Positions 1 through 64,000 of a stretch of DNA of 64,000 nucleotides are shown here, one piece after another (within the stretch, counting starts at the first letter, position 1; every line of letters starts with the position of its first letter). Source of the DNA: a virus (lineage: Duplodnaviria; Caudoviricetes); the IMG/VR virus record IMGVR_UViG_3300013121_000054, positions 1 through 64,000 of that record; one strand, given 5' to 3'. Made by a program: the position numbers and the translations under genes. The notes under the pieces were generated by a model. The model saw only the letters and a list, made by a program, of their open reading frames with translations, made no database searches and had not been told where the DNA came from.

Positions 1-231
1 ATGAAAACCTACAAAGAGGCGGTCGCCAATGGAGACGATTATGCAAAATCACAGATGGCTGATCACATCGGAATATCGGTAGAGGGAGATCACCTTCTCG
101 TACTCAGCATGGTGGGTTTTATGCCCGTGATGGCCAAGGTGAGATTTCTAAATGGCAGGCGCGAGAATCAAATCTGGTTGGTCGATCCAGCGACTATAAG
201 AGTTTTGAAGAGAAGGGCAGAGCTTAACTAG
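1..231 (+). CDS. hypothetical phage protein (may be 5'-truncated by the window edge)
   Basis: 76-aa ORF on the arm's coding strand; no family recognised. Confidence 0.5.
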   Translation: MKTYKEAVANGDDYAKSQMADHIGISVEGDHLLVLSMVGFMPVMAKVRFLNGRRENQIWLVDPATIRVLKRRAELN

Positions 232-249
232 TCCTTATCACCCAAGTCA

Positions 250-279
250 TTGACCTTCATACTTCCCGGAGTGTACTAT
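250..279 (+). promoter_or_regulatory. sigma70-type promoter
   Basis: TTGACC (250-255), 18 bp, TACTAT (274-279), intergenic. Confidence 0.55.
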
Positions 280-515
280 TTGTCCAACCTCAGTGATGAG
301 GTGTGGAAATTTTTGGAAAGCCGCAGCGGAGCGTTATTGTTCCTGCTGTTCCAGATGTAGTCGATCGGGAATGCTCCCCGGTTAGCTGTCGCTTATAAGC
401 AGGGAACCGCCCATCCGGCCTCACGGGCCGTGGGCGTTTCTGTTAGCGCACGCGGTATATCAAAAACATACACAGAAAACCTGCTTGATCCATACGAAAA
501 AGAAAAGAGGATGTT

Positions 516-722
516 ATGTCTTCCCGAGCTACCGCACTGGTTTGCCGCTGGCCAAACCATCAGATGTACGCGCAGCCAGGCATGACCTGCCCGGCTTGCA
601 AGAAGCCTGCTACACCGAGCACACCCGCGCAAAGGGTGCGTAAAGCATCGAAAGATCTGATCAGAGCGATCGGAGCCCTGATTCATGCTTGCGCCGATTG
701 GTGCTCTGCCCTGACACTGTAA
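516..722 (+). CDS. small Cys-containing hypothetical protein
   Basis: GAGG RBS before ATG; CRW...CPAC motif. Confidence 0.5.
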   Translation: MSSRATALVCRWPNHQMYAQPGMTCPACKKPATPSTPAQRVRKASKDLIRAIGALIHACADWCSALTL

Positions 723-791
723 AAACCCACTAGACAACTTGAGCGCAAAAGCTTGCACACTGCGGGCGGTTTTGCGCTGCGAAGGAAATTC

Positions 792-1064
792 ATGCACGAT
801 TTTAATGGTCCCGCTTATATGCCAGCTCGCGACAGGATGCGCCTGACTGCGCAGATGGAGCGCATTTTCAGCATTATGAAAGACGGGGAGTGGAGAAGCC
901 TCGATCAAATAAGAGCGCAAACAGGAGATCCGCAAGCGAGTATTTCTGCTCAACTGCGCCATCTTCGGAAAGAGCGATTCGGGGCACACAGACTGGATCG
1001 CCGATATGACGGCAACGGACTATACAGCTATCGATTGATTATCAATGCAGAGAGGAAATTATGA
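792..1064 (+). CDS. winged-helix DNA-binding protein
   Basis: AAGGA RBS before ATG 792; IFSIMKDGEWRSLDQIRAQTGDPQASISAQLRHLRK wHTH pattern; ATGA overlap with the next gene. Confidence 0.65.
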   Translation: MHDFNGPAYMPARDRMRLTAQMERIFSIMKDGEWRSLDQIRAQTGDPQASISAQLRHLRKERFGAHRLDRRYDGNGLYSYRLIINAERKL

Positions 1065-2176
1065 CAGCAACAGAAACACCTGCGGCGCAGTTGCCAGCCA
1101 AGGCGGCGCCCCAGCAAATTATCGTTACCAAAGATCAGCCGCCGCTAGAATTCCTCGATCTGGTAGGCGAGGCAAACAAGACCGCCTGGTCAGTTATGTG
1201 CCGGTCGCACTATCCCGGCATGAGCTATGACTCAGTGCTAACTGTGGCAAAACTGTGCCACCAGCGCGGGCTCGACCTAATGGCCAAGCCATACCACATA
1301 GTAAAGATCGGCGATACAGAGAGCATCTGGCCCAGCATCAATCTTTATCGCTGCATAGCGCACCGCACCGCGCAATACTGCGGGCAGGATGAGGCTCTGT
1401 ATGGGCCAGAGAAAGACTTTCTATACCAAGGAAGGACATATCGCGCACCCGAGTGGTGCAAGGTGACCGTTTACCGCTGGAATGCCCTGACTGGGAAGAA
1501 AGAGCCATATACAGGCAAGATCTTCTACGAAGAACAGGTCGTGCTGAAGGATAAGGGCACTGTGCCCAATGATATGTGGGCGAAACGCCCGAAGGGGCAA
1601 ATGGAGAAGGGTGCGGAGGCGCTCGCGCTGCGCAAAGCCTTCCCAGAAGAGATCGGCTCTGATCCGACCTTTGAAGAGATGGAAGGCCGCTCGGAGGTCG
1701 AGCTTGGATTCAAGTCGCCTTACGAAGCAATGCAGGAGCGGGTGGCGGAGCGCGCCCAGGTGCAGCAAGAAAATCGCGAGACCATACTGGCGGAATTCAA
1801 AACCATTGAGCCGACTGGCGAGGCGGAAAAGATCTATGTATCTGCCGAGAAGCGCCTAGAGGAGCAGATCACAAATAAACTGGAGGCCGAAGCTAGCGTG
1901 ATGGCCGAGAAGGGCGATCGCGTCGGCGCTGAGGCGGTGCGCAAAGAGGCAGAGCAAGTTAAGGCGGCAACATCGGAAAAGAAGATCAATATCGCCGAGC
2001 TGACTCTGACTGGCAGCGCCCGAAAAGGCTGGAAGTCTGACCAGGTGAAGAGCCTGGTGAAGCAAGAATGCGGGCTCGATTGGGCGGATGCGGTCAAAGG
2101 TATTACGCGCGAGCAGTTCGATGCTGTGCTTCTCATCGTTAGCAACAAAACGCCCGCGGAGGCTCTCAAGTCATGA
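1061..2176 (+). CDS. bet: phage recombination protein Bet/RecT-family single-strand annealing protein
   Basis: LDLMAKPYHIV, WPSINLYRCIAHRT.QYCGQDE, PEWCKVTVYR, MWAKRPKGQMEKGAEALALRKAFPE are typical of the Bet family. Confidence 0.85.
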   Translation: MTATETPAAQLPAKAAPQQIIVTKDQPPLEFLDLVGEANKTAWSVMCRSHYPGMSYDSVLTVAKLCHQRGLDLMAKPYHIVKIGDTESIWPSINLYRCIAHRTAQYCGQDEALYGPEKDFLYQGRTYRAPEWCKVTVYRWNALTGKKEPYTGKIFYEEQVVLKDKGTVPNDMWAKRPKGQMEKGAEALALRKAFPEEIGSDPTFEEMEGRSEVELGFKSPYEAMQERVAERAQVQQENRETILAEFKTIEPTGEAEKIYVSAEKRLEEQITNKLEAEASVMAEKGDRVGAEAVRKEAEQVKAATSEKKINIAELTLTGSARKGWKSDQVKSLVKQECGLDWADAVKGITREQFDAVLLIVSNKTPAEALKS

Positions 2177-4023
2177 CCCAGGAATTATCAACAGCAGAGC
2201 GCGCGGCGATCGCCATGCGCGAGGTCTTTGGCGAGACTGCGGAGCTCAAATACAGCTTTTCGTATGACTGCCCCGAGGATCTTGAGGGGCTGGAGCGCGA
2301 GAAAGAAAAGCTCGACAAGGCGCTGGAGGCAAAAGCGATCCTTGAGCCGGTGGCAGTGGCTGCGATCAAAGCGCGTCACCGCCTGGTGATCGACAAGATC
2401 GCGGTGCTTCAGTCGCCAGCCTTCAGCAAGAAGCCGCCAAAATCTCAGGAGCGCGAGCGCTATGATGCGCTCCTGGCTCGGATTAAGCCACTCGATCTTG
2501 AGACCGAATGGCTCGATCGGGAACTGGAGCGCCTTGCTATTCCGATCGGCACCCTTGCTGGTCTTACGCAGGAGAAAGCCGACGAAATCGGAACAGCAAT
2601 CGCAGCTTTCGAGGCTGCGTGGCCGAAGAAAGATGAGGCAAAAGACGGATCGCGCCGAGGCCGCAGGAATGCCGGTGCCAAGAAGGATAAGAAGGAAGAG
2701 CCCCCAAAGCAAGAAAGTGTCGCTGCGACACCTGGCACTTCAGAAGCGGCTGCGGCTGCTGCCTCTCCTGCTGCATCAGATGTACTCACTAAAGATGAAT
2801 CTGATGTCGCCTGGGCAGCCTACAATTTCTTGCGGGATCAAGACCTTGAGCCGCCCGCCGAGTTTGAGCAAAGACTTTTGGCCGGTGCAGCCACATCGAA
2901 TGATTTCGATGCGCTGACTTCGGCCGCTATGGATATGGGCTGGGTGCCGGAACTGGCAAGCGCTCCTGCTGAAACAGAGACAGCAGAAGCCGAGCCGGTC
3001 TCTGAAATCCCGTTCATTGCGGAGAGTAGTGGAACCGTGAAACCCGAGGAGGTGAGCGATCTTCAGCAAAAGATAGAAACACCGGAAACAAATAGGGATT
3101 TGGAAACCAAGGAATCTAATGATGTTACTTCAGCGGAGCCTGGCTTGAGTGCTACCGCGGGCGAGGGTGGAAATCATGTAGATGCGGAGGCGCTGCCGGC
3201 AGAGTCGAATCAAAAAAATATCGCGAATTCTCACCAAGACTCTGCCGGTCAGCCAGTCCAACTACCCGCAGCCCAGGTGCAAGAGACAGAGCAATATCTC
3301 GAAAAAGAAGACGGCACATGGGTGAATCTGAAAGATGGCACGGTGCTCACCGAGGAGCAGATCGAGAAAGCGAAGCTCGACAAGAAGCTGACCGACGCCG
3401 AGGTCTTCCTCTTCGTGGATTCGCTTGAGGTCTCTGCTTATGAAGACGCAGTAAAAGTGCTGACTCTCATTAAAAACTGGCAGCACGATTGCGAAGATAT
3501 AGCCAAGATTGCGCGCGACCTGATTAATGCAAAACTTCGCCTGATCAATGGCTTCCTCTATCGATTCAATCGCGGTATCAGAGCCGTGTTTGAGCCGAAG
3601 CTGAAGAAAAACCAAGAAGGGGAGTATGACCCGAAAAACGTCAAGGTGCTCGATGCTGGCGTGAAGTTGTTCTGGACAACCACAGGCGGTGTCAAGTGTG
3701 TTGATCGCAAGGGTCTCAATGGCTTCATGGCGACCTGCTCGGATGCTGTCTTTGAGGGTCTCGGCGGCACTTACGGCAAGCCGCAGAGGGTCTGGGAATA
3801 TGAGAAGATCGTCAAGCTTTACGAGGCGGGCGAGGAGAGCTTGCAGCGCTTCTTCACGAAGTCGGATGTGAATGAACTAGGTTTGATGCGCGTAGGGGTG
3901 GACCGCTCCCCTTGGACGCCTGCGCGAATCGGGAAGGAATTTAAGATCGCAAAAAATCTGCCAATGCTGACCACATCAGCAGAAAGCGAGCAAGAGGAAA
4001 GCACCAGCGGCACTGCCGCATAG
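2173..4023 (+). CDS. 616-aa protein: coiled-coil N-terminus, acidic low-complexity middle, possible Gam/Gp157-like C-terminal domain
   Basis: long coupled ORF after bet; the C-terminal helical hairpin plus KNVKVLDAGVKLFWTTT loosely resembles Mu-Gam-like proteins (weak). Confidence 0.45.
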   Translation: MTQELSTAERAAIAMREVFGETAELKYSFSYDCPEDLEGLEREKEKLDKALEAKAILEPVAVAAIKARHRLVIDKIAVLQSPAFSKKPPKSQERERYDALLARIKPLDLETEWLDRELERLAIPIGTLAGLTQEKADEIGTAIAAFEAAWPKKDEAKDGSRRGRRNAGAKKDKKEEPPKQESVAATPGTSEAAAAAASPAASDVLTKDESDVAWAAYNFLRDQDLEPPAEFEQRLLAGAATSNDFDALTSAAMDMGWVPELASAPAETETAEAEPVSEIPFIAESSGTVKPEEVSDLQQKIETPETNRDLETKESNDVTSAEPGLSATAGEGGNHVDAEALPAESNQKNIANSHQDSAGQPVQLPAAQVQETEQYLEKEDGTWVNLKDGTVLTEEQIEKAKLDKKLTDAEVFLFVDSLEVSAYEDAVKVLTLIKNWQHDCEDIAKIARDLINAKLRLINGFLYRFNRGIRAVFEPKLKKNQEGEYDPKNVKVLDAGVKLFWTTTGGVKCVDRKGLNGFMATCSDAVFEGLGGTYGKPQRVWEYEKIVKLYEAGEESLQRFFTKSDVNELGLMRVGVDRSPWTPARIGKEFKIAKNLPMLTTSAESEQEESTSGTAA

Positions 4024-4038
4024 CTGAAAGGATCGAAA

Positions 4039-4470
4039 ATGAGAATAATACCAGCCATGGTGGCTGCATTGATTTGCAGCCAGGCGGCAGTGTGCGCCGA
4101 AGATCAGCCGCAAGCAAAGCCGCCCGGCTTCTGGAGTCGGCACGAGAAGCTCAAAACCCTTCGCGATTGGAGCACCGCGCCAGCACGCGCGGTGTGGAAT
4201 TCGCACACAGTTACCACCCTTCGCGATACACCGGCAGGCAAGAAAATCTGCGCGGCCTCAAAGGCATCAGCTCAGAAGACGTGGCAAATCACCAAGCAAG
4301 GCGCCCATGTCGCCAATGTCGCAGCTCTCAAAGCTAGTGACGTTGGTTACAAATACGGTGGCATTGCGCAGCTCGGGATCATGGCAAGCACTGGCATTAC
4401 AGCCATCCGAAACAAAAACAACAACAAAAACCAAACAATAATCATGGCTCCGATACCGAGCCAGAAGTGA
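4039..4470 (+). CDS. secreted hypothetical protein
   Basis: MRIIPAMVAALICSQAAVCA signal-peptide pattern. Confidence 0.65.
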   Translation: MRIIPAMVAALICSQAAVCAEDQPQAKPPGFWSRHEKLKTLRDWSTAPARAVWNSHTVTTLRDTPAGKKICAASKASAQKTWQITKQGAHVANVAALKASDVGYKYGGIAQLGIMASTGITAIRNKNNNKNQTIIMAPIPSQK

Positions 4471-4477
4471 GGCGGAA

Positions 4478-4783
4478 ATGAGTAAGCAAATGCTCGGAGC
4501 CGGTCTGATTAGGCGCGGTCAGATCACCTTCAAAGGACCGGCAGCAGAAGCGGTAGTGTCAGAGGTTGATGCGCTTATGCGTCGCATCCAGATCTTGAAT
4601 GACGCTCGCCTTAAAGCTCTGCGTTATGCGGAGGATTTCGACTCCGCACTCAAGGCGACCTACGCCTTTCTGAATAATGTCGAGCACGCAGAGACGCGCG
4701 ATCAGTTGCGCTGGCTGCTCGATCTCAACGTGTCGCGCAACAGAGATCTGAAAGAGGCTCTAAAGGTCACGGTGGGCGAGTAA
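4478..4783 (+). CDS. hypothetical protein
   Basis: 101-aa ORF, TAATG-coupled to the next gene. Confidence 0.6.
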   Translation: MSKQMLGAGLIRRGQITFKGPAAEAVVSEVDALMRRIQILNDARLKALRYAEDFDSALKATYAFLNNVEHAETRDQLRWLLDLNVSRNRDLKEALKVTVGE

Positions 4784-5313
4784 TGCACGATTATCCCATC
4801 GCCAAGGGCTCGCACTTGCACCGACTGCTAACGCAGGAGGATGTGAAGCTCGGGCTAGGCATCAAGCCGATTATCTTCCAGTTCAGAATTCGCCCGGTGC
4901 CATTCAAGCGCGTGGTGCCGAAAGTTGGAAAGCCGTATAACCCCAGGGAGTATCGCGAATACAAAGAGCTGATTCAGAAGTCAGCCCTTCAGCAATACAG
5001 CGGCCCCACGCTGAGAACCACACTCAGGGTCGATTGCTTCTTCTTTTTCGATTCCGGGCACCATGGCGATCGAGATAACCTCGGGAAAGCCATCGAGGAT
5101 GCGCTGCAATACGACAACGACAAGGATCACTACTTTCGAGGCATCTATCACAACGATAAAAGCAACCTCGCGGGCAGTCAGGAAATTTTCTATAAATCCG
5201 AGCACGGCGATGACTGGCCTGGATTTGAGGGCAGCCTCGTGATTATCACGCGCCGAAATCCCTACAGCCCGCTCGGAACCCCACTATTAGAGCAACTAAT
5301 GCCAAGGAGTTGA
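4783..5313 (+). CDS. rusA: RusA-family Holliday junction resolvase
   Basis: P.PFKR...Y..YK..I and GDRDNLGKAIEDAL motif; replication-module context. Confidence 0.75.
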   Translation: MHDYPIAKGSHLHRLLTQEDVKLGLGIKPIIFQFRIRPVPFKRVVPKVGKPYNPREYREYKELIQKSALQQYSGPTLRTTLRVDCFFFFDSGHHGDRDNLGKAIEDALQYDNDKDHYFRGIYHNDKSNLAGSQEIFYKSEHGDDWPGFEGSLVIITRRNPYSPLGTPLLEQLMPRS

Positions 5314-5316
5314 GAG

Positions 5317-5745
5317 ATGTACTTAGAAAAAATCAAAAAGGGACAAGAAGAGCGAGACGGTTATGTCAAAGCGATTCAAATGCTGATTCCGCCGCATCCT
5401 TCCGACTATGACGCAATTTACGAGCACAAGAAGGAAGTGCAGCGCCTGAGCGATCTACACCACGCTACGTGCTTTGGGATCGAGCACCAGGTGCATGTTT
5501 TGCTGCAAGCGCTCTATAGCGCCTGCGGTGAAGATTGGAACGTCACCGCCGATGTGGTCGAAGAGGCATATCGCGGTAATTCTGAGCCAGCCTGGCTTGC
5601 TGCGCGCCTGGCTCAAATCGAAGAAGCAAAAGAAGCCGCAGCGAAAAAGAGGAGCCGCAAAGAGATCCCTGGTCAGATAGATCTTCGCGACGAACTGGCA
5701 AATCAGCAAATGAATGAGGAGGGCCGCGATGAAGCCACCGTGTAA
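5317..5745 (+). CDS. hypothetical protein
   Basis: GGAG RBS; 142-aa helical ORF. Confidence 0.6.
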   Translation: MYLEKIKKGQEERDGYVKAIQMLIPPHPSDYDAIYEHKKEVQRLSDLHHATCFGIEHQVHVLLQALYSACGEDWNVTADVVEEAYRGNSEPAWLAARLAQIEEAKEAAAKKRSRKEIPGQIDLRDELANQQMNEEGRDEATV

Positions 5746-6058
5746 AGCACCTGAAGGTTACCTGCCCGCCGCCGACTATGCGCGGCTGCACAACATCCAC
5801 CCATCGACCTTGCTTGGCTACTGCGCGACGGGCCGCCTAGAGCATTTGCGAATTCGTAAGTGGCACTTTATACCCGAGAACGCAAAAGTACAGCCCACGC
5901 GCAAATCAATACCGGATGGTTGCCTCACAACCACAGAATACTGCGCACGCCATGGCATGAGCCTCAGCAGAGTGAAAGCAATGCTGAAAGCTGGGCTGAT
6001 TGAGGGCGCACGGTGGACCGGTCAACAATGGCTACTGCCAGAAGAGGTGACATGCTGA
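5729..6058 (+). CDS. tandem HTH (MerR/excisionase-like) DNA-binding protein
   Basis: two repeats, YLPAADYARLHNIHPSTLLGYCATGRL and CLTTTEYCARHGMSLSRVKAMLKAGLI...GQQWLLP. Confidence 0.7.
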   Translation: MKPPCKAPEGYLPAADYARLHNIHPSTLLGYCATGRLEHLRIRKWHFIPENAKVQPTRKSIPDGCLTTTEYCARHGMSLSRVKAMLKAGLIEGARWTGQQWLLPEEVTC

Positions 6059-6363
6059 CAGATAATCAAAAGAGGGCAAATCAACTGCTGCCCCAGTGGA
6101 TCTCAGGCCGTAATTCAATCGTGAATGCACTGGCTGCGGAGCTGGATGAAGCCGAGCGCCGCGGCAGAGAGAATGCTGAGCAGCCGCACGCCACTCTCAG
6201 TATCGCGCAGCTCACGCTGTGGGATCTCGCGGCTCTGCTAGCCAGCCTTAAGGCGCACAATCCTTTTAAGGCTGCTGATCTCTTTGTCGAGGAGCGCGCA
6301 GCCCATCTTGCAGCAAAGCAAGAAGCAAAGCCAGAGCTGTCGCCTGTGCCAGAGGTCATGTGA
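6052..6363 (+). CDS. hypothetical protein
   Basis: GAGGT RBS before ATG 6052. Confidence 0.55.
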   Translation: MLTDNQKRANQLLPQWISGRNSIVNALAAELDEAERRGRENAEQPHATLSIAQLTLWDLAALLASLKAHNPFKAADLFVEERAAHLAAKQEAKPELSPVPEVM

Positions 6364-6963
6364 GTGGCTGTTATCAAACCATTTCCTCTCACTTCGGCCG
6401 ACTACTTTGTCTTCACAGACACCGAATCCTCGGGTCTGCATTCAACGGACGATCAGATCATCCAGCTCACCTGCGTGCTGACTGGGCGCTATCCAGCCTT
6501 CCCGATCATCACTTACTTCAGCAGCTATGTCAGGCTCGATGATGAGCGCGAAATCCATCCCGAGGCATTCAAAACGCACGGGCTCTCGCGTGAATTTCTC
6601 GCCGACAAACCGGTAGAGGAAATGGTCGCGCTCCTGCTGCACGACTTCACTCACTTGGTGCCATCCCCAGTCTTTGCTGGCTATAACTGCCCATTTGATC
6701 TGGCAATGCTCGACGCGCTCCAGCGGCGCACCATGCACCTGGCTGCATACAAGACGCCCTCGCTCGACATTTATCGCGAGCTTAAGGCGCGGGTCTACCT
6801 GGGCAACCACGAGAAGGCCCATTCGCTGGAATCAGCGCTGAAGCATTTTGGTTTATCCACAGCCGGTGCGCACGATTCAGCTACCGATATTTACAACACG
6901 ATCAAACTTGCCCGCATCGTCTTACCCATGCCCATAAAGGAGGAGTTATGTCGAGCGTCTTAA
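6364..6963 (+). CDS. DEDDh 3'-5' exonuclease (DnaQ/PolIII epsilon-like)
   Basis: ExoI FTDTESSGL, ExoII AGYNCPFDLAML, ExoIII AHDSATDI. Confidence 0.9.
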   Translation: MAVIKPFPLTSADYFVFTDTESSGLHSTDDQIIQLTCVLTGRYPAFPIITYFSSYVRLDDEREIHPEAFKTHGLSREFLADKPVEEMVALLLHDFTHLVPSPVFAGYNCPFDLAMLDALQRRTMHLAAYKTPSLDIYRELKARVYLGNHEKAHSLESALKHFGLSTAGAHDSATDIYNTIKLARIVLPMPIKEELCRAS

Positions 6964-7139
6964 TTCAGAATGGATCATGGTTTGCTACAGCCCTGGAGAG
7001 CAATCGCCGAAAGACTGAAGATCTGGAAGCGGAGATCTGGAAGCTGCGCGAAGAGAATCGAAAATTGAAGCAGGAAAACATCTTGTTGCGGACAAATGCC
7101 CCCGCCGCTATTATCGATACACCCTCGAAATTGACTTAA
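6948..7139 (+). CDS. small coiled-coil protein
   Basis: LEAEIWKLREENRKLKQENILL heptads; GGAG RBS. Confidence 0.55.
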   Translation: MSSVLIQNGSWFATALESNRRKTEDLEAEIWKLREENRKLKQENILLRTNAPAAIIDTPSKLT

Positions 7140-7190
7140 ATCCAGTCGCCGCCTTGCGCGGCGCCCTTACCCACGCTTTCTTAGGATTCC

Positions 7191-9479
7191 ATGAAATACA
7201 CCCAGGCTGACCTGATCAGAATCGCCAGCTCGCTTGGTAATTGTCAGCTACACAGAGACGGTAATGTCTCGTGCGTTTGCCCGAAACACGGCAGCCCGGG
7301 CGACGACGGCACCAGCTTCAACATGAAGGTGAGCGACCAGGGCAATCTGGTGCTGACCTGTAGGAAAAACTGCACTTATGAAGACCTCAGGACAGCATTA
7401 GAAGATCGAGGTCTCATCGAGAAGCGCAATAAAGTAGTCGAGATGCGCGGCTCTCGCCAGTGGGAGCTGCTTGCTGAGTATGACTATGAAGATTTCGACG
7501 GCAGCATACTTTACAAGACAAAGAAATTCCGCAAGCCTGATGGCAGCAAGACCTTCGCGCAATATAGAGCAGTTGGCAATGGTGGCTTTGAGAAAGGTCT
7601 TGGCACTGTAAAGCGGGTGCTCTTCCACTTGCCCAGGCTGCGCAGGGCGATCGAAGAGGGCGATATGATCGTCTTTGTCGAGGGCGAGAAAGACGTGCTG
7701 ACAGCCGAAGGGCTCGGGCTGGCAGCGACCTGCAATCCCATGGGGGCAAAGAAGTGGGATGGCAGCTACACCGAGCAATTAAGCGGTGCCCCGATCGTTT
7801 ACGTGATCGCAGATAACGACAGCGACGGCAAAGAGCATGCGAGGCTAGTGGCCACCAGTCTGCACAAGGCTGGCACGCGCTGCGCAATAATCAACCTGCC
7901 CGGGCTCCCGGTGAAGGGGGATCTGACTGACTGGATCGAGCAGGGCCATGATCTCGGGCAGCTCCTCGATGAGTTTGCGAAAGCGGCGAATTATGCGCCC
8001 GGTGTCGATGATCCGGCCTTGCCGGCTGAAGAGATCTCGATCGACAAAGCCCTGGAGCAGCTCGGTCTCGGGCGAGACCCAGATCGCGACGAAGCCAATG
8101 GGCAGCGCTACAAAAAGCTACACCTCGGTAAGAGCTATTACACACGGCAGAGAGGCTGGGTGCACTATGAGGATGGCAGGTTTGTGCACGACGATCCGAA
8201 GCAGCACAAAGCCAGGGAGCTGGGTCGCGCTGTGGTGCAAGGCATCTATGCAGAGGCTGATCGCTTTGAGAAGAGCTGCCCAGGGCTGCACCACAGACTC
8301 ACCAGATTTGCTGCAAAGTGCCAAGATACAGGACCGCTCAACAACATGATCCAAATGGCTGCATTGCAGGAGGGTATGCGAGCAGAGATCTCTGAGTTTG
8401 ACCGCCACAAAGAGTATCTGAACTGTGCAAATGGCGTGATAGACCTGCGCACAATGACCCTGCTGCCGCATGACCCGGCTCTCAAGCTCACAAAGCAATG
8501 CCCTGTTGAATTCGACCTGCACGCAGAAGCGCCAGAATGGGCCAGATTTATGCGCCACTTTACGAGCGGCGACCTGAAACTCGAGCAATTCTTGCAAGAA
8601 GCAATCGGTTATACCTTCACTGGCTATACGAAAGAGCAAAAAGTCTTTATCACCAAGGGTGGTGGCGGCAATGGTAAATCAATCTTTCTTGATACGCTCC
8701 AGCTTATCGGAGGCGACTACGCTCAGAACGTGCGCGCCAAGATGTTTATGGCCAAGACTCATGAGTCGCAGCTCGACTCAGCAAGCCAGCTCGATGGTGC
8801 TCGATTTGTTAATGTGAGCGAGCTTAACGCAGGTGATGTGCTGGATGAGGCCTTCCTCAAGGATGTCTCTGGCGGCACAGATCGTGTGAATGCACGGTAT
8901 CTATTTAACGAGCCTTATCACTTCAAGCCCGAGTGCACCCTCTGGTTTAGAGGTCAGTACAGGCCGCAGATCTCGGGCACCGATGAGGGGATCTGGCGGC
9001 GCATTTTGCTGATTCCCTTGATTGCTGACCTGGGCGCGATCTACAAAGAGCGGACCCTGGAAGAGAAGCTTGCAAAAGAGCTGCCAGGCATCCTGCTTTG
9101 GATCGTGGTCGGCGCAAATAGATGGCTGACCAATGGGCAGAAGCTGAACATCCCCGAGTGCGTCGAGAAGGCTACAAAGAGCTACCGGGCCGATATGGAT
9201 ATGATCGCCGCTTTCATGTTTGAGAAATGCGTTATCAACCAGTATGAGCGGATCGGGTCGCTTGAACTTTATGAGGCATACTGCCGGTACATGCGCGGCA
9301 TCCAATTAACACCGCTCGGGCTGCGCCGCTTCTCAGCGGATATTGAAGCGCGCAAAGGCATCGAAAAGAAGCGCAGCAGCACCGGCTTCTTCTTCCAAGG
9401 AATCCGCCTCAAATCCGGCTCTGAGCAAGATATGAGCTATGACGAAGTGGAGCACGAGCCCGAAATTCTCGCCGTATAG
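7191..9479 (+). CDS. P4/D5-type primase-helicase (Zn-finger, Toprim, D5_N, SF3 helicase, C-terminal wHTH)
   Basis: CVCPKH Zn motif; FVEGEKDV...ADNDSDG Toprim; NCANGVIDL D5_N; Walker A GGGGNGKS. Confidence 0.92.
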   Translation: MKYTQADLIRIASSLGNCQLHRDGNVSCVCPKHGSPGDDGTSFNMKVSDQGNLVLTCRKNCTYEDLRTALEDRGLIEKRNKVVEMRGSRQWELLAEYDYEDFDGSILYKTKKFRKPDGSKTFAQYRAVGNGGFEKGLGTVKRVLFHLPRLRRAIEEGDMIVFVEGEKDVLTAEGLGLAATCNPMGAKKWDGSYTEQLSGAPIVYVIADNDSDGKEHARLVATSLHKAGTRCAIINLPGLPVKGDLTDWIEQGHDLGQLLDEFAKAANYAPGVDDPALPAEEISIDKALEQLGLGRDPDRDEANGQRYKKLHLGKSYYTRQRGWVHYEDGRFVHDDPKQHKARELGRAVVQGIYAEADRFEKSCPGLHHRLTRFAAKCQDTGPLNNMIQMAALQEGMRAEISEFDRHKEYLNCANGVIDLRTMTLLPHDPALKLTKQCPVEFDLHAEAPEWARFMRHFTSGDLKLEQFLQEAIGYTFTGYTKEQKVFITKGGGGNGKSIFLDTLQLIGGDYAQNVRAKMFMAKTHESQLDSASQLDGARFVNVSELNAGDVLDEAFLKDVSGGTDRVNARYLFNEPYHFKPECTLWFRGQYRPQISGTDEGIWRRILLIPLIADLGAIYKERTLEEKLAKELPGILLWIVVGANRWLTNGQKLNIPECVEKATKSYRADMDMIAAFMFEKCVINQYERIGSLELYEAYCRYMRGIQLTPLGLRRFSADIEARKGIEKKRSSTGFFFQGIRLKSGSEQDMSYDEVEHEPEILAV

Positions 9480-9505
9480 CTACTATATAAACTAAAGGGG
9501 TAACA

Positions 9506-9745
9506 ATGGCTCACAAACCTAACTATAAGACTATCAACTGCCAGTATCCAGAGGTATCGATTCATCAAATGGACTTTATTGCAATGGTGCTGGGTATGAC
9601 CCGCACCGAGCTCCTGCGTGATGCGCTGCGGGTGTATATACGCCAGTTTCGGCAAGATACGGCGCCGAAACTGCGCGAAGAGATCGATCGCAAGTTGCTG
9701 ATCGAAGAGCCAGAGAAGCTGGAGAAGGCTAAAAGCAAGTGCTGA
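9506..9745 (+). CDS. ribbon-helix-helix regulator
   Basis: TINCQYPEVSIHQMDFIAMVLGMTRTELLRDALRVY. Confidence 0.65.
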   Translation: MAHKPNYKTINCQYPEVSIHQMDFIAMVLGMTRTELLRDALRVYIRQFRQDTAPKLREEIDRKLLIEEPEKLEKAKSKC

Positions 9746-9951
9746 GCGAGGTGCTAATGCAGATAGCGATTGAATCACCGCCAATCAGGTATCCCTTCTA
9801 TCGCGAGGTTTTGATCGCGGCGGCTGTCCGGAATTTTGAGCGCCTGAGATTTTGGCAGCTCGTGCTCCCTCTGCCGTGCAACCGCGCGCAATGGCGCGTA
9901 AAAAGATTGATCACTAGATCTCTGGTTTACTTGGCTGAAAATGGCCTATAA
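9739..9951 (+). CDS. hypothetical protein
   Basis: 70-aa ORF overlapping the RHH stop. Confidence 0.4.
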   Translation: MLSEVLMQIAIESPPIRYPFYREVLIAAAVRNFERLRFWQLVLPLPCNRAQWRVKRLITRSLVYLAENGL

Positions 9952-10187
9952 TCCCGATCAGCAGAGGGTGCGGATCTTTGATCCAATGCTAATGCTGAGA
10001 CACCATAGTCACAGTAGGTTGTGTTGTGCCGTGCTTGTATGAAATAGAGACAAGAATTTCAGCGGAGTTACACAATGGAACCGTTTCGGCGCCGTGTTGG
10101 TAACCATAAGCGGTGGTCATACATACTGAGCCAAGCCTGCTACGGCAGACCAAATAATATGCAGAGCCCAGGGTGAGTCACACACCT

Positions 10188-10217
10188 AAAAGCAGCCCCG
10201 AAAGGGGCTGCCGTTTT
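10188..10217. terminator. bidirectional intrinsic terminator between the convergent arms
   Basis: AAAA-GCAGCCCC-GAAA-GGGGCTGC-cg-TTTT. Confidence 0.8.
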
Positions 10218-10809
10218 ATGCACACTTCCAGATCAGCCTGGTGCCACTCCACGCAAGATGCCCGGGTCGCAGCGACTTGCCACCAGGTGGAATCAAATCT
10301 CTATACCAGTTCAGCTTTCGTACTTCTTCCAGGGAGTTGCGATCGAAGAGGTGGCGCTCGACAGCCCGCCGCCTGACCAGACCGGTCAGAATAACGCCCT
10401 TGCGCTCCCCGTGGAACCACTCATCAGCACCATCTGCAAAGCCATGCAAATCGCCTGCGCAAAGTTTGTGAAAGCTCTCGGCAGTATCCCAGCCCTTGCC
10501 GTTATAAGACCAGCTCAGAAAAGCTGCTTTCTGCCCGGGTGTCATCTTTGCAGCGATGGCAGCCGGCACTTTGTGCACGAAGATCTCATAGCGCCGCTGG
10601 ATGCCCTCGGCAAGCCATTTGTCTGCGGTTTCGCGGGTGATGTGCATCGGATGCGCAGAAAGAGGTATTGCGGTACCCCAGCCGATGGTCGCCTGCAGGT
10701 GCTCCTCCCCCTTCACGATATAGCTGTCGAGATGGCAGTTATCACTGGCCTCGAAATGCTCGATCACTGGCAGGGTGATAGCAAGAGTAGCGGGATCTAT
10801 CGCGGTCAT
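10216..10809 (-). CDS. endolysin, GH24 phage lysozyme
   Basis: IEHFE...ATIGWG, QKAAFLSWSYNG, ILTGLVRRRAVERHLF. Confidence 0.85.
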   Translation of the reverse strand: MTAIDPATLAITLPVIEHFEASDNCHLDSYIVKGEEHLQATIGWGTAIPLSAHPMHITRETADKWLAEGIQRRYEIFVHKVPAAIAAKMTPGQKAAFLSWSYNGKGWDTAESFHKLCAGDLHGFADGADEWFHGERKGVILTGLVRRRAVERHLFDRNSLEEVRKLNWYRDLIPPGGKSLRPGHLAWSGTRLIWKCA

Positions 10810-11078
10810 TTGGAATACTGCTCGACAAGCTGAGCAACGGCTTGGCAGACCTGCTTCTCATGCCCGCCGAAAAGGCACCAGGCACCAAAGCCCACGGCTG
10901 CGCCGCCGCCAACATAGAGCGGAAAAACTAAGACCTTTCTCGTGTAGTGCCCGGCTTTTTGTACCAGGACTTTCACGACCCCCGGCTTTTTAACCGGCTC
11001 GGGAGGAGTCAAGTCGTCTGCATAGACGGCTTGTGTCGAGAGAATTGCTACCGTGAGCACCTTAACGAGAGTTTTCAT
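10806..11078 (-). CDS. secreted/membrane protein of the lysis cassette
   Basis: signal-like MKTLVKVLTVAILSTQAVYA plus an internal hydrophobic segment. Confidence 0.55.
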   Translation of the reverse strand: MKTLVKVLTVAILSTQAVYADDLTPPEPVKKPGVVKVLVQKAGHYTRKVLVFPLYVGGGAAVGFGAWCLFGGHEKQVCQAVAQLVEQYSK

Positions 11079-11382
11079 CTTTCTTCTTCTCCAGATATGC
11101 CTTCTTGCGATCTTTTGGGAAAGCGAAGGCGATGATTATTGCCAGGGCAGACAGGCTCGACCAGAGGATTCGCTCTTGATGCCAGGGCTCGTGCCGAATC
11201 AGACAGTCAATCCAAGTCAGCATCATATAGACCATCGGTGTAGCAGCGACGGTCTGACCACAGCGGCGAACCACATCAGCCTTTGATTCCGTCAAGTGGT
11301 CTTCGCACTTAACGCAAAGGTGAGTAGTTATCTCTCCGTCGAATGGCGGCTCTTCTGATTGTGGTGCTGGCAGCTCAGCCAT
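11062..11382 (-). CDS. membrane protein (holin candidate; start uncertain)
   Basis: TM segment ILWSSLSALAIIIAFAFP followed by a basic C-tail, upstream of the endolysin. Confidence 0.45.
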   Translation of the reverse strand: MAELPAPQSEEPPFDGEITTHLCVKCEDHLTESKADVVRRCGQTVAATPMVYMMLTWIDCLIRHEPWHQERILWSSLSALAIIIAFAFPKDRKKAYLEKKKDENSR

Positions 11383-11474
11383 CTGTGCGGATTCCTATAG
11401 TGAAGCAAGCCGCAGGCCGCACACACAAAAGCCACCGGCAATACAATGTCCTTGAGTAAAGCGATCAAATCCAT
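11328..11474 (-). CDS. 48-aa membrane peptide (holin candidate; below the ORF-track cutoff)
   Basis: AGGA RBS; MDLIALLKDIVLPVAFVCAACGLLHYRNPHRW... Confidence 0.4.
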   Translation of the reverse strand: MDLIALLKDIVLPVAFVCAACGLLHYRNPHRWLSCQHHNQKSRHSTER

Positions 11475-11522
11475 TGGGTGTGTTCCTGTCTGTTTTGAGA
11501 GTCACAAGAGCCCGAGGGCTCG

Positions 11523-11984
11523 CTATTTTGTCAGCTCGTCCGCGGCTTCCTTGAGAATTGCGGGTGCTGACTGAGCCAAGAACATTGCGCGCTTTTGGAT
11601 CGCGAAGAGTCTTGGCAATGCGTGGAACAGCACCAGGAGATCGGCGCCATTCAAATACTTGTCTGCTTCGATCGTTAACACGCCGATAGCTTCAGAGAAT
11701 TTTTTCTCTGCGAGATCACTTAGGACTACCGGGCCGCTTTCCACCGATGCCTTCTCCATCTTTTCGAGCACTGGATCAAGCTCGGCATTCAGAGCAGCAA
11801 AGTCATCTTTGATCTGTGCCAGATCGGCGTGACCATCATGATCACCATCGACCTTCTCAAACTTATCTCTGGCGTGATCTACCGAGACCTTAGCCTCCGC
11901 CTGTTTTTCTTGGATGAAGCTCTTGATTGGATTGAACATTTCCACCACCGAGGAAAGGGATTTTGAATGCCGTGTATTGTGCAC
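11523..11984 (-). CDS. hypothetical helical protein
   Basis: 153-aa ORF; the true start may be the internal MFNPIKSF. Confidence 0.55.
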   Translation of the reverse strand: MHNTRHSKSLSSVVEMFNPIKSFIQEKQAEAKVSVDHARDKFEKVDGDHDGHADLAQIKDDFAALNAELDPVLEKMEKASVESGPVVLSDLAEKKFSEAIGVLTIEADKYLNGADLLVLFHALPRLFAIQKRAMFLAQSAPAILKEAADELTK

Positions 11985-12029
11985 AAGACATAATGCTAAG
12001 CATGGTGCAGGTTTCCTGCACCGTCAAAG

Positions 12030-13502
12030 CTAATAATCGATATTTTGCTTCTCTGCGACCACAGTAGTCGCATCGAGTGGAGATGGTTGAGGATTCAGCG
12101 TGTCTATCTCGATGTAGATCTTGTCTGTCGGAAGCAAGTGCAGGCTGGCCGATGTGCCAGTCAGCACAAGAGTATTGGCTGAATCGGGAGAAAGTGTGCT
12201 GAGGTCAAGCGGTCCACCATTAATCAGGGTCGGCCCGCCATAATTCTTGGTGATAATCAGCGTACCACCAGGCGCGCCACCGACCGAAATTGTCAGTCTC
12301 GTGATATCGCACTCACGAACCGGTGGCAAATAGGTGTAATAAGCAGTGTTATCAGCGAGCGCCAAGCCACCGCCCGGCGTGAAAGTGAGCAGCTCGCGCT
12401 TCGCCGCCGGCCCAATGATTGCCTGCTGGAAAAGATTTTGAACCGCCACCACGCCATTCAGCAGCGGATTGAGCAGTGTCTTGTGATCGAGAGTCTGCGT
12501 ACCATTCACGGTGGCCATTGTGTCGGTGGCTTCAGGAACCGTTACCGTCGCCCCTGCCGCAGTCTCCAGAGAATTGCTACCGAGCTTCGGGGCTGCGGTG
12601 AAGGTCTGCTTAAGGCTGAAAGTCTGCGCCGCATCGGTCTTGGCAGTATTGCTGCTGACACTAACGGTGGTGGCGCCACTCGCAGTGGCAATGTTTATAC
12701 CAGTGCCCTGTGTAAGCACCGTGCCTTGCGGGTAGTTTGGATCGGCAGCAGTGAGCACCACATGCGCCTGCTGGAGTGAATTGCCGTTTTTGTAGATCGG
12801 TGAAAGGGCAGCCAGGCGGGTAATGGCTGTAACCGTGGAGCCATTGCTGACCACTTTCTGGAGAGCAAGCCCGGGCTGACCAGTAGGTGCCGCCGCGCCA
12901 TTTGTCACAGCCACATGATTAACCGAGCCATCGCCGAGCAGGTAATCATAAGTATCTTTGCTGGCGGTGTAGGTATAGCTATAGCCGCTCGACACCACAC
13001 GGATGCCTTGTGAATAGGCGATTCCAGAGGGAGTGGTGACTGCAAAGCCGCTACCCGGCACCGAGCCTAAGAGCCCCGAGACTACCCAATCTGCAAATAC
13101 ATCGCCAGTGGTCAGCTTCGGTGTCAGATCCTTGTCGGAATACTGCCGCCAGACGGCCGCGCCGACTGTCGGATCTACGCAGACATATGCCTGCTTCGCT
13201 ACAGCATCGATCCAGAGCGAGCCGATGCCATAACCGTCTGCCGAGTCGTCACCCACCGCAGGTGCGACAGATGCGCTCAGATTAGTCTTCGGACCATTGA
13301 GCGACTGCCAGCTCGTGCCGTTATACATCCAAAGCACGCCATTGTTTAGCACGTAGGTCTTATTGGCGGTTGGATTCGGGATCGCGCTTGTGGACTGGTT
13401 AAAATACAATCCGACAGAAGACGCAGTAGCCCAAGCAAAGGGCATAACACATGCCGCAATGCCGATAAGCAGAGCGATCTTCTTCTTGTTACGCAGCATC
13501 AA
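12030..13502 (-). CDS. tail fibre/receptor-binding-like protein with N-terminal signal peptide
   Basis: Thr/Ser/Gly-rich; APAVGDDSADGYGIGSLWID fibre motif; lies after the baseplate genes. Confidence 0.65.
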   Translation of the reverse strand: MMLRNKKKIALLIGIAACVMPFAWATASSVGLYFNQSTSAIPNPTANKTYVLNNGVLWMYNGTSWQSLNGPKTNLSASVAPAVGDDSADGYGIGSLWIDAVAKQAYVCVDPTVGAAVWRQYSDKDLTPKLTTGDVFADWVVSGLLGSVPGSGFAVTTPSGIAYSQGIRVVSSGYSYTYTASKDTYDYLLGDGSVNHVAVTNGAAAPTGQPGLALQKVVSNGSTVTAITRLAALSPIYKNGNSLQQAHVVLTAADPNYPQGTVLTQGTGINIATASGATTVSVSSNTAKTDAAQTFSLKQTFTAAPKLGSNSLETAAGATVTVPEATDTMATVNGTQTLDHKTLLNPLLNGVVAVQNLFQQAIIGPAAKRELLTFTPGGGLALADNTAYYTYLPPVRECDITRLTISVGGAPGGTLIITKNYGGPTLINGGPLDLSTLSPDSANTLVLTGTSASLHLLPTDKIYIEIDTLNPQPSPLDATTVVAEKQNIDY

Positions 13503-14865
13503 GCCCTTTCTCCTTTACGTCGTCACCTACGCCTACTTTGACGATCTTGCCACCACCCTTGATGTCTTCGCCATGCAAGTAGTCATGGCAGAGATTCTCA
13601 AATTGCCCTTTGGGTCCAAAGGAGGCCATGAGCGAAGCGACCGATCTGTCTGTCGCATCGAATCTATTTGTGCCATGCAGCTTGGCCAGGGCAGCCATAA
13701 AGGTAGCGCGTTTCTCGACCTGCACGATTAGCGGCAAGGTCGGTCTGCCGGTGATTGTCTCGATCACACCTGCATCGCCACCATTGCCAGCATCGCCACC
13801 AGAGCCGCCACCAGCGCCGCCGCTTCCGCCGGTCAGCGTCACGGTGCCAGAGCCGCTGAAACTCGGTGCAAATCTAAGATAGATACCGCCCGAGCCACCG
13901 CCGCCGCCACCACCTTTGCCGAGCCCTGCGCCGCCCTGGCCGCCGCTGATGATGATCTTGCCGTTGTTAACGATGGTTGTCTGGCTAAAAAAGAAAACAG
14001 ATCCACCCGCGCCGCCGCCGCCACCGCCATGGCCCGTGGCAGTTGCGACGCCGCCATCGGAGCCAAACGACGATACTTGTCCACCGCTGCTGATCGTGAT
14101 GCTGCCCGCAGCCACTATGCGAAGCGAGCCAGGAGCCGCGCCTGCGTCTTGGGAATCATCAGCATTTTGATCCGGATTGGGATCGGAAGGGTGTGGGTGT
14201 GGCGCATGGGTGACTGGAGGATTCCAAAACCGCAGCAAGCCAGAGCCGCCAGAATCCCAGTGGTTGAGCACAGCAGCATAGTGATCCCAAATCAGACCGC
14301 CGTGCAGGCGCGGGCGTCCGCCCAAATACTGCCTGCCGCCCGGGGCTAGCGATTTAGCGCCGCCGCCACCACCACCACCACCATAATTGCCGGTAGCTAC
14401 GCTGGCACCCTGACCACCGCCGCCCCCAATGCCGGAATCCGAGCCGAGCCCATTACCGCCATCGCCGCCGACGCCACCATTGCCGCCGCCACCACCGCCG
14501 CCATCGCCCCCGGTGCCAGTGGTGTCACCGCCACCAGAGCCGCCACCAGGACCATTGCCGCCAGCACCTGGACCGCCGCCTTTATAGTCATGGTTAACGT
14601 TGATCAAGCCCAGGATCGACACATTGCCGAGGGCATTAAGCACAGAGCCGCTCGGTAGCACCTGGGCTTGAGATGCAGCAACCGTGAAATTCTGATGATT
14701 GCGTTGGATCTGGGTATTTTCAGCCACGCTCGTGCTGATCGTGACCGATCCGTCGCTCCCATCGCCGCCGAATCTAACCCAGCCAGGGCGCTGCGCCGTA
14801 GCATTCGCCATGGCTCCAGACGACAGAAGAAGAGCAGCCACCAAGGCTGGAATCGTAAGCTTCAT
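13489..14865 (-). CDS. glycine-rich fibre-like protein with signal peptide
   Basis: FGGDGSDG start of a Gly-rich domain with poly-Gly tracts; paralogous to the C-terminus of 29646-32942. Confidence 0.65.
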   Translation of the reverse strand: MKLTIPALVAALLLSSGAMANATAQRPGWVRFGGDGSDGSVTISTSVAENTQIQRNHQNFTVAASQAQVLPSGSVLNALGNVSILGLINVNHDYKGGGPGAGGNGPGGGSGGGDTTGTGGDGGGGGGGNGGVGGDGGNGLGSDSGIGGGGGQGASVATGNYGGGGGGGGAKSLAPGGRQYLGGRPRLHGGLIWDHYAAVLNHWDSGGSGLLRFWNPPVTHAPHPHPSDPNPDQNADDSQDAGAAPGSLRIVAAGSITISSGGQVSSFGSDGGVATATGHGGGGGGAGGSVFFFSQTTIVNNGKIIISGGQGGAGLGKGGGGGGGSGGIYLRFAPSFSGSGTVTLTGGSGGAGGGSGGDAGNGGDAGVIETITGRPTLPLIVQVEKRATFMAALAKLHGTNRFDATDRSVASLMASFGPKGQFENLCHDYLHGEDIKGGGKIVKVGVGDDVKEKGLDAA

Positions 14866-16152
14866 TTAGCCTCCCGCGTAAGCATCGAGTATGAAATAGT
14901 TGCCCGGGGCATTGCCTCCATCCGCCTTGAGGCGCACAGAGTCGCCACCTTTGACCAGTTCATACTTGTCTGAGTGTTCAATTTGATTGCTACCGGTCGG
15001 CCAGATCGTCGCCGTATAGCCGACGTTAGTATCAATCCGCTTGAGCGTGATATCTTTCGTATCTACCGTGTCAGGGATGTGGATATCCACCGCAGGAGTC
15101 TGTACGTTCAAGAAGTAAACGCCAGAATCAGAGATGGTGAGGGGAAATGTATCCTCGTAATTGGGCGGATCGTCGAGGCCGCCGCCACCACCGCCACCAC
15201 CGACAGTGCTCATCGACTGCCAGAGCGTGCCCGAGATCCACGTCCAGACATTAACGAGAGAGCCGCTCACGACCTCAAAAGCGATCATCCCTTGCGCCCC
15301 AGCGGTGCCATTGGGGTCAGCCGATACTACTTTGAACAGCGGCAGCTTCCACCCCGAGCCAGGGCTGGTGCTGGCCACTAGAAGATTGGCAAAGGGGAGA
15401 ATCCCTTGAACTTCGGACGTGAGATCGATCTGCGGAGCCTGACCGCCGCCGCCCAGGTGGTGCTGAGTATAAAGACCGCCAGCGAAAGGCGCGCGAGGGT
15501 AGCCGGAATACGCATCAGGGCCAGCCACTTTGATGTCAGCATCGACCACCTGGGTCTGCCCTTGGTGCAGGTTGATCAGGTACATCGGCACATAGCCCGC
15601 AGTGGCCGCTGGTGGCACTTCGCCGCCGCCGCCTGCCGGATTGCCATAGGTGAGCTTAATGTCTGCCAATCCATGCCTTATGCTTGGCGTGGGGTCGCCG
15701 CTGTCGGCAGGGCCGTCGAGCGGATTGCCAGGATCGGACGTGTTGTAAAACTTTTTGACGGGCTCAGGGTCGCCTTCTCGCTGATCGTCGGATTGCTTGA
15801 ATCCAACTTGTATAAGAGCCCATTTGTGCTGTCCGGTGGTCAGGTCGCTGATATCGAACTCAATCACCTTGCCATCTGTGGTGCCCATCTGGTAGACCAG
15901 CGTTGAGTCTTCATCGAATGGCCCCCACGGATCGGCATCCATGACGGTCTTCTGGAGCAGGATGCCTTGCCCGATGTTGATCGACATATCTGGAGAGAGT
16001 TGCGCGGTCGCTGCGAAATATCTCAGCGCAGCATCATCGCTACCCAGCAGCAGCTCGGCAAGCTTTCCGTAACCAGTGATTACATCCTTGATGAAGGACA
16101 GAAAATCGAAGGCGCGAATCTGTTGCAGAGACTCAATATAAGGTTTTTCCAC
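14866..16152 (-). CDS. baseplate/tail fibre attachment protein
   Basis: AGGAG RBS then GTG at 16152 (MEKPYIESLQQIRAFDF); position after the wedge genes. Confidence 0.6.
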   Translation of the reverse strand: MEKPYIESLQQIRAFDFLSFIKDVITGYGKLAELLLGSDDAALRYFAATAQLSPDMSINIGQGILLQKTVMDADPWGPFDEDSTLVYQMGTTDGKVIEFDISDLTTGQHKWALIQVGFKQSDDQREGDPEPVKKFYNTSDPGNPLDGPADSGDPTPSIRHGLADIKLTYGNPAGGGGEVPPAATAGYVPMYLINLHQGQTQVVDADIKVAGPDAYSGYPRAPFAGGLYTQHHLGGGGQAPQIDLTSEVQGILPFANLLVASTSPGSGWKLPLFKVVSADPNGTAGAQGMIAFEVVSGSLVNVWTWISGTLWQSMSTVGGGGGGGGLDDPPNYEDTFPLTISDSGVYFLNVQTPAVDIHIPDTVDTKDITLKRIDTNVGYTATIWPTGSNQIEHSDKYELVKGGDSVRLKADGGNAPGNYFILDAYAGG

Positions 16153-16174
16153 ACTTTCTCTCCTGGTCTTGAGC

Positions 16175-17554
16175 CTATGGCTCAAAGATGGCCCAGTAGA
16201 GATTCTGTGTGTCGTCTGGCGGCTGCGCAAAGGTAAAAGTGAGTGTATTCGGTGTTTTGTCGATCAACACCTGAGTATTCCACTCAGCCATCGCAAATGC
16301 CTCAAACGGTCGCCGAGTCTTGATCGGTATCACGAATTGTGTGGTGCCAGGCGGAATCTCGACTTTGCCGGCCTTGCCATCCGCAGTGGGAAAGAAGCCA
16401 TACGAGATGGCAGCTCCGCTCGGGGCTGGCACAGCGGAAAAGTTTATCGCTTTGTGAGTGGAGTCGGTGGCATCCACGTCGAGCCACAGTGCTGTATTCC
16501 AGTTCGGCGTCACAATCAGCACATAGCTGCTCAGGGCAGCCGGCACTCCGATTCTCTGACTGATTGCATCTTGCCTGATCCGAAGTTGCCCAAAGCCTGG
16601 AGTGAGAAGAGAAGCTGCGATCCAGTCGCATCTGGCACCCTGCGGCGCAGCAGTCGAGAAGATCAGGCGGAAGCCACCGCCCGGCAGTCTCTTTGTGCTG
16701 ACCGTTGTATTCCAGTTGGCATTTGTGAGCACCGCAAATGGTGAGTTGAAAGGTGGCGAGAGCGTGACATCGCGGAAGGTATTGCCCTCTCTGATGGTAT
16801 AAGAGCCGCCAGTCGGCTGTGTGCGGAAGAACTGATTATTATACTGGCGGAATACTTTGGTGCCATACGCCTTGACGCGATTTACAAGCTCATCGAGCCG
16901 CGCCGCATTCAGGAACCACGAAGCATCAAACTGTGTATAAAAACTGGCATCCCAGAAGCCATTCGCATCAAAAGCTACAAAGCCGGTGGACTTAAGACCC
17001 TTAACGCGCGGCAGCGGTGAGATGAATGCACCCTTCCATCGGAGCGCGGGATTTGCCCAGCGCGCAGGCGCCTGCTGGTTGTCCACATCCCAGTAGCTAT
17101 TCGCATCAAAGGCGCCAGTGTCTTGCAGTCGCCACGGCTCGATCACGCGCGGAGTCAGCCCGGTGAAGCGTTCGATCATCTTAATCAGGGCTGGTCTGGT
17201 GGCAGCCGGCAAGAACATATTATCGATGATCCGTTGGCGAAAGGCTTCATCACTCTCACCCAGCACCCTGGTGACCAGCGCGGGGAAGCCATAAGCAGGG
17301 CCAAGAAAATCATTCGCGACCAGATCGAGCGCTTCGCCCTCAGCCGTCATCAGTCGGCAGGCGTGGAAGACGTAAAGCAAATTATTATTCGTCACCTCAA
17401 GCTCAGCGCCCACTGCTTTGAACAGTGAGTAAAGCTTGCCTCCTGGGGCTCGCGCAGTCTCACCAGCCCACTCTGCTGGAAAGGTAGAGAGGAGCCTCAC
17501 GGCCCAATCGTCGGCGTCAAGATCTGTTCTGATTTGGGTGGGTATATCTGGCAT
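16175..17554 (-). CDS. baseplate wedge protein (gpI/Mu gp48-like N-terminus)
   Basis: RLMTAEGEALDLVANDFLG...RVLGESDEAFRQRI; follows baseplate J. Confidence 0.7.
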   Translation of the reverse strand: MPDIPTQIRTDLDADDWAVRLLSTFPAEWAGETARAPGGKLYSLFKAVGAELEVTNNNLLYVFHACRLMTAEGEALDLVANDFLGPAYGFPALVTRVLGESDEAFRQRIIDNMFLPAATRPALIKMIERFTGLTPRVIEPWRLQDTGAFDANSYWDVDNQQAPARWANPALRWKGAFISPLPRVKGLKSTGFVAFDANGFWDASFYTQFDASWFLNAARLDELVNRVKAYGTKVFRQYNNQFFRTQPTGGSYTIREGNTFRDVTLSPPFNSPFAVLTNANWNTTVSTKRLPGGGFRLIFSTAAPQGARCDWIAASLLTPGFGQLRIRQDAISQRIGVPAALSSYVLIVTPNWNTALWLDVDATDSTHKAINFSAVPAPSGAAISYGFFPTADGKAGKVEIPPGTTQFVIPIKTRRPFEAFAMAEWNTQVLIDKTPNTLTFTFAQPPDDTQNLYWAIFEP

Positions 17555-18769
17555 TTAGTATGTGCTCACGATGATCGACTCTGAGCGGATGCGCAAAATG
17601 TGCTTGTAGAAAACAGGAATATCATCGAAGCGATCAGGATCATCCTGAGTGAGCAGCACGCCGCTTGCTTCGCCGACGCCGAGAATCGAATCGTCCGAAT
17701 CCTGTACCGCACGCAGCACCTGGCTGAAATAGAGAGTCTCGCCAATCTTGCGCGTGTTGACATGATCCAGCACAGCATTCTTGATTGTGTTTATCAGCTT
17801 CGATGACAGCACCACGCCTGGCTTAAGGTGCACGTAGATAGCGATCTGGTAGATCCAGATTTCCAGCGGTGGGATGACATCATATTCGACTGTGAAAGCT
17901 CGATACTCCTCAATCGAATCAGAGATTTGATCGAGCAGTTTCTTCGGCGGAGCGCCCGAGCCGTCATTGATGATCGCAAGAAAGAAACCATCTTTCGGCA
18001 CGCCCTGCGCGTTTAGATTTTCATAGAGGGCGAAATCTAGCCCTTGGCGCACCTTCACGATTGCATAAGTGATAGCGCCCTTGGTGGCGCGAGCAAGACT
18101 GTTTATATAGAGGATGAATTGCGCCTTTACTTCATCGTTGGTGGCTTTATCTTTACCATTCAAGATCGGCTGATCATTCGTGACAGACAAGCCGGTCAGT
18201 GTAGTGACTGTGAGCTGATCGGCCTGCACGTTATACGCGGTGCCAGCATTAACAGATTCCACCCTGGCCGATACAGTCGTCTGCCCTGCTGGAATGACGT
18301 AGGCTCCAAGTGCGTTATCCCAGCCAGGCAAGCTGGTATCACCAATTACCGTGTATTGAATCAGCGTGTCTTCTGTGCCGATCGTGGCGCCTTCAGCGAT
18401 CAAGATGTCGCTCGTGGTCGGTGCAGCCAGGGAGAAAGTCACGAGCCCAATAGCCTGCTGTGACTGCTGACGCTGCAAGCCATAATCGGCGATAAAGCTG
18501 TCAACATCGGACTCTGACTTGCAGGTCGAGAGTCGCGCATAGGCATATACCGCATTGATCTGCCGCAGTATATACATGATGTTGATCGCGATCGATTCCA
18601 TGATCGCGAGGAGTGGATCGCCCGGTGTGAGATTGGGCACCAGATTCAGTGCGCCCGCCCAGGAGGCAACCAGGGAGCTTACCAACTGCTGGAAAGTCTT
18701 GATCTTAAGTGCCACTTTGCTGCTGCTCCTGATTGCCAATGCTGAATTTAATGGCAGACTTTGTGCCAT
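17555..18769 (-). CDS. baseplate J-like protein
   Basis: DVDSFIADYGLQR..S.QAIGLVTF, AGTAYNV...., GKDKATNDE. Confidence 0.85.
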   Translation of the reverse strand: MAQSLPLNSALAIRSSSKVALKIKTFQQLVSSLVASWAGALNLVPNLTPGDPLLAIMESIAINIMYILRQINAVYAYARLSTCKSESDVDSFIADYGLQRQQSQQAIGLVTFSLAAPTTSDILIAEGATIGTEDTLIQYTVIGDTSLPGWDNALGAYVIPAGQTTVSARVESVNAGTAYNVQADQLTVTTLTGLSVTNDQPILNGKDKATNDEVKAQFILYINSLARATKGAITYAIVKVRQGLDFALYENLNAQGVPKDGFFLAIINDGSGAPPKKLLDQISDSIEEYRAFTVEYDVIPPLEIWIYQIAIYVHLKPGVVLSSKLINTIKNAVLDHVNTRKIGETLYFSQVLRAVQDSDDSILGVGEASGVLLTQDDPDRFDDIPVFYKHILRIRSESIIVSTY

Positions 18770-19133
18770 CTAGCAACCAGAAGTCGGCCTGGACTTTGAG
18801 AATATCCGGCCTTGGCTGGCTGAAAGTTATCACCGGGAAGAGACTGGGATCAACAGCCGCATCCATCTTAATGCCCTGCTCTGTAACCTGCCTGATCTTC
18901 GCTTTCTGATCATCGGTGAATTTGCCTTGCACGAATGCGCGAAAAGAGAGCCCATACTGCGGGTGGAAGATGTAATCGGGCGGGATGATCTCACCGCTCA
19001 GAATGGTCTTACTATTTGTCAAAATGCGCCGAGCGATGCGAGAGACTACCTCATCTTCTCCATCTTCGGTGACCAGTCCACCATTCTGATTGACTACAAG
19101 ATCCTCGCCCCAATTTAATTTTAGAGCCGTCAT
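18705..19133 (-). CDS. baseplate wedge gp25/gpW-like protein
   Basis: LNWGEDLVVNQNGGL...RRILTN...YIFHPQYGLSF; synteny. Confidence 0.7.
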   Translation of the reverse strand: MTALKLNWGEDLVVNQNGGLVTEDGEDEVVSRIARRILTNSKTILSGEIIPPDYIFHPQYGLSFRAFVQGKFTDDQKAKIRQVTEQGIKMDAAVDPSLFPVITFSQPRPDILKVQADFWLLDGTKSAIKFSIGNQEQQQSGT

Positions 19134-19142
19134 GCCGCCTCC

Positions 19143-20927
19143 TTATACCGCAGTAACGTGCAATGTTTCTTCGCCTGAGCCCATGCTTGTAGTCGGCGGG
19201 CTGCTGTTTCCACCAGTCGGTAGCGGGTGAACGTGTGCATTGAACACGCCCGCCGCCGCCTCTGTAAGCAGCTTGAGGAAGGTGCCACCTGTCGGGCCGA
19301 CCTTAACATCGCCAGCAGCCACTTGCAACAGACTCGTGCTGTAATGGCTGCCCCATGATCCAATCTGCATAGTCGAACCATCGATAAAGATATTGCCACT
19401 CGCAAACATATTGATCGTAGTTAGCGCACTCAGGGCGCCGAATGTGATGTGCTGGTTGTCTACATTGAAATCCAGCCCGGTAAAATTGGTTGCCGATTGC
19501 GCATATCCAGTGAGCGTCTCTTGCATCGGCACGTTGTATGTGCCGCCTCTGCCGTCGCTCAGATTTAAGGTGGTAGTGCTATTGCCCAGGATGAGCGCAG
19601 AGCCCGACGAGATCCGCGTGACACCACCGCTCACCATATTGGCGGTGCCGGTCGCGATCTGGGTCATGGTAATGACATTTGTATTCATCAGCGCAGAACG
19701 CAGCAAAAGCTGTCCACTGGGAGTATCAGGGCTACCGATATCGCGAATACCACTCGATATGCGCACCGTCTGACCACCGATCGATACCGTGGCAGGTGCA
19801 CCGACCAGATTCGGGATTGTGATCTCATCAGAGCGCATGCCCATCTGAATATCGTTACCCTGAAGCTTAAGCACCGAATTTGGTACCAGCCCTGAGGATG
19901 GCTGAGCGTTAATGATTATCTGCTCTGAAGTGAGATTAGTCTGTCCAAGCGGACCATCGACGCGGGTATTGATCGAGTTATATGGCCGGAAGCCTAAACT
20001 GCCTTCGTTAAGACCTCTATTGGCAATCAGGTTAATCTGCCCGGCTCGCTGCGGCACCTGTCCGTCACTGCCGATATCGACGGTGGCGCCAGTCAGTGTG
20101 GCGCGCTGCGCACCGCACGCTTGCAAGAGAGTAGCGAACATTGTCAGATTTGTGGTGACGCCCTCATAGCCAAAGGTCTGCACCGGTTGGTGCGCTTCCA
20201 GGGCGAGCCCGTCTGTTTTGGTGAGTTGCCCCCCGATCAAATCAAGCTCTGTCTCTGCCTGGATGAAAATGTTGCGACCCGCCTGCTCAGATATGCTGTT
20301 CTGCGCATAGATAGCGATGTTGCCAACGTCTGCGCGAATGTTGATGTCATTCTCGTGAGAGATCAGATCCATGCGTTTCTGAGCTTCGGCCTTGAACTGA
20401 TTCTGAGCCTTGAAGAAGATCGAACCAGCGGCGGTGAAATTCATATCCTTCAGCGCGTTGACATCGAAATCACCCACCGCCTGCATAAAAATATCGCCAT
20501 TCTCCAGCATCCTGATGATCGAGCCGCGGCTGTGTCTGATTAGCAGCTCGCCTGGCTTCAGCTTGTTATCGCCGCCGATCTGATCTATGTCTGGCAGTGC
20601 TGTAGCGGGTGCCCGCATCGGCGACAAATAAAACATAACAGCGCAAGCATAGACCCGCTCATCTCTTTCAAGAATGCAGACAAGAACCGGCTCGCCCTTC
20701 TTTGGATAATACTGAATGCCAACCTGGTCACCGGCCCAGATCGAACCAAGGGGCATCCAGTCTGATATTTCGGCGATATCTGCTGAGTCACGCTGTGTGA
20801 GTAGCTCGACCCTGACATGATTGAGCTGCGGATCGTATTCAGCGATCACGCCCAGGTGGAATGCGCGATAATCACCCACCGCCTGCACGGCCGCATGTTT
20901 CATCTGATGCGCGAATTCTGATGACAT
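19143..20927 (-). CDS. baseplate central spike (gpV/gp45-like), long form
   Basis: N-terminal OB-fold (LGVIAEYDPQLNHVRV...SDWMPL...PKKGEPVLV), beta-helix repeats, C-terminal FNAHVH metal-tip motif. Confidence 0.8.
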   Translation of the reverse strand: MSSEFAHQMKHAAVQAVGDYRAFHLGVIAEYDPQLNHVRVELLTQRDSADIAEISDWMPLGSIWAGDQVGIQYYPKKGEPVLVCILERDERVYACAVMFYLSPMRAPATALPDIDQIGGDNKLKPGELLIRHSRGSIIRMLENGDIFMQAVGDFDVNALKDMNFTAAGSIFFKAQNQFKAEAQKRMDLISHENDINIRADVGNIAIYAQNSISEQAGRNIFIQAETELDLIGGQLTKTDGLALEAHQPVQTFGYEGVTTNLTMFATLLQACGAQRATLTGATVDIGSDGQVPQRAGQINLIANRGLNEGSLGFRPYNSINTRVDGPLGQTNLTSEQIIINAQPSSGLVPNSVLKLQGNDIQMGMRSDEITIPNLVGAPATVSIGGQTVRISSGIRDIGSPDTPSGQLLLRSALMNTNVITMTQIATGTANMVSGGVTRISSGSALILGNSTTTLNLSDGRGGTYNVPMQETLTGYAQSATNFTGLDFNVDNQHITFGALSALTTINMFASGNIFIDGSTMQIGSWGSHYSTSLLQVAAGDVKVGPTGGTFLKLLTEAAAGVFNAHVHPLPTGGNSSPPTTSMGSGEETLHVTAV

Positions 20928-22132
20928 TAGCTGAACAATCCTAGTAAGTTTTGCAAAGCATCGAGGGTGGCACCGGGTGGAATAGAGAGCGCCTGGAAGC
21001 GAGTGAGGAAGCCGTCGCCAGCTCCAAGCTGTGGAATGCCATAGCTGTGATTTACGTTCACCACTGTGAAATTCCTGCCTGCCAGCTCATCGAGATCGCC
21101 CTGCACGGTCTCGATCAAGTTGATGTTATCCTGCGGTTTCAGGTCTGGGTAGCCACAGATCACACCATCGATAGTGATTTCTCGCCGAGCGATATCTCGC
21201 GCGATCGCCACTGCTTTCTGGTTGCACTGATCTTGCGACAGCCCATGCTTCTGGAATGTATAAACCGGCACGCCATTGCCAGAGCCACCGGTCGCGCCGA
21301 CATAGGTACCAGCTTTTAGCGGATTAAACACATTCAGCAGCCCCGAGACCCCCTGGTCTTCGCCGACTTGATAGAGACTTGTGCCGCTGCGCTCCAGGCT
21401 ATTGGGCTTGGTGCTCTTTACCTCGACTCTGAATGTCTTGTTTCTGCGCGGTGCATACCCGCTGCGCAGATCGAGCAGCGGTATCCCGCCACTGTCTCGA
21501 TTGCTGATTGTGAGCGGATTCGGCTTCCAAATCATCGATAGAGGCGAGCTATCCTGCTGCTGTTTGAATACAAGCTCTTTGGCTGGCGTGCAGAAGCACT
21601 CAAAGCCAATCTCTTTAGCGAGGCGCTGCAAAATACCCCAGGGCGGCTGAGCGGGCAGGCTCCTCTTCTGCGGTGGAAGATTCGCGGTGAGTGGATTCGG
21701 CGGAGGCATGGGGCTGGGATCGACCAGAGGCGTCATGCCATAGACTCGGGCTATCTGGCTGGCTATCTGGCTGGGGGTCTCGGTACCGCGCAGCCCCATG
21801 CCTTCAAGCGTCCGATTTTCATCCATCAAGAGTGCTGACCAGTCACGCCCAGTGAGCGTGACCTCATCTTGTAGGTATGCTGTCTCTTTGTGCTCAAAGA
21901 TCCCGCCAAAGACCTTGCGGGTCGATCTGTCACCATCGGATGCAGTAATGCCGATCTCTACCGGCTGTTGCATATCTTGCAGCCTAATGCCCGCCTTCTT
22001 GAGCATCGTGCGCGTGGTCTCGATGTTGACTTTGCCCACCGTGCCCAGAGAACCGGCTTCCACAAGCCATCGAGTAAACTGGAGCGTGATACCACCGATG
22101 GTGATCGTGCAGTCTGGCTTGAATACTATCAT
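20927..22132 (-). CDS. baseplate hub (gpD/gp44-like)
   Basis: VTLTGRDWSALLMD, TPSQIASQIARVYG, WGILQRLAKEIGFECF, GYPDLKPQD. Confidence 0.8.
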   Translation of the reverse strand: MIVFKPDCTITIGGITLQFTRWLVEAGSLGTVGKVNIETTRTMLKKAGIRLQDMQQPVEIGITASDGDRSTRKVFGGIFEHKETAYLQDEVTLTGRDWSALLMDENRTLEGMGLRGTETPSQIASQIARVYGMTPLVDPSPMPPPNPLTANLPPQKRSLPAQPPWGILQRLAKEIGFECFCTPAKELVFKQQQDSSPLSMIWKPNPLTISNRDSGGIPLLDLRSGYAPRRNKTFRVEVKSTKPNSLERSGTSLYQVGEDQGVSGLLNVFNPLKAGTYVGATGGSGNGVPVYTFQKHGLSQDQCNQKAVAIARDIARREITIDGVICGYPDLKPQDNINLIETVQGDLDELAGRNFTVVNVNHSYGIPQLGAGDGFLTRFQALSIPPGATLDALQNLLGLFS

Positions 22133-22587
22133 TTGAAGAGCGTCGGATCGGGTGGAGCAGGTTGCGCAGGGTTGAGCGGTATCACAATGTCATAGTCGCC
22201 AGCAGGCGGAATGGGATCGGAAAGCCCGCTAGAATCAGCGATCACGGTCCAGAGCGTAGGGTCTTCGTATGCAATCGCAGCCTCTAAAAACAGATTCGGA
22301 TCGGTGCGCTTCACCGTGCTGGAGAGCTTCACGTCATTCAGCAAAAGATTTCTGATGATCTTGAGGAGTGAGACCATCTGGATAGTAGACTCGGCGGTCT
22401 CGGCATCGGGGCTGTAGTTGAGCGGTGTCAGCTCCACGATGATCAGCGTCGCCTCGCCAGCCAGGGTCGCGCGCGACTCGGGTGGCATCGCCTCCACCAG
22501 CCCGCCGCTCGACCTGAGCACCGCGTTATAGCTCTCTCTCAGAGCGTCGATCTGGGCACTGATGCTAGCGTTTAGCGTGAAGACCAT
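22129..22587 (-). CDS. tail initiator gpX/LysM-like protein
   Basis: LFLEAAIAYEDPTLWTVIADSSGLSDP...DIVIP. Confidence 0.65.
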   Translation of the reverse strand: MVFTLNASISAQIDALRESYNAVLRSSGGLVEAMPPESRATLAGEATLIIVELTPLNYSPDAETAESTIQMVSLLKIIRNLLLNDVKLSSTVKRTDPNLFLEAAIAYEDPTLWTVIADSSGLSDPIPPAGDYDIVIPLNPAQPAPPDPTLFK

Positions 22588-23039
22588 TACTGGAAGAGAC
22601 CTAGCTGAGTGAAGGCATTGTTAATGAGTTGCGTTATACCGCCAGAGCCATTGCTGGTGGTTGAGCCAGCGGTGCCTGGATTGTTTTGATCGATCAACGG
22701 CCTGAATTCAATCTCGTATTCTATGTAACCGCTGCGCTCGCGCGCTACGTAGTTTTGCACCACGCCAGTGAATCGATATCCCTGCCAGGTAAGATCAATC
22801 TCCTCTGCGTCGATGCGCAGTTGATCCAGGGCTTTCGATCTGTCCTGGGCATCCTGACCGGTGATAAAGCCTTTCCAGTTGATCTGCTCGGGCGCATAAG
22901 CGCCAAACTTCTGAGCGATCCTGCCGCCACCGGGCACCGGGTGGATAGCGAGACTCTGGAAGCCACCCAGCGCCAGCTCTTCTGGCGTCTCTTCTTCGGT
23001 GAGCTTTACCGACCCAATATTGACTTCAAATAGAGGCAT
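22587..23039 (-). CDS. tail tube initiator (gpU-like)
   Basis: follows the TMP; HPVPGGGRIAQKFG...INWKGFITG...LDQLR. Confidence 0.65.
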   Translation of the reverse strand: MPLFEVNIGSVKLTEEETPEELALGGFQSLAIHPVPGGGRIAQKFGAYAPEQINWKGFITGQDAQDRSKALDQLRIDAEEIDLTWQGYRFTGVVQNYVARERSGYIEYEIEFRPLIDQNNPGTAGSTTSNGSGGITQLINNAFTQLGLFQ

Positions 23040-25240
23040 TAGCCTGCGCCTCCTGCGGTCTGGTAGCTACTGAATGACGTGCCACCGGCATTGACCGTGC
23101 CGCCGATCGCTTGCCCCAGATGCTGGGTGAGCTTGCGCAGTACCTGATCGGCAACCTTGTGCGGATCTGCGCTCGCTGCATGAATGTGGATTCCACCCAC
23201 ATCGACATGCACGCTGCTTGCCTTGCTTGCATTGTTAGATGGCCTGCGAGCGATCGGAGTAACGATTGGGCGCTCTTGATTCGCCCAGCGATCGAGAGCG
23301 CTTGCAATATCAGAGCCGCCATATTTTCTCAGCTCTGAATCACCATACCGGCCATACGCTTTCTCAGCGTCACCAAGCCAATTCTCCATCCTCGGCAGCG
23401 AGAAGTGACCGACCTTGTTAATCCAATCGATCGAGTTATTTATGACACCGGCAAAGCTCGTGCCGAAGCTCATGAAAGCATTCGCGCCGACCTTGAAAGC
23501 ATCAGTAAGTGAGCTCCAAATCTTGCGCACGAAATCTAATTCGTGAGCAAACAAGCCCACCGTACCCTTAATCAGATCTATGTGCTGGTGGAGGAAGCCG
23601 GTGATCTTATCCCAGTTGGCGATCGCCAAACCGACACCACCGATCGCCAGCCCGAGCGCGGCAGTCTGCGGAGTCAGGCGCAAGAAGAGTGGCCCGAGCT
23701 TCGCCAGCCAAGGCAGCGCAGTTGTAAGACCCGCTTGCAAAGGCGTCCAGATAAGATTTAGCCCCATGAAGCCCGCTCTAGTTATGAGAGCAGCGCCGCC
23801 AAGAATGAGGGCGCTCGATGCCAATGCAGTCAATGCCACCCCGGCCTGCACCAGCCTGGGGTGCTGTTCCGCAAACTTATTGATCGCCACGACAAAGCCA
23901 TCTATCTTCAGAGCCATCGCGCTAAGCATAGGGATCGCTTGAGTGCCGATCGTTGCAAAAAGCGTCTTGGTGTCAGTCTCAAGCTGCGCAAGTCTATTGT
24001 GGAGCACCTGCATAAGCTCTTCTTGCATGGTGTTAATGCCACCGCCTGCGATGGCTTTCTTAACCTTCTCTTGATTGAACAAGAGCTGAGATTGAAACTT
24101 CGGATCTGAGAAGATCGCCGCGAACTTGTCGCCAGAGCCAAATGCGTATCTGAAGAGCGGCATGAGCATCTCTGCGGGCGCCACATTTGAGCCACCGCTA
24201 GCAATAACTCGATTAGCAAATTCGATAGTCTCGGGCGCTTTCTTGCCGAGCATCGGCGCAAACTTCAGCATCCGCTGCGCCAGCTCCACTCTGCCTGATG
24301 CGCTATTGGCTAGCTCACTGGTACCCTCGAGTTTGCGCGCCAGCTCCGATATGCTGAGCACCCCATCCTTGAAGACTGTGGAGCGCCCCTGATCATCCCG
24401 TATGCCCAGCGCAGAGAGTGCATAGGAAGACTTGCCGCTGAACAGCCCCGAGCCCATTACACCAGGAATGATCCGCGATAGAACGTTAGCAATATTGTTG
24501 CCAGAAAGCGCGCCTCGGGCACCAGCACCGCCACCGCCCGAGGTCTGCATCGCGGTCGCTTGCAGGACCATCAAATCTACCGGGTCGATCTTCATGATCC
24601 GGCTGCCGAGCGTGTTGACATAGCTGCCCATGGTGGCGAATCCCTTCATGCCACCCGGGATCGAAGTCGAAAGAGCTACCGCAGCATTCACGAGCGGTGT
24701 CATATCATCCTTCCCGCTTGTGCTAAACCGTCCAAATTGGTGCGCAAGAGCCGCCATGGTGTGCACGCTGGTCTCGGGTGACTCGCCCGTGGTCAGCTTC
24801 AGCACATCAGCACCCTTGGCAAAGAGCGGTAGCAGCTTCTTGATGTCAGCCATATTTCGGATGCCAGAAGAAGCCATGCCGGCTGCCATGCCTGCGAGGT
24901 CGGCCTTGCTGAAGATCGCAGTCTGGTGCGCTACTTCGCTAAGCATTTCGGAGAAACCAGCCATTTGCTGAGTCGATGAAAGCGTTGCGACCTGCACCCG
25001 CTTGATTGCTGTCTCAAGTTTCATGGCTTCCTTGACCGCGATCACGAGCGGCGCCGCGAGAGTCACACCAGCACCTGCCATCATGAGACCGCTTGAATAA
25101 AGCGATTGCACCTTATTGAGCTGCCCTTGCAGTTGCTTTGCAGCAGCATCACCCTGCATCAAGCTGGTGGTTACTCCAGCCATGGCGCCAGAGACCTTAT
25201 TGATCAGCTCGACAGTAATTCCAACAGTGAAGAGATTCAC
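23039..25240 (-). CDS. tape measure protein
   Basis: 733 aa, Ala/Gly-rich, with hydrophobic segments; after the tail chaperones. Confidence 0.85.
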   Translation of the reverse strand: MNLFTVGITVELINKVSGAMAGVTTSLMQGDAAAKQLQGQLNKVQSLYSSGLMMAGAGVTLAAPLVIAVKEAMKLETAIKRVQVATLSSTQQMAGFSEMLSEVAHQTAIFSKADLAGMAAGMASSGIRNMADIKKLLPLFAKGADVLKLTTGESPETSVHTMAALAHQFGRFSTSGKDDMTPLVNAAVALSTSIPGGMKGFATMGSYVNTLGSRIMKIDPVDLMVLQATAMQTSGGGGAGARGALSGNNIANVLSRIIPGVMGSGLFSGKSSYALSALGIRDDQGRSTVFKDGVLSISELARKLEGTSELANSASGRVELAQRMLKFAPMLGKKAPETIEFANRVIASGGSNVAPAEMLMPLFRYAFGSGDKFAAIFSDPKFQSQLLFNQEKVKKAIAGGGINTMQEELMQVLHNRLAQLETDTKTLFATIGTQAIPMLSAMALKIDGFVVAINKFAEQHPRLVQAGVALTALASSALILGGAALITRAGFMGLNLIWTPLQAGLTTALPWLAKLGPLFLRLTPQTAALGLAIGGVGLAIANWDKITGFLHQHIDLIKGTVGLFAHELDFVRKIWSSLTDAFKVGANAFMSFGTSFAGVINNSIDWINKVGHFSLPRMENWLGDAEKAYGRYGDSELRKYGGSDIASALDRWANQERPIVTPIARRPSNNASKASSVHVDVGGIHIHAASADPHKVADQVLRKLTQHLGQAIGGTVNAGGTSFSSYQTAGGAG

Positions 25241-25764
25241 AGCCTAAAGCCTCCAAGACCAGCCGCATTAAAAGTGCTCTGAAAGCCGGTTATCCCAGCG
25301 ACCGCAAAAATAGTGGCGCGCTGCTCAAAGCGTGGCACCACTTTCAGGGCCGCCGGTCCAAATACTGGCCGCGGCGGCATGTTTGCTGTACCCAGCTCGG
25401 TGTAAATGACATAGGGCAGCGTGGTGCCAATCTGCACGTTGAGCCGCTTCTTATCGACCGCATAACTCACATCGTCATGAAAGGCGCCAGTCGCATAGAG
25501 TGGTGAATCCGGATTGCCGTTTAGACCTTGCCCGAGTCGCGCCTTCTTCTCCACTGTCGATGGCGCGAGCGGTGCCCATGCTGGGAATAAACCCAGCGAC
25601 CCGGCCGCGGGCTGATAGTACCCGATATCACTCTGCACTTGGTCTTTTACCGCTTTGCCGACCTCATCCAGCAACTGATTCATCATCGCTGGATATGTTT
25701 TCACAGCAGCATGGGTGAGATGCTGGGCGAGGTGCGCGAAGCTGTTAAAGTGCATTGCCATCAT
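25237..25764 (-). CDS. HK97-gp10/virion morphogenesis-like protein
   Basis: WAPLAPSTVEKK, PLYATGAFHD, IYTELGTANMPPRPVFGPA. Confidence 0.7.
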   Translation of the reverse strand: MMAMHFNSFAHLAQHLTHAAVKTYPAMMNQLLDEVGKAVKDQVQSDIGYYQPAAGSLGLFPAWAPLAPSTVEKKARLGQGLNGNPDSPLYATGAFHDDVSYAVDKKRLNVQIGTTLPYVIYTELGTANMPPRPVFGPAALKVVPRFEQRATIFAVAGITGFQSTFNAAGLGGFRL

Positions 25765-25770
25765 TCAGCC

Positions 25771-25965
25771 TCAGCCTTTCGGTGGCGGATTAGGTGGCGG
25801 ATCTGTGACCTCGCCAGTCTCCCAATTGATTATGCGCCCGTTTATGTCCTCGACAACATACAAGAAAGCCTTGCGCTCGATTTCATCCATCGAGCATGCA
25901 CTTTTCCAATCTACGCCGCACTGAGCGACCTGCACGCACTCCCTGAAATCAGGGTCTTCATACAT
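25771..25965 (-). CDS. tail assembly chaperone, downstream (frameshift-extension) ORF
   Basis: 64-aa ORF overlapping the TAC stop at an A9 run; INWETG-type motif. Confidence 0.6.
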   Translation of the reverse strand: MYEDPDFRECVQVAQCGVDWKSACSMDEIERKAFLYVVEDINGRIINWETGEVTDPPPNPPPKG

Positions 25966-26437
25966 TTTTTTTTACATCGTCCAACTGGACGAAAGCAAAA
26001 TTCTCTATGAACTTGTGCCCCACAATCTCGGTGCCGTCGTCGCCGAGCTGATCGGCGATCAGCATGATGTCATCTTTGCTCTGCGGTGGATACAACTGCC
26101 TGCCGTTGATCGAGCGCACATACATGAGCGCTCTGGCGATACCCATCGAGGGATCATCCTGGCACCCTCGATACATCTGCCCGAGCTTAAAATGTAGAGC
26201 GCCTTTCGGCCTCGCCATTTCGATCGCTGCGCCATTGGGCAGGCTGAACTTGATCACCTGGTGATAATCAGCGCTCGGCTCTGCTGGCACCTGCACTACC
26301 TGCTGCGATTGGGATTCTGCACGCTTTGCCTCAATCATTCGCTCTTGTCTTTCGAGCGCCGCCTCTTGTTCATCGGCGAAGTTAGCTTGATCGCCAGTCT
26401 TAATGACTGTGCGCTGGAGTTTCTTGTCTTGCGTCAC
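25958..26437 (-). CDS. tail assembly chaperone
   Basis: between tube and TMP; ends GAC GAT GTA AAA AAA AAT GTA TGA. Confidence 0.65.
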   Translation of the reverse strand: MTQDKKLQRTVIKTGDQANFADEQEAALERQERMIEAKRAESQSQQVVQVPAEPSADYHQVIKFSLPNGAAIEMARPKGALHFKLGQMYRGCQDDPSMGIARALMYVRSINGRQLYPPQSKDDIMLIADQLGDDGTEIVGHKFIENFAFVQLDDVKKNV

Positions 26438-26440
26438 GGT

Positions 26441-26899
26441 TTAGCCTCGCTCTAAATATTGAGCGTCGAACATCAATTCTTGCTCGACCTCTTTATCCGT
26501 GATGAAGTGCCCGAAGTCGAAATCGCCGAGCGAGCATCCATACATCACGTAAGTGTCCTTTGTACCGTCACGATTCTGAATGTCGATCTGCAAATTGAAC
26601 AGAGGCAGCTCACCCAGATTGAAGAAATCGAGCGCCAACTGAATAGCAAGATCTGTTAATCTTCCATTCCTGCGCACGAATTTGATTGTGCCGCTCCAGC
26701 CGTTCGGGATATGCCGCCTGATCGCGCGCCCGCGAGCGCTGATTGGCTTGCACTCCAGCTTGGTATTTTGAGCCTTAGCCTGGAAGGACATAACGTGTCC
26801 AAGCGTGGTAGCAGCGAAGACCTCCCCGGTATCGATCCGGCTAAAGGTGATTGTGCAGTCTTGCCCGACGTTGATGTCATTCGGCAGAAGTGGTGGCAT
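26441..26899 (-). CDS. tail tube protein
   Basis: 152 aa directly after the sheath; beta-rich, NGWSGTIKFVR. Confidence 0.8.
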   Translation of the reverse strand: MPPLLPNDINVGQDCTITFSRIDTGEVFAATTLGHVMSFQAKAQNTKLECKPISARGRAIRRHIPNGWSGTIKFVRRNGRLTDLAIQLALDFFNLGELPLFNLQIDIQNRDGTKDTYVMYGCSLGDFDFGHFITDKEVEQELMFDAQYLERG

Positions 26900-26940
26900 T
26901 GATAAAACTCCTTTGCTTAATCAGATCGCGCGTCGGAAAC

Positions 26941-28494
26941 CTAGGCCGCTTGCTGAACTTCTTGAATGGAGATCACACCCAGACCGGCATTGAGAGTGGC
27001 GATCAGGTACTTGATGATTCCCATATATTCGACCTTGATCAGCACCCGGCAGAAGCCGAGTTTCAGATCGTCGATCGTGTTATTGGTCAGGTCGCAGATC
27101 GATTGGTGTCCAGCAATCTGATCGTCTGACTTAAGAGACTCGTGGAAAGTATTGAGCACAGAAACGATCGCAGCCCTGGTGGCATCATCAGACCTGTAGG
27201 TCATACGCTCGTGCACAAACGGCCCCAGGATGCCCAGGTAGGAATGCTTGAGGTAATTTGTCATGCGAGCGAAGGGGATCAGGTTTACCGAGTCATCACT
27301 GCTCGTGGTCTGACCGTGGCGCACACCGAAGACCTGACCGCGAGGAATCGGCTTTGTCACCAGGTTGATGCCATTCGATTCAAGCTGCTCCAGATCGGAT
27401 TGCCCGTAAGGCGTCGCAGCCTCAGTGGCATAAACACCCTGAACCTGCTTGTTACCAGGCGATTCACCAGGCCCAAGCGACAGCAAGCGCCCCATAAGAA
27501 TCGGATCTGGCTGAATCCAGTCTTGGGTCTTATTTACGCTGTCGGCAACTTTGCACCAGTCTTTCATGAGCACCACATTCTGAGTGTTCAAGCCGGCTGT
27601 CTTCTTCTGCGTCACCGCAGTAGATACACTCGTGCCGAAAGCGCAAGAAACGCTGGCAAGCATCTCCTCACTGTCAGCAAGAGCCGCTATCGCCGCCCAG
27701 TTGCTATTGCCCGTCACGCCAGCCGCCCAGAAGCCCGAGCAGGGCGGATCTTGTGCACGCAGCGCATAAAGCCCTTTGTTCGTGGTGGCATCGCCAATCA
27801 CATCGGCGGCAGCTACACTGCTGCGTCCATCTGTGCCACCCGTGAGGGTGAAGGTGCCGAGAGCTGGAGCGATCGCCGAGTTATTCGGCGCGCCCGCAGT
27901 GATGTAGTCGCTTGCAGCCTGATTAATAAGACCGCCATTGATTGCCTGCGCCAAAAGATTCCAGAAGTTGCTGGCACCCGAGCCATCAGTCTTGAGATTC
28001 TTGTAAACCTCGACGGTCTGACCATCCCACCGGATGATCGTGACGGTGACCGAATTGGTAACCGTGCCTGCTTCCAACTTCACTACAATGCTGTTACCAA
28101 GAATTCCGCTGTACTTAGCGGTAAGCGTGATGCCATCAAGCGCAGTGCCAGATGTCGTATCTTTCAGAGTCTTGCTTGCTTGCGCATCAGTACCATCGGT
28201 AACACGCGCCATATACAGTTGCAGCTCGCCCTCGGAAGCCTGCTTAAAGAACTGCTCCGCCTGCCAGCACAAATCATAGGGATCGGTGAGGCGCAAGGCG
28301 CTCACGCCACCAAATAGAGCGGCTGCATCTGCTGGACTTCCGACCAGTGCGATTGGCGGCCCCCAGGAAGCGGTACCAGCGACGCCACCAGCATTGGTAG
28401 GAGTGCGCGATTGCCGCGTGCTGAGTTTCGAGCTCAAGACATAAGCGTTTGAAGACTTCGGAATGAAAGACGAAGTACCATTGATTAAGGGCAT
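26941..28494 (-). CDS. contractile tail sheath protein
   Basis: GVAGTASWGPP, LYMARVTDG, TAKYSGILGNSI, LTGGTDG, LESNGINLV, ARMTNYL. Confidence 0.92.
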   Translation of the reverse strand: MPLINGTSSFIPKSSNAYVLSSKLSTRQSRTPTNAGGVAGTASWGPPIALVGSPADAAALFGGVSALRLTDPYDLCWQAEQFFKQASEGELQLYMARVTDGTDAQASKTLKDTTSGTALDGITLTAKYSGILGNSIVVKLEAGTVTNSVTVTIIRWDGQTVEVYKNLKTDGSGASNFWNLLAQAINGGLINQAASDYITAGAPNNSAIAPALGTFTLTGGTDGRSSVAAADVIGDATTNKGLYALRAQDPPCSGFWAAGVTGNSNWAAIAALADSEEMLASVSCAFGTSVSTAVTQKKTAGLNTQNVVLMKDWCKVADSVNKTQDWIQPDPILMGRLLSLGPGESPGNKQVQGVYATEAATPYGQSDLEQLESNGINLVTKPIPRGQVFGVRHGQTTSSDDSVNLIPFARMTNYLKHSYLGILGPFVHERMTYRSDDATRAAIVSVLNTFHESLKSDDQIAGHQSICDLTNNTIDDLKLGFCRVLIKVEYMGIIKYLIATLNAGLGVISIQEVQQAA

Positions 28495-28612
28495 TATGTG
28501 ATTCTCCGAAAGTAGCTAGCTCTGTCCGAGAATCAACTTAGGTTAGGTTTTTCGCAGGCGCAAAGGTAACTTGTGCGAAAAACAACACAATCGCATCTGG
28601 TGGCGCAAAAAC

Positions 28613-29440
28613 TTACTGAAGAGTAAAAAGAGGCGCGAGAATCTCCACAAGCATCTCTTTGCCCTGGATGTTGTATTCCAGGCTTGCGCGAAAATCTCGA
28701 CGATAAAGCGATCGATCCTTGTCGGCATCATTGACAGCGCTGCCCTCGTAGATCACACGCACTGCATCAAGCACATTCGGGTAGACCTCGACATTGAATC
28801 CATAGTCGTGCTGGAGTTGCGAGAGAAGAGGCTCAAGGAATTCCGTCAAGGAATCTCTATCGTCTTCTGAACCAGCCCATGCACTCACCTGGGCGACTGC
28901 ATACTGGCGATGAATCTGCGGCAGCGCTACGCCAACATTACCAACATTTACCTGGAGCCCAGGCATGGCATCGCTAAGCGTGATCACTGCACCGGCTGCT
29001 GAAGCTGTGAGGTAGTTGCTCAGGTCGGCACTGATTGCCGCTGCCAGCTTTGCAGCAAAAGATGAGAGGGTCTCGCCGCTTGCCGCTCTCACGGCCGTGG
29101 CGCGTTGCTGTCTTGGAAACAGTACGGCGATCCCATCATTCTCGATCACGCCATTGCTGAGCGTTATAGTCATTAGGTCGTCACTGAGCGTCGCGCGCAC
29201 CTCTGCCGGTGTCATTACCTGGGCGAGATCGGCGGCTTTCCACCTGGTGACATTTCGAGAAAATCCAGTGTCAACAACACTGATCAAAGTTTCATCGCCG
29301 CCCGAAACTTGATCAAGGCATTCTTTGGGTGGCCAGCCCCGCGCTACTCCCACCTTGGTATCTTTCAGGGTATCGAACTGCGCCAGACCGGCCTTGATCT
29401 GGCTTACCAATCCATCGAGCGCTTTGTTTATGGTTGCCAT
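28613..29440 (-). CDS. tail terminator/neck protein with inserted domain
   Basis: upstream of the sheath; GVARGWP..., SLYRRDFRASLEY. Confidence 0.55.
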   Translation of the reverse strand: MATINKALDGLVSQIKAGLAQFDTLKDTKVGVARGWPPKECLDQVSGGDETLISVVDTGFSRNVTRWKAADLAQVMTPAEVRATLSDDLMTITLSNGVIENDGIAVLFPRQQRATAVRAASGETLSSFAAKLAAAISADLSNYLTASAAGAVITLSDAMPGLQVNVGNVGVALPQIHRQYAVAQVSAWAGSEDDRDSLTEFLEPLLSQLQHDYGFNVEVYPNVLDAVRVIYEGSAVNDADKDRSLYRRDFRASLEYNIQGKEMLVEILAPLFTLQ

Positions 29441-29442
29441 AT

Positions 29443-29649
29443 TTAAGACTGCTCGACCGGGGGATTGTAGACTTGCTCGCCCGTGTCCGAAATTTGATAA
29501 TTTTGGATCGTTCTATCGCCGTTAACCGGCTGAAACAGGCAAAAGCGGGCATCACTCGGGCAATTGACGCCGGGTTGCGGTGTAGGGCCACTCCATACTG
29601 ACGATGCGCACGAATCGCCCGCGAATTGGATCAGATAGTCATCATTCAT
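29443..29649 (-). CDS. small fibre-associated protein
   Basis: 68 aa, coupled to the fibre gene stop. Confidence 0.5.
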   Translation of the reverse strand: MNDDYLIQFAGDSCASSVWSGPTPQPGVNCPSDARFCLFQPVNGDRTIQNYQISDTGEQVYNPPVEQS

Positions 29650-32600
29650 GCGGCTGGAACCTCTTTGATTGAATCACCGACATACAACAAGGTCACCTTT
29701 TCGCCCGCCAGATCTTTGCCGTGCAAAAGATCGAAACAAAGCGAATCAAATTTTTCGGGCTGTTCCCAAGCCGCAAGTATTTCAGCCGCTTCTTTGTGTG
29801 TGAGTTGCACAATGCCGCGATCTGTTCTGCCTTGAAATTTGCGCAAATGGCAAACAAAATCAATCGCCGGTGAACGCTCAAGAAGTGCGATTGTTGGCAA
29901 ATTTGGACTGCCGGTGATGCTTGTTAAAACACCCGAGCTGCCATCAGCGGCGTTGGTTGTTAGCCCGGTGCCACTGCCCTTGGTGCCGCCTGCGACGGTT
30001 GGCGCCACCGTATTTGTGATCGTCGGCGCCATCTCAATAATGCGACCACCACCACCACCGCCGCCGACATAGCCCGATGAACCGGCCGCCGCGCCACCGT
30101 TACCACCGGTGCAATGCACCGCTGAGCCCGTGTTGCAAGTGATCGACGTTTGCGAATAAAGGCCGATAAAGCCGCCCGCACCACCGCCGCCGCCGCCAGC
30201 ATTACCGGCCACGCCCGCCGAACCATTAGATCCGTCTGCTTGGATCGTGCCACCGTTAGCTATGCTGATCGCGCCAACCGCACAAAGGCGAAATGAGCCA
30301 CCCTTGCTGCCACCAGCGCCGCCCCTGTTGGTCCCGTCACCGCCGCCAGCGCCACCAGAGCCTCCAGTATCCATTTCGCGCACCGAGGCAGCCTTGCCGC
30401 CTTCGCCGCCGCCATCGGATGATGAGCCGAATGGTGCGGTACCACCGCCACCATTACCGCCAGCGCCCCCATAACCGCCACCCGCGCCGCCCGAGCCAGC
30501 TGTGCCGCTTAGCTTAACTCCACTGCCAGCCAATGAACCAAGTGCCTGTTGCATCTGGAGAGCCGTCACCACCGCGTTTGGGGCCGAGCGTCCATTGCCC
30601 AGATTGCCGACCGTGGTAGTGCCGCTAAAAGTCGCGGTGCTGTTGCAATTAATAATAATCCCGGTGTCTGGTGTGTAAGTAGTTGAAGAGGATTGGCTAA
30701 ACGTCGTCGCGTTGATCTGCTTGATCGTGTCTGAGGTTGTGCCTTTTGTGATCGCGCCATCAGATCCGTCACCACCAAATTTCACCACTGAGGTTAGCGC
30801 GGTGCCAACAAAGGCCGTTGTCGCAATTTTCGCGCTGCTATCACCCGCCGATTGCGTCGTTGTCGTTGGGCTGCCCGCGAGCGCTACGCTCGATTTGATC
30901 GCCGTCGCGCCGGTGTTATCAACTGTCACGTCGCCACTGAAAGTCGTTGGTGCATAGGCCGTGCCGCCCGAGTTGCCGATCGGGATTTGTCCGCTTGTCG
31001 GCGCGGTCGTCGTATTCAATCCGCCTTTGCTTGTTGGGATTGTCGGCAACTGTGATGTCGTTGCGGTGCCGCTCAAATCCGTAAAGTCAGGCTGCGCGCC
31101 CGAGAACACACCCTGCGCGCTCATCGCCGTTAAAAACTGATGCGAAACCGATGATTTTGTTTGCGCCGTTGTGCTATCAGCGTCGGGAATATTGACAGTG
31201 CGATTGCCTGTCAACGTTTGCAGCAAGAAGCGCGCATAGCTTGTGCCGTTGCCGAGATAAAGATCGCGAAAGGCTTTTGTGTTTGAGCCTAAATCAATCG
31301 TACCGTTAGCATTGGGCGTTTGTGCGACGCTGTAATTGTTGGCATTGTTGACATAAGCCAAATTGCTAATGCCCGTCAAATCGCCAAGATCCGGTTGCGC
31401 CTTGGTCTGAACGCCCGCGCTCGTGATATTAGTCAAAAACTGGTGCGATGTCGCTGTTGTTGGTTGAACGGTGTTTGAATCGGCATCGGGCAACGTGCAA
31501 ACGCGCGCCGCCGTGGTTGTGGCACTTGTAACTTTGTTGTTATTGGTCGCGGCGCCACCGACATACAAATTGCCAAACGGCTTCGCGGTCGTGCCGAGAT
31601 CTACGCCGCCGGCCGTGCTCGGCGTCTGGCTTGCTGAAAAGTTGTTGGCGTTGTTGACCCGCGCCAAATTGGAAGTATCCGACAAGTCAGTTGATGCGCC
31701 TTGCGCTGCCGCTGTCAATTGACCGCGTGAATTAACCGTAATGGTTGCCGCGCCATAGCTGCCGGGCGTCACCGCCGTATCGGCAATTGACAAATTTCTA
31801 TCTGCGCTAAGATCGCCCCCGCCTTGAAGCCCGCCACTTGTATTGACGGCTCGCGAGGTATTAACGAGTGTTTGCGTAGTCGGCGAGCCCGCATTATCGC
31901 GCACCTTAACCGCGCCGCTATTCACCCAAATTTCGCCGGCTGATGGCGAACCGGGATCGGTCTTCTTTGGCAATACAACCGTTTGAGTCGATGCGCCAAA
32001 ATCTTGTGTGTGAGTGCCCGAATATACGTTACTCGTGGTGGTCGAAACATCCCCGCCGCCGCCACCGCCACCAAGAGTGGTGCCGCTGCCCCAAGAGCCC
32101 GAGGCCTTTGGGCCGTAAATCGTGTAAGGGTTTGTGCCGGTGTCGAGATAAAAATCACCATCAACACCGAGCCCGCTTGATGGCGCGCCGGAACCGTTGA
32201 GAATCGTTTTCCCGTCAGCACCAGCCGCGCCGGTCGGGCCGATCAATGACGTGCTCGATCCCCAAACACCCGACGCTTTCGGGCCGTAAATCGCACTAGC
32301 GACGGTATCAATATAAAAATCGCCATTGGCACCAAGACCGTTTGACGGTGCGCCGCTTCCACTAAGAATCGTGCGACCATCTACGCCATTTGTACCGTTT
32401 GTGCCATTTGTTCCATTGGTGCCGTTTGTTCCATTTGTTCCCGCCGGACCTTGGCTGCCTTGCGGGCCTACAAGATTTGTCGGCGACGGCCACACTCCCG
32501 ATGCTTTCGGACCATAAAAATCGTAGTTTGATGTACGCAGATAGAAATTGCCATCTACTCCAGTACCGCTAGATGGCACGCCAGAGCCATAGAGGATTGT

Positions 32601-32942
32601 ATTGCCCTGGATGCCTTGCAAGCCCTGGATGCCTTGTATGCCTTGGATACCTTGCAATCCCTGAGCGCCTTGCGGGCCGGTCAGATCGAAGCCACTGCCC
32701 CAGGTGGTATTCTTTGGTCCATAAAATTTATGGTTCGTGTAATCGACATAGTAATCACCATCCGCACCCAGACCGGATGAAGGTACCCCTGAGCCGCCGC
32801 GCACAGTATTACCGGCTCCAGGCGGGCCTTGTGTTCCAACCGTCAAGACGGTGATCTGATTCTGGCTCGACGGCTGTGCTAGTGCTGCTGTCTGCATAAG
32901 CAGGAGCACGAAGAGAGTCAGAGCTGCCAGAAAGCGTTTCAT
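29646..32942 (-). CDS. 1098-aa collagen-repeat/glycine-rich fibre protein with signal peptide
   Basis: GxY runs (QGIQGIQG, NGTNGTNG), four GSG.PS.G.G.DG.FY...YGPK modules, a duplicated ~100-aa module, Gly-rich C-terminal domain. Confidence 0.8.
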   Translation of the reverse strand: MKRFLAALTLFVLLLMQTAALAQPSSQNQITVLTVGTQGPPGAGNTVRGGSGVPSSGLGADGDYYVDYTNHKFYGPKNTTWGSGFDLTGPQGAQGLQGIQGIQGIQGLQGIQGNTILYGSGVPSSGTGVDGNFYLRTSNYDFYGPKASGVWPSPTNLVGPQGSQGPAGTNGTNGTNGTNGTNGTNGVDGRTILSGSGAPSNGLGANGDFYIDTVASAIYGPKASGVWGSSTSLIGPTGAAGADGKTILNGSGAPSSGLGVDGDFYLDTGTNPYTIYGPKASGSWGSGTTLGGGGGGGDVSTTTSNVYSGTHTQDFGASTQTVVLPKKTDPGSPSAGEIWVNSGAVKVRDNAGSPTTQTLVNTSRAVNTSGGLQGGGDLSADRNLSIADTAVTPGSYGAATITVNSRGQLTAAAQGASTDLSDTSNLARVNNANNFSASQTPSTAGGVDLGTTAKPFGNLYVGGAATNNNKVTSATTTAARVCTLPDADSNTVQPTTATSHQFLTNITSAGVQTKAQPDLGDLTGISNLAYVNNANNYSVAQTPNANGTIDLGSNTKAFRDLYLGNGTSYARFLLQTLTGNRTVNIPDADSTTAQTKSSVSHQFLTAMSAQGVFSGAQPDFTDLSGTATTSQLPTIPTSKGGLNTTTAPTSGQIPIGNSGGTAYAPTTFSGDVTVDNTGATAIKSSVALAGSPTTTTQSAGDSSAKIATTAFVGTALTSVVKFGGDGSDGAITKGTTSDTIKQINATTFSQSSSTTYTPDTGIIINCNSTATFSGTTTVGNLGNGRSAPNAVVTALQMQQALGSLAGSGVKLSGTAGSGGAGGGYGGAGGNGGGGTAPFGSSSDGGGEGGKAASVREMDTGGSGGAGGGDGTNRGGAGGSKGGSFRLCAVGAISIANGGTIQADGSNGSAGVAGNAGGGGGGAGGFIGLYSQTSITCNTGSAVHCTGGNGGAAAGSSGYVGGGGGGGRIIEMAPTITNTVAPTVAGGTKGSGTGLTTNAADGSSGVLTSITGSPNLPTIALLERSPAIDFVCHLRKFQGRTDRGIVQLTHKEAAEILAAWEQPEKFDSLCFDLLHGKDLAGEKVTLLYVGDSIKEVPAA

Positions 32943-32945
32943 TTT

Positions 32946-33371
32946 TTACAATCCTTGCTTAACGGTAAATGAGCCCCGCGCAAGCGGCCACTTGGTCGCT
33001 GGCGTAGTGGGAAACACGAGATAGACTTCGTAAAAGAGAGTGCCGGCTGGCAGTGCTTGCGTGACGGTGCTCGGCACCAGCACGCTGAACTTGCCATTCT
33101 GGCGATCGGTAAAAACAAAAGTTGAATTGGAATCTTCGCTGCTGATGGTCGCATATACGGTGGCTAAGTTTTTCGATGCGATCTTCAGCGCGCCAGTGCA
33201 GCCCGAGAGATTTACCGGCGTGTTATCAAGCTTGTTTTTCCACTCGAAAGTACGCCCAACAGATTCACCCTGCTCGATCACGATCGGGATGTCTGCGCCG
33301 ATCGCCCATGCTGGGAAATACGAAAGGGCGAAGATTAGAAAATTGAGGGCGAAAGCTAGAAAGAACTTCAT
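32946..33371 (-). CDS. BppU-N-like Ig-fold fibre anchor protein with signal peptide
   Basis: IVIEQGESVGRTF...PVNLSGCTG...GKFSVLVP..T..LP.G..FYEV...LARGSFTV. Confidence 0.65.
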   Translation of the reverse strand: MKFFLAFALNFLIFALSYFPAWAIGADIPIVIEQGESVGRTFEWKNKLDNTPVNLSGCTGALKIASKNLATVYATISSEDSNSTFVFTDRQNGKFSVLVPSTVTQALPAGTLFYEVYLVFPTTPATKWPLARGSFTVKQGL

Positions 33372-34153
33372 TCCCCTACACCTGCCGATTCACGCTCCAG
33401 ATAGAGCTGCGACCCAACTGCACCCACATCCTGCTTGTATGCGATAAGCACACGGTATTGCGCACCATCTGGAGTGACTATCAAATCGCTCTCCTTGAAG
33501 TTGAACCCTGGCAGTGGTGGCACATAGCAATACCACGCCGATTTTCTGCCCGCCCCGGGCACACCGTCAATTGTCTTTTCGCCATAAGTGCGCCCAGTGG
33601 ACATCAAACCGATCGGTATTAGGGATGGTTCATCCACCGCCTCGGCAAGCGCCGCTTGCCCAGAGCTAATGCGCAGTGGTCGCGATGCTTCTTTTGCGCT
33701 GGCAAAAAATTTAGTATCTGTCTGCACGTCGCAAGCGGCACGGTAGATCCTTGCCAGCGTGTTAAGTCGCGCGCCAAAGCTCGCGCGCAAAGCGCCATGC
33801 TCCGCCAAGCAAAAGCCCCTAAATTCATCCGTCTCGAAAGATACCGCCATCTTGTAATTGCTGGTATCGGTTTGGATGAAGATGTCGCCCTCTTTGTAGT
33901 CACTCAGATCAGTGACCACTCGATACCAGAACGTGCCGAGCCTGGCATCGGTTTCCAGTCCTGTCTTCGTATCCTTGGCGACAGCACCCTGCAAGAAGAT
34001 CTCGATCTCTGCGGTCAGCAAGTTTGTGTCTTGGATGAGATCGCCATTCGCCTCTGGCACAAGCCTGTATGCCGCAAAGGGCTGCCCGAGCACGTCGGCA
34101 GCTTTGCCGCGTCCATCCTCGATCTTATCCATGATATCGAGGAAGTCTGCCAT
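33368..34153 (-). CDS. head closure/neck protein
   Basis: position after the head-tail adaptor; beta-rich. Confidence 0.5.
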   Translation of the reverse strand: MADFLDIMDKIEDGRGKAADVLGQPFAAYRLVPEANGDLIQDTNLLTAEIEIFLQGAVAKDTKTGLETDARLGTFWYRVVTDLSDYKEGDIFIQTDTSNYKMAVSFETDEFRGFCLAEHGALRASFGARLNTLARIYRAACDVQTDTKFFASAKEASRPLRISSGQAALAEAVDEPSLIPIGLMSTGRTYGEKTIDGVPGAGRKSAWYCYVPPLPGFNFKESDLIVTPDGAQYRVLIAYKQDVGAVGSQLYLERESAGVGE

Positions 34154-34921
34154 TTAGAGATATGCCTGCGGACCACCAAGATTATTGGCCAGCACTTCTG
34201 GACCCAGGAAGTCTGCCATCTGATTTACATAGTAGTCATACAGATCCCTGCGCGCCTCGACCTCATCCTGCCGAAACACGGCAGACTCTGCTTTAGAAAT
34301 ATCGAGATTCCTGGTGGCACCACCGATGGCGCCCTCCAGGTAGTTGCAGATAGGCACATAGCCAAACTTCTGGGTGAGCGGTCTCTTAGCGATCACGATA
34401 TTGAGATCAGTGCGCTCGCCAGTATTGACCGCCACCGCGCCCACCGTGCCGGTGGTTGCCACCGTCATGGTAAATACATCGGGCGCCGTAAACTGCACTT
34501 CCGGATTGGGCACCGTATCGGCTGCAGCCGGATTGTCATTCCAGGGCGCCTGGCCTTTGAAGCCTGCGGTGATCAAATCGCTGGAAGCATTCGCTGCGCT
34601 CGCCAGACGCCCGCAAACATCAGAGGGGGTGTCACCCGCCTGCACGGTCGCAGAAATCGCGACTGGAGAGGTCAGAGCTGCCGCTGTGAAGGTCGCAGTT
34701 ATCACCGCCCCCGCCACCATTGGTGCAAACACCTGGATCGAGCCATAGGCTCGACCGGTAAGCACCGACTCCTCAGAAGGGCGCAAGGTATTTAGCCTGG
34801 TCTCAAGATTCATGTTCGGCATGATCAGATATGCGGGTGCGAGAGTGCCGCGATAACCTGTCCCGAGGATGCGCTGCTTCAGGTGTCGGCGGATGTCTGT
34901 TTTTACTTGCTCGCTAAGCAT
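34154..34921 (-). CDS. head-tail adaptor with inserted domain
   Basis: MLSEQVKTDIRRHL...LETRLNTL; C-terminal RQDEVEARRDLYDYYVNQMADFLG. Confidence 0.6.
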   Translation of the reverse strand: MLSEQVKTDIRRHLKQRILGTGYRGTLAPAYLIMPNMNLETRLNTLRPSEESVLTGRAYGSIQVFAPMVAGAVITATFTAAALTSPVAISATVQAGDTPSDVCGRLASAANASSDLITAGFKGQAPWNDNPAAADTVPNPEVQFTAPDVFTMTVATTGTVGAVAVNTGERTDLNIVIAKRPLTQKFGYVPICNYLEGAIGGATRNLDISKAESAVFRQDEVEARRDLYDYYVNQMADFLGPEVLANNLGGPQAYL

Positions 34922-35447
34922 CTCTCATACTGCTGAATGAAGAGTGGGGGAACTTGGTTTTACAGTTCGGACAATCGATCCACTCAAAGGAACCAGTGAG
35001 TGGCACGATATCGCCAGCGTGACCCTTATCGAGAAGAGCCTTGATCTGCACGCCGTCGCTCAGGATCTCGTTGCGCTTGAATGACAAGCTCACGCCATTG
35101 ATATTGGCGTTGAAATCCCTCACCACGCCATGCGGATCGGGCAAGACGATCTCTACCTGGGGCACAGGCACCTGCACCTCATCCTGAGGGATATAGGAAG
35201 ACTTTGCCAGAATCGCCTCGGCTTCCGCGTCGGCTTCATCATCGCTCAAGTCTTCATCGAGCTCAGGATCTTCTTGCTCCTCCTCCTCTTCAGGAGGATC
35301 GACAGGCTGAGGCGGTGCCTCGACCTGGGGAGCGACAGGCTCGGGCTGAGGCGGCACCTCTTGTGGTGCAGCCGGCTCCGCGATTTCCTTGGCGGTAGCT
35401 TTCGCCTGCTTATCGAGCAGCGCCTTTATCTTTGAACTATTTGTCAT
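34914..35447 (-). CDS. acidic/Pro-rich hypothetical head-region protein
   Basis: 177 aa with a C-terminal CPNC. Confidence 0.55.
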   Translation of the reverse strand: MTNSSKIKALLDKQAKATAKEIAEPAAPQEVPPQPEPVAPQVEAPPQPVDPPEEEEEQEDPELDEDLSDDEADAEAEAILAKSSYIPQDEVQVPVPQVEIVLPDPHGVVRDFNANINGVSLSFKRNEILSDGVQIKALLDKGHAGDIVPLTGSFEWIDCPNCKTKFPHSSFSSMRDA

Positions 35448-35478
35448 TTCCTGATCCTTGTCCGTGGATTGGGGGTGA

Positions 35479-36072
35479 TTAATAGATCGGGCAGGCTTCG
35501 CTCACCAGGGTGGTAAGTTGATCGGCCTGCACAATCTCTGGGCGAAAAGCTCGGAAGCTCACGATTTGCCCGTTGTAAACATTGGAGAAATCGCTGGTAG
35601 GGATGATCGGGCCTGCGCCACCAGTCATGCCGCCGCCCACGGGGCTGCGAGTCAGGGTGACTCCGCCAGTCACAGCCACTGTGATTGTTGTCTTTGTCGC
35701 CACCGGCCCCGGATGCTTGATTGTGACCACGCCAGCCAGGGATGTTGCATAGATCCCGAGGGCTTGCATCGCTGAATCGTTGTTGATCGCTGCTGCAAAC
35801 TTTGCCGCGAGCGTGGTGGCGGTGTCGGATGCGGCGGTGAGCTGGAAGGCTTTGCTGCCATTCGGCAACAGCCCGTTTGAAATCGTGATCTGCCCCGTGT
35901 CGCCATCGGAGAAGCTGCCAGCCACCGTCACGGTCGCACTGCCTGCGGTGCGCGGATTATCCGCCATATACTCCTGCGCGCTCTGCTCCAGCATCACACC
36001 GGTAGCGCCAGCAGCGACAGCAAGGAATGTGTTATCGCGCGGTACAAATGGTTTATCTTGCAAGTTGGACAT
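35479..36072 (-). CDS. capsid decoration/minor structural protein
   Basis: follows the MCP; Ala/Thr-rich; AAGGAG RBS. Confidence 0.55.
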   Translation of the reverse strand: MSNLQDKPFVPRDNTFLAVAAGATGVMLEQSAQEYMADNPRTAGSATVTVAGSFSDGDTGQITISNGLLPNGSKAFQLTAASDTATTLAAKFAAAINNDSAMQALGIYATSLAGVVTIKHPGPVATKTTITVAVTGGVTLTRSPVGGGMTGGAGPIIPTSDFSNVYNGQIVSFRAFRPEIVQADQLTTLVSEACPIY

Positions 36073-36137
36073 CGAAAATGCTCCTTAAAATTGGCGGCTC
36101 CACTCGGGAGCCGCCCATTTTCCCCAAATTTGGCCTA

Positions 36138-37508
36138 TTAGGCTGCGTGCTCCATTTGCACTGCTCGCTTATAGCGATGTGCGCCAGCCGTTGGAATCGT
36201 CGAGGTTGTCGTCGTCGCATCGGTCGGGCAACAGAAGTCACCACCCCAGAGCCATGCCTGCGTGATATTCACTTGCAGTACATCGATCGGAGCGCGCACG
36301 ATGTGGCAGATGTCGCCAACCATTTCCATATTGGCTACTTTGCTTCCACCGATTTCTTCAAGCCAACTATCGTTATCAGCGAAGTTGGCCTGAATTATGC
36401 CGCCAGCCGCTACAAGAATTGGACGCAGCACGCGCTGAGCCACATTCTGAGCGCCACTGCCGCCAGTGACTGCTGGTTGATCTTGCGCTTCTGTAGTCGG
36501 GAAGAAGGTTACGCCGAGAAGCTGGAAGACTTCGCCAGCTTGCCATTCTTTTGAACTATGAGCGGTCTGGTAGATCGAAAGGAATTTAGGATCATCGAAG
36601 AGCTGGCGAATCGAATCATCAGGACCAATCCAGTGATAGGTGCCATCAGGGAATCGCGGAGCGCCTTGCTTCTTCAGGTGAGTCTTAGCGTCTTGGATTA
36701 AACCAAGAGTATTAACGTCACGAGATTGGAGCTGTGCAGTAGTCGCTCTTCCGCCTGCTCTCAATACCTTCGGAGCATCGATCGCAAGAATGCGATCGCC
36801 ATCCGCGAGGGTGACTGCGCCACCTAGCGTAAGGAAACCGCTAATACCGCCGCAGGCATTGGTGCTGACATTGACGGTATCCGCAGTTGCGCCAGTCACC
36901 GAGAGCGTGGCGCTCGTGGAGCCGGTTGCATAAGCGGTAAGTGGATTGCTTGGACTCGTATCGGTGGGAACACCATTTACAAGCACTTGCTGGAAGCCGC
37001 GGATGTCATCAACGTAATACTTGGTAGTGGTATTGGTGCCATTGGCTGATACCACGCGAGTATCGCCGCCGAGGTAAGCCTTCTGCCAGCAGTTGCGAGC
37101 GAGGTGCTCAAGGGTTTGCGCGCCTTGCGTCGAGTTGATACGACCATTATCAAGGAACTGTCCCTTGATCTTTGTCTTATCCATACGCAGGTTTAGCGGG
37201 ATACCGTCTGAATAATCACGCAGCGTAAAGGTGTAGCGCTCAGCGCCCGCAGTGCTGAGGGTCAAGCCGTTGTTTATGTCACCATTCACCGCCGATGGTA
37301 CTAGCGGTGTGGTCTTTGGACCCTTGCGGCCCATTCTGGTGTTAGAAAATGTTTCGCCGTTGTTGCGCCCGAATTCCATCTGATCGGCGTCGGCGCGAAA
37401 TGCGAATTGGCCGTCGAGGCCGATCTCGTATTCCTTCCGCAGATAGCCTTCTTGCATGAGCAGAAGAAGGGCTGCGGGCAAATTTACAAAGGATTGTGGC
37501 GTAGTCAC
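36138..37508 (-). CDS. major capsid protein
   Basis: 456 aa after the scaffold; GAGGT RBS and GTG start; HK97-fold-type segments. Confidence 0.8.
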   Translation of the reverse strand: MTTPQSFVNLPAALLLLMQEGYLRKEYEIGLDGQFAFRADADQMEFGRNNGETFSNTRMGRKGPKTTPLVPSAVNGDINNGLTLSTAGAERYTFTLRDYSDGIPLNLRMDKTKIKGQFLDNGRINSTQGAQTLEHLARNCWQKAYLGGDTRVVSANGTNTTTKYYVDDIRGFQQVLVNGVPTDTSPSNPLTAYATGSTSATLSVTGATADTVNVSTNACGGISGFLTLGGAVTLADGDRILAIDAPKVLRAGGRATTAQLQSRDVNTLGLIQDAKTHLKKQGAPRFPDGTYHWIGPDDSIRQLFDDPKFLSIYQTAHSSKEWQAGEVFQLLGVTFFPTTEAQDQPAVTGGSGAQNVAQRVLRPILVAAGGIIQANFADNDSWLEEIGGSKVANMEMVGDICHIVRAPIDVLQVNITQAWLWGGDFCCPTDATTTTSTIPTAGAHRYKRAVQMEHAA

Positions 37509-37656
37509 TTGATGCTACCTCAATGGCTGGTGTGAATCTGGGCATCTAGCCCTGCCAGTGAGCATCAAGCTCTGCGAGTCTTTGGATTTTGCGCGCGGGT
37601 ACCAGCCACGCGAAAGCATCAAGCTTTGTGCGCGCCACCATAGAAGGCGGCAAGAT

Positions 37657-37686
37657 AGTATCAGAGCACTTTTGCGATTCTGTCAA
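37657..37686 (-). promoter_or_regulatory. sigma70-type promoter for the major capsid gene
   Basis: TTGACA (37686-37681), 18 bp, GATACT (37662-37657), just downstream of a terminator. Confidence 0.65.
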
Positions 37687-37702
37687 CACAATTTTTTCAG
37701 GC

Positions 37703-37732
37703 AAAGAAAAAGACCGCCGCTAAGCGGTCTTT
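37703..37732 (-). terminator. intrinsic terminator after the scaffold gene
   Basis: AAAGACCGC-TTAGCG-GCGGTCTTT-TTCTTT. Confidence 0.75.
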
Positions 37733-37810
37733 CGAGCCCTGCTAGGCCCTGTTACGTGCCCGAGTTAGCAGCTCGGTGCTTACACTGGTGCACCAGTCAG
37801 CAGCACGCAA

Positions 37811-38515
37811 TTATAATCTGCTGATTGCTTCTCTTCTCATGCGCTCGTAATCCGCCCGCTTTAGATCAGGATCTAATACCGCCGCCGTAATATTACCCTT
37901 GGCGTCTGGTGATGGTGGCGTCTTGCTGGAGCCGCTCGCCACTGGTGGCGGGGTCGCTGGCGCGTCCGGTTTGAATAGATGCGGTTTAGCTGCTTTAAAA
38001 GCCTCAACTGCTTCCGCGATGCCCGTCACATTGTCGTCCTTATCAAAGACAATCTTGTCGCGCGGCACCAGATCTGCCACATCGAGATCGAGCACACCGG
38101 CAGTAGCAAGCGCCGCTTTCAGCTCTGTGCTGATGATGCGGCTTTGGTATTTTTGCTTGGTGGCGTCACGCTCCTGCTCTGCCAGCTCAGCCAGGCGCTT
38201 GTGCTCGCCCTGCTCTTCAAGCTTCTTCTTCTCCGCTGCCTTTGTCTCTGATTCAAGCTTTGATTTCAGCTCGTTGAGCTCTTTCTCGACCGCTGAAGCT
38301 CTCGTCTTCTCGGCGTCGAGCTTGTCGCGCCGACTCATCCCTTCGGCTCGCAGGGATTTGATGTAATCTTGCACATCGCTGGGCAGATGCGAGATGTCGC
38401 TGTCGTTATTCAGCTTGCTGGCTGACCCACCTGGGCTACCAGTCTTTGGCGGCTCCTGATTTTTAGGGTCTTCATTTGCGGGCGGCGTTGCGCCTGGATC
38501 TTGCTGTCCACTCAT
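37811..38515 (-). CDS. capsid scaffolding protein
   Basis: DYIKSLRAEG..RR, coiled coil, AVEAFKAAKPHLF, Pro-rich tail. Confidence 0.85.
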   Translation of the reverse strand: MSGQQDPGATPPANEDPKNQEPPKTGSPGGSASKLNNDSDISHLPSDVQDYIKSLRAEGMSRRDKLDAEKTRASAVEKELNELKSKLESETKAAEKKKLEEQGEHKRLAELAEQERDATKQKYQSRIISTELKAALATAGVLDLDVADLVPRDKIVFDKDDNVTGIAEAVEAFKAAKPHLFKPDAPATPPPVASGSSKTPPSPDAKGNITAAVLDPDLKRADYERMRREAISRL

Positions 38516-38550
38516 GATCTAGTTTTGTCCTCTTTTTTGTTGTCCGTTTT

Positions 38551-38910
38551 TTAAGGTGCTACCCCGTGGAGGTAGACAGATACTGAGCCTGGTGAGCCTG
38601 CGGCGGTCGTTTTGCGAGCTTTGATAAAGCTCCAGGGGCCGGTGATTGCAACCACGCCATCTTGCGTGATGTCTGACCCAAGCTGAATGCCGTTATAGTT
38701 ATCGGCTGGATCATCACGCAGTGTCACGCAAAGCTTAACTACTTCTGTTGCAGCCATGCCTTCGACCATCAGGGAGCTGGTTTTGAACTCGTGCCATGGC
38801 ACCCACTTGCCATCATCGGCGGCAGTCTGAGCATCCAAGAGCTTGGCTGTTTTGCTTACCAGACCAGCACCAGTGCCGATCTCAAATTTCTCCACATCGC
38901 CCTTAGTCAT
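38551..38910 (-). CDS. small beta-rich head-region protein
   Basis: 119 aa between portal and scaffold. Confidence 0.55.
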   Translation of the reverse strand: MTKGDVEKFEIGTGAGLVSKTAKLLDAQTAADDGKWVPWHEFKTSSLMVEGMAATEVVKLCVTLRDDPADNYNGIQLGSDITQDGVVAITGPWSFIKARKTTAAGSPGSVSVYLHGVAP

Positions 38911-38913
38911 GCT

Positions 38914-40464
38914 CTAAATGCCTCCCGCTGGTGGTAATTCTGGTGTGACCGTAGCATCCAGATTGTCTTTCGCCAATGACTCATTTCGCTCTGGGATCTG
39001 ATTTGCACTGATGCGCGGCAAATCGAGGTGATCGGTGATGTAGTCAGCAAGAGTGGGTCTAGGTATGATTTTTGCCTCATCGAGCTGCGCCACGCCCGTC
39101 GCCATCTGCTGCATTTCCTGCGGAGTAGCGGTGTACATGCGCGGCCAGTTCAGCCCGAGCCCATCAACTTCTGATTCAGATACACCCTGCATTATCGGGT
39201 GCTTCTTGCGAATAGCCAGCACAGCCATCCGTTTGACCATCCCCAGATATGTAGTGCTGCCATACGAAGATCGCAGCTCCTGGCAAAGATCGATTGTGTC
39301 TTGATCAAGCATCTCGGCAGCTTTGCCGGTGATCAGCCCCGCCTGCTCATCGGGATTGCGCCTCTGAGCGGCGATCTGCTCAGCCATAAACTTCTTGAGC
39401 TTGTCGCAAAACTCGAGCGCGATCTTGATACCATTGCCGGTCATTTCCAAAAGCTTGGCGTCGCCCTTCTCGCGCTCGACACCATCCGTCTTCATGCCAC
39501 CCTTCATCATGAGCATGATGTGAGGCGCCCTCAACATAGTCTGAGCTGCGCCCTTGTCTTTGTTAAACTCTCCAGCCATCGAGCCGATTACAACGATCTG
39601 AGGATTGGCGTTATAGCGGCACGCCCTGCCGATCTGCGAAAAGGTGTAATCGAACTCTATATTCATCGGGAGCGCACCAGCAAAAGTGCAGCTACCGTCT
39701 GGTGAATAGCCACCCGCCAGATTCTCAAACCACTGCGCGGGCACAAAGTTTAAATCGTGCTGCACCTCCTCTTCCGCGATCAGCCGGCTCTCGTGCCTGG
39801 GATTGGAAGGCGTGTAATCTGACTCCTTTATCGGGTAATAGGTCTTCTCTACCTGGCTCTCATAATCAATGACGCTCCAGTAAGACTGAGCGGGCACAAT
39901 CGGCTTGCCTTTGTAGTCAACCGTGAAACCCTTCGCAAGAAACTCATACCCTGCTGATGTGTACGCGACGCGCAGGCGCGCGAGATCTCCAAACTTATCA
40001 AATACCGGGTGGCACCACTTGGCTCGATGCGCCTGAGCCCTCATGCGTGCATAACCGCTCTTTTCGTCGGCCACCAGCTTGAAAGTCACAGCCACCGAGC
40101 CGACCGATCCCCAGGTGATCACCTGGGGCATGAGTTTCTCAAGCCCAGCCTCTTCGGTGAGGCGCATTATCTTATTGAGCACCGTCTCATTGTCATGCAC
40201 CAGTCTTGGTGCGTTGCGCCCGGTGAAAAGCTTGCGCGAGCAGACTCTTGCTACCATGGCAGCCATATTGAAGGGCGCCGAAGGTCTGCGATTGTAGATT
40301 GGGATGTACCGCTTCAGTCCGTCTTCTTCTTGCGAAAAGTCGTAAGGCAGATGGTCGTAGAAGGTGCCATCCAAGAAGCGATCGAAGATGTCTAAGCGCT
40401 GATAGCGCGGATCGGAGCGCTGCCACGGCTGCCAAATTATCGAAGACGCAATAGTCTTAAGCAT
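38914..40464 (-). CDS. portal protein
   Basis: 516 aa directly after terL; FLDGTFYDHL, PFNMAAMVARV. Confidence 0.8.
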   Translation of the reverse strand: MLKTIASSIIWQPWQRSDPRYQRLDIFDRFLDGTFYDHLPYDFSQEEDGLKRYIPIYNRRPSAPFNMAAMVARVCSRKLFTGRNAPRLVHDNETVLNKIMRLTEEAGLEKLMPQVITWGSVGSVAVTFKLVADEKSGYARMRAQAHRAKWCHPVFDKFGDLARLRVAYTSAGYEFLAKGFTVDYKGKPIVPAQSYWSVIDYESQVEKTYYPIKESDYTPSNPRHESRLIAEEEVQHDLNFVPAQWFENLAGGYSPDGSCTFAGALPMNIEFDYTFSQIGRACRYNANPQIVVIGSMAGEFNKDKGAAQTMLRAPHIMLMMKGGMKTDGVEREKGDAKLLEMTGNGIKIALEFCDKLKKFMAEQIAAQRRNPDEQAGLITGKAAEMLDQDTIDLCQELRSSYGSTTYLGMVKRMAVLAIRKKHPIMQGVSESEVDGLGLNWPRMYTATPQEMQQMATGVAQLDEAKIIPRPTLADYITDHLDLPRISANQIPERNESLAKDNLDATVTPELPPAGGI

Positions 40465-41831
40465 TACCTACCCCACATGCCTAACAATTCTTCGACGCCT
40501 TCATAATTTTCCGCAAGCTCTTCTTGCAGGTGATTGAATCGAATCATCTGCTGAAGTGCTTGGGATTGACAATCGACAATATCGTCTTTCGTGGATTCTG
40601 CGGTATAGCTGCAAAGCTCCTCGATGTAATCCTCGACCCACGGCAGGCACTCTGGATCTGGTATCAGTACCCTGCCGGTCTCATACAAATGGCTGACAGC
40701 AGAGGCTCTGGCGAACTTATTTTGATCCGGATTGATCCCTACGATCGGCAGGCGGGTGTGCTCCTTTGCCATCTGAATGATCGAGCTGCCGCTGCTCTTA
40801 TCCTCCATGTAGATAATGTCTGCGAACCACTTGTAGGCATACTTTGGCACCAGCTTCATGAGAGTTGGAAAAGCCATCTTGCCGCGCACCATATCAAGCA
40901 AGTAATAGCCAGCATGCCCAATGCCCCAGGTAGTGCCGACCGTGTAATCGTTTTTCTCGCCAGTCTTCTGCCCCGGGTCCCACGATTGCACGATTTGCAG
41001 CAGCTCTGGGTAGCCCAGCTTCAGACCTTCGGCGCGGTGCACTACCGCATCGTAAGGATTCCACTTGTAATACTGGAACCAGTCGCGCTTGTAGACATTG
41101 CCCTCTTCTGAGATATCCCAATCGCCCCTGATCCACGCCCGCACCAGGTGCTTCTTGCCTGTGCCCTTCAGGCGTTTGATGTAAAAGGGGTCATTCTCCG
41201 CAAGGCTCGGATTATGGATCAACAGTGCCGGAATATATACAATCCAGGTCTCAAGCTGCTTGCTGTAGAAAGGGATTCTCGGTGGTGCTGGAGTTATGTA
41301 GCGTTTCTTAACCCATTCGTGACCCACGCCACCAGGGTTGGTGGTTGCCCATATACAGCATGGTGCACCAGCGGCGGAGCGCAAAGAGCCGCGCAACTTA
41401 TCGAGCTGATCAGAGTTTGGCCAGGTCGTAAGCTCCTCAAGGATGAGCACCGAATATTCCTGCCCGAGATACTTCTCTTCATCGCCTTTGTTATCGATGT
41501 AGCCCAGGCGCAAAGTCGCACCATTGGGGTGCACCCAGGTGTGCTTGCCCACCTGGTAATGCCACCCAAGAGGCGTAAGGATCGCCTTGAGTTTCTTCTC
41601 ATTGAAATCTTCCAGATCCTGGTAAGACTTACGGATCAGGAGCCCGACAGCAGCCTCGCCCCAGATCTGCGCATATGCTGCCCACTTCAGCGCTACTGCA
41701 AATGATTTGCCACCACCCCGAGCACCACCAAATAGGATCTCTTGAATCGGGCAGGTTATGAATGCGGTCTGCGGTCCTTTGTGTGGCTTGTAGATCTTCG
41801 CCACCAGAGGCTTTGGATCAGGCAAGATCAT
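40464..41831 (-). CDS. terL: terminase large subunit
   Basis: Walker A GGARGGGKS, Walker B LILEELT, ATTNPGG, nuclease QSWDPG...DDIVD. Confidence 0.93.
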   Translation of the reverse strand: MILPDPKPLVAKIYKPHKGPQTAFITCPIQEILFGGARGGGKSFAVALKWAAYAQIWGEAAVGLLIRKSYQDLEDFNEKKLKAILTPLGWHYQVGKHTWVHPNGATLRLGYIDNKGDEEKYLGQEYSVLILEELTTWPNSDQLDKLRGSLRSAAGAPCCIWATTNPGGVGHEWVKKRYITPAPPRIPFYSKQLETWIVYIPALLIHNPSLAENDPFYIKRLKGTGKKHLVRAWIRGDWDISEEGNVYKRDWFQYYKWNPYDAVVHRAEGLKLGYPELLQIVQSWDPGQKTGEKNDYTVGTTWGIGHAGYYLLDMVRGKMAFPTLMKLVPKYAYKWFADIIYMEDKSSGSSIIQMAKEHTRLPIVGINPDQNKFARASAVSHLYETGRVLIPDPECLPWVEDYIEELCSYTAESTKDDIVDCQSQALQQMIRFNHLQEELAENYEGVEELLGMWGR

Positions 41832-42348
41832 CCGATATCAGCTCCGCATCTTCGCCAAGCATCTCGATCAGGCGCCTGTTGTTTTCCTTCTCGCTCTCGC
41901 GAGCTTCGACCTCGACAGTGGCGGCCCACTGCTGTGGATCTTTGATGATCTCGGGCATGATGAATTCGATCTTCTTCTCGACGTTGATCGTCTGCTCTTT
42001 CGGCTTCTCCTGCCATCCAGCGACGCACTTCAGCCAGAACATGGCATCGATCGAGGAGCCAGCGATCGCGCGCTTGTAGACAGAGCCAGCCACATTAGCG
42101 GTGGCTTTCGCGCGACCTCTCAGAATGGCCTCGGTCAGCTCGATAGAATTCCATTTGAAAGCACCGAAGACCTGGGGGAAGTACCCCAGGTAATTCGCGA
42201 TCTCGGCGTCGCGCAGCCCCATGCCAGCAAGCATCTCCGCCTGCGCCAGCTCCTCATCTGTAGGTTTCCAGACTTTCTGCTTGCGCTTGCGCTTGATGAT
42301 TTTAGAGGGCGCCTGCACCTCTGCTGGTAGTTCACTCTTCTCGATCAT
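41818..42348 (-). CDS. terS: terminase small subunit
   Basis: HTH (LAGMGLRDAEIANYLG), GRAKATANVAGSVYKRA, AMFWLKCVAGWQE. Confidence 0.8.
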   Translation of the reverse strand: MIEKSELPAEVQAPSKIIKRKRKQKVWKPTDEELAQAEMLAGMGLRDAEIANYLGYFPQVFGAFKWNSIELTEAILRGRAKATANVAGSVYKRAIAGSSIDAMFWLKCVAGWQEKPKEQTINVEKKIEFIMPEIIKDPQQWAATVEVEARESEKENNRRLIEMLGEDAELISDDLA

Positions 42349-42363
42349 ATCTGGGATTAACCA

Positions 42364-43689
42364 TTAACCTGCGCTGGCTGGCAAAGGTAATCTCTCGGAT
42401 TTGAGCTGCTCAAACGTTCTGCCATCACCCTGGAGCGTTGCTGTTTTGCCAGTATGTTGCTGCCAGCGCGTGACGATCAAATCGACATAGCGCGGCTCAA
42501 GCTCCATCAGGCGCCCTTTCCTACCGGTGGATTCGCACGCGATCAATGTCGAGCCCGAGCCGCCGAATGGATCGAGCACGATATTATTCTGGCTCTGGGT
42601 GGAGTTGCTGATCGCCTTAACTGGCAGCGCTACAGGCTTCTGAGTTGGGTGCTCTTTCTCGCTGCGCATAGGGCGATCGATATTCCAAACCGTGCCTTGA
42701 TTCTTCTCGCCATAGAACTTGTGCGCTCCGCCCGGCTTCCAGCCATAGAGAATCGATTCGTGTTGCCAGTGGTAATCTTGCCGACTAAATACAAATTGCT
42801 GCTTTGCCCACACCAGCACCTGCTTCATCAAGAGCCCCGAGTCTTTGAAGGCTTGGCGGAAAATCAAACCCTCACTATCAGCATGGCAAACATAAATCAC
42901 GGCGCCTGGTTGGACCGCTTGATACATGATTGTAAAAGCATCTAGCAAGAACTGCTGAAAATCGGCATCCGGCATATCGTCGTTTTGAATCTTCGGACCC
43001 TTGCCGAATGTTCTGCCTTGCGGGTTGTGATCACCTCCACAGACCGCTAGATTGTATGGTGGATCGGTGAAGACCATATCGGCGAGCGAGCCGTCGAGCA
43101 GCTTCAACACATTGGTGAGCACCAGGGAATCGCCACACATCACGCGATGATCGCCGCAAATCCAAATATCTCCAGGCATCGAGGCTGCCTGCGCGGGCGG
43201 CTCTGGCACTGCGTCTTCTTCGGTTTTCGGCTCCTCCTTGGTGACGTTAAACGTAAGCAGCTCTTGTAGTTCTTCCTTGTCAAAACCGGTGATACTCATG
43301 TTGAAATCATCCAGGTTAAGATCGCCAAGCTCCAGCGAAAGCAGAGACTTATCAAAGTCTGCATTAAGCGCAATTTTGTTGTGAGCGATGACTAGAGCGC
43401 GCTTTTGTGTAGTAGATAAATGTGTCAATTGAATAGTGGGCACTTCGGGCATATTGAGCTTAAAAGCCGCCTCCAGCCTGCCATGCCCGGCGATAATAGT
43501 TTTCTCTCCATCGATTAAAATCGGATCTACGAAACCGAACTCTCTTATCGATGCTGCTATTTGCGCGATCTGCTTTTCTGAGTGCACCCGCGAATTTCGT
43601 GCATACGGAATTAAATCTGACGTAGAGCGTAACTCGACTTTCAAATTCAGGTTGCTGATTTCCTGGCTTAGCTTGCTTTTAGTGTCCAT
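42364..43689 (-). CDS. ParB-N plus N6/N4 DNA methyltransferase fusion
   Basis: LIPYARNSRVH...IASIREFGF...AGHGR; FTDPPYN; HPTQKP; VLDPFGGSGSTL; start MDTKSK at 43689. Confidence 0.9.
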   Translation of the reverse strand: MDTKSKLSQEISNLNLKVELRSTSDLIPYARNSRVHSEKQIAQIAASIREFGFVDPILIDGEKTIIAGHGRLEAAFKLNMPEVPTIQLTHLSTTQKRALVIAHNKIALNADFDKSLLSLELGDLNLDDFNMSITGFDKEELQELLTFNVTKEEPKTEEDAVPEPPAQAASMPGDIWICGDHRVMCGDSLVLTNVLKLLDGSLADMVFTDPPYNLAVCGGDHNPQGRTFGKGPKIQNDDMPDADFQQFLLDAFTIMYQAVQPGAVIYVCHADSEGLIFRQAFKDSGLLMKQVLVWAKQQFVFSRQDYHWQHESILYGWKPGGAHKFYGEKNQGTVWNIDRPMRSEKEHPTQKPVALPVKAISNSTQSQNNIVLDPFGGSGSTLIACESTGRKGRLMELEPRYVDLIVTRWQQHTGKTATLQGDGRTFEQLKSERLPLPASAG

Positions 43690-44381
43690 ATATCCCTCAA
43701 AACCAAAGCCGTCATGCACTGCCTCTCCCGAAGCATTGTATTTAGTATCAATTTCATTTCCTCAGGACTGCTTCCCGAAAGCTCTATATCAACGATGAAA
43801 GACTCAACGCGCTTGTGGCATTTCTTGCATAGCGGAATGAGATTTAGCGCGGAATTATCACGAGTTAAACGATAAGGTACTATGTGGTGCACATCCAACT
43901 TCTTCATCGTGCCGCAGCAAGCGCAAAATGGTGTTACTGCGATGATCTGCTTGCTGACTTGCTTCCACCGCGATCCCCTTCCGGTCACTCGATCAGGCTT
44001 GCACAACCACTTTTGATAACACTTCCGAGAGCAAAAGTTGGCTGATGAGTTGGAATGCCCTATGCCTTTGACGCGAGATCTGCTCACGCTAAATGCACAT
44101 TCACAAAACTTGCACATTCGCTCCACCCGCAGTGCAGCTTTTCTGCATACGAGAGAGCAATATTTTCGGCAAGATTTGGTGCCGGTCGCCATCTTGATCT
44201 GCAAACAATTCAGACAAGCATAAAAGTGTGATGCTTTGCGCCGCGGCTTCGCTTTGATCGCTCTCGCTCTAACTGCTACCGCACACGCCTTGCAATACAA
44301 ACGTTTTGAGTCTCTCCTGACTGTCTCGACAGAACCGCATGATACACACTCTGCTATCTTGTCTTTTTTACTATGACTCAT
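43668..44381 (-). CDS. HNH endonuclease with multiple CxxC/YCS..C repeats
   Basis: CACCG..KKLDVHHIVP...N..LNLIPLCKKCHKRVE. Confidence 0.85.
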   Translation of the reverse strand: MSHSKKDKIAECVSCGSVETVRRDSKRLYCKACAVAVRARAIKAKPRRKASHFYACLNCLQIKMATGTKSCRKYCSLVCRKAALRVERMCKFCECAFSVSRSRVKGIGHSNSSANFCSRKCYQKWLCKPDRVTGRGSRWKQVSKQIIAVTPFCACCGTMKKLDVHHIVPYRLTRDNSALNLIPLCKKCHKRVESFIVDIELSGSSPEEMKLILNTMLRERQCMTALVLRDIWTLKAS

Positions 44382-44737
44382 AGATCGGTGTAGTCCTCTG
44401 GATCGAATGTGATTTGTTTGCCGTGCTGCCTGATTCGCAGATAAGTAAACTCGACGGTGGCGCGCTTCATGCAGCGGTGCCCTTTCAGGCGCTGCTCTGA
44501 ATTTCGGAATACGGTGTGGCCGCAGACGTTCTTCTCTTCCGAGCGCAGCATTCTGCGCTTGATAAAGTTGGTGAACTCTTCGATCCGCGGATGATCGTGA
44601 TCCTCGCAGTACAGGATTTTTATTTTCTGTGCCATCAGGCCCTTAAAAGTGCTGGTCTCGGTTGCTGTCTCGTTTTGCTTTTGGAGTTTTGGCAGGGCCC
44701 ACTCCATTTCTGGTAGCTCTGCCACATACTCGGCCAC
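44378..44737 (-). CDS. hypothetical protein
   Basis: GAGGA RBS, GTG start. Confidence 0.55.
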   Translation of the reverse strand: MAEYVAELPEMEWALPKLQKQNETATETSTFKGLMAQKIKILYCEDHDHPRIEEFTNFIKRRMLRSEEKNVCGHTVFRNSEQRLKGHRCMKRATVEFTYLRIRQHGKQITFDPEDYTDL

Positions 44738-45177
44738 TCCTCTTTAGTCCAGCAGCATGAGCCGATCGCGCCGACAAAATGCACGACCTTTGGGTCTTTC
44801 CTCTTTTTGCAGCGCTCGCAGAATAGGGTATATGCACCCTCTTTGGTGCGCTCCACTGCAAGCAGTGGCACCTCTTCCTTCTTCGGCTGGTGCTCGTATT
44901 TTTTCTTACGCTCCTGAAGATCCGCCTTGCGCCGATAGTCTTTTATCAAAGAGCAGATCTTGCAGCGGTGCCCGAGCTCAATACAGCTCTTGCACGTCAC
45001 CACCTCGACCGGCTTCACTGCCGGCTTGTCTGCTGGTCTGCCGAGCAGTTGCAGACGCTCATTTACACAGTCACAAAATAAGCAAGGCTGGCTATAACTC
45101 CCACCGGCCTTGCGGAAATAGAAATGCTTTCGTTCACAGTTGCATGAATTACAAACCGCCAAGGCAGCCCTCCTCAT
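44635..45177 (-). CDS. Cys-rich (multiple CxxC) protein
   Basis: five CxxC pairs. Confidence 0.5.
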   Translation of the reverse strand: MRRAALAVCNSCNCERKHFYFRKAGGSYSQPCLFCDCVNERLQLLGRPADKPAVKPVEVVTCKSCIELGHRCKICSLIKDYRRKADLQERKKKYEHQPKKEEVPLLAVERTKEGAYTLFCERCKKRKDPKVVHFVGAIGSCCWTKEEWPSMWQSYQKWSGPCQNSKSKTRQQPRPALLRA

Positions 45178-45389
45178 CTACACACAAGGAAATCATACAG
45201 ATGTGACTGTTACGCACTGCCTGTAGTGCGTAATACACACAAACTACACACATACTTTTCTGGATGGCGGAGCCGGTGAGCTTTTCACTCACACTCCCTT
45301 CCACCGGTGGACAAGGCCGATCGGGGAGTTTTTACGGCCCCACGCATATGCACTATAAATGCGGCGCCGCTTGTGAGGGAAACGCAATA

Positions 45390-46187
45390 TTAGCTACTTG
45401 CCGGAATATTGGGCTTGGTAACGCGCCAGCGTTCTGCATCGCCGCGCCCTTTGACGTATGTGGCCCTGCCCAGGCGCTGCAAGCTGCGCATCAGCTTACC
45501 TGTCATATCGATACCAAAATCGCCGACTCGATTGGCTTCTGCTATGGAGAAGCTATCGCTGCCAAACTTCTCCAGCAGTACAGAGTGAAGCGAAAGAGCA
45601 ATCTGTGAGCGATTGCGCTCCAGCTCAGGCGTGAGCGGTGGAGTATCAGTCATGGGCTCGGGCGCACCCTCTTCTGCCGGTGCTGGTGGAGGCGGTGCCT
45701 CTGCGAATTCCACACCGTCACACTTGAGGCAAATCGGCGGGCCTGGCTTCTTTGCAAACCAGCGCCCGGGCTTCTGCATGCAACACTTTGAGCACCGTGG
45801 ATGATTTGATACTGGGTCTTCTGCTGGCTGCGGCTCTGCCTCTACTACCGGTGGCGGCCCCAGTCGGCTGCAGGCGCTGCAAACCAAGAGACGACATTCC
45901 ACAACAGCGGCTGGACCCTCAACTTGCTCCTTTGGAAAAAAGTAAACCGACTTCTGCTCATGACACCTGGAGCAGACAAACCACGGCACCACCAGCGGAA
46001 GTGGGGGTGCCTCTGGGCACTGCTCTCTGAGGTAGGCAGCAAGCGCCAAAGCATCTGCTGGCTCCAGGTGTGCAACTGTGCCACCAATTGAGAGCCTCAC
46101 ACCTTCTTCCAAGGGCGAGCAGCGGAGAGTCTCGCCGCCATCTGTAGTGATTTTTATCAGCGTTTCAATCTGTATCGCCAAGGACAT
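45390..46187 (-). CDS. Zn-ribbon plus C-terminal wHTH protein
   Basis: CSRC, CSAC, CSKC, CLKC; C-terminal FSIAEANRVG...MRSLQRLG...WRV. Confidence 0.6.
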   Translation of the reverse strand: MSLAIQIETLIKITTDGGETLRCSPLEEGVRLSIGGTVAHLEPADALALAAYLREQCPEAPPLPLVVPWFVCSRCHEQKSVYFFPKEQVEGPAAVVECRLLVCSACSRLGPPPVVEAEPQPAEDPVSNHPRCSKCCMQKPGRWFAKKPGPPICLKCDGVEFAEAPPPPAPAEEGAPEPMTDTPPLTPELERNRSQIALSLHSVLLEKFGSDSFSIAEANRVGDFGIDMTGKLMRSLQRLGRATYVKGRGDAERWRVTKPNIPASS

Positions 46188-46241
46188 AAACCTCGTAAAG
46201 CGCCGCGCAGAGTGCGAAGACTAGCAGGGCGAAAAGGAATT

Positions 46242-46727
46242 TCATTCTTCTGATTCGGCGGCACAAGTATCGACGCAGACGATCTTGCCACCAGTGTTTT
46301 CATCGAGCTGCGACGCGATCGCAGCCGCATCTCTCGCATCGCATCCCGCCACCATTGCACCCATTGCAAACTCGCTGCCGGTGCCGATTGCGAATGGTGG
46401 GTGTTTGCGCACTGGTTTATTGTTGCCGTGATAGTACATGCACTTTTGACCGGTTACTACAATCGCCGAGCATTCTTCCATATCCGGTGGCGGCCCTTCT
46501 TGCTTTTCGTACCACTTGCAAAAAAGCCGGCTCTTCCAGACAAGACCTGCATTGCCAATCCATGCATCATTCACACGCTTGATCTTGTCGCAGTCAAACC
46601 ACTTCAGATCGCCAGCGGTAGATTGGCTGTCTGCCGCGAGGTGCTCGCCATCCCACGCCACTGTAGTCGCTTCTGCTGGTGCCAGGTTGATCAACGTAAC
46701 AGCAAATGCGACTAGCAGCTCTCTCAT
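46242..46727 (-). CDS. Ntn-hydrolase (HslV/proteasome-beta-like) peptidase with signal peptide
   Basis: GAGGT RBS; MRELLVAFAVTLINLAPAEA then TTVAWDGEHLAADSQ...AIGTGSEFAMGAM...D..TGG. Confidence 0.8.
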   Translation of the reverse strand: MRELLVAFAVTLINLAPAEATTVAWDGEHLAADSQSTAGDLKWFDCDKIKRVNDAWIGNAGLVWKSRLFCKWYEKQEGPPPDMEECSAIVVTGQKCMYYHGNNKPVRKHPPFAIGTGSEFAMGAMVAGCDARDAAAIASQLDENTGGKIVCVDTCAAESEE

Positions 46728-47149
46728 GCAGGCGACCTCGGCACTGGTACCACTCCACAAGTCTTCTTATTCACGAACCACTGCGCAAGGGTTAGATTAC
46801 AAGTAGCGCAAAAAATCTCATTCCCATGAGGCAAATTAATGCCCTGTGGCTTGTGTCCGTCTTGCACAAATCTGATCTCTGGTGGCAGATCTCGCGTCGG
46901 CACCGATGCTGGGTTGAAATCAATCGGCTGGCGCTTCGTCTCAAAAGCTCCAGCTCCAGGCTGAAGGTATTTGGCTAACTCCTTCCGCGTCTTCTCGTGC
47001 TCGGCTTTCTCGGTGAGCCAAAAGTCGAGAAGCCTATCTTTCAGCTCGTTCGATCGCACCACCTCGTGAGCCAGCTTCATCACCATTTCTTCTTTCTGGT
47101 GAAGCGCTTGAATCAATGCCTGCTCCTGCGTCATGATCTGCTCTGCCAA
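46724..47149 (-). CDS. hypothetical coiled-coil protein
   Basis: ATGA-type overlap with the peptidase gene. Confidence 0.55.
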   Translation of the reverse strand: MAEQIMTQEQALIQALHQKEEMVMKLAHEVVRSNELKDRLLDFWLTEKAEHEKTRKELAKYLQPGAGAFETKRQPIDFNPASVPTRDLPPEIRFVQDGHKPQGINLPHGNEIFCATCNLTLAQWFVNKKTCGVVPVPRSPA

Positions 47150-47347
47150 TTTTCTCTAGCTCCTCTAATTGTTCCCTCAGCCACTTTATGCGATCGAGCC
47201 TGGTCTGCTCGTTTTGCACTGCCTCTCTTTGGAGGCAGTCGGTGCAAGTGTAGTGCTCGATCTCTAAATCCACGCCAGAGGCGCCCTCAAAGCGCCAATC
47301 ATCAGTCGGCTCATCCTCTCGCCAGCAGCCATCGCATCTAGTGGCAC

Positions 47348-47503
47348 TCATGCTGACCGCTTAAGCGTCGTCATGGCAGCAGCGAGGATCAAAGCAATTC
47401 CGAGAGCTGCCAGCAGCGGCTCGCGCGCGTCGCAGCCAAAGGCATACCGAATGATGCGGCCACCCATGAGACAAAGCGCCCAACCAATCATGAGCCTGAT
47501 CAT
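47348..47503 (-). CDS. 51-aa membrane peptide
   Basis: MIRLMIGWALCLMGG...PLLAALGIALILAA; overlap-coupled at both ends. Confidence 0.45.
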   Translation of the reverse strand: MIRLMIGWALCLMGGRIIRYAFGCDAREPLLAALGIALILAAAMTTLKRSA

Positions 47504-47817
47504 TCTTCTGGCACGCTCCAGATTCCCGCCTTGACCTTCGTGATCTCCACGATAGTCAGCTTGTGTACCGCCTTCGTGATCGCTATCACTGACTCGGCGC
47601 CCGCTCGGTCGCGATACTTGGCCGCCTCCGTCAGCACCACTGTGTGCGGATGATGCTTGCCCAGGAAGAAGTCTTTATCGTTCTGCAAGCCATACACCAC
47701 AGTGCCTGGCTCCAGCGCCGCCTCTTCTTTGTCAGTCATCATCGAGAGATCGGCCATTTTCACCGAGGCAGGCGCCTCAAGCCTCGACGATCCCACTGTC
47801 GCAATTCTTTCTTCCAT
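47500..47817 (-). CDS. hypothetical protein
   Basis: coupled ORF in the small-gene array. Confidence 0.5.
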   Translation of the reverse strand: MEERIATVGSSRLEAPASVKMADLSMMTDKEEAALEPGTVVYGLQNDKDFFLGKHHPHTVVLTEAAKYRDRAGAESVIAITKAVHKLTIVEITKVKAGIWSVPEE

Positions 47818-48111
47818 CTAAGCTCTCTCCTCGCCTGGCAGGCTTCTTATCCAGTTCTCGATCAACGTCAACCGCTGATCCATATCTCGCACGCGGTCTT
47901 CCACCGCTGTGAGCCTGCGCCCACGGCGCGGCGGCTCAATATCGACACCGAGGGCAGACATGAGGCCGTGCACTATGCTGCGCGCCTCGGGCTCTGTCAG
48001 CACTCGCTCGCTGCCATTTATAAACAGGCCGACATTGCCATCCAGGCGCTTCCTGACCCGCACGCACGCACCAATGATCTCTATCCAGCCGCCTTGAAAA
48101 TTAGTAGCCAT
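47818..48111 (-). CDS. hypothetical protein
   Basis: coupled ORF in the small-gene array. Confidence 0.55.
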   Translation of the reverse strand: MATNFQGGWIEIIGACVRVRKRLDGNVGLFINGSERVLTEPEARSIVHGLMSALGVDIEPPRRGRRLTAVEDRVRDMDQRLTLIENWIRSLPGEERA

Positions 48112-48185
48112 CTACCCACCACGCTAGAAGTTTCCACGCTAAACAGGCCAGCAGCGCGACCGATACAACCACGCCGAGCCAGATC

Positions 48186-48410
48186 TCAACCGCCATCACG
48201 CGCCTCACTGCGAAGTAACACCATTTTGCTGATGCCTTGTGGGGTGCCGTGGCGCTCCACAAAGGTGTCTACCAGATCAACACTGAGCACTGGCGTGGCG
48301 CCAAAATCCGGATCGCCCGGCGCCCAGTCTTCCATACAGACCTCTGCGTCTAGTGGGAGTTTGAAAAGTTTCGAGATCATCTCTGAGACCTTCATTGCAT
48401 CGCCTCGCAC
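48186..48410 (-). CDS. hypothetical protein
   Basis: MKVSEMISKLFKLPLDAEV, a common phage small-protein pattern. Confidence 0.55.
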   Translation of the reverse strand: MRGDAMKVSEMISKLFKLPLDAEVCMEDWAPGDPDFGATPVLSVDLVDTFVERHGTPQGISKMVLLRSEARDGG

Positions 48411-48667
48411 TCACTGAACCAGTCGCGCAGCTCATTCAGTGCATCAAGTAACGTTTCGCCAGTGAATTCTTCTTCCTGATTCGGATGCTTGATGTCGATG
48501 AAATAACACTGTGAGTTTTTGCCAAAGCTGATCGAAAACCCTTCTTCGATCAATGTCTGGAGGTTTTCAATCTTCCCTTTGAGCACTCGATAGCTGATTG
48601 TGGAATCCCAATTCTGGCACTCCTCGGCATGTCCGCGCACATAGTGGCAAAGGTCGCAACCGCTCAA
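48392..48667 (-). CDS. hypothetical protein
   Basis: coupled ORF. Confidence 0.5.
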   Translation of the reverse strand: MSGCDLCHYVRGHAEECQNWDSTISYRVLKGKIENLQTLIEEGFSISFGKNSQCYFIDIKHPNQEEEFTGETLLDALNELRDWFSECEAMQ

Positions 48668-48865
48668 GGTACACCTCCGATCTCATTTCTGCACGCGACC
48701 GAATAATCATCCTGGCAGTTATCACACGGCTTGTCGAGCTGAGCTGCTCGGGCGTGCGGGTGATCGCTGGATCGAAGTGACCTTTTAGCGACCACGCACA
48801 ATCTGGGCACAGCCACAAGAGATTGGTGCCTACCCCGTACCATTGATGATTTGACAGCTCAGGCA

Positions 48866-49090
48866 CTAAATTTCAAACCTCTCAATGCTCGGTATAACAC
48901 TCTGCGAGAGCCAGGAGAGGAAGAACAAGCCGACCCAGATCGGCCACAGCCAGAAGATGCAGAACCAGCTAAACACACTGCCCTTGCCCAAATTGAATCT
49001 CGTCACCAGGACCACCACCGCGCCGATAAGCGAGTAGATTTGAAGCGCCAGAGCCAGGTTAAACGTGATCATATGCGCTTGCGCCCCCAT
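48866..49090 (-). CDS. small membrane protein
   Basis: two hydrophobic segments (IFWLWPIW). Confidence 0.55.
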   Translation of the reverse strand: MGAQAHMITFNLALALQIYSLIGAVVVLVTRFNLGKGSVFSWFCIFWLWPIWVGLFFLSWLSQSVIPSIERFEI

Positions 49091-49299
49091 CGCCGTCTGC
49101 CAATCGAGGGGTTGCTCAGCACATACCGCTCAAGCTTCGGATAGAGCGGATGGTTGCAGAGATCGATGCGGATGCCTTCTTTCCCTTCCGGCAAGTAGTC
49201 ACTCCCGAGCACCACCTTCACCGCGAGCAGCCCTGGGCCGTCTTCAGTGCTGAAGTCGATGTGGTACACCTCGGCCGGTGGCAGATTCTCTTTACTCAC
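49069..49299 (-). CDS. hypothetical protein
   Basis: coupled ORF. Confidence 0.5.
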   Translation of the reverse strand: MSKENLPPAEVYHIDFSTEDGPGLLAVKVVLGSDYLPEGKEGIRIDLCNHPLYPKLERYVLSNPSIGRRRWGRKRI

Positions 49300-49670
49300 G
49301 TCTTTATCACCTTAACTTCGGCGCCCTGCTCGACCATGCGCTCATAGCGCTCGATGCTGTCGGGCTCTGATATTGGTACACACGCCACGGGCATGCACAG
49401 CTCACCAGTATCTTGATCGCGCTCTATCGAGGCATATATTGAAAAACTGCACACCGATCTCAGACCCTCTCGACGTGCCGTTCTCTGTTCTATCCCTTCA
49501 AGCTTCACAGCCATAATGACCAGCCCAAGCTCCTCGCGCGTGAACTTCAGAAATTTCTCGGTGAAGATATCACTCGCTCGCTCAAACGACTCCCTGAGTG
49601 CAGGCTCTTTGTCCCGCACATCGCGATGATCAATCGCTCTCAGCTCGCAATAATTTTGCTCTTCGGGCAT
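49296..49670 (-). CDS. hypothetical protein
   Basis: coupled ORF. Confidence 0.55.
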   Translation of the reverse strand: MPEEQNYCELRAIDHRDVRDKEPALRESFERASDIFTEKFLKFTREELGLVIMAVKLEGIEQRTARREGLRSVCSFSIYASIERDQDTGELCMPVACVPISEPDSIERYERMVEQGAEVKVIKT

Positions 49671-49988
49671 TTAATAACCCACCGTGTAGCCACCACCCAC
49701 CGTGTAGGTGCAGACCATGCCACCGCCGCCACCGCCCCACTCCTTGGTGATGCTTCTCTGGTCTTCAAGCTCGCGGTAGATCTTTCGATTTGATTCAGCC
49801 AGCGATTGCGCCGTGACGTGCTCCCCGCCATACAGAGCGCCAAGCGCGGCGATTATTGCCGCCTCGACTGCACACACGACCGCCAGCCGCGCGCGATCAC
49901 GCTGCTGCTTCTGCCAGTGGCTATGATCAACCGAAATGCGATCATTGCTTTGCCGTTTTGTTGTCTGCCTTCGCTTAAATGTCAGCAC
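49671..49988 (-). CDS. membrane-anchored hypothetical protein
   Basis: TM segment LAVVCAVEAAIIAALGALYG. Confidence 0.5.
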   Translation of the reverse strand: MLTFKRRQTTKRQSNDRISVDHSHWQKQQRDRARLAVVCAVEAAIIAALGALYGGEHVTAQSLAESNRKIYRELEDQRSITKEWGGGGGGMVCTYTVGGGYTVGY

Positions 49989-50225
49989 TTATGCTATCCC
50001 CCTTACTTTCTCGCGTACCACGCGATAGAGCTGCGCACCATTCTCGCCACGAGCGTGATTCACCTTCTCAACATAGCCCGCATATACAAGCCCCGTTAGC
50101 TTCTGCCACACCCGCGCCTGCGAGTAGTTTGTCAGCCGCCGCACGTCCGTGCTACTGAAAACATGCGGAAAGCTTTGCAAGATCGTGCATAAGAAGCCGC
50201 GATCGGTCGTGATGTTTCGATTCAT
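49989..50225 (-). CDS. winged-helix protein
   Basis: FSSTDVRRLTNYSQARVWQKLTGLVYAGYVEKV. Confidence 0.6.
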   Translation of the reverse strand: MNRNITTDRGFLCTILQSFPHVFSSTDVRRLTNYSQARVWQKLTGLVYAGYVEKVNHARGENGAQLYRVVREKVRGIA

Positions 50226-50671
50226 CCCTTCAGCCTCGCAATTACCTTGTCGGCCTGCTCGCGATCACTGTCTTTCTCGGGCTCGCTCAGCTCCGCATAG
50301 GGTGTAGTCATCTGGCGCTTCCACCGCTCGACCTTCTCAGCATGGATTGTCACTGTGCCGTCTGGATTCTGGGTCGAGCACGCGAACAACCATTGCATCC
50401 AGTGAGACCAGATATCGTGCTGGAGATCTGCCAGTGGCTCGCGTGTGCCATCGAGCACCAAATCACGCAGCGGGCGCATGAGCATCGCCTCGACTTCTTC
50501 CACCGTCTCGGTAACTGCGAGACGATCATCTGGACCGGAAGAGAAGTAAACATCGGCCTCTTCCGCTGGCGCCACAAGCGAAGGCTCGCGGCGGAGCACA
50601 TAGGTTATGTGCCTGCTCTCGACCAAGACGACCTGATCGGGCTTGTTTCGCAGGTGTAATTTCAGAATCAC
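50222..50671 (-). CDS. two-domain protein (FlbD-like N-terminus, RyR-repeat-like C-terminus)
   Basis: LAVTETVEEV; LADLQHDIWSHW...PYAELSEPEKDSDRE. Confidence 0.55.
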   Translation of the reverse strand: MILKLHLRNKPDQVVLVESRHITYVLRREPSLVAPAEEADVYFSSGPDDRLAVTETVEEVEAMLMRPLRDLVLDGTREPLADLQHDIWSHWMQWLFACSTQNPDGTVTIHAEKVERWKRQMTTPYAELSEPEKDSDREQADKVIARLKG

Positions 50672-50774
50672 TTTTTCTCCTTTGCTCTGATCAGGAAGGG
50701 CGGCTTTGATCCCGAGCGTTTACCGCCCTTCCCTCTCAGATCTCCTTGCGCTGCTCAAGCGCATTACAGAAACC

Positions 50775-51254
50775 CTATTTCTTGCGCAGCTTCACTACTG
50801 CATCTGCCGTCTGGTTGCGCGTCTTCTGCAACTTCACAGCAAGATTACCCAGAGCCTTCGCATGCAACCGCTCGCGATGCTCAAGCTCAGTGATCCGCGC
50901 ATTCAGCGTCACAAATAACGCCTGCAATGTCTTCTCATCCTGGTCTTTCGCACCATACAACCGATTGATCGCGCCCTGCATGCCGCCAACCTTGCGCTCC
51001 AGCTCAGCAATCCGCCCTGTGATCAGATCCGCGAGAAGCTTCGTTTCTGCATCCACCGAGTCAGCCGCCGACACCGAGGGTGATATCGTCAAATCGTGGT
51101 CATTTATCGTCTCGTCCGCATTGCTGCCCTGCATGACACCGGCTGGTGACACATCTGCCGGCCCAAGCTTGATCCAATGACCCTGCGGCACTGCCAAAAC
51201 TGGCGCCGCCAGCAGCAAATTCGCCGCCAAAATCGCATAAATCGCCTTTCTCAA
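50775..51254 (-). CDS. secreted coiled-coil protein
   Basis: MRKAIYAILAANLLLAAPVLA signal pattern. Confidence 0.65.
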   Translation of the reverse strand: MRKAIYAILAANLLLAAPVLAVPQGHWIKLGPADVSPAGVMQGSNADETINDHDLTISPSVSAADSVDAETKLLADLITGRIAELERKVGGMQGAINRLYGAKDQDEKTLQALFVTLNARITELEHRERLHAKALGNLAVKLQKTRNQTADAVVKLRKK

Positions 51255-51706
51255 GACTTCTCCTCCTCAGTGTTGTGCAGCCACTCCGCAATTGCATTGC
51301 AGAGCGCCGTGTCGTTATCGTTCAAGTCGCCGCGCGACTCCAAAATCATCAGCGAAAGCCGCATAATGCCTCGAAATTCGTCGGATGTTACGTCGTTCAT
51401 TGCGTCTGCTCCGCCCTCAAATGCCAAAGTCGCCGAGCAGTCGATCGCTGCGCGCATCACCCTCAGCAATAACCGGGTGCTGATGATTGTCATGCACCGC
51501 TGCTGCCGACTCGGCGAGGATCTGCTGAAGCTCGCTAGGCTCCTGCCTAAACAGCAGCGCACGTGGCGGCGCTTCCGTCAAATCCTGAGCGGACGACAGC
51601 GCTCAGGAAGCTTTTAGAGGCGAAGGATTGTGCTGTGCGAGCCATACCAGTTCAGAAGCCACACCATGGCTGGCCTAGGCTCCCGAGGCAATGGCTCCCT
51701 CATCAG

Positions 51707-51909
51707 TCAAGCTTCCGGCGCTGGCTCACTCATGATCTCTTGCAGATCCTCAAAATCAACCGCCTCGACCATCGCAGCATTTATGCTCATGGTCTCATTA
51801 GCGCCGTCTGGCTTGCGCCCATACACCGACTTCAAAGTCAGGTTGCAGTAACCAGAACAAAATCACCAACCTTCAGCCCTACGCCAAGTCTGTCATGTGG
51901 CACACACAT
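51707..51909 (-). pseudogene. small ORF apparently split by a frameshift or deletion
   Basis: strong AGGAGGT RBS; 23-aa frame MCVPHDRLGVGLKVGDFVLVTAT* overlaps a startless frame YCNLTLKSVYG...PAPEA*. Confidence 0.35.
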
Positions 51910-52274
51910 ACCTCCTAAAGTCTCAAAATTTTGAAAAAATTTTTTCGCCGCTTCTCCGCACCGCGAGCCAGTATGAGGGCTGTCAAGGAGTGACCGGAAA
52001 TTGGGAAATTTGTGAGTGGGGGTAACGCCCCGGCCCAGGCTGACCGTGATTTTAGGGGCACCCCCCCCCGCCTGCCCGCCGCGCCGAGAGCCGCTGCCCG
52101 TGCGGGTCTTGGTCTCTGCATGCGCATCAGGCTATGCCTGTTTCGGTAGTGGCAATGGTAATCGCTCACACCCAGGTCACGCAAGTGTAAAACGTCTCAC
52201 CAGGACTTGCCATATTCCTACAACTTTATGGCAAGTCGGGGTATGATTGAAACGTAGTGATGAGGGATTGAGGC

Positions 52275-52991
52275 ATGAGTAAAGACGCACCCCAGGGACA
52301 GAATTATGGCAAGTTGCCCGGCACGCTGCGCAGGCGTCCGAATGTGGAATTGAGACCTCGCGGTGAATACCTTACACCAGCGGAGGTGAATAACATAGCC
52401 AGCGCTGCGCAGTTGAGCAGTAGATATCCACTGCGCGATTGGCTCATGGTGGTGATGGCTTACAAGCACGGGCTGCGCGCCAGCGAGCTGTGCGATATGC
52501 AGTGGGAGCAAATCATGCTGAGCGAAGCTCGCATCAAAATCAATCGAGCGAAAATGGGCAAGCCATCAATGCACCCGCTGGACGGTGATGTCTTGCGAGC
52601 CTTGCGCAAACACCAGAGATCACAGGAGCTGGGGCAGAAGTTTGTTTTCACCACAGAGCGCGGCACTCCGATGAGCACCGACACCTTTCATAATCTGGTG
52701 CGCCGCGCTGGCAAAGCCGCCAAGATGCCCTTTGATGTCCACCCCCACATGCTGCGCCACGCCTGTGGCTATGCCCTTGTGAATGCTGGATATGATACCC
52801 GATTGATCCAAGACTACCTGGGGCACCGCAGCATTCAAAGCGTGGTGCAATACACCGCACTGAGTGAACAGCGATTCAAAGAATGCACCAAGATTCTGGC
52901 ACTCGGCAGGAAGCACAAGGCAAAAGACGACCCATTCAAACAACTGCCAAACGCGGAAGACTTCAAGGGATTCGGAAAGCTGATCGTATAA
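52275..52991 (+). CDS. FimB/FimE-type tyrosine recombinase (catalytic domain only)
   Basis: HGLRASEL, RAK, HPHMLRHACG, YLGHRSI, VVQYT; all catalytic residues present. Confidence 0.9.
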   Translation: MSKDAPQGQNYGKLPGTLRRRPNVELRPRGEYLTPAEVNNIASAAQLSSRYPLRDWLMVVMAYKHGLRASELCDMQWEQIMLSEARIKINRAKMGKPSMHPLDGDVLRALRKHQRSQELGQKFVFTTERGTPMSTDTFHNLVRRAGKAAKMPFDVHPHMLRHACGYALVNAGYDTRLIQDYLGHRSIQSVVQYTALSEQRFKECTKILALGRKHKAKDDPFKQLPNAEDFKGFGKLIV

Positions 52992-53171
52992 GATCAGCCT
53001 ACAATCAGGCTTTCGAGCGAGGGTGCCCCGGCAGGCGGGGGTGCTCTCGCGGGCGATTACGCGCGCGATTTAAAACCATGTCGAGAAAGACGGCAGTAAC
53101 CCTCCTTCCCCCAATTCCGCCCCCTCGTTTCCAAGCGCGACCGATAATGCTCTCGAAACTACCATGTAGGA

Positions 53172-53215
53172 TTTGTGCACCATTTATGCACCATTCATGC
53201 ATGATTTATGTATGA
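53172..53215. repeat. four degenerate 11-bp tandem repeats
   Basis: TTTGTGCACCA TTTATGCACCA TTCATGCATGA TTTATGTATGA. Confidence 0.7.
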
Positions 53216-53688
53216 TATTTTTTGACTAAAACACGCATGAATAGAGGGTTTGCATAGCATAACGCATAATAATAGAGTCGCGTATGTGTGTATACGGAAA
53301 GACGCAGATTTACAGTTTATGAAAATGTATTAGATAGTAATAATGCCCAAACTATCAACTACCAAGACTATCAAAATGGCTTTGGGACACTGCAAATGGC
53401 GAGGGGGGGGGACAGCGGCCCCGATAAATTCCCCGAAAGCAAAGCCCTATCATCGCGTGGCTGTTTTTTTTTGGCTTATAGCCATGCACTGAAGCTACAC
53501 TCAATCCTAATATTTCGTGGCTCTTAGTATCGATCCGGCGCGGGTCGTTTGTTGTTATTCTCAAAACTATCAAGCGAGTTGATCGAAATCGCTGGTATCG
53601 AATTCGGTGCTCAGCAGCTTGATAGTGTGGAAGGGATCGAGGCTTCTTGTTTAATCAAAGCCCTCGGTGAAACTCTAATAGATATGCG

Positions 53689-54237
53689 GTGAATATGACT
53701 CTGGCGGAAGCGCTTTCCTATATAAATGAAGACGGCTCCGAGTACGTTATCTATTGCGACTGTGTGCGGTGCTCAGTAGCGCTCTTCTTGGTTGACCTGG
53801 GGGTCGAGCCATTTGAGTGGCATGGTCCGATGGTGCCGGCAGCGATCGTGCTTGATCAATATAGAGATTGGGCGGCTGACCTTGGGTTTAAGAATCTGGC
53901 GTCGGGCACAATGCTTGGTTTGCTCCTCAGGGACTGGAACTACAGCAAGCAGCGAGGCGCGAGAGCAAATAGCTACTTCGTGACCGACTTGTCGGCGCCG
54001 AAGAGGCTTGTCTATAAGCACCTCGATCAGCACCGCCGCATCGCGGCGCAAAAGCATCGCGATATGCTGAATCCGCCAGCGGTAAAACACTGTGTTGGGC
54101 GGGTGCGACGGGTGAAGCGCACCCTCAGGACATTCATGCTCTGGCTGTCAGAGCAGCAGAGTAACGATCTGGCTGTCGCCATTTCTGAGCTCTATTGGCA
54201 GTTCGACAAAGAGGCTGCTGCTGGAGGTGCGAGCTGA
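53689..54237 (+). CDS. hypothetical protein with a D5-C-terminal-like wHTH
   Basis: IVLDQYRDWAADLGFKNLASGTMLGLLLRD...KQRGARANSY resembles the primase C-terminal LYEAYCRYM...RFSADI...KKRSSTG. Confidence 0.5.
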   Translation: MNMTLAEALSYINEDGSEYVIYCDCVRCSVALFLVDLGVEPFEWHGPMVPAAIVLDQYRDWAADLGFKNLASGTMLGLLLRDWNYSKQRGARANSYFVTDLSAPKRLVYKHLDQHRRIAAQKHRDMLNPPAVKHCVGRVRRVKRTLRTFMLWLSEQQSNDLAVAISELYWQFDKEAAAGGAS

Positions 54238-54629
54238 TGCAAGACTGGTTCGATCATAGAGATGGCCCGCCCATTTATGTGGTGACATTCAACTACACCG
54301 ACCCGCCGCAGCTATCCACCTGGATCGTGATCAAGACGGGGAAGAAGTATTACACCTGTATGTCCAGGCATGGCGCGCGGTGCCATTTCACAACGAGGCT
54401 GCTCAAGTCTGGCGGCCACGGCAACAGCAGAATAACCGGTTTACCCACGAGGGGGGAGCTGCTAATTCGTGGATTCACCGAGACAGATAGCGCTCGCGCA
54501 TTCGCTAAAGAGCTGTGGGATAAGCAAGTCGCAAAGCGCGAGGCAGAAAGGCTGAGGAAGAAGCGAAGACGGATTCGACGAAAGAAGCAGCGCGAGCGTG
54601 AAGCGGCGCAAGGAGTAAAGGCAAAGTGA
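54195..54629 (+). CDS. hypothetical protein (probable start ATG 54237)
   Basis: GGAGG RBS; basic C-terminus. Confidence 0.55.
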   Translation: MAVRQRGCCWRCELMQDWFDHRDGPPIYVVTFNYTDPPQLSTWIVIKTGKKYYTCMSRHGARCHFTTRLLKSGGHGNSRITGLPTRGELLIRGFTETDSARAFAKELWDKQVAKREAERLRKKRRRIRRKKQREREAAQGVKAK

Positions 54630-54817
54630 GTGAGATGCAATTTGTATGGCTGGTGCTGACCCTGCATGCAGCAGTGACTCTGTGGCTGTGGGTCGTGATC
54701 GATCACCAGAGCTACAGGCACAATCGCCTCATGGCTCGAGTTCTGGATATCGATTTCCGTGTCCACTCGGATGAGGAGATTCAGGCTTACCTCAAGACCC
54801 TCGACCCCAACAGGTAA
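54626..54817 (+). CDS. small membrane protein
   Basis: N-terminal TM helix. Confidence 0.5.
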   Translation: MSEMQFVWLVLTLHAAVTLWLWVVIDHQSYRHNRLMARVLDIDFRVHSDEEIQAYLKTLDPNR

Positions 54818-54819
54818 TC

Positions 54820-55116
54820 ATGACGATAACTCTAAGGAGCAAATACTGCGGAGCCCGTGCCGCCGATACCTATTTTAGGTTTGAGCTACAGCCGAATGGG
54901 GATTGGCATGTCATCACAGACCTCGGCCGATATATGTGTGCAAAGCGCGGCGGCCATACTGGTGAGCACCACATGCCCTTTCGTGATCGACGGATTCGCT
55001 ATCAAACCGGTTGGCAGCGTCAGTGGGATCGTATCAAGAAGAGTAATGAGCGACGCGCAAATCGTAACCTGGCCAAATTCTGCGCCTGGCTCGAAACTAT
55101 GCGCCCGAAACGGTGA
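54820..55116 (+). CDS. hypothetical protein
   Basis: coupled ORF. Confidence 0.5.
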   Translation: MTITLRSKYCGARAADTYFRFELQPNGDWHVITDLGRYMCAKRGGHTGEHHMPFRDRRIRYQTGWQRQWDRIKKSNERRANRNLAKFCAWLETMRPKR

Positions 55117-55655
55117 CACCACTCATGGCAAAGGACTGCAGCATGCTGAGCAAATTTTATAACGATAAAACAATCACATACTGGGATGCTGATCTTGAGC
55201 GCGCGGGCAAGGATGCGATCGTGCGACTATTTCAAGCCTTGGTGCTCTGTAACGGCAAGCTCCTCGATACACATCTCATGTATGAGCCAGGCAGTGTGCC
55301 GTGGCATTTGCAATCACTATTCTCGCGGGTCTCGATACCCGGCTCCGCCAAGGAAGAGTTTGAGCAAATTGCGAAGATCCCTCTGATTCCCCCGCCGACC
55401 TTCCAGGTGAATCAGCCGTCTCTACTTCCAGTAACCAGAGAGTTTGCGCGCACGAATGGCTTGGTTGGCTGGAATTTGCGGTGTAACTACTGCGGCAATT
55501 ATGGCGCTACCTGGCACGACAATCAGCGCCCGGGTTGGGGCTCGCTCGCGCTCTGTGGCGAGCACTCCGCCAGACTGAAAGAAGAGCTGACTCGGCACAA
55601 TAAAGTGCTCGCCGAACTAAGGACCATCAACTTTGAGAATGAGGCTATCGACTGA
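55113..55655 (+). CDS. hypothetical protein
   Basis: coupled ORF; CNYC...LC..H. Confidence 0.55.
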   Translation: MTPLMAKDCSMLSKFYNDKTITYWDADLERAGKDAIVRLFQALVLCNGKLLDTHLMYEPGSVPWHLQSLFSRVSIPGSAKEEFEQIAKIPLIPPPTFQVNQPSLLPVTREFARTNGLVGWNLRCNYCGNYGATWHDNQRPGWGSLALCGEHSARLKEELTRHNKVLAELRTINFENEAID

Positions 55656-56305
55656 TGCCAGATCTTCACCCATCACTTAAGGCCGGCTGTGAGTTTAAGC
55701 GCAATATCACTACCAGCGATTTGCTGCCCGTCTCGGAGCCGAATGAAGCGGGCGAGAAGCCGTGCGCATGGTGTCGAGTGGTAATGATAAAAGGCAAGAA
55801 TCGCCGCTACTGCTCAGAGGCATGCAGTAATGAGTTTCTCGTGCGTTATAACACAGCATTTGCTGCCCAGAAGGTCTGGCAGCGCGACCAGGGCATCTGC
55901 CAGGCGTGTGGACTGAATACGCACGAAGTGCGAGACATGCTACATCCAACACCCCCATACCTGAGCAGGTCTGCAAGCGCTCAGTATGGCAAGAACCCGT
56001 GGAACCGATTTGATTATCCTAACGATGAGGATTTCCGAAACTATTACCGCGAGCTGGCTTTGTACAAGAAGCGGCTCAAGAATCTGGAGAAGTCGCAGCA
56101 AGATTTTCCTTGGGCACTCGATCTAGTGAGTGCTGGGGTACCACTGGCGGAAGTTGATCACATAGTGCCGGTTTGTGAGGGCGGCGGAGCGTGCGGCCTC
56201 GATGGCTTACGCCTGCTCTGTGTGCCGTGCCACAAGGATGAGAGCAAGAGGCTCGCGCAGAGGCGCGCACAGCAAAAGAGGGAGCAAAATGTCGAAAGAG
56301 AGTAA
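55655..56305 (+). CDS. HNH endonuclease
   Basis: CAWC...RRYCSEAC; CQACG; EVDHIVPVCEGGGACGLDGLRLLCVPCHK. Confidence 0.88.
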   Translation: MPDLHPSLKAGCEFKRNITTSDLLPVSEPNEAGEKPCAWCRVVMIKGKNRRYCSEACSNEFLVRYNTAFAAQKVWQRDQGICQACGLNTHEVRDMLHPTPPYLSRSASAQYGKNPWNRFDYPNDEDFRNYYRELALYKKRLKNLEKSQQDFPWALDLVSAGVPLAEVDHIVPVCEGGGACGLDGLRLLCVPCHKDESKRLAQRRAQQKREQNVERE

Positions 56306-56477
56306 ATGCCGCTCATGCAGCGAGCGCATAGTCTGGATGAAAACAAAGACCGGCAAAAATATACCGGTCGATGCAGAGACTGTGGAGAAAGGCGACGATG
56401 AGCAATTCGACGCAGAGCGCCACACGTCGCACTTTGCCACCTGCCCATATGCGAATGAGCACCGAGGTAATCGATGA
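56289..56477 (+). CDS. small Zn-binding protein
   Basis: GGAG RBS; MSKESKCRSCSERIVWMKTKTGKNIPVD...HTSHFATCP. Confidence 0.65.
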   Translation: MSKESKCRSCSERIVWMKTKTGKNIPVDAETVEKGDDEQFDAERHTSHFATCPYANEHRGNR

Positions 56478-57253
56478 CAGCGCTCACTGAGCAAGAGCTA
56501 TTTGTGCTGAAAGAGATGGCTCGCGACTACCGCACATCATGGTTCACTTCGCGCGTGTCGTTTCACCGCTCGCGCCGCGATATCAAAATCCCGCTAGAGT
56601 GCGCTGAATTTGATGCACTGATGCGTAGCATCGACGAAAAGGCACCGGGGCTGCTGTGCACTTATGACAAGGTTAATGATTGCCGAATGGGCCATCAAAT
56701 CTGGCGGATCGATCGCGGGTGGCTACTGAACTACTTCACGGTGCGCAGGCACGTTGTATCTGTGGAGGTGCACTGTGAGCAAACTCAAGCATCTAAAAGC
56801 ACGATGCCTCTGCCGCTGCCATGCTGGACCGATGGCGGCAGAGTGCTGCCAGACGCATTGCAAGTGCACCGCCTGCGGTGGCTGGCAGTATTATCACCCA
56901 CCGAGTCGCGAGCATGCTTGCGTGGAGGCTGGGTGTCACGATTTGAAAGACAGACTAAGCGAGGTAGCACCACAGTGAACGACATATTGGGAGTAGCGAG
57001 AAAAGAGATCGACGATTTCACGGCGCGGTGCGTGGCGCAACTGCGGAGCGATGCGATGGCTGGGCATCGGTATTGCAAGATTGACGCCACTGGAGTCAGC
57101 CCATCAGTAATCGCAGCGGTGGCGGAAGCATTTTATGCAAAGGGCTGGAAGCTGGTCTCTTACTACTGCCAAGACCAGATCCGATACATCGTGATTGGAG
57201 GTCTACCATTTGGAGGTCTACCATTTGGAGGTCTACCATGCCAGAAGAACTGA
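56474..57253 (+). CDS. long ORF probably comprising two genes (second from GTG 56975)
   Basis: internal GAGGT RBS and GTG at 56975; overlapped by a Cys-rich ORF in another frame. Confidence 0.4.
   Translation: MTALTEQELFVLKEMARDYRTSWFTSRVSFHRSRRDIKIPLECAEFDALMRSIDEKAPGLLCTYDKVNDCRMGHQIWRIDRGWLLNYFTVRRHVVSVEVHCEQTQASKSTMPLPLPCWTDGGRVLPDALQVHRLRWLAVLSPTESRACLRGGWVSRFERQTKRGSTTVNDILGVARKEIDDFTARCVAQLRSDAMAGHRYCKIDATGVSPSVIAAVAEAFYAKGWKLVSYYCQDQIRYIVIGGLPFGGLPFGGLPCQKN
56775..56978 (+). CDS. Cys/His-rich small protein
   Basis: GGAGGT RBS, GTG start, nine Cys; GTGA overlap with the next start. Confidence 0.5.
   Translation: MSKLKHLKARCLCRCHAGPMAAECCQTHCKCTACGGWQYYHPPSREHACVEAGCHDLKDRLSEVAPQ
57195..57239 (+). 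repeat. 3 x 15-bp perfect tandem repeat containing a Shine-Dalgarno sequence
   Basis: (TTGGAGGTCTACCAT)x3; the last copy supplies ATG 57238. Confidence 0.95.
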
Positions 57254-57702
57254 AGAAGGGCGATCTGATCTACTCAGTGGAGATCTCCACTTTCGGGCTG
57301 CGGAGCGTCTCGCTGTACACCTATCGGGTCGGCCGCGTGCAAGGCCGGTTTGCAAAATGCGCGCGCATCGACCGTGGGCTCACCAGGCTCGCTACTTTCC
57401 ATAAAGAGATCGAGAATGGGCAGGTGCAGCCGCGATATGAGGGCTTCCACAGCACCAGGGTGACGGCCTTTGTCGGCGAAGAATCAGCGCGCACCTTTTA
57501 TGAGACAGAGCGCCTCATGCCGAATACCTGCGACCGCGACCGAATCGCAAGCTGGATATTAAAAGAGGCGCCCCCTGGTCTCGTGCGCGAGCTGGAGAAG
57601 ACCGCAAAGGCGTGGAAAGAAGCCGAGGAGAAGAAAAAGCGTGCAGAAGGAGAAGCCAAAGAGAGAGGCGGCGCGGAAGAAAGACGCAGTAACGACTCCT
57701 GA
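57238..57702 (+). CDS. hypothetical protein
   Basis: perfect RBS; LKKGDLIY. Confidence 0.6.
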   Translation: MPEELKKGDLIYSVEISTFGLRSVSLYTYRVGRVQGRFAKCARIDRGLTRLATFHKEIENGQVQPRYEGFHSTRVTAFVGEESARTFYETERLMPNTCDRDRIASWILKEAPPGLVRELEKTAKAWKEAEEKKKRAEGEAKERGGAEERRSNDS

Positions 57703-57852
57703 AGATGATGCCAAATGGAAGGCACTGCGCCGCGCTTTCTTCACTTATAACGCGCGCATCATCTGTAATGCACTCGGATACGACAACTGGGAAACCGCAT
57801 CGGAAGCCACGCAAGAGAAGTACATAAAAGCATTTGAAGAGGCAAATATCGC

Positions 57853-58272
57853 ATGGATGACAGCAAAGTAAAGCGCAAAGGAAAGGCAAAGCCAAAAGCC
57901 AGAAAGCCGCATAAGCGCGTGAACTTCGATCCAAATCAAGTCAAAAATTGGCGCAGCGTCACCTACACAGTGAAGCTCACATTTGCTGATTGGGATTACC
58001 GGGCGCAGCGCACCGTGATGGTAGGGGGAAATATTAGGGGATTAGAAGTGATAGAGCTAGCGGTTGAGCAGCTCTATGAAGACTTGCAGAAGGAAGCCGA
58101 TGATCGCGAAGGCACTGAGATGCAGCGGTGGGATCTGCCGCTTCTGATCCTGTCAAAGCCCGGCAAGCAGCTCTATTGCGAAGACGATCAAGACGATGGC
58201 GAAGACTGGCTGAAAAACATGCTGATCAAGGCCGAGATTGTAGATGTGCAGCAAGACGAAAAGGAGAAATAG
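57853..58272 (+). CDS. hypothetical protein
   Basis: 139-aa ORF. Confidence 0.55.
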   Translation: MDDSKVKRKGKAKPKARKPHKRVNFDPNQVKNWRSVTYTVKLTFADWDYRAQRTVMVGGNIRGLEVIELAVEQLYEDLQKEADDREGTEMQRWDLPLLILSKPGKQLYCEDDQDDGEDWLKNMLIKAEIVDVQQDEKEK

Positions 58273-58274
58273 TA

Positions 58275-58646
58275 GTGAGCAGTCTAGTAAAAGCGCACCT
58301 GACAGGGCGCGTCATGGCGTCGCCGGAGAAACGATTCACGGCGCAAAATAACACCCCACTGTGCGACTTCCCGCTGGGTGTCATCACTCCAGCATTTGGC
58401 GATCGCCCCGAGGAGATCGACGCCATAAAGGTCATCGTGTGGCGCGATCAAGCCGATGAGGTGGTGAAGACCATCAAGAAGGGTGACACGGTGGTGGTGG
58501 TCGGAAGGCTCCAGATCAACAACTACACCACGCAAGACGGGCAGAAGAAACGCTCGACTGAGCTGGTGGCGGATTCTGTCGAGCGCGTCGCAGGGCTCGT
58601 GGCTGCTGCCTGGCAGCAGGAGATCGATGAGGCCTTTGCTGACTAG
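58275..58646 (+). CDS. ssb: single-stranded DNA-binding protein
   Basis: GTG start; LTGRV...PEKRFT, IKVIVWRDQA...IKKGD.VVVVGRLQINNY...ELVAD. Confidence 0.9.
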   Translation: MSSLVKAHLTGRVMASPEKRFTAQNNTPLCDFPLGVITPAFGDRPEEIDAIKVIVWRDQADEVVKTIKKGDTVVVVGRLQINNYTTQDGQKKRSTELVADSVERVAGLVAAAWQQEIDEAFAD

Positions 58647-59018
58647 ATGCAGATTGATGAGCTGCTCGCAGCGGTAATTGATAAGAATGAAGAGCCAGTC
58701 ACTGAAGAGTGGCTATATCTCAACGGCTTCAGGAGATATGAAGGGCGAAGAGATGAGCGCTTGCCGGTGCGCCGATTGCTGATACCTGGTAGCTCTTTCG
58801 GGCTCTCGCTCGATATCGCGAGGCGCGATCGGGAATCTGGTGAGTGGCACTCATGGCTTGCCCAGGAAGACCCCTATCGGCACATCTTTATTCGGTATGT
58901 GTCGATGCGCTGCGACGTTATTGATCTCTTTCAGGCGCTATCTGGGCAGCGGTGGAAAGAGTGCGAAGACAAAGACCTGGAGCAGTTCAAGCCCATATGG
59001 GAGCTGGAGGCAGAGTGA
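58647..59018 (+). CDS. hypothetical protein
   Basis: VTEEWLYLNGF pattern; coupled. Confidence 0.55.
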   Translation: MQIDELLAAVIDKNEEPVTEEWLYLNGFRRYEGRRDERLPVRRLLIPGSSFGLSLDIARRDRESGEWHSWLAQEDPYRHIFIRYVSMRCDVIDLFQALSGQRWKECEDKDLEQFKPIWELEAE

Positions 59019-59181
59019 TAATTTACACAGAAGTTGAGCGCGAGAAGCTCATTCAGCAATTTGCGGTGGCGCTGGTACCCGTGCTTTATGCTGATACGCC
59101 GAAGGGAAAGAAAGAAGAACGCATCTGGGAGGCAGCAGAAGCGCTTGTCGAGGAGCGCTACCCACGGAGTGAAATGCTGAA

Positions 59182-59556
59182 ATGAGACTCGATGAGATCA
59201 AGGCGCGCGCAGCGGCTGCGACACCTGTATTTGAAAGACCGACCCATTCCGATCATGGTGCTGAGCCCGAATGGGGGAAGAATCGTGTCTCATATGTATT
59301 CCACCAGGATGAGGTCGGATATGAGATCGCGCGCTTCACACACCTGTCAAACCATCGCGCAGATGCCAATTTCTATGCCAGAGCAAAGACTGACATCGAC
59401 TGGCTGATCGCGCGGCTGGAGCAAGCCGAGAAGGTGGTCGAATACCTTATACGCGAAGCCTTGCGCCGATACCTGGAGAACTTCCGCCGCACTTCTGCTG
59501 AAGTTTCTTCATCTTGGGAAACGGTAGGAGCAGGCAATGGAAAGGTCAAAGCATGA
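59182..59556 (+). CDS. hypothetical protein (Ead/Ea22-like pattern)
   Basis: RLDEIKARAAAATP...ADANFYARAKTDIDWLIARLE. Confidence 0.55.
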   Translation: MRLDEIKARAAAATPVFERPTHSDHGAEPEWGKNRVSYVFHQDEVGYEIARFTHLSNHRADANFYARAKTDIDWLIARLEQAEKVVEYLIREALRRYLENFRRTSAEVSSSWETVGAGNGKVKA

Positions 59557-59879
59557 AAACTTCAGAGCAGCTCGTCAAAGATATTGACGCAGGTCTTGTG
59601 GAACTAAAGGAACACCAGTTATCACTGTTTCACAGACTTTATGATGGTGACTGGAGGTCTCTATCCACAGAGAAGCTACAGACTCTATACGACATTGTTG
59701 ACAGAACCATCACCAAAAACAACAAGGAGGCAGAATGCAAATGGGTGGAGGAGTATGCCAAAACAGAAGAATGAAGACAGAGACATAGCATTTCAGCCAC
59801 GCTGGGCTGAGTTGTTTAGGCTGATTAACGTGCTGGCGATGCACGACGTGATCATGACCTCGGAGGGGCAGAAAGCGGT

Positions 59880-60530
59880 ATGAGCCTCTGTCTAAGCACA
59901 TCCCCAGCACCGCCGCGCCCGGTGCGCATGTGGCGCTACCGCATACCGGGCAGCAAGCGTGACAGTGGCGGAGTGGTCGTGATTGATGAGACCGGGCTAT
60001 TCACGGCAGTGACTGATTTCGGCAACTACGCTCACTGGTGGCCAGGCCAGCACAGCGGATACAGTGACTTCCGCTTATTCATTCACAACCTCTCGCGCAA
60101 ATGTGCCGAGTATCCAGATTACCTGCTGGAGAAGGTGCGCAGAAAGCGCACAGAGATCGATTTCAAAGCCCTGCGCAAGAAGCTTACTTTGCATATTTTT
60201 GAGATGCACAAAAAGCACCTGAGCCACAAGAAGAAGGGCTGCAAAAATACCAGGTGCAGCCATGGGGAATGGTCGCCTCGAAATATTCACTGCCACTACG
60301 AGCGGTGCGACTTGGAGTGGCGAAACAAGATGCTGAAATTTGTCAAAGAGATGTCTGACAAATCAGAGCTTGATGAGCTGTATCACACTTATGCGATACC
60401 GGATCTCGATTGGTCAGAAGGGCTGGTGCATTACGAATGGGATTGCCAGGCGCTCTTCTTTGCCAGGGAGATAATGCCTAGGCTGCATGCCCAGCTCGAC
60501 GCGGAGCTCAAAGCTGAGGGCCTGCTATGA
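59880..60530 (+). CDS. hypothetical phage protein
   Basis: 216 aa; GLFTAVTDFGNYAHWW. Confidence 0.65.
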   Translation: MSLCLSTSPAPPRPVRMWRYRIPGSKRDSGGVVVIDETGLFTAVTDFGNYAHWWPGQHSGYSDFRLFIHNLSRKCAEYPDYLLEKVRRKRTEIDFKALRKKLTLHIFEMHKKHLSHKKKGCKNTRCSHGEWSPRNIHCHYERCDLEWRNKMLKFVKEMSDKSELDELYHTYAIPDLDWSEGLVHYEWDCQALFFAREIMPRLHAQLDAELKAEGLL

Positions 60531-60757
60531 GCTTGCCAGCGATAACAGAGAGCATCGACACCTGCAGGGCGTGCGGGCAGACCTTCGCACCTGGGGAGGA
60601 GTATGAATACTTCTTCAACACCGATGACAATCAGCACCTGGGGCCATGCCCCACGCGCTTTGAGCATATGGTGCGGTGCATGCTCGGTAACGGGCTGGCA
60701 GACATAAACAAGGGATTATATGGAACCGCGCAACCTGGCTGCCACAGCCGAGAATAA
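60527..60757 (+). CDS. hypothetical Cys-containing protein
   Basis: CRACG; overlaps the MTase-like ORF. Confidence 0.45.
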   Translation: MSLPAITESIDTCRACGQTFAPGEEYEYFFNTDDNQHLGPCPTRFEHMVRCMLGNGLADINKGLYGTAQPGCHSRE

Positions 60758-61106
60758 GATCGCGCCTCTCTGGTTCGGCCCAGGCTCACCGCTGGGTGAA
60801 GACAGCTTAGCGCCCGAGCTGCTCTGGCCTGAGCAGGCGCTCTGCTTCTTAAATCCGGAATTTGGCAATATCCCGCCATGGGCAAAGAAGTGCGCCGAGA
60901 GCGGCAGCCGGATCTTATTTCTAACTCCCGGCTCAATCGATTCAGAGTGGTATGCCAAATTTGTCGAGCCTTACGCATATGTGCTCGGGCTGAGCCCGCG
61001 GCTGAAATTCAAGGGCGCCAATGATCCCTTTCCCAAGCCTTGCATCCTGAGCTGCTATGGCTTCTATGGTTTTACCGGCTTTGATACCTGGAGGTGGAAG
61101 AAATGA
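60720..61106 (+). CDS. phage Dam-family N6-adenine methyltransferase, N-terminally short, NPEF variant
   Basis: LAATAENK.AP.WF...DSL, FLNPEF.NI.PWAKKC, LTPGSIDSEWY, PRLKFKGANDPFPK. Confidence 0.65.
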   Translation: MEPRNLAATAENKIAPLWFGPGSPLGEDSLAPELLWPEQALCFLNPEFGNIPPWAKKCAESGSRILFLTPGSIDSEWYAKFVEPYAYVLGLSPRLKFKGANDPFPKPCILSCYGFYGFTGFDTWRWKK

Positions 61107-61369
61107 TCATCAGCGAGATTTTAGCGCCCGACAGCCTGCGCAAAATCTACAGCGTGCCCAGCGCGCGCCTTGAGTACATAGAGCAGCTCATCATGGTGGA
61201 GCTGCAAAAGCAGGCGGCGCTCTACGGCAGAAAGCCACATGCTGGATTCAGTCTGCCACTTTCGGAGAAGGATCGCGAGCACCTCGACGCAGCCTTCACG
61301 GCAGCCGGCTGGCGGACGCGGTGGTCCAAGGATATTGATAATTGGATCTTGGTTGTCTATGAGGAGTAG
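61094..61369 (+). CDS. hypothetical protein
   Basis: GGAGGT RBS; probable start ATG 61103. Confidence 0.55.
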   Translation: MEEMIISEILAPDSLRKIYSVPSARLEYIEQLIMVELQKQAALYGRKPHAGFSLPLSEKDREHLDAAFTAAGWRTRWSKDIDNWILVVYEE

Positions 61370-61760
61370 CACCGTGGGAGCTAATGACAAGTATGAGCGC
61401 CACACTCAGCGTGAAGGCTGGGAGGTTGGCAAATTTGCTAAGCGCGATCGCAGAAACAAGAGGCGTTTGCGCACGACTACGCAGAAAGAGGATCAAGCAG
61501 AGGTGCGCGCGAGCCACTCAGAGCAGGCAGTCGATGCTGACTTGCCGCGCCGATGCCCCGGCCCTGCATTCTGCGATGAGATCGAGTGTGACTACTGTGG
61601 CAGGCTGTGAGGGTTATCTAATGAGTGGATACGACTATGACCAGGCGCCAGAGCAGGAGGTGCCACCAACAATGATCGAGCTGGTGATCATCGGGCTGCT
61701 GATCGCGGTGGTCTTCTCGATCAGCGCAGCGCGACAAATCAAGGAGGCATTCAGCAGAAG

Positions 61761-62057
61761 ATGAACATCAATGTACCCGAGTCAGCAAGAGACCACTTCT
61801 GGCAGGAGCCACCGCCCGGGCATCGAGAATTCTGGAGCTTCAGCCGCTTCAAGCCGCCCTGCGCTGTCGGCGATGTGCTGATATTTCGCTTCGATGGCGA
61901 GGCAGTGGCGCGAGCGATCTGCTCGGAAATCGAGCCACCTGGGCAGTCAAAGTGTGCCAGCACTGGGCGCTTTGAGCGTGGCTGGAAAGTGTATTGGGAG
62001 CCGGAAACCTTTGAGGATCTGCGCGGCTCTATGAGACAAACCCTAAGATCGCCATGA
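61761..62057 (+). CDS. ASCH/PUA-like small protein
   Basis: HFW.EPP...EFW...KPPCAVGDVLIFRFDG. Confidence 0.5.
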   Translation: MNINVPESARDHFWQEPPPGHREFWSFSRFKPPCAVGDVLIFRFDGEAVARAICSEIEPPGQSKCASTGRFERGWKVYWEPETFEDLRGSMRQTLRSP

Positions 62058-62108
62058 CACCACACATAGTATTATTCTCTGCACTGCATTAAACCGAGGA
62101 ATTACCGC

Positions 62109-62405
62109 ATGCTTACGCCTGATGAGGCTAAGGGCGTGCCGCGCCCACAGCGCGAGCAGAAGCCCAAGGAAGATGAAACAAATTGGGAGCAGGAGCGCGA
62201 CGCGATGATCGAGCGCGTGAATAAGTTTCTGCGCGATGGTAATTACAGAGGCCGCCCCTTCCAGCTCGAAATCGGCAAGGGCTGCCAGAAAGCTCGCAAG
62301 GGCTTTGTCCAGCACCTTGAAGCTCACGGCTGGCGGGCTGATGAAAAGATGTTCTTTGATCGCGGCACCGAGAACTGGGTCGCGCGCATCAAGCAGGCTT
62401 TCTGA
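62109..62405 (+). CDS. hypothetical protein
   Basis: GAGG RBS; coupled to the next gene. Confidence 0.6.
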   Translation: MLTPDEAKGVPRPQREQKPKEDETNWEQERDAMIERVNKFLRDGNYRGRPFQLEIGKGCQKARKGFVQHLEAHGWRADEKMFFDRGTENWVARIKQAF

Positions 62406-62683
62406 TGAAAGTCGCACTGCATGAGCTAAAGACCGAGCAGCCTTGGTTTAGCGAAATAGCGCGCGGTATCAAGGATTTCGAGGTGCGTGAGCACGATCGG
62501 ATCTTTGAGGTCGGCGACCTGCTGAATCTGCGCGAATACGACAAAAACTATAAGTGCTATAGCGGAAGACACATTCTGGCGCGCATCAAGAAGGTGATGA
62601 GCCATGAAGAATTCCCGCTGGCAATCCGTAAAGGTTACTGCATTCTCGGCATCGAGAGGCTCTCACAAACTATCCAAACATAA
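62405..62683 (+). CDS. ASCH/PUA-domain protein (DUF3850-like)
   Basis: HELKTEQPWFSEIARGIKDFEVREHDRIFEVGDLLNLREY. Confidence 0.85.
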   Translation: MKVALHELKTEQPWFSEIARGIKDFEVREHDRIFEVGDLLNLREYDKNYKCYSGRHILARIKKVMSHEEFPLAIRKGYCILGIERLSQTIQT

Positions 62684-62698
62684 GGAGAATCATAGACT

Positions 62699-63439
62699 AT
62701 GGGGAAAATCTTGAGTCAGGTACTGGCTCTTCAGCAAGGCCGCAAAGAAAGCATCGACAAAGAAATCAGCCAGCTCGCAACAGCATCCACAAAACTTGAT
62801 CAGCTCACTGGCTTTGTGAATCAGTACCAAGCCTTGAATGAGGAAGATCACGAGCAGTTCAGCGATGAGGCCAAGAAGGTGCAAGCAATAGCGCCAGATA
62901 TCCTTTCGCGCTTGTCGCAGCTTATTGCCGAAGAGGTGGACATCGAAGCCACCAAGGACAATACCAACTGCTTCGCCCGGGCTGATATTATCCTTTCCGG
63001 CATAGTGTGGGCAAAAGATGTGCCAGTCACTACTCTGCTCTACCTCGAAAAACGTCTGACCGCTTGGCGGGCGATCATATCGAAGATACCCATGCTTGAC
63101 GCATCGGAGAACTGGACCCCAGACACCACTCAGCAAGGGCTGTGGAGGAGTGAAACGCGCAAGACCCACAGAACCAAGAAGGTGCCGAAGCCGATCACAC
63201 TGGCGCCTGCTACTACGGAATTCCCCGCCCAGGTGCAAATGATCGCAGAAGACCAGGTAGTCGGCTACTATCACAAAGTGATTCTTTCTGGCGCACTGCC
63301 GGCCACTCGCTGGGCGCAGCTCATGCAGCAAGCAAACCAATTGATCGATGCTGTGCGAATGGCGAGAGAGCAAGCAAATACTGTTCCTGCACAAGATCTA
63401 AAGATCGGACAAGCGATCTTTGATTACCTGATGCAGTAG
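62699..63439 (+). CDS. 246-aa helical-hairpin/beta-insert protein of unknown function, directly upstream of the structured RNA
   Basis: AAGGAG RBS; TKDNTNCFARAD, VPVTTLLYLEKRL, HRTKKVPKPITLAPATTEFPAQV, SGALPA, AVRMAREQAN. Confidence 0.85.
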   Translation: MGKILSQVLALQQGRKESIDKEISQLATASTKLDQLTGFVNQYQALNEEDHEQFSDEAKKVQAIAPDILSRLSQLIAEEVDIEATKDNTNCFARADIILSGIVWAKDVPVTTLLYLEKRLTAWRAIISKIPMLDASENWTPDTTQQGLWRSETRKTHRTKKVPKPITLAPATTEFPAQVQMIAEDQVVGYYHKVILSGALPATRWAQLMQQANQLIDAVRMAREQANTVPAQDLKIGQAIFDYLMQ

Positions 63440-63491
63440 AATGACAAAGCTGTGAGGCGAAGCTAAAGCTCAATTTCAAGTTAAGCTCGCA

Positions 63492-63564
63492 GAGAGGAGA
63501 GGAAGGTTCGATTCCTTCCTCGGGCACCATAAGCCCGAGTAGCCCAGATGGTAGAGGCACTCTC
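63492..63564 (+). ncRNA. circularly permuted tRNA-like module 1
   Basis: AC3' GAGAG, var GAGAG, T-arm GAAGG/TTCGATT/CCTTC, CTCGGGC-A-CCA-TAA-GCCCGAG, TA, D-arm GCCCAGATGGTAGAGGC, AC5' CTCTC. Confidence 0.85.
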
Positions 63565-63640
63565 GGCGAAAGAAAGTTAAGTCTATCCTCACAAGTTGAT
63601 GCCTGGAACCAGTTGCGAAAATCCAGCAGCGGCAAAAATC

Positions 63641-63709
63641 TAGTTTATATGTCAGTTCAAGTCTGACCGTGGGTGCCAGCCCGCGTAGCTCAATGGCAGA
63701 GCGAAACTA
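63641..63709 (+). ncRNA. circularly permuted tRNA-like module 2
   Basis: AC3' TAGTTT, var ATAT, T-arm GTCAG/TTCAAGT/CTGAC, CGTGGGT-G-CCA-GCCCGCG, TA, D-arm GCTC/AATGGCA/GAGC, AC5' AAACTA. Confidence 0.85.
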
Positions 63710-63765
63710 TTCAATCTGAAACGTCGCACTAAAATCGCTGAGAAGATTCGTTAATGAGCAGAGCA

Positions 63766-63837
63766 CTGCATGTAGCTCAAGAGTAGAGCAACAGTCACGT
63801 AAACTGTAGAGTGCGGGTGCGATTCCCGTCTTGCAAA
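63766..63837 (+). tRNA. degenerate tRNA-like element, Thr(CGT) anticodon if read canonically
   Basis: full cloverleaf in normal order, but A33, no D-loop GG, T-loop TGCGATT, two acceptor mismatches and no encoded CCA. Confidence 0.55.
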
Positions 63838-63845
63838 TAAACCGC

Positions 63846-63881
63846 GCGCTCGCAGGAGGCTACCCTGCGGGCGTTGCTTTT
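63846..63881 (+). terminator. intrinsic terminator closing the RNA
   Basis: GCGCTCGCAGG-7nt-CCTGCGGGCGT-TGCTTTT. Confidence 0.7.
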
Positions 63882-63888
63882 CGAGTCA

Positions 63889-63918
63889 TTGACATAACCG
63901 CAAATTTGCGGTTATAGT
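63889..63918 (+). promoter_or_regulatory. sigma70 promoter with a perfect 22-bp palindrome in the spacer
   Basis: TTGACA 63889-94, 18 bp, TATAGT 63913-18; ATAACCGCAAATTTGCGGTTAT at 63894-63915. Confidence 0.8.
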
Positions 63919-63949
63919 AAAGAGGTCGAGAGCAAAGGAGCCGCTACCA

Positions 63950-64000
63950 ATGGATATCAACCTCGCCGATTACGACATCATCCTGATTAACAGCTCGGGC
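63950..64000 (+). CDS. partial CDS, probable PAPS-reductase-family (PP-loop) protein
   Basis: AAGGAG RBS; MDINLADYDIILINSSG fits the start of an SSGGKDS PP-loop; only 17 codons visible. Confidence 0.5.
   Translation, partial: MDINLADYDIILINSSG

What the first reader, a model, noticed from the sequence alone, without database searches (positions are those of the whole stretch)
62699..63881. Candidate protein-plus-ncRNA system: a 246-aa protein transcribed with a ~400-nt tRNA-mimic RNA
Seen: the RNA starts right at the CDS stop (63439), with no promoter or terminator evident between them, and ends at a terminator (63846-63881), so they appear to be one unit. The protein predicts as long helices around a beta-rich insert (RKTHRTKKVPKPITLAPATTEFPAQV). 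From memory and unverified: similar ~240-aa proteins of unknown function occur in Actinobacteria, Cyanobacteria and phages, and I recall tRNA-like fragments after some of them. Inference: a two-component ribonucleoprotein module acting on host translation or countering defence. Two ASCH/PUA-like proteins just upstream (61761-62057, 62405-62683) could be accessory RNA-binding parts.
Basis: inference. Interest (0 to 1): 0.8.

Follow-up and report, generated by a model that had tools for sequence, protein, structure and literature searches.

The report
Phage tRNA-mimic RNA with DUF7873 partner
A prophage gene for an unstudied protein (DUF7873) is followed by a roughly 420-base folded RNA carrying three tRNA look-alikes, and this gene-RNA pair recurs almost without exception in many phages and bacteria, so it probably marks an undescribed RNA-protein particle that deals with the cell's tRNA machinery.

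Summary
62699-63439 encodes a full-length DUF7873 protein (Pfam PF25283, 259 bits). It is followed on the same strand, with no consensus promoter or terminator between, by a structured RNA that ends at a hairpin plus U-tract (63846-63881).

The RNA has two circularly permuted tRNA-like domains (A, 63487-63569; B, 63641-63709), built as T-arm, 7-bp acceptor hairpin capped by an ACCA or GCCA loop, then D-arm. It also has a third, unpermuted tRNA-like cloverleaf (63766-63837), a track of 6-nt repeats, and a terminal hairpin with a conserved GGNUA-type loop.

A covariance model of module B finds the RNA just downstream of DUF7873 in about 83 of 85 viral loci, 76 of 80 bacterial species genomes and 19 of 19 DUF7873-positive Streptosporangiales genomes. 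Covariation is strong. No Ro60 (TROVE) gene is linked, the Ro-binding motif is not enriched, and no other protein neighbour is conserved. The upstream ASCH-like gene is not a conserved partner.

Binding, processing and function remain inferred. The closest known thing is YrlA/Y RNA with Ro60. I found no paper that names DUF7873. The scan has reached the same finding on DNA from at least 104 genomes.

The parts
62699..63439 (+). DUF7873 protein gene (246 aa): four long helices plus beta-sheets, no annotated structural relative
   Evidence: ORF. PF25283 at 259.4 bits. AF2 pLDDT 95.2. Foldseek against PDB and BFVD, VIA-align and the ESM Atlas give no annotated relative.
63460..63489 (+). Track of 6-nt repeats (AAGCUA AAGCUC AAUUUC AAGUUA AGCUCG) leading into module A. 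Two more repeats follow A at 63574-63585.
   Evidence: Words A[AG][AGT][CT]T start at 63460, 63466, 63472, 63478, 63483, 63574 and 63580. Across 166 loci, spacing 6 occurs 340 times against 9.3 in shuffles, spacing 12 occurs 182 times against 7.5, and spacing 18 occurs 125 times against 8.8.
63487..63569 (+). Module A, a circularly permuted tRNA-like domain. Closing helix 63487-63496 with 63560-63569; T-arm 63502-63518; 7-bp acceptor hairpin 63519-63539 with loop ACCAUAA; D-arm 63542-63558.
   Evidence: constrained fold. R1 scores 45.2 bits at 63478-63586. Compensatory changes in 34 relatives.
63641..63709 (+). Module B, a second permuted tRNA-like domain. Closing helix 63641-63646 with 63704-63709; T-arm 63651-63667; 7-bp acceptor hairpin 63668-63685 capped by the tetraloop GCCA; D-arm 63688-63702.
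   Evidence: R1 scores 70.2 bits at 63627-63725. Covariation.
63713..63719 (+). Conserved A.CUGA motif (AAUCUGA) just after module B
   Evidence: Conserved columns in alignment A3 and in the anchored alignment.
63766..63837 (+). Module C, an unpermuted tRNA-like cloverleaf. It is called tRNA-Thr(CGU), but it has a 5-bp conserved acceptor helix, a T-loop UGCGAUU (G where psi55 would be) and no CCA.
   Evidence: ARAGORN. Rfam tRNA model 49.7 bits. The same element sits at the same place in L059, L030, L090 and five Pyrinomonadaceae genomes, with 15 of 19 pairs showing compensatory change.
63846..63881 (+). Terminal 11-bp GC-rich hairpin with loop AGGCUAC (63857-63863) followed by a U-run. It is the family's conserved 3' hairpin and here also looks like an intrinsic terminator.
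   Evidence: A hairpin of 12 bp or more with a GG(A/C/G)UA loop lies 58-135 nt after module B in about 80 of 86 non-redundant loci, many of them without a U-run.
62405..62683 (+). DUF3850/ASCH-like ORF. It is a neighbour only and not part of the conserved unit.
   Evidence: PF12961 at 77.7 bits and phrog_986. Absent from 169 other DUF7873 loci.

Best explanation
The stretch is one expression unit of a prophage: the DUF7873 gene followed by a roughly 420-nt non-coding RNA of a widespread family that is absent from Rfam. What is shown: the RNA carries two circularly permuted tRNA-like domains with capped 7-bp acceptor stems, here a third cloverleaf, a 6-nt repeat track and a conserved terminal hairpin. 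It almost always sits directly after DUF7873, with no other conserved partner and no linked Ro60 gene. What is inferred: (1) gene and RNA are co-transcribed. (2) The protein binds the non-tRNA parts of its own RNA, most plausibly the repeat track or the GGNUA hairpin, to form a ribonucleoprotein. (3) Host tRNA enzymes treat heads A and B as pre-tRNAs. RNase P would cut before G+1 in the acceptor loop and leave an encoded NCCA 3' end, as shown experimentally for Mycobacterium smegmatis YrlA. (4) The particle presents anticodon-less tRNA 'top halves' to proteins that recognise the tRNA elbow and acceptor end, either tethering them or acting as a decoy. In phages, where the pair sits inside tRNA gene arrays, this would serve to keep the tRNA supply and translation going during infection.
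For: Family membership of the protein. Anatomy of the RNA. Linkage: R1 scores 35 bits or more on the gene's strand just downstream in about 83 of 85 viral loci and at E of 1e-7 or better in 76 of 80 bacterial species genomes. In an even sample of 101 Streptosporangiales genomes, all 19 with full-length DUF7873 have the RNA adjacent. In five complete phage genomes (1 Mb in all), every hit of 50 bits or more is the A/B pair after DUF7873. All nine cultured phages with 29-39% identical proteins have the RNA; in one it is displaced by an inserted HEARO/IscB element. Structure: on 41 bacterial sequences not used to build the model, 98.2% of cells pair against 66.8% in shuffles and 40-53% when partners are slid; 204 double changes against 65. 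tRNA-substrate hallmarks: 7-bp acceptor; a loop beginning NCCA in 34 of 59 (A) and 37 of 59 (B) viral loci against 1 in 64 by chance; G+1 in about 90%; U-1 in about 75% of B modules. Precedent: M. smegmatis YrlA, the only YrlA tested with a 7-bp acceptor, is cut by RNase P and given CCA in vivo (PMC4201824, read). Self-containment: no conserved neighbour protein. No TROVE gene in the window's record or in five phage genomes. Co-transcription: no promoter or terminator between the two, and in relatives module A starts as little as 35 nt after the stop codon.
Against: The protein fold resembles no known RNA-binding fold. NCCA is much rarer in the bacterial copies (A 7 of 47, B 20 of 47), so an encoded CCA is not universal. 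The viral and bacterial loci are the 80 best of 426 and of 383 hits, and so lean towards closer relatives. In two bacterial loci the RNA lies on the other strand, and in two more (plus one viral locus) it was not found. In Klebsiella phage FBKp24 the depositors annotate a promoter between gene and RNA. Four of five bacterial carriers encode a TROVE protein elsewhere, in one case about 6 kb away, so use of a host Ro60 cannot be excluded. An earlier check within this scan put the odds of the RNP reading at only 22 in 100.
Confidence: 0.55

Rival explanations
1. It is an ordinary Y RNA of the YrlA type that works with the host's Ro60/Rsr protein. DUF7873 is merely a syntenic neighbour or an accessory factor.
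For: The T-arm, capped acceptor, D-arm order is that of YrlA, and the only Rfam matches are YrlA. Four of five bacterial genomes that carry the pair also encode a TROVE protein, once about 6 kb away. The window has two matches to the Ro-binding word GNCGAAN0-1G, at 63456 and 63565.
Against: Scores are 30-38 bits against a gathering score of 69. There is no TROVE gene in the window's record or in five complete phage genomes. TROVE is unlinked in the other bacterial genomes. The Ro-binding word is not enriched and has no preferred position across 166 loci (39 loci against 34.5 in shuffles). The strict gene-RNA adjacency is with DUF7873.
Confidence: 0.1
2. The tRNA-like elements are cis-acting parts of the DUF7873 mRNA. 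They would be 3'-UTR punctuation marks cut by RNase P, or stabilisers that set the mRNA 3' end and protect it, and the RNA has no function in trans.
For: Same strand, very short gap, and no promoter between the two. The heads carry RNase P substrate hallmarks. tRNA-like 3' processing signals are known from other systems (established knowledge: MALAT1/mascRNA, and tRNA-mRNA co-transcripts in phages).
Against: A single head would be enough. Conserved instead are two or three heads at fixed spacing (linker median 99 nt), a 6-nt repeat track and a terminal hairpin with a conserved loop, across phyla in which the protein is only 30-45% identical. In two bacterial loci the RNA lies on the opposite strand, and in L005 an inserted element separates it from the gene yet it is retained.
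Confidence: 0.15
3. They are real but unusual tRNA genes: permuted or split tRNAs, or decayed members of a phage tRNA array, that mature into decoding tRNAs. A related version is a two-piece tmRNA-like tagging RNA.
For: The pair lies inside tRNA gene arrays in many phages. Module C passes the Rfam tRNA threshold and is called tRNA-Thr in the window, L059 and L030. NCCA is encoded. There are weak matches to the permuted beta-proteobacterial tmRNA model.
Against: Modules A and B have no anticodon arm. The 5' acceptor strand of A does not generally pair with the 3' strand of B (checked by hand on the strands listed), so no long tRNA can form; the hairpin pairing within each module is what covaries. 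ARAGORN finds no tmRNA, and the beta_tmRNA scores are 20-25 bits against 84. The acceptor stems are C3-G70, not the G3-U70 that alanine charging needs (read from the sequence). Module C has a 5-bp conserved acceptor, G at the psi55 place, and inconsistent 'anticodons' among relatives: Thr, Leu, SeC, Asp, Arg, Ile, Phe. The unit is also chromosomal in bacteria outside any tRNA array.
Confidence: 0.07

Closest known systems
YrlA (Y RNA-like A; Rfam RF02553) with Ro60/Rsr (Chen et al. 2014, PMC4201824; Wang et al. 2018, bioRxiv 10.1101/312249)
   Same: A non-coding RNA with a tRNA-mimic domain in the order T-arm, capped acceptor-like stem, D-arm, closed by a helix where the anticodon stem would be. 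It is encoded next to a dedicated protein gene and occurs in bacteria and phages. Like M. smegmatis YrlA, the heads have a 7-bp acceptor stem, the feature that made that RNA an RNase P and CCA-adding substrate.
   Different: It scores less than half the Rfam gathering score. The partner gene is DUF7873, not a TROVE protein. The Ro-binding word is not conserved. Two permuted heads at fixed spacing lie on one roughly 350-420-nt RNA, here with a third cloverleaf. NCCA is often encoded in the loop. The 6-nt repeat track and the GGNUA terminal hairpin have no YrlA counterpart.
Two-piece (circularly permuted) tmRNA with SmpB
   Same: Permuted gene order, in which T-arm, acceptor 3' strand and CCA precede the acceptor 5' strand. 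The loop between them is expected to be excised by tRNA-processing enzymes. There is a dedicated small protein partner.
   Different: No tmRNA call, no G3-U70 pair, no tag reading frame and no pseudoknot series were recognised. There are two heads rather than one. The partner is not SmpB.
Phage tRNA gene arrays
   Same: Same genomic setting in many phages. Module C passes the tRNA model.
   Different: Modules A and B lack anticodon arms and module C is non-canonical. The unit also occurs in bacterial chromosomes away from tRNA arrays.
TRAP (trp RNA-binding attenuation protein) on spaced triplet repeats. This is an analogy for a possible binding mode only.
   Same: A run of short repeats at a period of about 6 nt, of the sort an oligomeric protein reads one repeat per subunit (established knowledge of TRAP).
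   Different: There is no sequence or fold relation, and binding of DUF7873 to the repeats is pure inference.

Membership tests
DUF7873 (PF25283) | Whole-protein score above Pfam's gathering cut-off over the full model | tested here: met
   259.4 bits against 27, model positions 4-242 of 244. The same result comes from the six-frame search of the window's own record.
YrlA / bacterial Y RNA (RF02553) | tRNA-like module in the order T-arm, capped acceptor-like stem, D-arm, closed by a helix | tested here: met
   Covariation.
YrlA / bacterial Y RNA (RF02553) | Reaches Rfam's gathering score (69 bits) | tested here: not met
   30.4 and 31.1 bits in the window; 31-38 bits in seven relatives.
YrlA / bacterial Y RNA (RF02553) | Encoded within a few kb of a Ro60/Rsr (TROVE) gene | tested here: not met
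   No TROVE match in the 73-kb provirus record or in five complete phage genomes. In five bacterial carriers TROVE is absent once, distant three times and about 6 kb away once.
YrlA / bacterial Y RNA (RF02553) | Conserved Ro-binding word GNCGAAN0-1G in the terminal stem | tested here: not met
   The word is present twice in the window (63456, 63565). Across the family it occurs in 39 of 166 loci against 34.5 expected from shuffles, with no preferred position.
YrlA / bacterial Y RNA (RF02553) | Bound by Ro60 in vivo | not testable with these tools
   This needs immunoprecipitation.
tRNA (RF00005), for module C at 63766-63837 | Passes the tRNA covariance model | tested here: met
   49.7 bits against 29. 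ARAGORN calls tRNA-Thr(CGU).
tRNA (RF00005), for module C at 63766-63837 | Canonical 7-bp acceptor stem, T-loop UUCRANN, and a consistent anticodon among orthologues | tested here: not met
   Two acceptor mismatches in the Rfam alignment. Only 5 acceptor pairs are conserved among 9 relatives. The T-loop is UGCGAUU. Anticodon calls differ among relatives.
tmRNA, including two-piece forms | Recognised by ARAGORN or the Rfam tmRNA models; G3-U70 pair; tag reading frame | tested here: not met
   No tmRNA call and no tmRNA match in the window. beta_tmRNA scores 20-25 bits against 84 in two relatives. Both heads have C3-G70 (read from the sequence). The tag frame was not tested.
ASCH/PUA-like (DUF3850), for the two upstream ORFs | Family match, and conserved association with the DUF7873 unit | tested here: not met
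   62405-62683 matches DUF3850 (77.7 bits) and 61761-62057 matches nothing. Neither occurs in 169 other loci.

The most novel reading that the evidence does not exclude
DUF7873 and this RNA form a new class of tRNA-mimic ribonucleoprotein that is independent of Ro60. In this reading the protein oligomerises on the 6-nt repeat track, RNase P nicks both heads so that two (here possibly three) free CCA ends are displayed on one scaffold, and the particle captures or recruits enzymes or toxins that act on the tRNA acceptor end. It would be a housekeeping or stress device in several bacterial phyla that phages have taken into their tRNA arrays to protect translation.
Probability: 0.3. Interest if true: 0.9.

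Novelty: new variant of a known kind. Interest (0 to 1): 0.78.

Why it matters
If the pairing reflects a physical particle, this would be a third bacterial tRNA-mimic RNP beside tmRNA-SmpB and Y RNA-Ro60. It would have its own protein family and a multi-headed RNA, and it is present in hundreds of bacterial species and in cultured phages of Arthrobacter, Gordonia, Rhodococcus, Klebsiella, Ralstonia, Rhizobium, Vibrio and cyanobacteria. It would give a function to a conserved DUF. It would explain recurrent 400-500-nt 'empty' gaps, and some probable mis-annotations, inside phage tRNA arrays. It would also offer an easy handle on how phages and bacteria manage tRNA-directed enzymes or attacks, because several carrier phages and hosts are in culture.

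Tried and rejected
1. A single-protein search of IMG/VR found nothing, and the 31-sequence alignment was too diverse to search with. A 12-sequence alignment worked.

2. Fold searches gave nothing usable. Foldseek against the PDB had no hit at E of 0.001 or better. VIA-align wide gave only generic helical-hairpin matches at Z of 8.1 or less, the sole near-full-length one being the unknown-function 3kdq. BFVD gave nothing annotated. The ESM Atlas gave only hypothetical phage proteins, one cluster carrying DUF6847 in 14% of members.

4. Look-up of the exact protein in assemblies found it not on record.

5. Literature: no paper contains 'DUF7873'. Searches on 'permuted tRNA' with 'phage', and on YrlA with phage, gave nothing on this pair. 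Burroughs and Aravind 2016 (PMC5062991), which an earlier check of this scan named as nearest in print, is not held, so I could not read it.

6. The idea that the 5' half of module A and the 3' half of module B make one long tRNA or tmRNA-like molecule was rejected. These strands pair 6 of 7 in the window but not in relatives.

7. Single-sequence MFE folding of 63440-63845 gives long-range pairs that break module C, and I did not trust it.

8. I looked for a partner of the GGNUA loop by eye (the module A D-stem, the linker AAUCGA box) and found no consistent covariation. The loop-loop docking noted by an earlier agent therefore remains untested here.

9. R1 also hits junctions between adjacent tRNA genes, and probably true YrlA or tandem Y RNAs, at about 57 bits or less. 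Only hits that are adjacent to DUF7873, or that score above that level, were counted.
Full report
**What is in the window.** The window is phage DNA: terminase large subunit, baseplate spike, D5-type primase-helicase and SSB. IMG/VR classes the 73-kb record as a provirus. At 62699-63439 (+) lies a 246-aa ORF that matches Pfam DUF7873 over its whole length (259 bits). With a 31-sequence alignment, AlphaFold2 gives a confident model (pLDDT 95.2): four long helices plus beta elements, including a long hairpin at residues 154-193. That hairpin holds the best-conserved motifs (RTKK, HPAQVQ).

**Anatomy of the RNA.** Downstream on the same strand, Rfam gives two sub-threshold YrlA matches (63478-63586 at 30.4 bits; 63637-63711 at 31.1 bits; gathering score 69). 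It also gives one tRNA match (63766-63837, 49.7 bits), which ARAGORN calls tRNA-Thr(CGU).

Read directly, there are two circularly permuted tRNA-like domains.
- Module A runs 63487-63569: T-arm, 7-nt acceptor 3' strand, loop ACCAUAA, complementary 5' strand, UA, D-arm, all closed by a 9-bp helix.
- Module B runs 63641-63709 and has the same plan. Its acceptor hairpin is capped by just GCCA, and it is closed by a 6-bp helix.

A hairpin with a U-run ends the unit at 63846-63881. No consensus promoter or terminator lies between the CDS and that hairpin, and a near-consensus promoter follows at 63889-63918.

**Is the gene-RNA pairing real?**
- tblastn finds DUF7873 in 74 phage records. In nine diverse cultured phages the gene is followed by an unannotated gap of 400-1100 nt, usually inside a tRNA gene array.
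- Rfam gives sub-threshold YrlA hits in six of those gaps. My scanner finds an A module and a B module in most.
- In 80 IMG/VR loci plus these nine, a strict scanner finds a permuted module within 700 nt downstream in 58 of 85 loci. The controls are 4 of 85 in about 2 kb upstream and 0 of 85 on the other strand.
- A and B occur as a pair with a linker of median 99 nt.
- A covariance model of module B (R1) then finds the RNA on the gene's strand just downstream in about 83 of the 85 viral loci with enough flank.
- It also finds it there in 76 of 80 bacterial species genomes from Myxococcota, Acidobacteriota, Abditibacteriota, Planctomycetota, Actinomycetota and others. Two more have it on the other strand and two have none.
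- In an even sample of 101 Streptosporangiales genomes, 19 have full-length DUF7873 and all 19 have the RNA adjacent. No DUF7873-negative genome exceeds 51 bits.
- In five complete phage genomes, every hit of 50 bits or more is the pair after DUF7873.
- In the Microcoleus phage the RNA sits behind an inserted HEARO RNA with its ORF.

**Is it structured?** RNAalifold on the seed alignments recovers the T-arm, the 7-bp acceptor hairpin and the D-arm with many compensatory changes. Those seeds were chosen by a pairing scanner, so I repeated the count on 41 bacterial sequences that were not used to build the model. There, 98.2% of cells pair against 66.8% in shuffles and 39-53% when partners are slid. 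Double changes number 204 against 65, and all seven acceptor pairs covary.

**Further conserved parts.**
- Repeat track. A track of 6-nt repeats precedes A and continues in the linker. Words of the form A[AG][AGT][CT]T lie 6 nt apart 340 times against 9.3 in shuffles, with echoes at 12 and 18. In the window they start at 63460, 63466, 63472, 63478, 63574 and 63580.
- Terminal hairpin. After B come an A.CUGA motif and then a long GC hairpin whose loop reads GG(A/C/G)UA in about 80 of 86 loci, often without a U-run. The window's 'terminator' loop AGGCUAC is this element.
- Module C. Between the two, the window has a complete cloverleaf. The same element recurs in three viral loci and five Pyrinomonadaceae genomes. 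It has a 5-bp acceptor and a T-loop UGCRA, and its 'anticodon' calls vary across the wider set of relatives. In the 9-sequence alignment, 15 of 19 pairs show compensatory change. I therefore read the 'tRNA-Thr' as a third head of the RNA rather than a decoding tRNA, though that is not excluded.

**Relation to Y RNAs.** The head topology is that of YrlA, but the defining features of YrlA fail.
- The score is below half the gathering value.
- There is no TROVE gene in the provirus record or in five phage genomes.
- TROVE is present but unlinked in most bacterial carriers, once about 6 kb away.
- The Ro-binding word GNCGAAN0-1G is not enriched.

No other protein neighbour is conserved: clustering all flanking ORFs returns only DUF7873 itself and frames that overlap it or the RNA. 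The window's upstream ORFs, including the DUF3850/ASCH one, occur in none of 169 other loci.

**How it may work (inference).**
- The heads carry the marks of bacterial RNase P substrates: a 7-bp acceptor, G+1 in about 90%, U-1 in about 75% of B modules, and a loop that begins NCCA in 34 of 59 (A) and 37 of 59 (B) viral loci.
- NCCA is rarer in bacterial loci: 7 of 47 (A) and 20 of 47 (B).
- Chen et al. showed that M. smegmatis YrlA, the one YrlA with a 7-bp acceptor, is cut by RNase P and receives CCA in vivo, and that its two halves stay bound to Rsr (PMC4201824).
- I therefore expect both loops here to be opened (at 63532/63533 and 63678/63679), exposing CCA ends on a scaffold held together by base-pairing.
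- I expect DUF7873, made from the same transcript, to hold the non-tRNA parts.
- Heads without anticodon arms can engage proteins that read the tRNA elbow and acceptor end, while being immune to anticodon-loop nucleases. Both a decoy role and a tethering role are possible.

None of this is shown. The fold matches no known RNA-binding protein. The tools that could have given transcripts or an oligomer state were unavailable.

**Novelty.** No held paper mentions DUF7873, and searches on YrlA, Y RNA or permuted tRNA in phages gave nothing on this pair. The scan's own notes show the same pair found by other agents in at least 104 genomes. A later check there accepted the observation at 90 in 100 and priced the RNP reading at 22 in 100. 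It also cited a word-pattern test in which only 17.8% of genes had the RNA. My covariance-model counts suggest that figure reflects the insensitivity of word patterns. That check also names Burroughs and Aravind 2016 as the nearest idea in print; I could not read it. I class the finding as a new variant of a known kind: a YrlA-type tRNA mimic with a different partner and a multi-headed build.

Noticed in passing
L008 (Klebsiella phage vB_KpM_FBKp24, MW394391.1) 4009-4088: The record's 'tRNA-Sup-TTA' ends in module B's T-arm, acceptor 3' strand and ACCA (4061-4088). ARAGORN likewise calls a 'tRNA-Stop'. It is probably an artefact of the tRNA-mimic RNA rather than a suppressor tRNA.
   Followed up: partly
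L003 (Gordonia phage Guey18, MW601220.1) 3723-4192: The annotated small genes 127 and 128 overlap the covariance-model hits for modules A and B (3977-4080 and 4124-4257). They are probably ORFs miscalled over the RNA. Similar unannotated gaps of 400-500 nt follow DUF7873 in Mimi, NiceHouse, Phendrix, phiRSL1 and RHph_TM21B.
   Followed up: partly
L005 (Microcoleus phage My-WqHQDG, OR578707.1) 3944-5455: A HEARO RNA (129 bits) and a 425-aa ORF, apparently an inserted IS200/605-type element, lie between DUF7873 and its RNA. The RNA is found further on, at 5566-5909.
   Followed up: partly
window 63889-63918: A near-consensus sigma-70-type promoter (TTGACA, 18 nt, TATAGT; 11 of 12) starts 8 nt after the RNA's U-run and opens the next unit. 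An ORF begins near 63951.
   Followed up: no
window 63826-63832 and relatives: A T-loop variant UGCRA, with G where psi55 would be, recurs in module C and in some B modules: 23 of 170 loci downstream, against 8 hits in 346 kb of upstream control. Such a loop could not be a TruB substrate.
   Followed up: partly
G012:C25:102493-102901, G048:C33:152921-153342, G089:C4:296382-296922 (Streptosporangiales genomes): Tandem sets of two or three R1 hits at 41-56 bits lie away from DUF7873. They may be true YrlA-type Y RNAs or tRNA clusters. They were not examined.
   Followed up: no
window 62109-62405 and 61761-62057: Two 98-aa ORFs upstream have no Pfam or PHROG match and no relatives in the other 169 loci. 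They are ordinary phage orphans as far as tested.
   Followed up: partly

What the first reader, a model, noticed from the sequence alone, without database searches (positions are those of the whole stretch)
63487..63709. Two tandem circularly permuted tRNA mimics: opened at the anticodon, acceptor end closed through CCA
Seen: each module has every canonical tRNA element, but the 3' half comes first. Module 1: GAGAG (63492-96), 5-nt variable loop, T-arm with TTCGATT loop, CTCGGGC-A-CCA, TAA linker, GCCCGAG (7/7 Watson-Crick pairs with the preceding strand), TA, D-arm, CTCTC; the stem extends further (TCGC/GCGA). Module 2: TAGTTT (63641-46), T-arm with TTCAAGT loop, CGTGGGT-G-CCA joined directly to GCCCGCG (7 pairs, 2 G.U), D-arm GCTC-AATGGCA-GAGC, AAACTA (63704-09). 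The sequences differ but all stems pair. The non-permuted pairing (5' half 1 with 3' half 2) has a mismatch and no anticodon stem. Established knowledge: permuted tRNA-like domains occur in YrlA-type Y RNAs (with Ro60) and in two-piece tmRNA. Here there is no Ro60 in the window, no G3.U70 and no tag ORF. Inference: an undescribed phage ncRNA class carrying anticodon-less tRNA elbows. RNase P cutting at G1 would expose a true CCA-3' end (exactly so in module 2). Possible roles are a decoy against tRNA-targeting defences, a ligand for synthetases/T-boxes/ribosomes, or a scaffold.
Basis: partly seen in the sequence, partly recalled or inferred. Interest (0 to 1): 0.9.

Follow-up and report, generated by a model that had tools for sequence, protein, structure and literature searches.

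The report
Double tRNA-mimic RNA beside DUF7873
The two "inside-out" tRNA look-alikes are real; they are two domains of one folded RNA of about 300 bases that follows the same unknown protein gene (DUF7873) in hundreds of phages and bacteria, so this is probably an undescribed RNA-protein system built like the Ro60/Y-RNA system.

Summary
Observation confirmed to the base. Both modules (63487-63569, 63637-63713) are complete tRNA bodies opened at the anticodon, with the acceptor stem closed through NCCA. They fold that way on their own. A strict motif scan expects 0.06 such hits per 128 kb of random sequence. ARAGORN calls both tRNAs once they are re-permuted in silico.

They are not free-standing. 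They form two domains of one RNA (about 63447-63739) that also has a closing helix, tracts of ARRYUN hexamers and a stem with a conserved internal loop. The RNA follows a DUF7873 gene (62699-63439) with no consensus promoter between, and is followed by a tRNA-Thr and a terminator.

The same gene-plus-RNA pair occurs after about 82 of 88 phage homologues and nearly all of 80 bacterial homologues. Covariation is heavy: 92% of cells paired against 58% when shuffled.

The closest known RNA is YrlA, the Ro60 partner. The modules score 31 and 30 bits against a threshold of 69, no Ro60 gene is in the provirus, and the Rsr motif is not conserved. Even so, bacterial carriers are enriched for Ro60 elsewhere in the genome. 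An encoded CCA is present in only about half of the relatives, so a free CCA end is not family-wide.

This scan has flagged the same pair on other DNA (at least 112 genomes). I found no paper describing it.

The parts
62699..63439 (+). DUF7873 gene (246 aa), the conserved partner gene of the RNA
   Evidence: Pfam PF25283 at 259 bits, E 4.8e-77. AlphaFold model with pLDDT 95. Homologues in at least 355 IMG/VR contigs and at least 578 species genomes.
63447..63488 (+). 5' leader: the P1 5' strand TGTGAGG (63451-57), then a tract of ARRYUN-type hexamers with a 6-nt period (AAGCTA 63460, AAGCTC 63466, AATTTC 63472, AAGTTA 63478, AAGCTC 63483)
   Evidence: Sequence and hexamer list. The A and T positions recur every 6 nt and are invariant or nearly so across 36 aligned relatives. 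P1 pairing was read by eye, with compensatory changes in many rows of A6.
63487..63569 (+). Module A: permuted tRNA-like domain with a 3-bp D stem, an 11-nt D loop, discriminator A, and the loop ACCA-TAA closing a 7-bp acceptor stem
   Evidence: Fold z -3.5. Rfam YrlA 30.4 bits. R1 model 43.5 bits, although R1 was built from B-type modules only. Called a tRNA after re-permutation.
63570..63636 (+). Linker: hexamers AAGTTA 63574 and AAGTTG 63593, the P1 3' strand CCTCACA 63587-93, the 5' strands of the stem that carries module B (GCGA 63615-18, GCGGC 63629-33), and the internal-loop motif AUCCA 63621-25 (family consensus AUCGA)
   Evidence: Alignment A6 and its RNAalifold helices at columns 285-289/478-482 and 297-304/458-466, both with compensatory changes. 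The mapping onto window coordinates is mine, done by eye. The outer helix is only 4 bp here.
63637..63713 (+). Module B: permuted tRNA-like domain with a 4-bp D stem, a 7-nt D loop, and G-CCA joined directly to G1 (4-nt loop)
   Evidence: Fold z -3.2. Rfam YrlA 31.1 bits. R1 70.9 bits. Called a tRNA after re-permutation.
63714..63745 (+). 3' strands of the stem under module B (GTCGC 63723-27, TCGC 63735-38) and the internal-loop motif CUAAAAU (family consensus UUAAACG)
   Evidence: The window copy has diverged from the consensus.
63766..63837 (+). tRNA-Thr(CGU) gene lying between the RNA and the terminator, probably co-transcribed
   Evidence: ARAGORN. Rfam tRNA 49.7 bits, with two non-standard acceptor pairs. 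By my reading, about 16-18 of 60 IMG/VR loci have a tRNA shortly after module B.
63846..63881 (+). Intrinsic terminator that ends the DUF7873-RNA-tRNA unit
   Evidence: 11-bp stem followed by a T tract. The consensus scan finds no sigma-70-like promoter between the gene's stop codon and the RNA. The next promoter is at 63889-63918.

Best explanation
The flagged stretch is the core of one structured non-coding RNA, about 63447-63739. It belongs to a widespread RNA family that I could not find described, and that is genetically coupled to the DUF7873 protein gene just upstream.

The RNA displays two anticodon-less tRNA bodies (elbow plus acceptor helix) on stems. Conserved single-stranded ARRYUN hexamer tracts flank the first body, and a conserved internal loop lies under the second.

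The most likely working model is a Y-RNA-like ribonucleoprotein. In it, DUF7873 binds the RNA, and I infer that the hexamer tracts are the binding track. The two tRNA-shaped domains would then engage factors that recognise tRNA shape: RNase P, tRNA-modifying and CCA enzymes, and possibly the ribosome or tRNA-targeting enzymes.

In this provirus the RNA appears to be made from one transcript together with the DUF7873 mRNA and a tRNA-Thr. Both modules have 7-bp acceptor stems and an encoded NCCA, so RNase P could nick them at G63533 and G63679. That would give CCA-ended two-piece domains, as shown for M. smegmatis YrlA.

Shown here: the structure, its conservation and covariation, and the gene-RNA linkage.

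Inferred, not shown: transcription, protein binding, RNase P processing and the cellular target.

My sub-probabilities:
- real conserved structured RNA: about 0.95
- functionally coupled to DUF7873: about 0.85
- direct DUF7873-RNA binding: about 0.5
- a particle that works without Ro60: about 0.3
For: Structure:
- On 136 distinct modules, 92.4% of cells form a standard pair, against 58.3% in shuffles and 38-50% when the partner is slid. All 21 pairs show changes on both sides.
- The A-type modules were not used to build model R1, yet R1 finds them.

Gene-RNA linkage:
- About 82 of 88 phage or IMG/VR DUF7873 loci have module A at +28 to +170 and module B at +185 to +430 after the stop codon, on the same strand.
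- Nearly all of 80 bacterial loci from several phyla have both modules.
- Distant Rhizobium and Vibrio phage homologues, about 30% identical, each have one strong module.
- Two IMG/VR loci (L077, L080) carry the modules upstream of the gene, and one locus (L098) carries them on the opposite strand. This points to an RNA gene of its own rather than a 3' UTR.
- Decayed gene copies have a decayed RNA or none, while a copy with a frameshift keeps both modules.
- Bacteria show no conserved third gene: 52 different Pfam families among 74 upstream neighbours.

One RNA, not two:
- An alignment made by sequence alone gives covarying helices around module B, plus conserved hexamers and a P1 helix around module A.

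Hexamers near the gene's own translation start:
- They are enriched about 4-fold at -30 to -19 across 136 loci. This fits autoregulation by a factor that binds hexamers.

Precedent:
- RNase P cleavage and a CCA end on a permuted tRNA-like Y RNA are documented in PMC4201824.
Against: - There is no transcript, binding or processing evidence of any kind.
- The DUF7873 model has no recognisable RNA-binding or enzyme fold.
- Adjacency alone does not prove physical partnership. An earlier in-scan check priced the reading "binds it and needs no Ro60" at only 22/100.
- Bacterial carriers are enriched for Ro60, so independence from Ro60 is not established.
- The window copy deviates from the family consensus in the internal-loop motifs, and its outer helix under module B is only 4 bp.
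- The loci tested were the 80 closest homologues in each collection, so the association rate may be lower among distant homologues.
- The hexamer peak at codons 3-4 may only reflect a conserved Lys-Leu in the protein.
Confidence: 0.55

Rival explanations
1. It is a true Y RNA that works with a Ro60/Rsr protein supplied in trans by the host (or elsewhere in the bacterial genome). It would tether or gate Ro60 as YrlA does, and DUF7873 would be an accessory factor or unrelated to it.
For: - Its only above-noise Rfam similarity is to YrlA, and it has the same permuted topology.
- The window has two copies of the Rsr-associated GNCGAAN0-1G motif (63456-62 and 63565-72). The first lies at the top of the P1 5' strand, as in Y RNAs.
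- 23 of 40 DUF7873-carrying bacterial genomes have a TROVE gene.
- Within one order, 17 of 23 carriers have TROVE against 32 of 98 non-carriers (Fisher p 0.0007).
- Within the class sample, 4 of 6 carriers have TROVE against 13 of 144 non-carriers.
Against: - The scores are 31 and 30 bits against a gathering score of 69.
- Across 89 loci, GNCGAAN0-1G is not enriched in the RNA region.
- The RNA always sits beside DUF7873, never beside TROVE. Known YrlA genes lie within 4 kb of rsr on the same strand.
- 17 of 40 carrier genomes and 12 of 14 large phage records have no TROVE gene. In the two phages that do, it is more than 30 kb away.
- The co-occurrence is confounded by lineage and genome size.
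Confidence: 0.17
2. It is a tRNA-shaped decoy or sponge. It would soak up an enzyme that recognises the tRNA elbow or acceptor end, for example a tRNA-targeting toxin or defence nuclease, a nucleotidyltransferase toxin, RNase P, or a modification enzyme. DUF7873 would only stabilise or deliver it.
For: - In phages the pair sits inside tRNA gene arrays. By my count, 31 of 60 IMG/VR loci have same-strand tRNA genes within 1.5 kb, and several cultured phages do too.
- The L-shape nucleotides are conserved while the acceptor sequences drift.
Against: - With no anticodon loop it cannot be a decoy for anticodon nucleases.
- Most bacterial copies lie among housekeeping genes, without neighbouring tRNAs or an obvious defence context.
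- This argues for a cellular function that is not specific to phage-host conflict.
- Only half of the relatives keep CCA.
Confidence: 0.12
3. It is a cis-acting processing and stability element. On this view the tRNA-like bodies serve as RNase P/RNase Z punctuation that releases and protects the DUF7873 mRNA 3' end and the downstream tRNA, and there is no trans function.
For: - The consensus scan finds no promoter between the gene and the RNA, and a tRNA plus a terminator follow.
- tRNAs often follow the RNA in phages.
- RNase P cuts such structures.
Against: - Punctuation would not need two elaborate domains, conserved hexamer tracts, a P1 helix and a conserved internal loop.
- The RNA lies upstream of the gene in L077 and L080 and on the opposite strand in L098.
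- Most bacterial copies have no adjacent tRNA.
- In a number of relatives the acceptor helix is extended into a longer hairpin, which does not look like an RNase P site.
Confidence: 0.08
4. After RNase P cleavage the modules become aminoacylated two-piece tRNA-like molecules. They would act on the ribosome or donate amino acids, like tmRNA or as a tRNA-dependent transferase substrate.
For: - Both window modules have a 7-bp acceptor stem, a discriminator and an encoded CCA.
- U(-1)/G(+1) is common in the family.
- In some relatives the permuted core gives partial hits to the two-piece beta-tmRNA model.
Against: - There is no G3.U70 and no tag reading frame, and ARAGORN calls no tmRNA.
- NCCA is missing in about half of the relatives, and the loop is often a continued helix.
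- Discriminator and acceptor sequences vary freely.
Confidence: 0.05

Closest known systems
YrlA (Y RNA-like A; Rfam RF02553), the Ro60/Rsr-bound Y RNA of bacteria and mycobacteriophages, especially the M. smegmatis type (Chen et al. 2014, PMC4201824)
   Same: - A tRNA-like domain entered through the anticodon-stem position, in the order T arm, closed acceptor stem, D arm.
- The M. smegmatis RNA also has a 7-bp acceptor stem, is cut by RNase P and carries CCA in vivo.
- Y RNAs also come in tandem pairs (YrlA and YrlB) processed from one precursor.
- YrlA is the only Rfam family with above-noise scores here.
   Different: - Scores are less than half the gathering score (31 and 30 against 69 bits).
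- The RNA is encoded next to DUF7873, not next to Ro60.
- No TROVE gene is in the provirus or in 12 of 14 large phage records.
- The Rsr-linked GNCGAAN0-1G motif is not conserved.
- There are two full tRNA bodies in one RNA, plus hexamer tracts, a P1 helix and an AUCGA/UUAAACG internal loop. I found none of these in the parts of PMC4201824 I read, and the YrlA model covers only the tRNA-like cores.
Two-piece (circularly permuted) tmRNA of alpha- and beta-proteobacteria and cyanobacteria (Rfam RF01850 and relatives)
   Same: A permuted gene order in which T arm, acceptor 3' strand and CCA precede the acceptor 5' strand, with an intervening loop that is removed on maturation. Partial hits of the permuted core occur in relatives.
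   Different: There is no G3.U70, no resume codon or tag frame, and ARAGORN calls no tmRNA. Scores are about 24 bits against a gathering score of 84. The modules are closed by a short stem instead of leading into a coding domain.
Circularly permuted tRNA genes of Cyanidioschyzon merolae, some green algae and Thermofilum (from my own knowledge: Soma et al. 2007, Chan et al. 2011; not read here)
   Same: The 3' half is encoded before the 5' half and the acceptor ends are joined through a short linker. Once re-permuted, the sequence is recognised as a tRNA.
   Different: Those genes mature into ordinary tRNAs with an anticodon loop. Here there is no anticodon loop at all, the stem continues into the rest of the RNA, and the halves are never rejoined in the predicted fold.
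Viral and cellular tRNA-like structures processed by RNase P (plant-virus TLS, mascRNA)
   Same: They mimic tRNA shape to recruit tRNA enzymes. The tRNA-Thr next door gives a weak Tymo_tRNA-like hit, 17 bits.
   Different: No sequence or model match to the two modules, a different topology (not permuted), and a different biological setting.

Membership tests
YrlA / bacterial Y RNA (RF02553; Chen et al. 2014) | Reaches the Rfam gathering score (69 bits) | tested here: not met
   31.1 and 30.4 bits. Relatives score 31-38 bits. At E<=1 the model also gives sub-threshold matches in 13 of 14 control genomes.
YrlA / bacterial Y RNA (RF02553; Chen et al. 2014) | Encoded within about 4 kb of a Ro60/TROVE gene on the same strand | tested here: not met
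   No TROVE match in the whole 73-kb record. None in 12 of 14 large phage records, and more than 30 kb away in the other two. Never adjacent in bacteria.
YrlA / bacterial Y RNA (RF02553; Chen et al. 2014) | GNCGAAN0-1G motif near the 5' end (the proposed Rsr contact) | tested here: inconclusive
   Present in the window at 63456-62 and again at 63565-72. Not enriched in the RNA region across 89 loci.
YrlA / bacterial Y RNA (RF02553; Chen et al. 2014) | tRNA-like domain with T arm, loop-closed acceptor stem and D arm, entered through the anticodon-stem position | tested here: met
YrlA / bacterial Y RNA (RF02553; Chen et al. 2014) | Bound by Ro60/Rsr | not testable with these tools
   Only co-occurrence could be examined. 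Carriers are enriched for TROVE: 17 of 23 against 32 of 98 within one order.
Canonical tRNA (RF00005) | Contiguous 5'-to-3' cloverleaf with an anticodon stem-loop | tested here: not met
   No ARAGORN or Rfam tRNA call on the native sequence, and no anticodon loop. Recognised as a tRNA only after artificial re-permutation with an added loop.
Two-piece permuted tmRNA | G3.U70 alanine identity, a tag reading frame and pseudoknots | tested here: not met
   Position 3:70 is C:G in both modules. ARAGORN finds no tmRNA. Relatives give only partial beta_tmRNA hits, about 24 bits against 84.
Split tRNA with an intervening sequence (5' half of module 1 plus 3' half of module 2) | The acceptor strands of the two halves pair, and an anticodon stem forms between them | tested here: not met
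   Cross-module acceptor pairing is mostly 3-5 of 7 in 49 loci, against 7 of 7 within modules.
DUF7873-associated double tRNA-mimic RNA (not in Rfam; defined by this and earlier analyses of the scan) | Lies just downstream of a DUF7873 gene on the same strand, with module A then module B about 70 nt apart | tested here: met
   Modules lie at +49 to +129 and +198 to +274 after the stop codon, within the family's ranges.
DUF7873-associated double tRNA-mimic RNA (not in Rfam; defined by this and earlier analyses of the scan) | A P1 helix and ARRYUN hexamer tracts around module A, and a stem with an AUCGA/UUAAACG internal loop under module B | tested here: met
   P1 is 7 bp (63451-57 with 63587-93) and the hexamers are present. 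The stem under module B is present but weak, and the loop motifs have diverged to AUCCA and CUAAAAU.

The most novel reading that the evidence does not exclude
DUF7873 and this RNA form a previously unknown ribonucleoprotein, found in many bacterial phyla and in phages. Several DUF7873 protomers would line up on the 6-nt-periodic ARRYUN tracts and hold out two tRNA-shaped heads. The particle would act on the translation or tRNA-processing machinery without needing Ro60. That would make it a second, independent class of tRNA-mimic RNP alongside Ro60/Y RNA and tmRNA/SmpB.
Probability: 0.3. Interest if true: 0.85.

Novelty: new variant of a known kind. Interest (0 to 1): 0.74.

Why it matters
Only a few RNA classes are known to copy the tRNA shape for a purpose other than decoding: tmRNA, Y RNAs of the YrlA type, and viral tRNA-like structures. 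Each has revealed a distinct piece of RNA quality control or translation rescue.

This one is different in several ways. It is a double tRNA mimic with its own conserved protein gene. It is present in at least hundreds of bacterial species and hundreds of phage contigs. In phages it often sits inside tRNA gene clusters.

If the pair forms a particle, it would define a new RNA-protein machine and give DUF7873 a function. It could also explain the unannotated gaps of 400-1100 nt that I saw after this gene in eight cultured phage genomes.

The enrichment of Ro60 in bacterial carriers also makes a specific question testable: does this RNA belong to the Ro60 pathway, or run in parallel with it?

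Tried and rejected
- A single-protein locus search in IMG/VR found nothing. The alignment-based search was needed.
- Fold searches for DUF7873 gave only generic helical hairpins: Foldseek against PDB, best E 6e-3, and VIA-align wide, best Z 8.1. One structure of unknown function, 3kdq, aligned over most of its length. The PDB sequence profile gave nothing. The ESM Atlas gave only phage hypothetical proteins. No function could be drawn from any of these.
- The Rsr motif GNCGAAN0-1G as a family feature: rejected.
- The split tRNA with intron reading: rejected.
- The tmRNA reading: rejected.
- A conserved third gene in bacteria: none found among upstream neighbours. I did not scan the downstream neighbours.
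- Host identification failed.
- Burroughs and Aravind 2016 (NAR 44:8525) and Sim et al. 2020 (Annu Rev Microbiol) are not held.
- Full-text searches for DUF7873, for permuted tRNA with phage, and for YrlA with phage found no description of this pair.
- ARAGORN's two tRNA-SeC calls near the integrase are false positives inside a coding tandem repeat.
Full report
**The observation.**
Module 1 runs in this order: outer stem, 5-nt variable loop, T arm with loop TTCGATT, acceptor 3' strand, A-CCA, TAA, acceptor 5' strand (7 of 7 Watson-Crick pairs), TA, D arm, outer stem. Module 2 has the same order, with G-CCA joined directly to G1. On their own, both fold into these cloverleaves as the minimum-free-energy and centroid structures. 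The z-scores are -3.5 and -3.2.

A strict pattern for a permuted tRNA finds these two sites and nothing comparable elsewhere in the 64 kb. It expects 0.06 hits per 128 kb of Markov-random sequence. ARAGORN and Rfam see no tRNA or tmRNA here. I also cut each module at the acceptor loop and closed the outer stem with an arbitrary 7-nt loop. After that, ARAGORN calls both window modules tRNAs, and 116 of 137 family modules. It calls none of the native or shuffled sequences. So these are complete tRNA bodies, circularly permuted at the anticodon position and lacking an anticodon loop.

**The setting.**
The window belongs to a 73-kb IMG/VR provirus. An integrase gene and a host RecJ-like gene lie downstream. 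The ORF just upstream, 62699-63439, is a clear DUF7873 member at 259 bits. A consensus scan finds no promoter between its stop codon and the RNA. A tRNA-Thr(CGU) follows at 63766-63837, then a terminator at 63846-63874. A strong promoter for the next operon lies at 63889-63918. The simplest reading is a single transcription unit: DUF7873, the RNA, then tRNA-Thr.

**Relatives.**
tblastn finds DUF7873 in 74 cultured phage records, with hosts in Gordonia, Arthrobacter, Rhodococcus, Klebsiella, Ralstonia, Rhizobium, Vibrio and cyanobacteria. In eight loci I fetched, the gene is followed by an unannotated gap of 400-1100 nt, and it often lies inside a tRNA array. Sub-threshold YrlA hits, and my motif scan, fall in that gap on the same strand.

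I built a covariance model from 20 B-type modules. It finds module A at +28 to +170 and module B at +185 to +430 after the stop codon in about 82 of 88 phage or IMG/VR loci. It finds both in nearly all of 80 bacterial loci from Acidobacteriota, Abditibacteriota, Myxococcota, Actinomycetota and other groups. It finds one strong module after Rhizobium and Vibrio phage homologues that are only about 30% identical.

The gene occurs in at least 355 IMG/VR contigs and at least 578 species genomes. Two IMG/VR loci carry the modules upstream of the gene and one locus carries them on the opposite strand. This argues for an RNA gene in its own right. Two decayed gene copies have a decayed RNA or none, and a copy with a frameshift keeps both modules. 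In bacteria the upstream neighbours are unrelated housekeeping genes and tRNA genes are rarely adjacent. In phages, by my count, 31 of 60 loci have same-strand tRNAs within 1.5 kb.

**Covariation.**
On 136 distinct modules, 92.4% of cells form a standard pair. The figure is 58.3% in shuffles and 38-50% when the partner column is slid. All 21 pairs show changes on both sides. The T arm pairs at 99.7% and the acceptor stem at 98.9%. That alignment is fitted to the model, which favours pairing. Two things offset this. The A-type modules were not in the seed alignment, and a MAFFT alignment of full-length RNAs made by sequence alone gives the same helices.

**One RNA, not two.**
The full-length alignment of 36 relatives shows conserved elements outside the modules.
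- A helix P1 (consensus GAGCR with YGCUC; here TGTGAGG 63451-57 with CCTCACA 63587-93) encloses module A.
- Tracts of ARRYUN hexamers lie on both sides of module A. Their A and U positions recur every 6 nt and are invariant or nearly so.
- Two covarying helices carry module B and flank a conserved internal loop (AUCGA opposite UUAAACG). In the window this loop has diverged to AUCCA and CUAAAAU.

The same hexamer is enriched about 4-fold just upstream of the DUF7873 ribosome-binding site. It also coincides with codons 3-4 of the gene in 103 of 136 loci, though that may simply reflect a conserved Lys-Leu. The window has AAACTA at -32 and AGACTA at -5.

**What is not conserved.**
NCCA follows the acceptor stem in only 25 of 51 A modules and 36 of 71 B modules. 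Most of the rest read NCU. U at -1 before G+1 occurs in 45% of A modules and 63% of B modules. In a number of relatives the loop is a longer insert that continues the helix or forms its own hairpin. So the constant feature is the tRNA elbow with a 7-bp acceptor helix, not a free CCA end. In this window both modules keep NCCA and a short loop. RNase P nicking at G63533 and G63679 is therefore plausible here. It has a direct precedent: M. smegmatis YrlA, which has a 7-bp acceptor stem, is cut by RNase P and carries CCA in vivo (PMC4201824).

**Relation to Y RNAs.**
YrlA is the only Rfam family with above-noise scores (31.1 and 30.4 bits), but its gathering score is 69. Known YrlA genes lie within 4 kb of rsr on the same strand and carry GNCGAAN0-1G near the 5' end. 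Here there is no TROVE gene in the provirus. There is none in 12 of 14 large phage records, and it is distant in the other two. The motif occurs twice in the window but is not enriched across the family.

One new point cuts the other way. Of 40 bacterial carriers, 23 have a TROVE gene somewhere in the genome. Within one order, 17 of 23 carriers have TROVE against 32 of 98 non-carriers (odds ratio 5.8, Fisher p 0.0007). In the class sample the figures are 4 of 6 against 13 of 144. These counts are not corrected for phylogeny or genome size. They still mean that a functional link to Ro60 cannot be dismissed.

**The protein.**
DUF7873 homologues keep a constant length of about 245 aa. The model is confident (pLDDT 95) and shows long helices packed against beta-hairpins. 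It has no convincing match in the PDB or the Atlas. I can say nothing about its chemistry.

**Mechanism.**
My best reading is a Y-RNA-like RNP in which DUF7873 binds the RNA, with the periodic hexamers as the likely track, and presents two tRNA-shaped domains to factors that recognise tRNA. Transcription, binding, processing and the target are all inferred. The rivals, in order of likelihood, are:
- a trans-acting Y RNA for Ro60
- a decoy for tRNA-directed enzymes
- a cis-acting processing element
- an aminoacylated two-piece tRNA-like molecule

**Novelty and limits.**
I found no paper describing the pair. Two relevant papers were not available to read. The scan itself has reported the same pair from at least 112 other genomes. 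I reached the DUF7873 link on my own, before reading those notes. The "one RNA" reading came from the notes, and I then tested it. The loci sampled are the closest homologues in each collection, the host is unidentified, and no expression data were available.

Noticed in passing
window 63766-63837: The tRNA-Thr(CGU) between the RNA and the terminator has two non-standard acceptor pairs (C1.A72 and U6.U67), a T loop reading UGCGAUU, and no encoded CCA. By my reading, a tRNA shortly after module B recurs in about 16-18 of 60 IMG/VR loci.
   Followed up: partly
window 63889-63918: A near-consensus promoter (TTGACA, 18 nt, TATAGT) whose spacer is filled by a perfect 22-bp palindrome, ATAACCGCAAATTTGCGGTTAT (63894-63915). 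This looks like a repressor operator in front of the PAPS-reductase-like gene and the DNA methylase operon.
   Followed up: no
L006:8480-8700 (G000 about 68480-68700): ARAGORN calls two tRNA-SeC genes on the minus strand. Both lie inside a coding tandem repeat that encodes (A-P-A-E-A)n, and Rfam does not confirm them, so they are false positives.
   Followed up: yes
window 62405-62683: The gene just upstream of DUF7873 encodes a DUF3850/ASCH-like protein (PUA-like fold; PHROG annotation 'RNA-binding protein'). I did not test whether it also travels with the pair.
   Followed up: no
window 61122-61225: A weak third YrlA-model match (18 bits, E 0.015) lies inside a region of small ORFs about 2.3 kb upstream. 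It is probably noise.
   Followed up: no
L012:2944-3153 (Microcoleus phage My-WqHQDG): A HEARO RNA (129 bits, the guide-RNA family of IscB-type elements) sits in the gap after the DUF7873 gene, where the tRNA-mimic RNA normally lies. This suggests a mobile-element insertion. Model R1 has only a weak hit far downstream.
   Followed up: no
bacterial genomes behind L095-L174; order and class samples: Genomes that carry DUF7873 are enriched for Ro60/TROVE genes elsewhere in the genome (17 of 23 against 32 of 98 within one order), and the two genes are never adjacent. In G140 they lie 68 kb apart on one contig.
   Followed up: partly
L013:3009-3088 (Klebsiella phage vB_KpM_FBKp24): The record annotates a 'tRNA-Sup-TTA' that overlaps the start of module B (R1 hit 3047-3149). 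This is probably a mis-call caused by the tRNA-mimic RNA.
   Followed up: no
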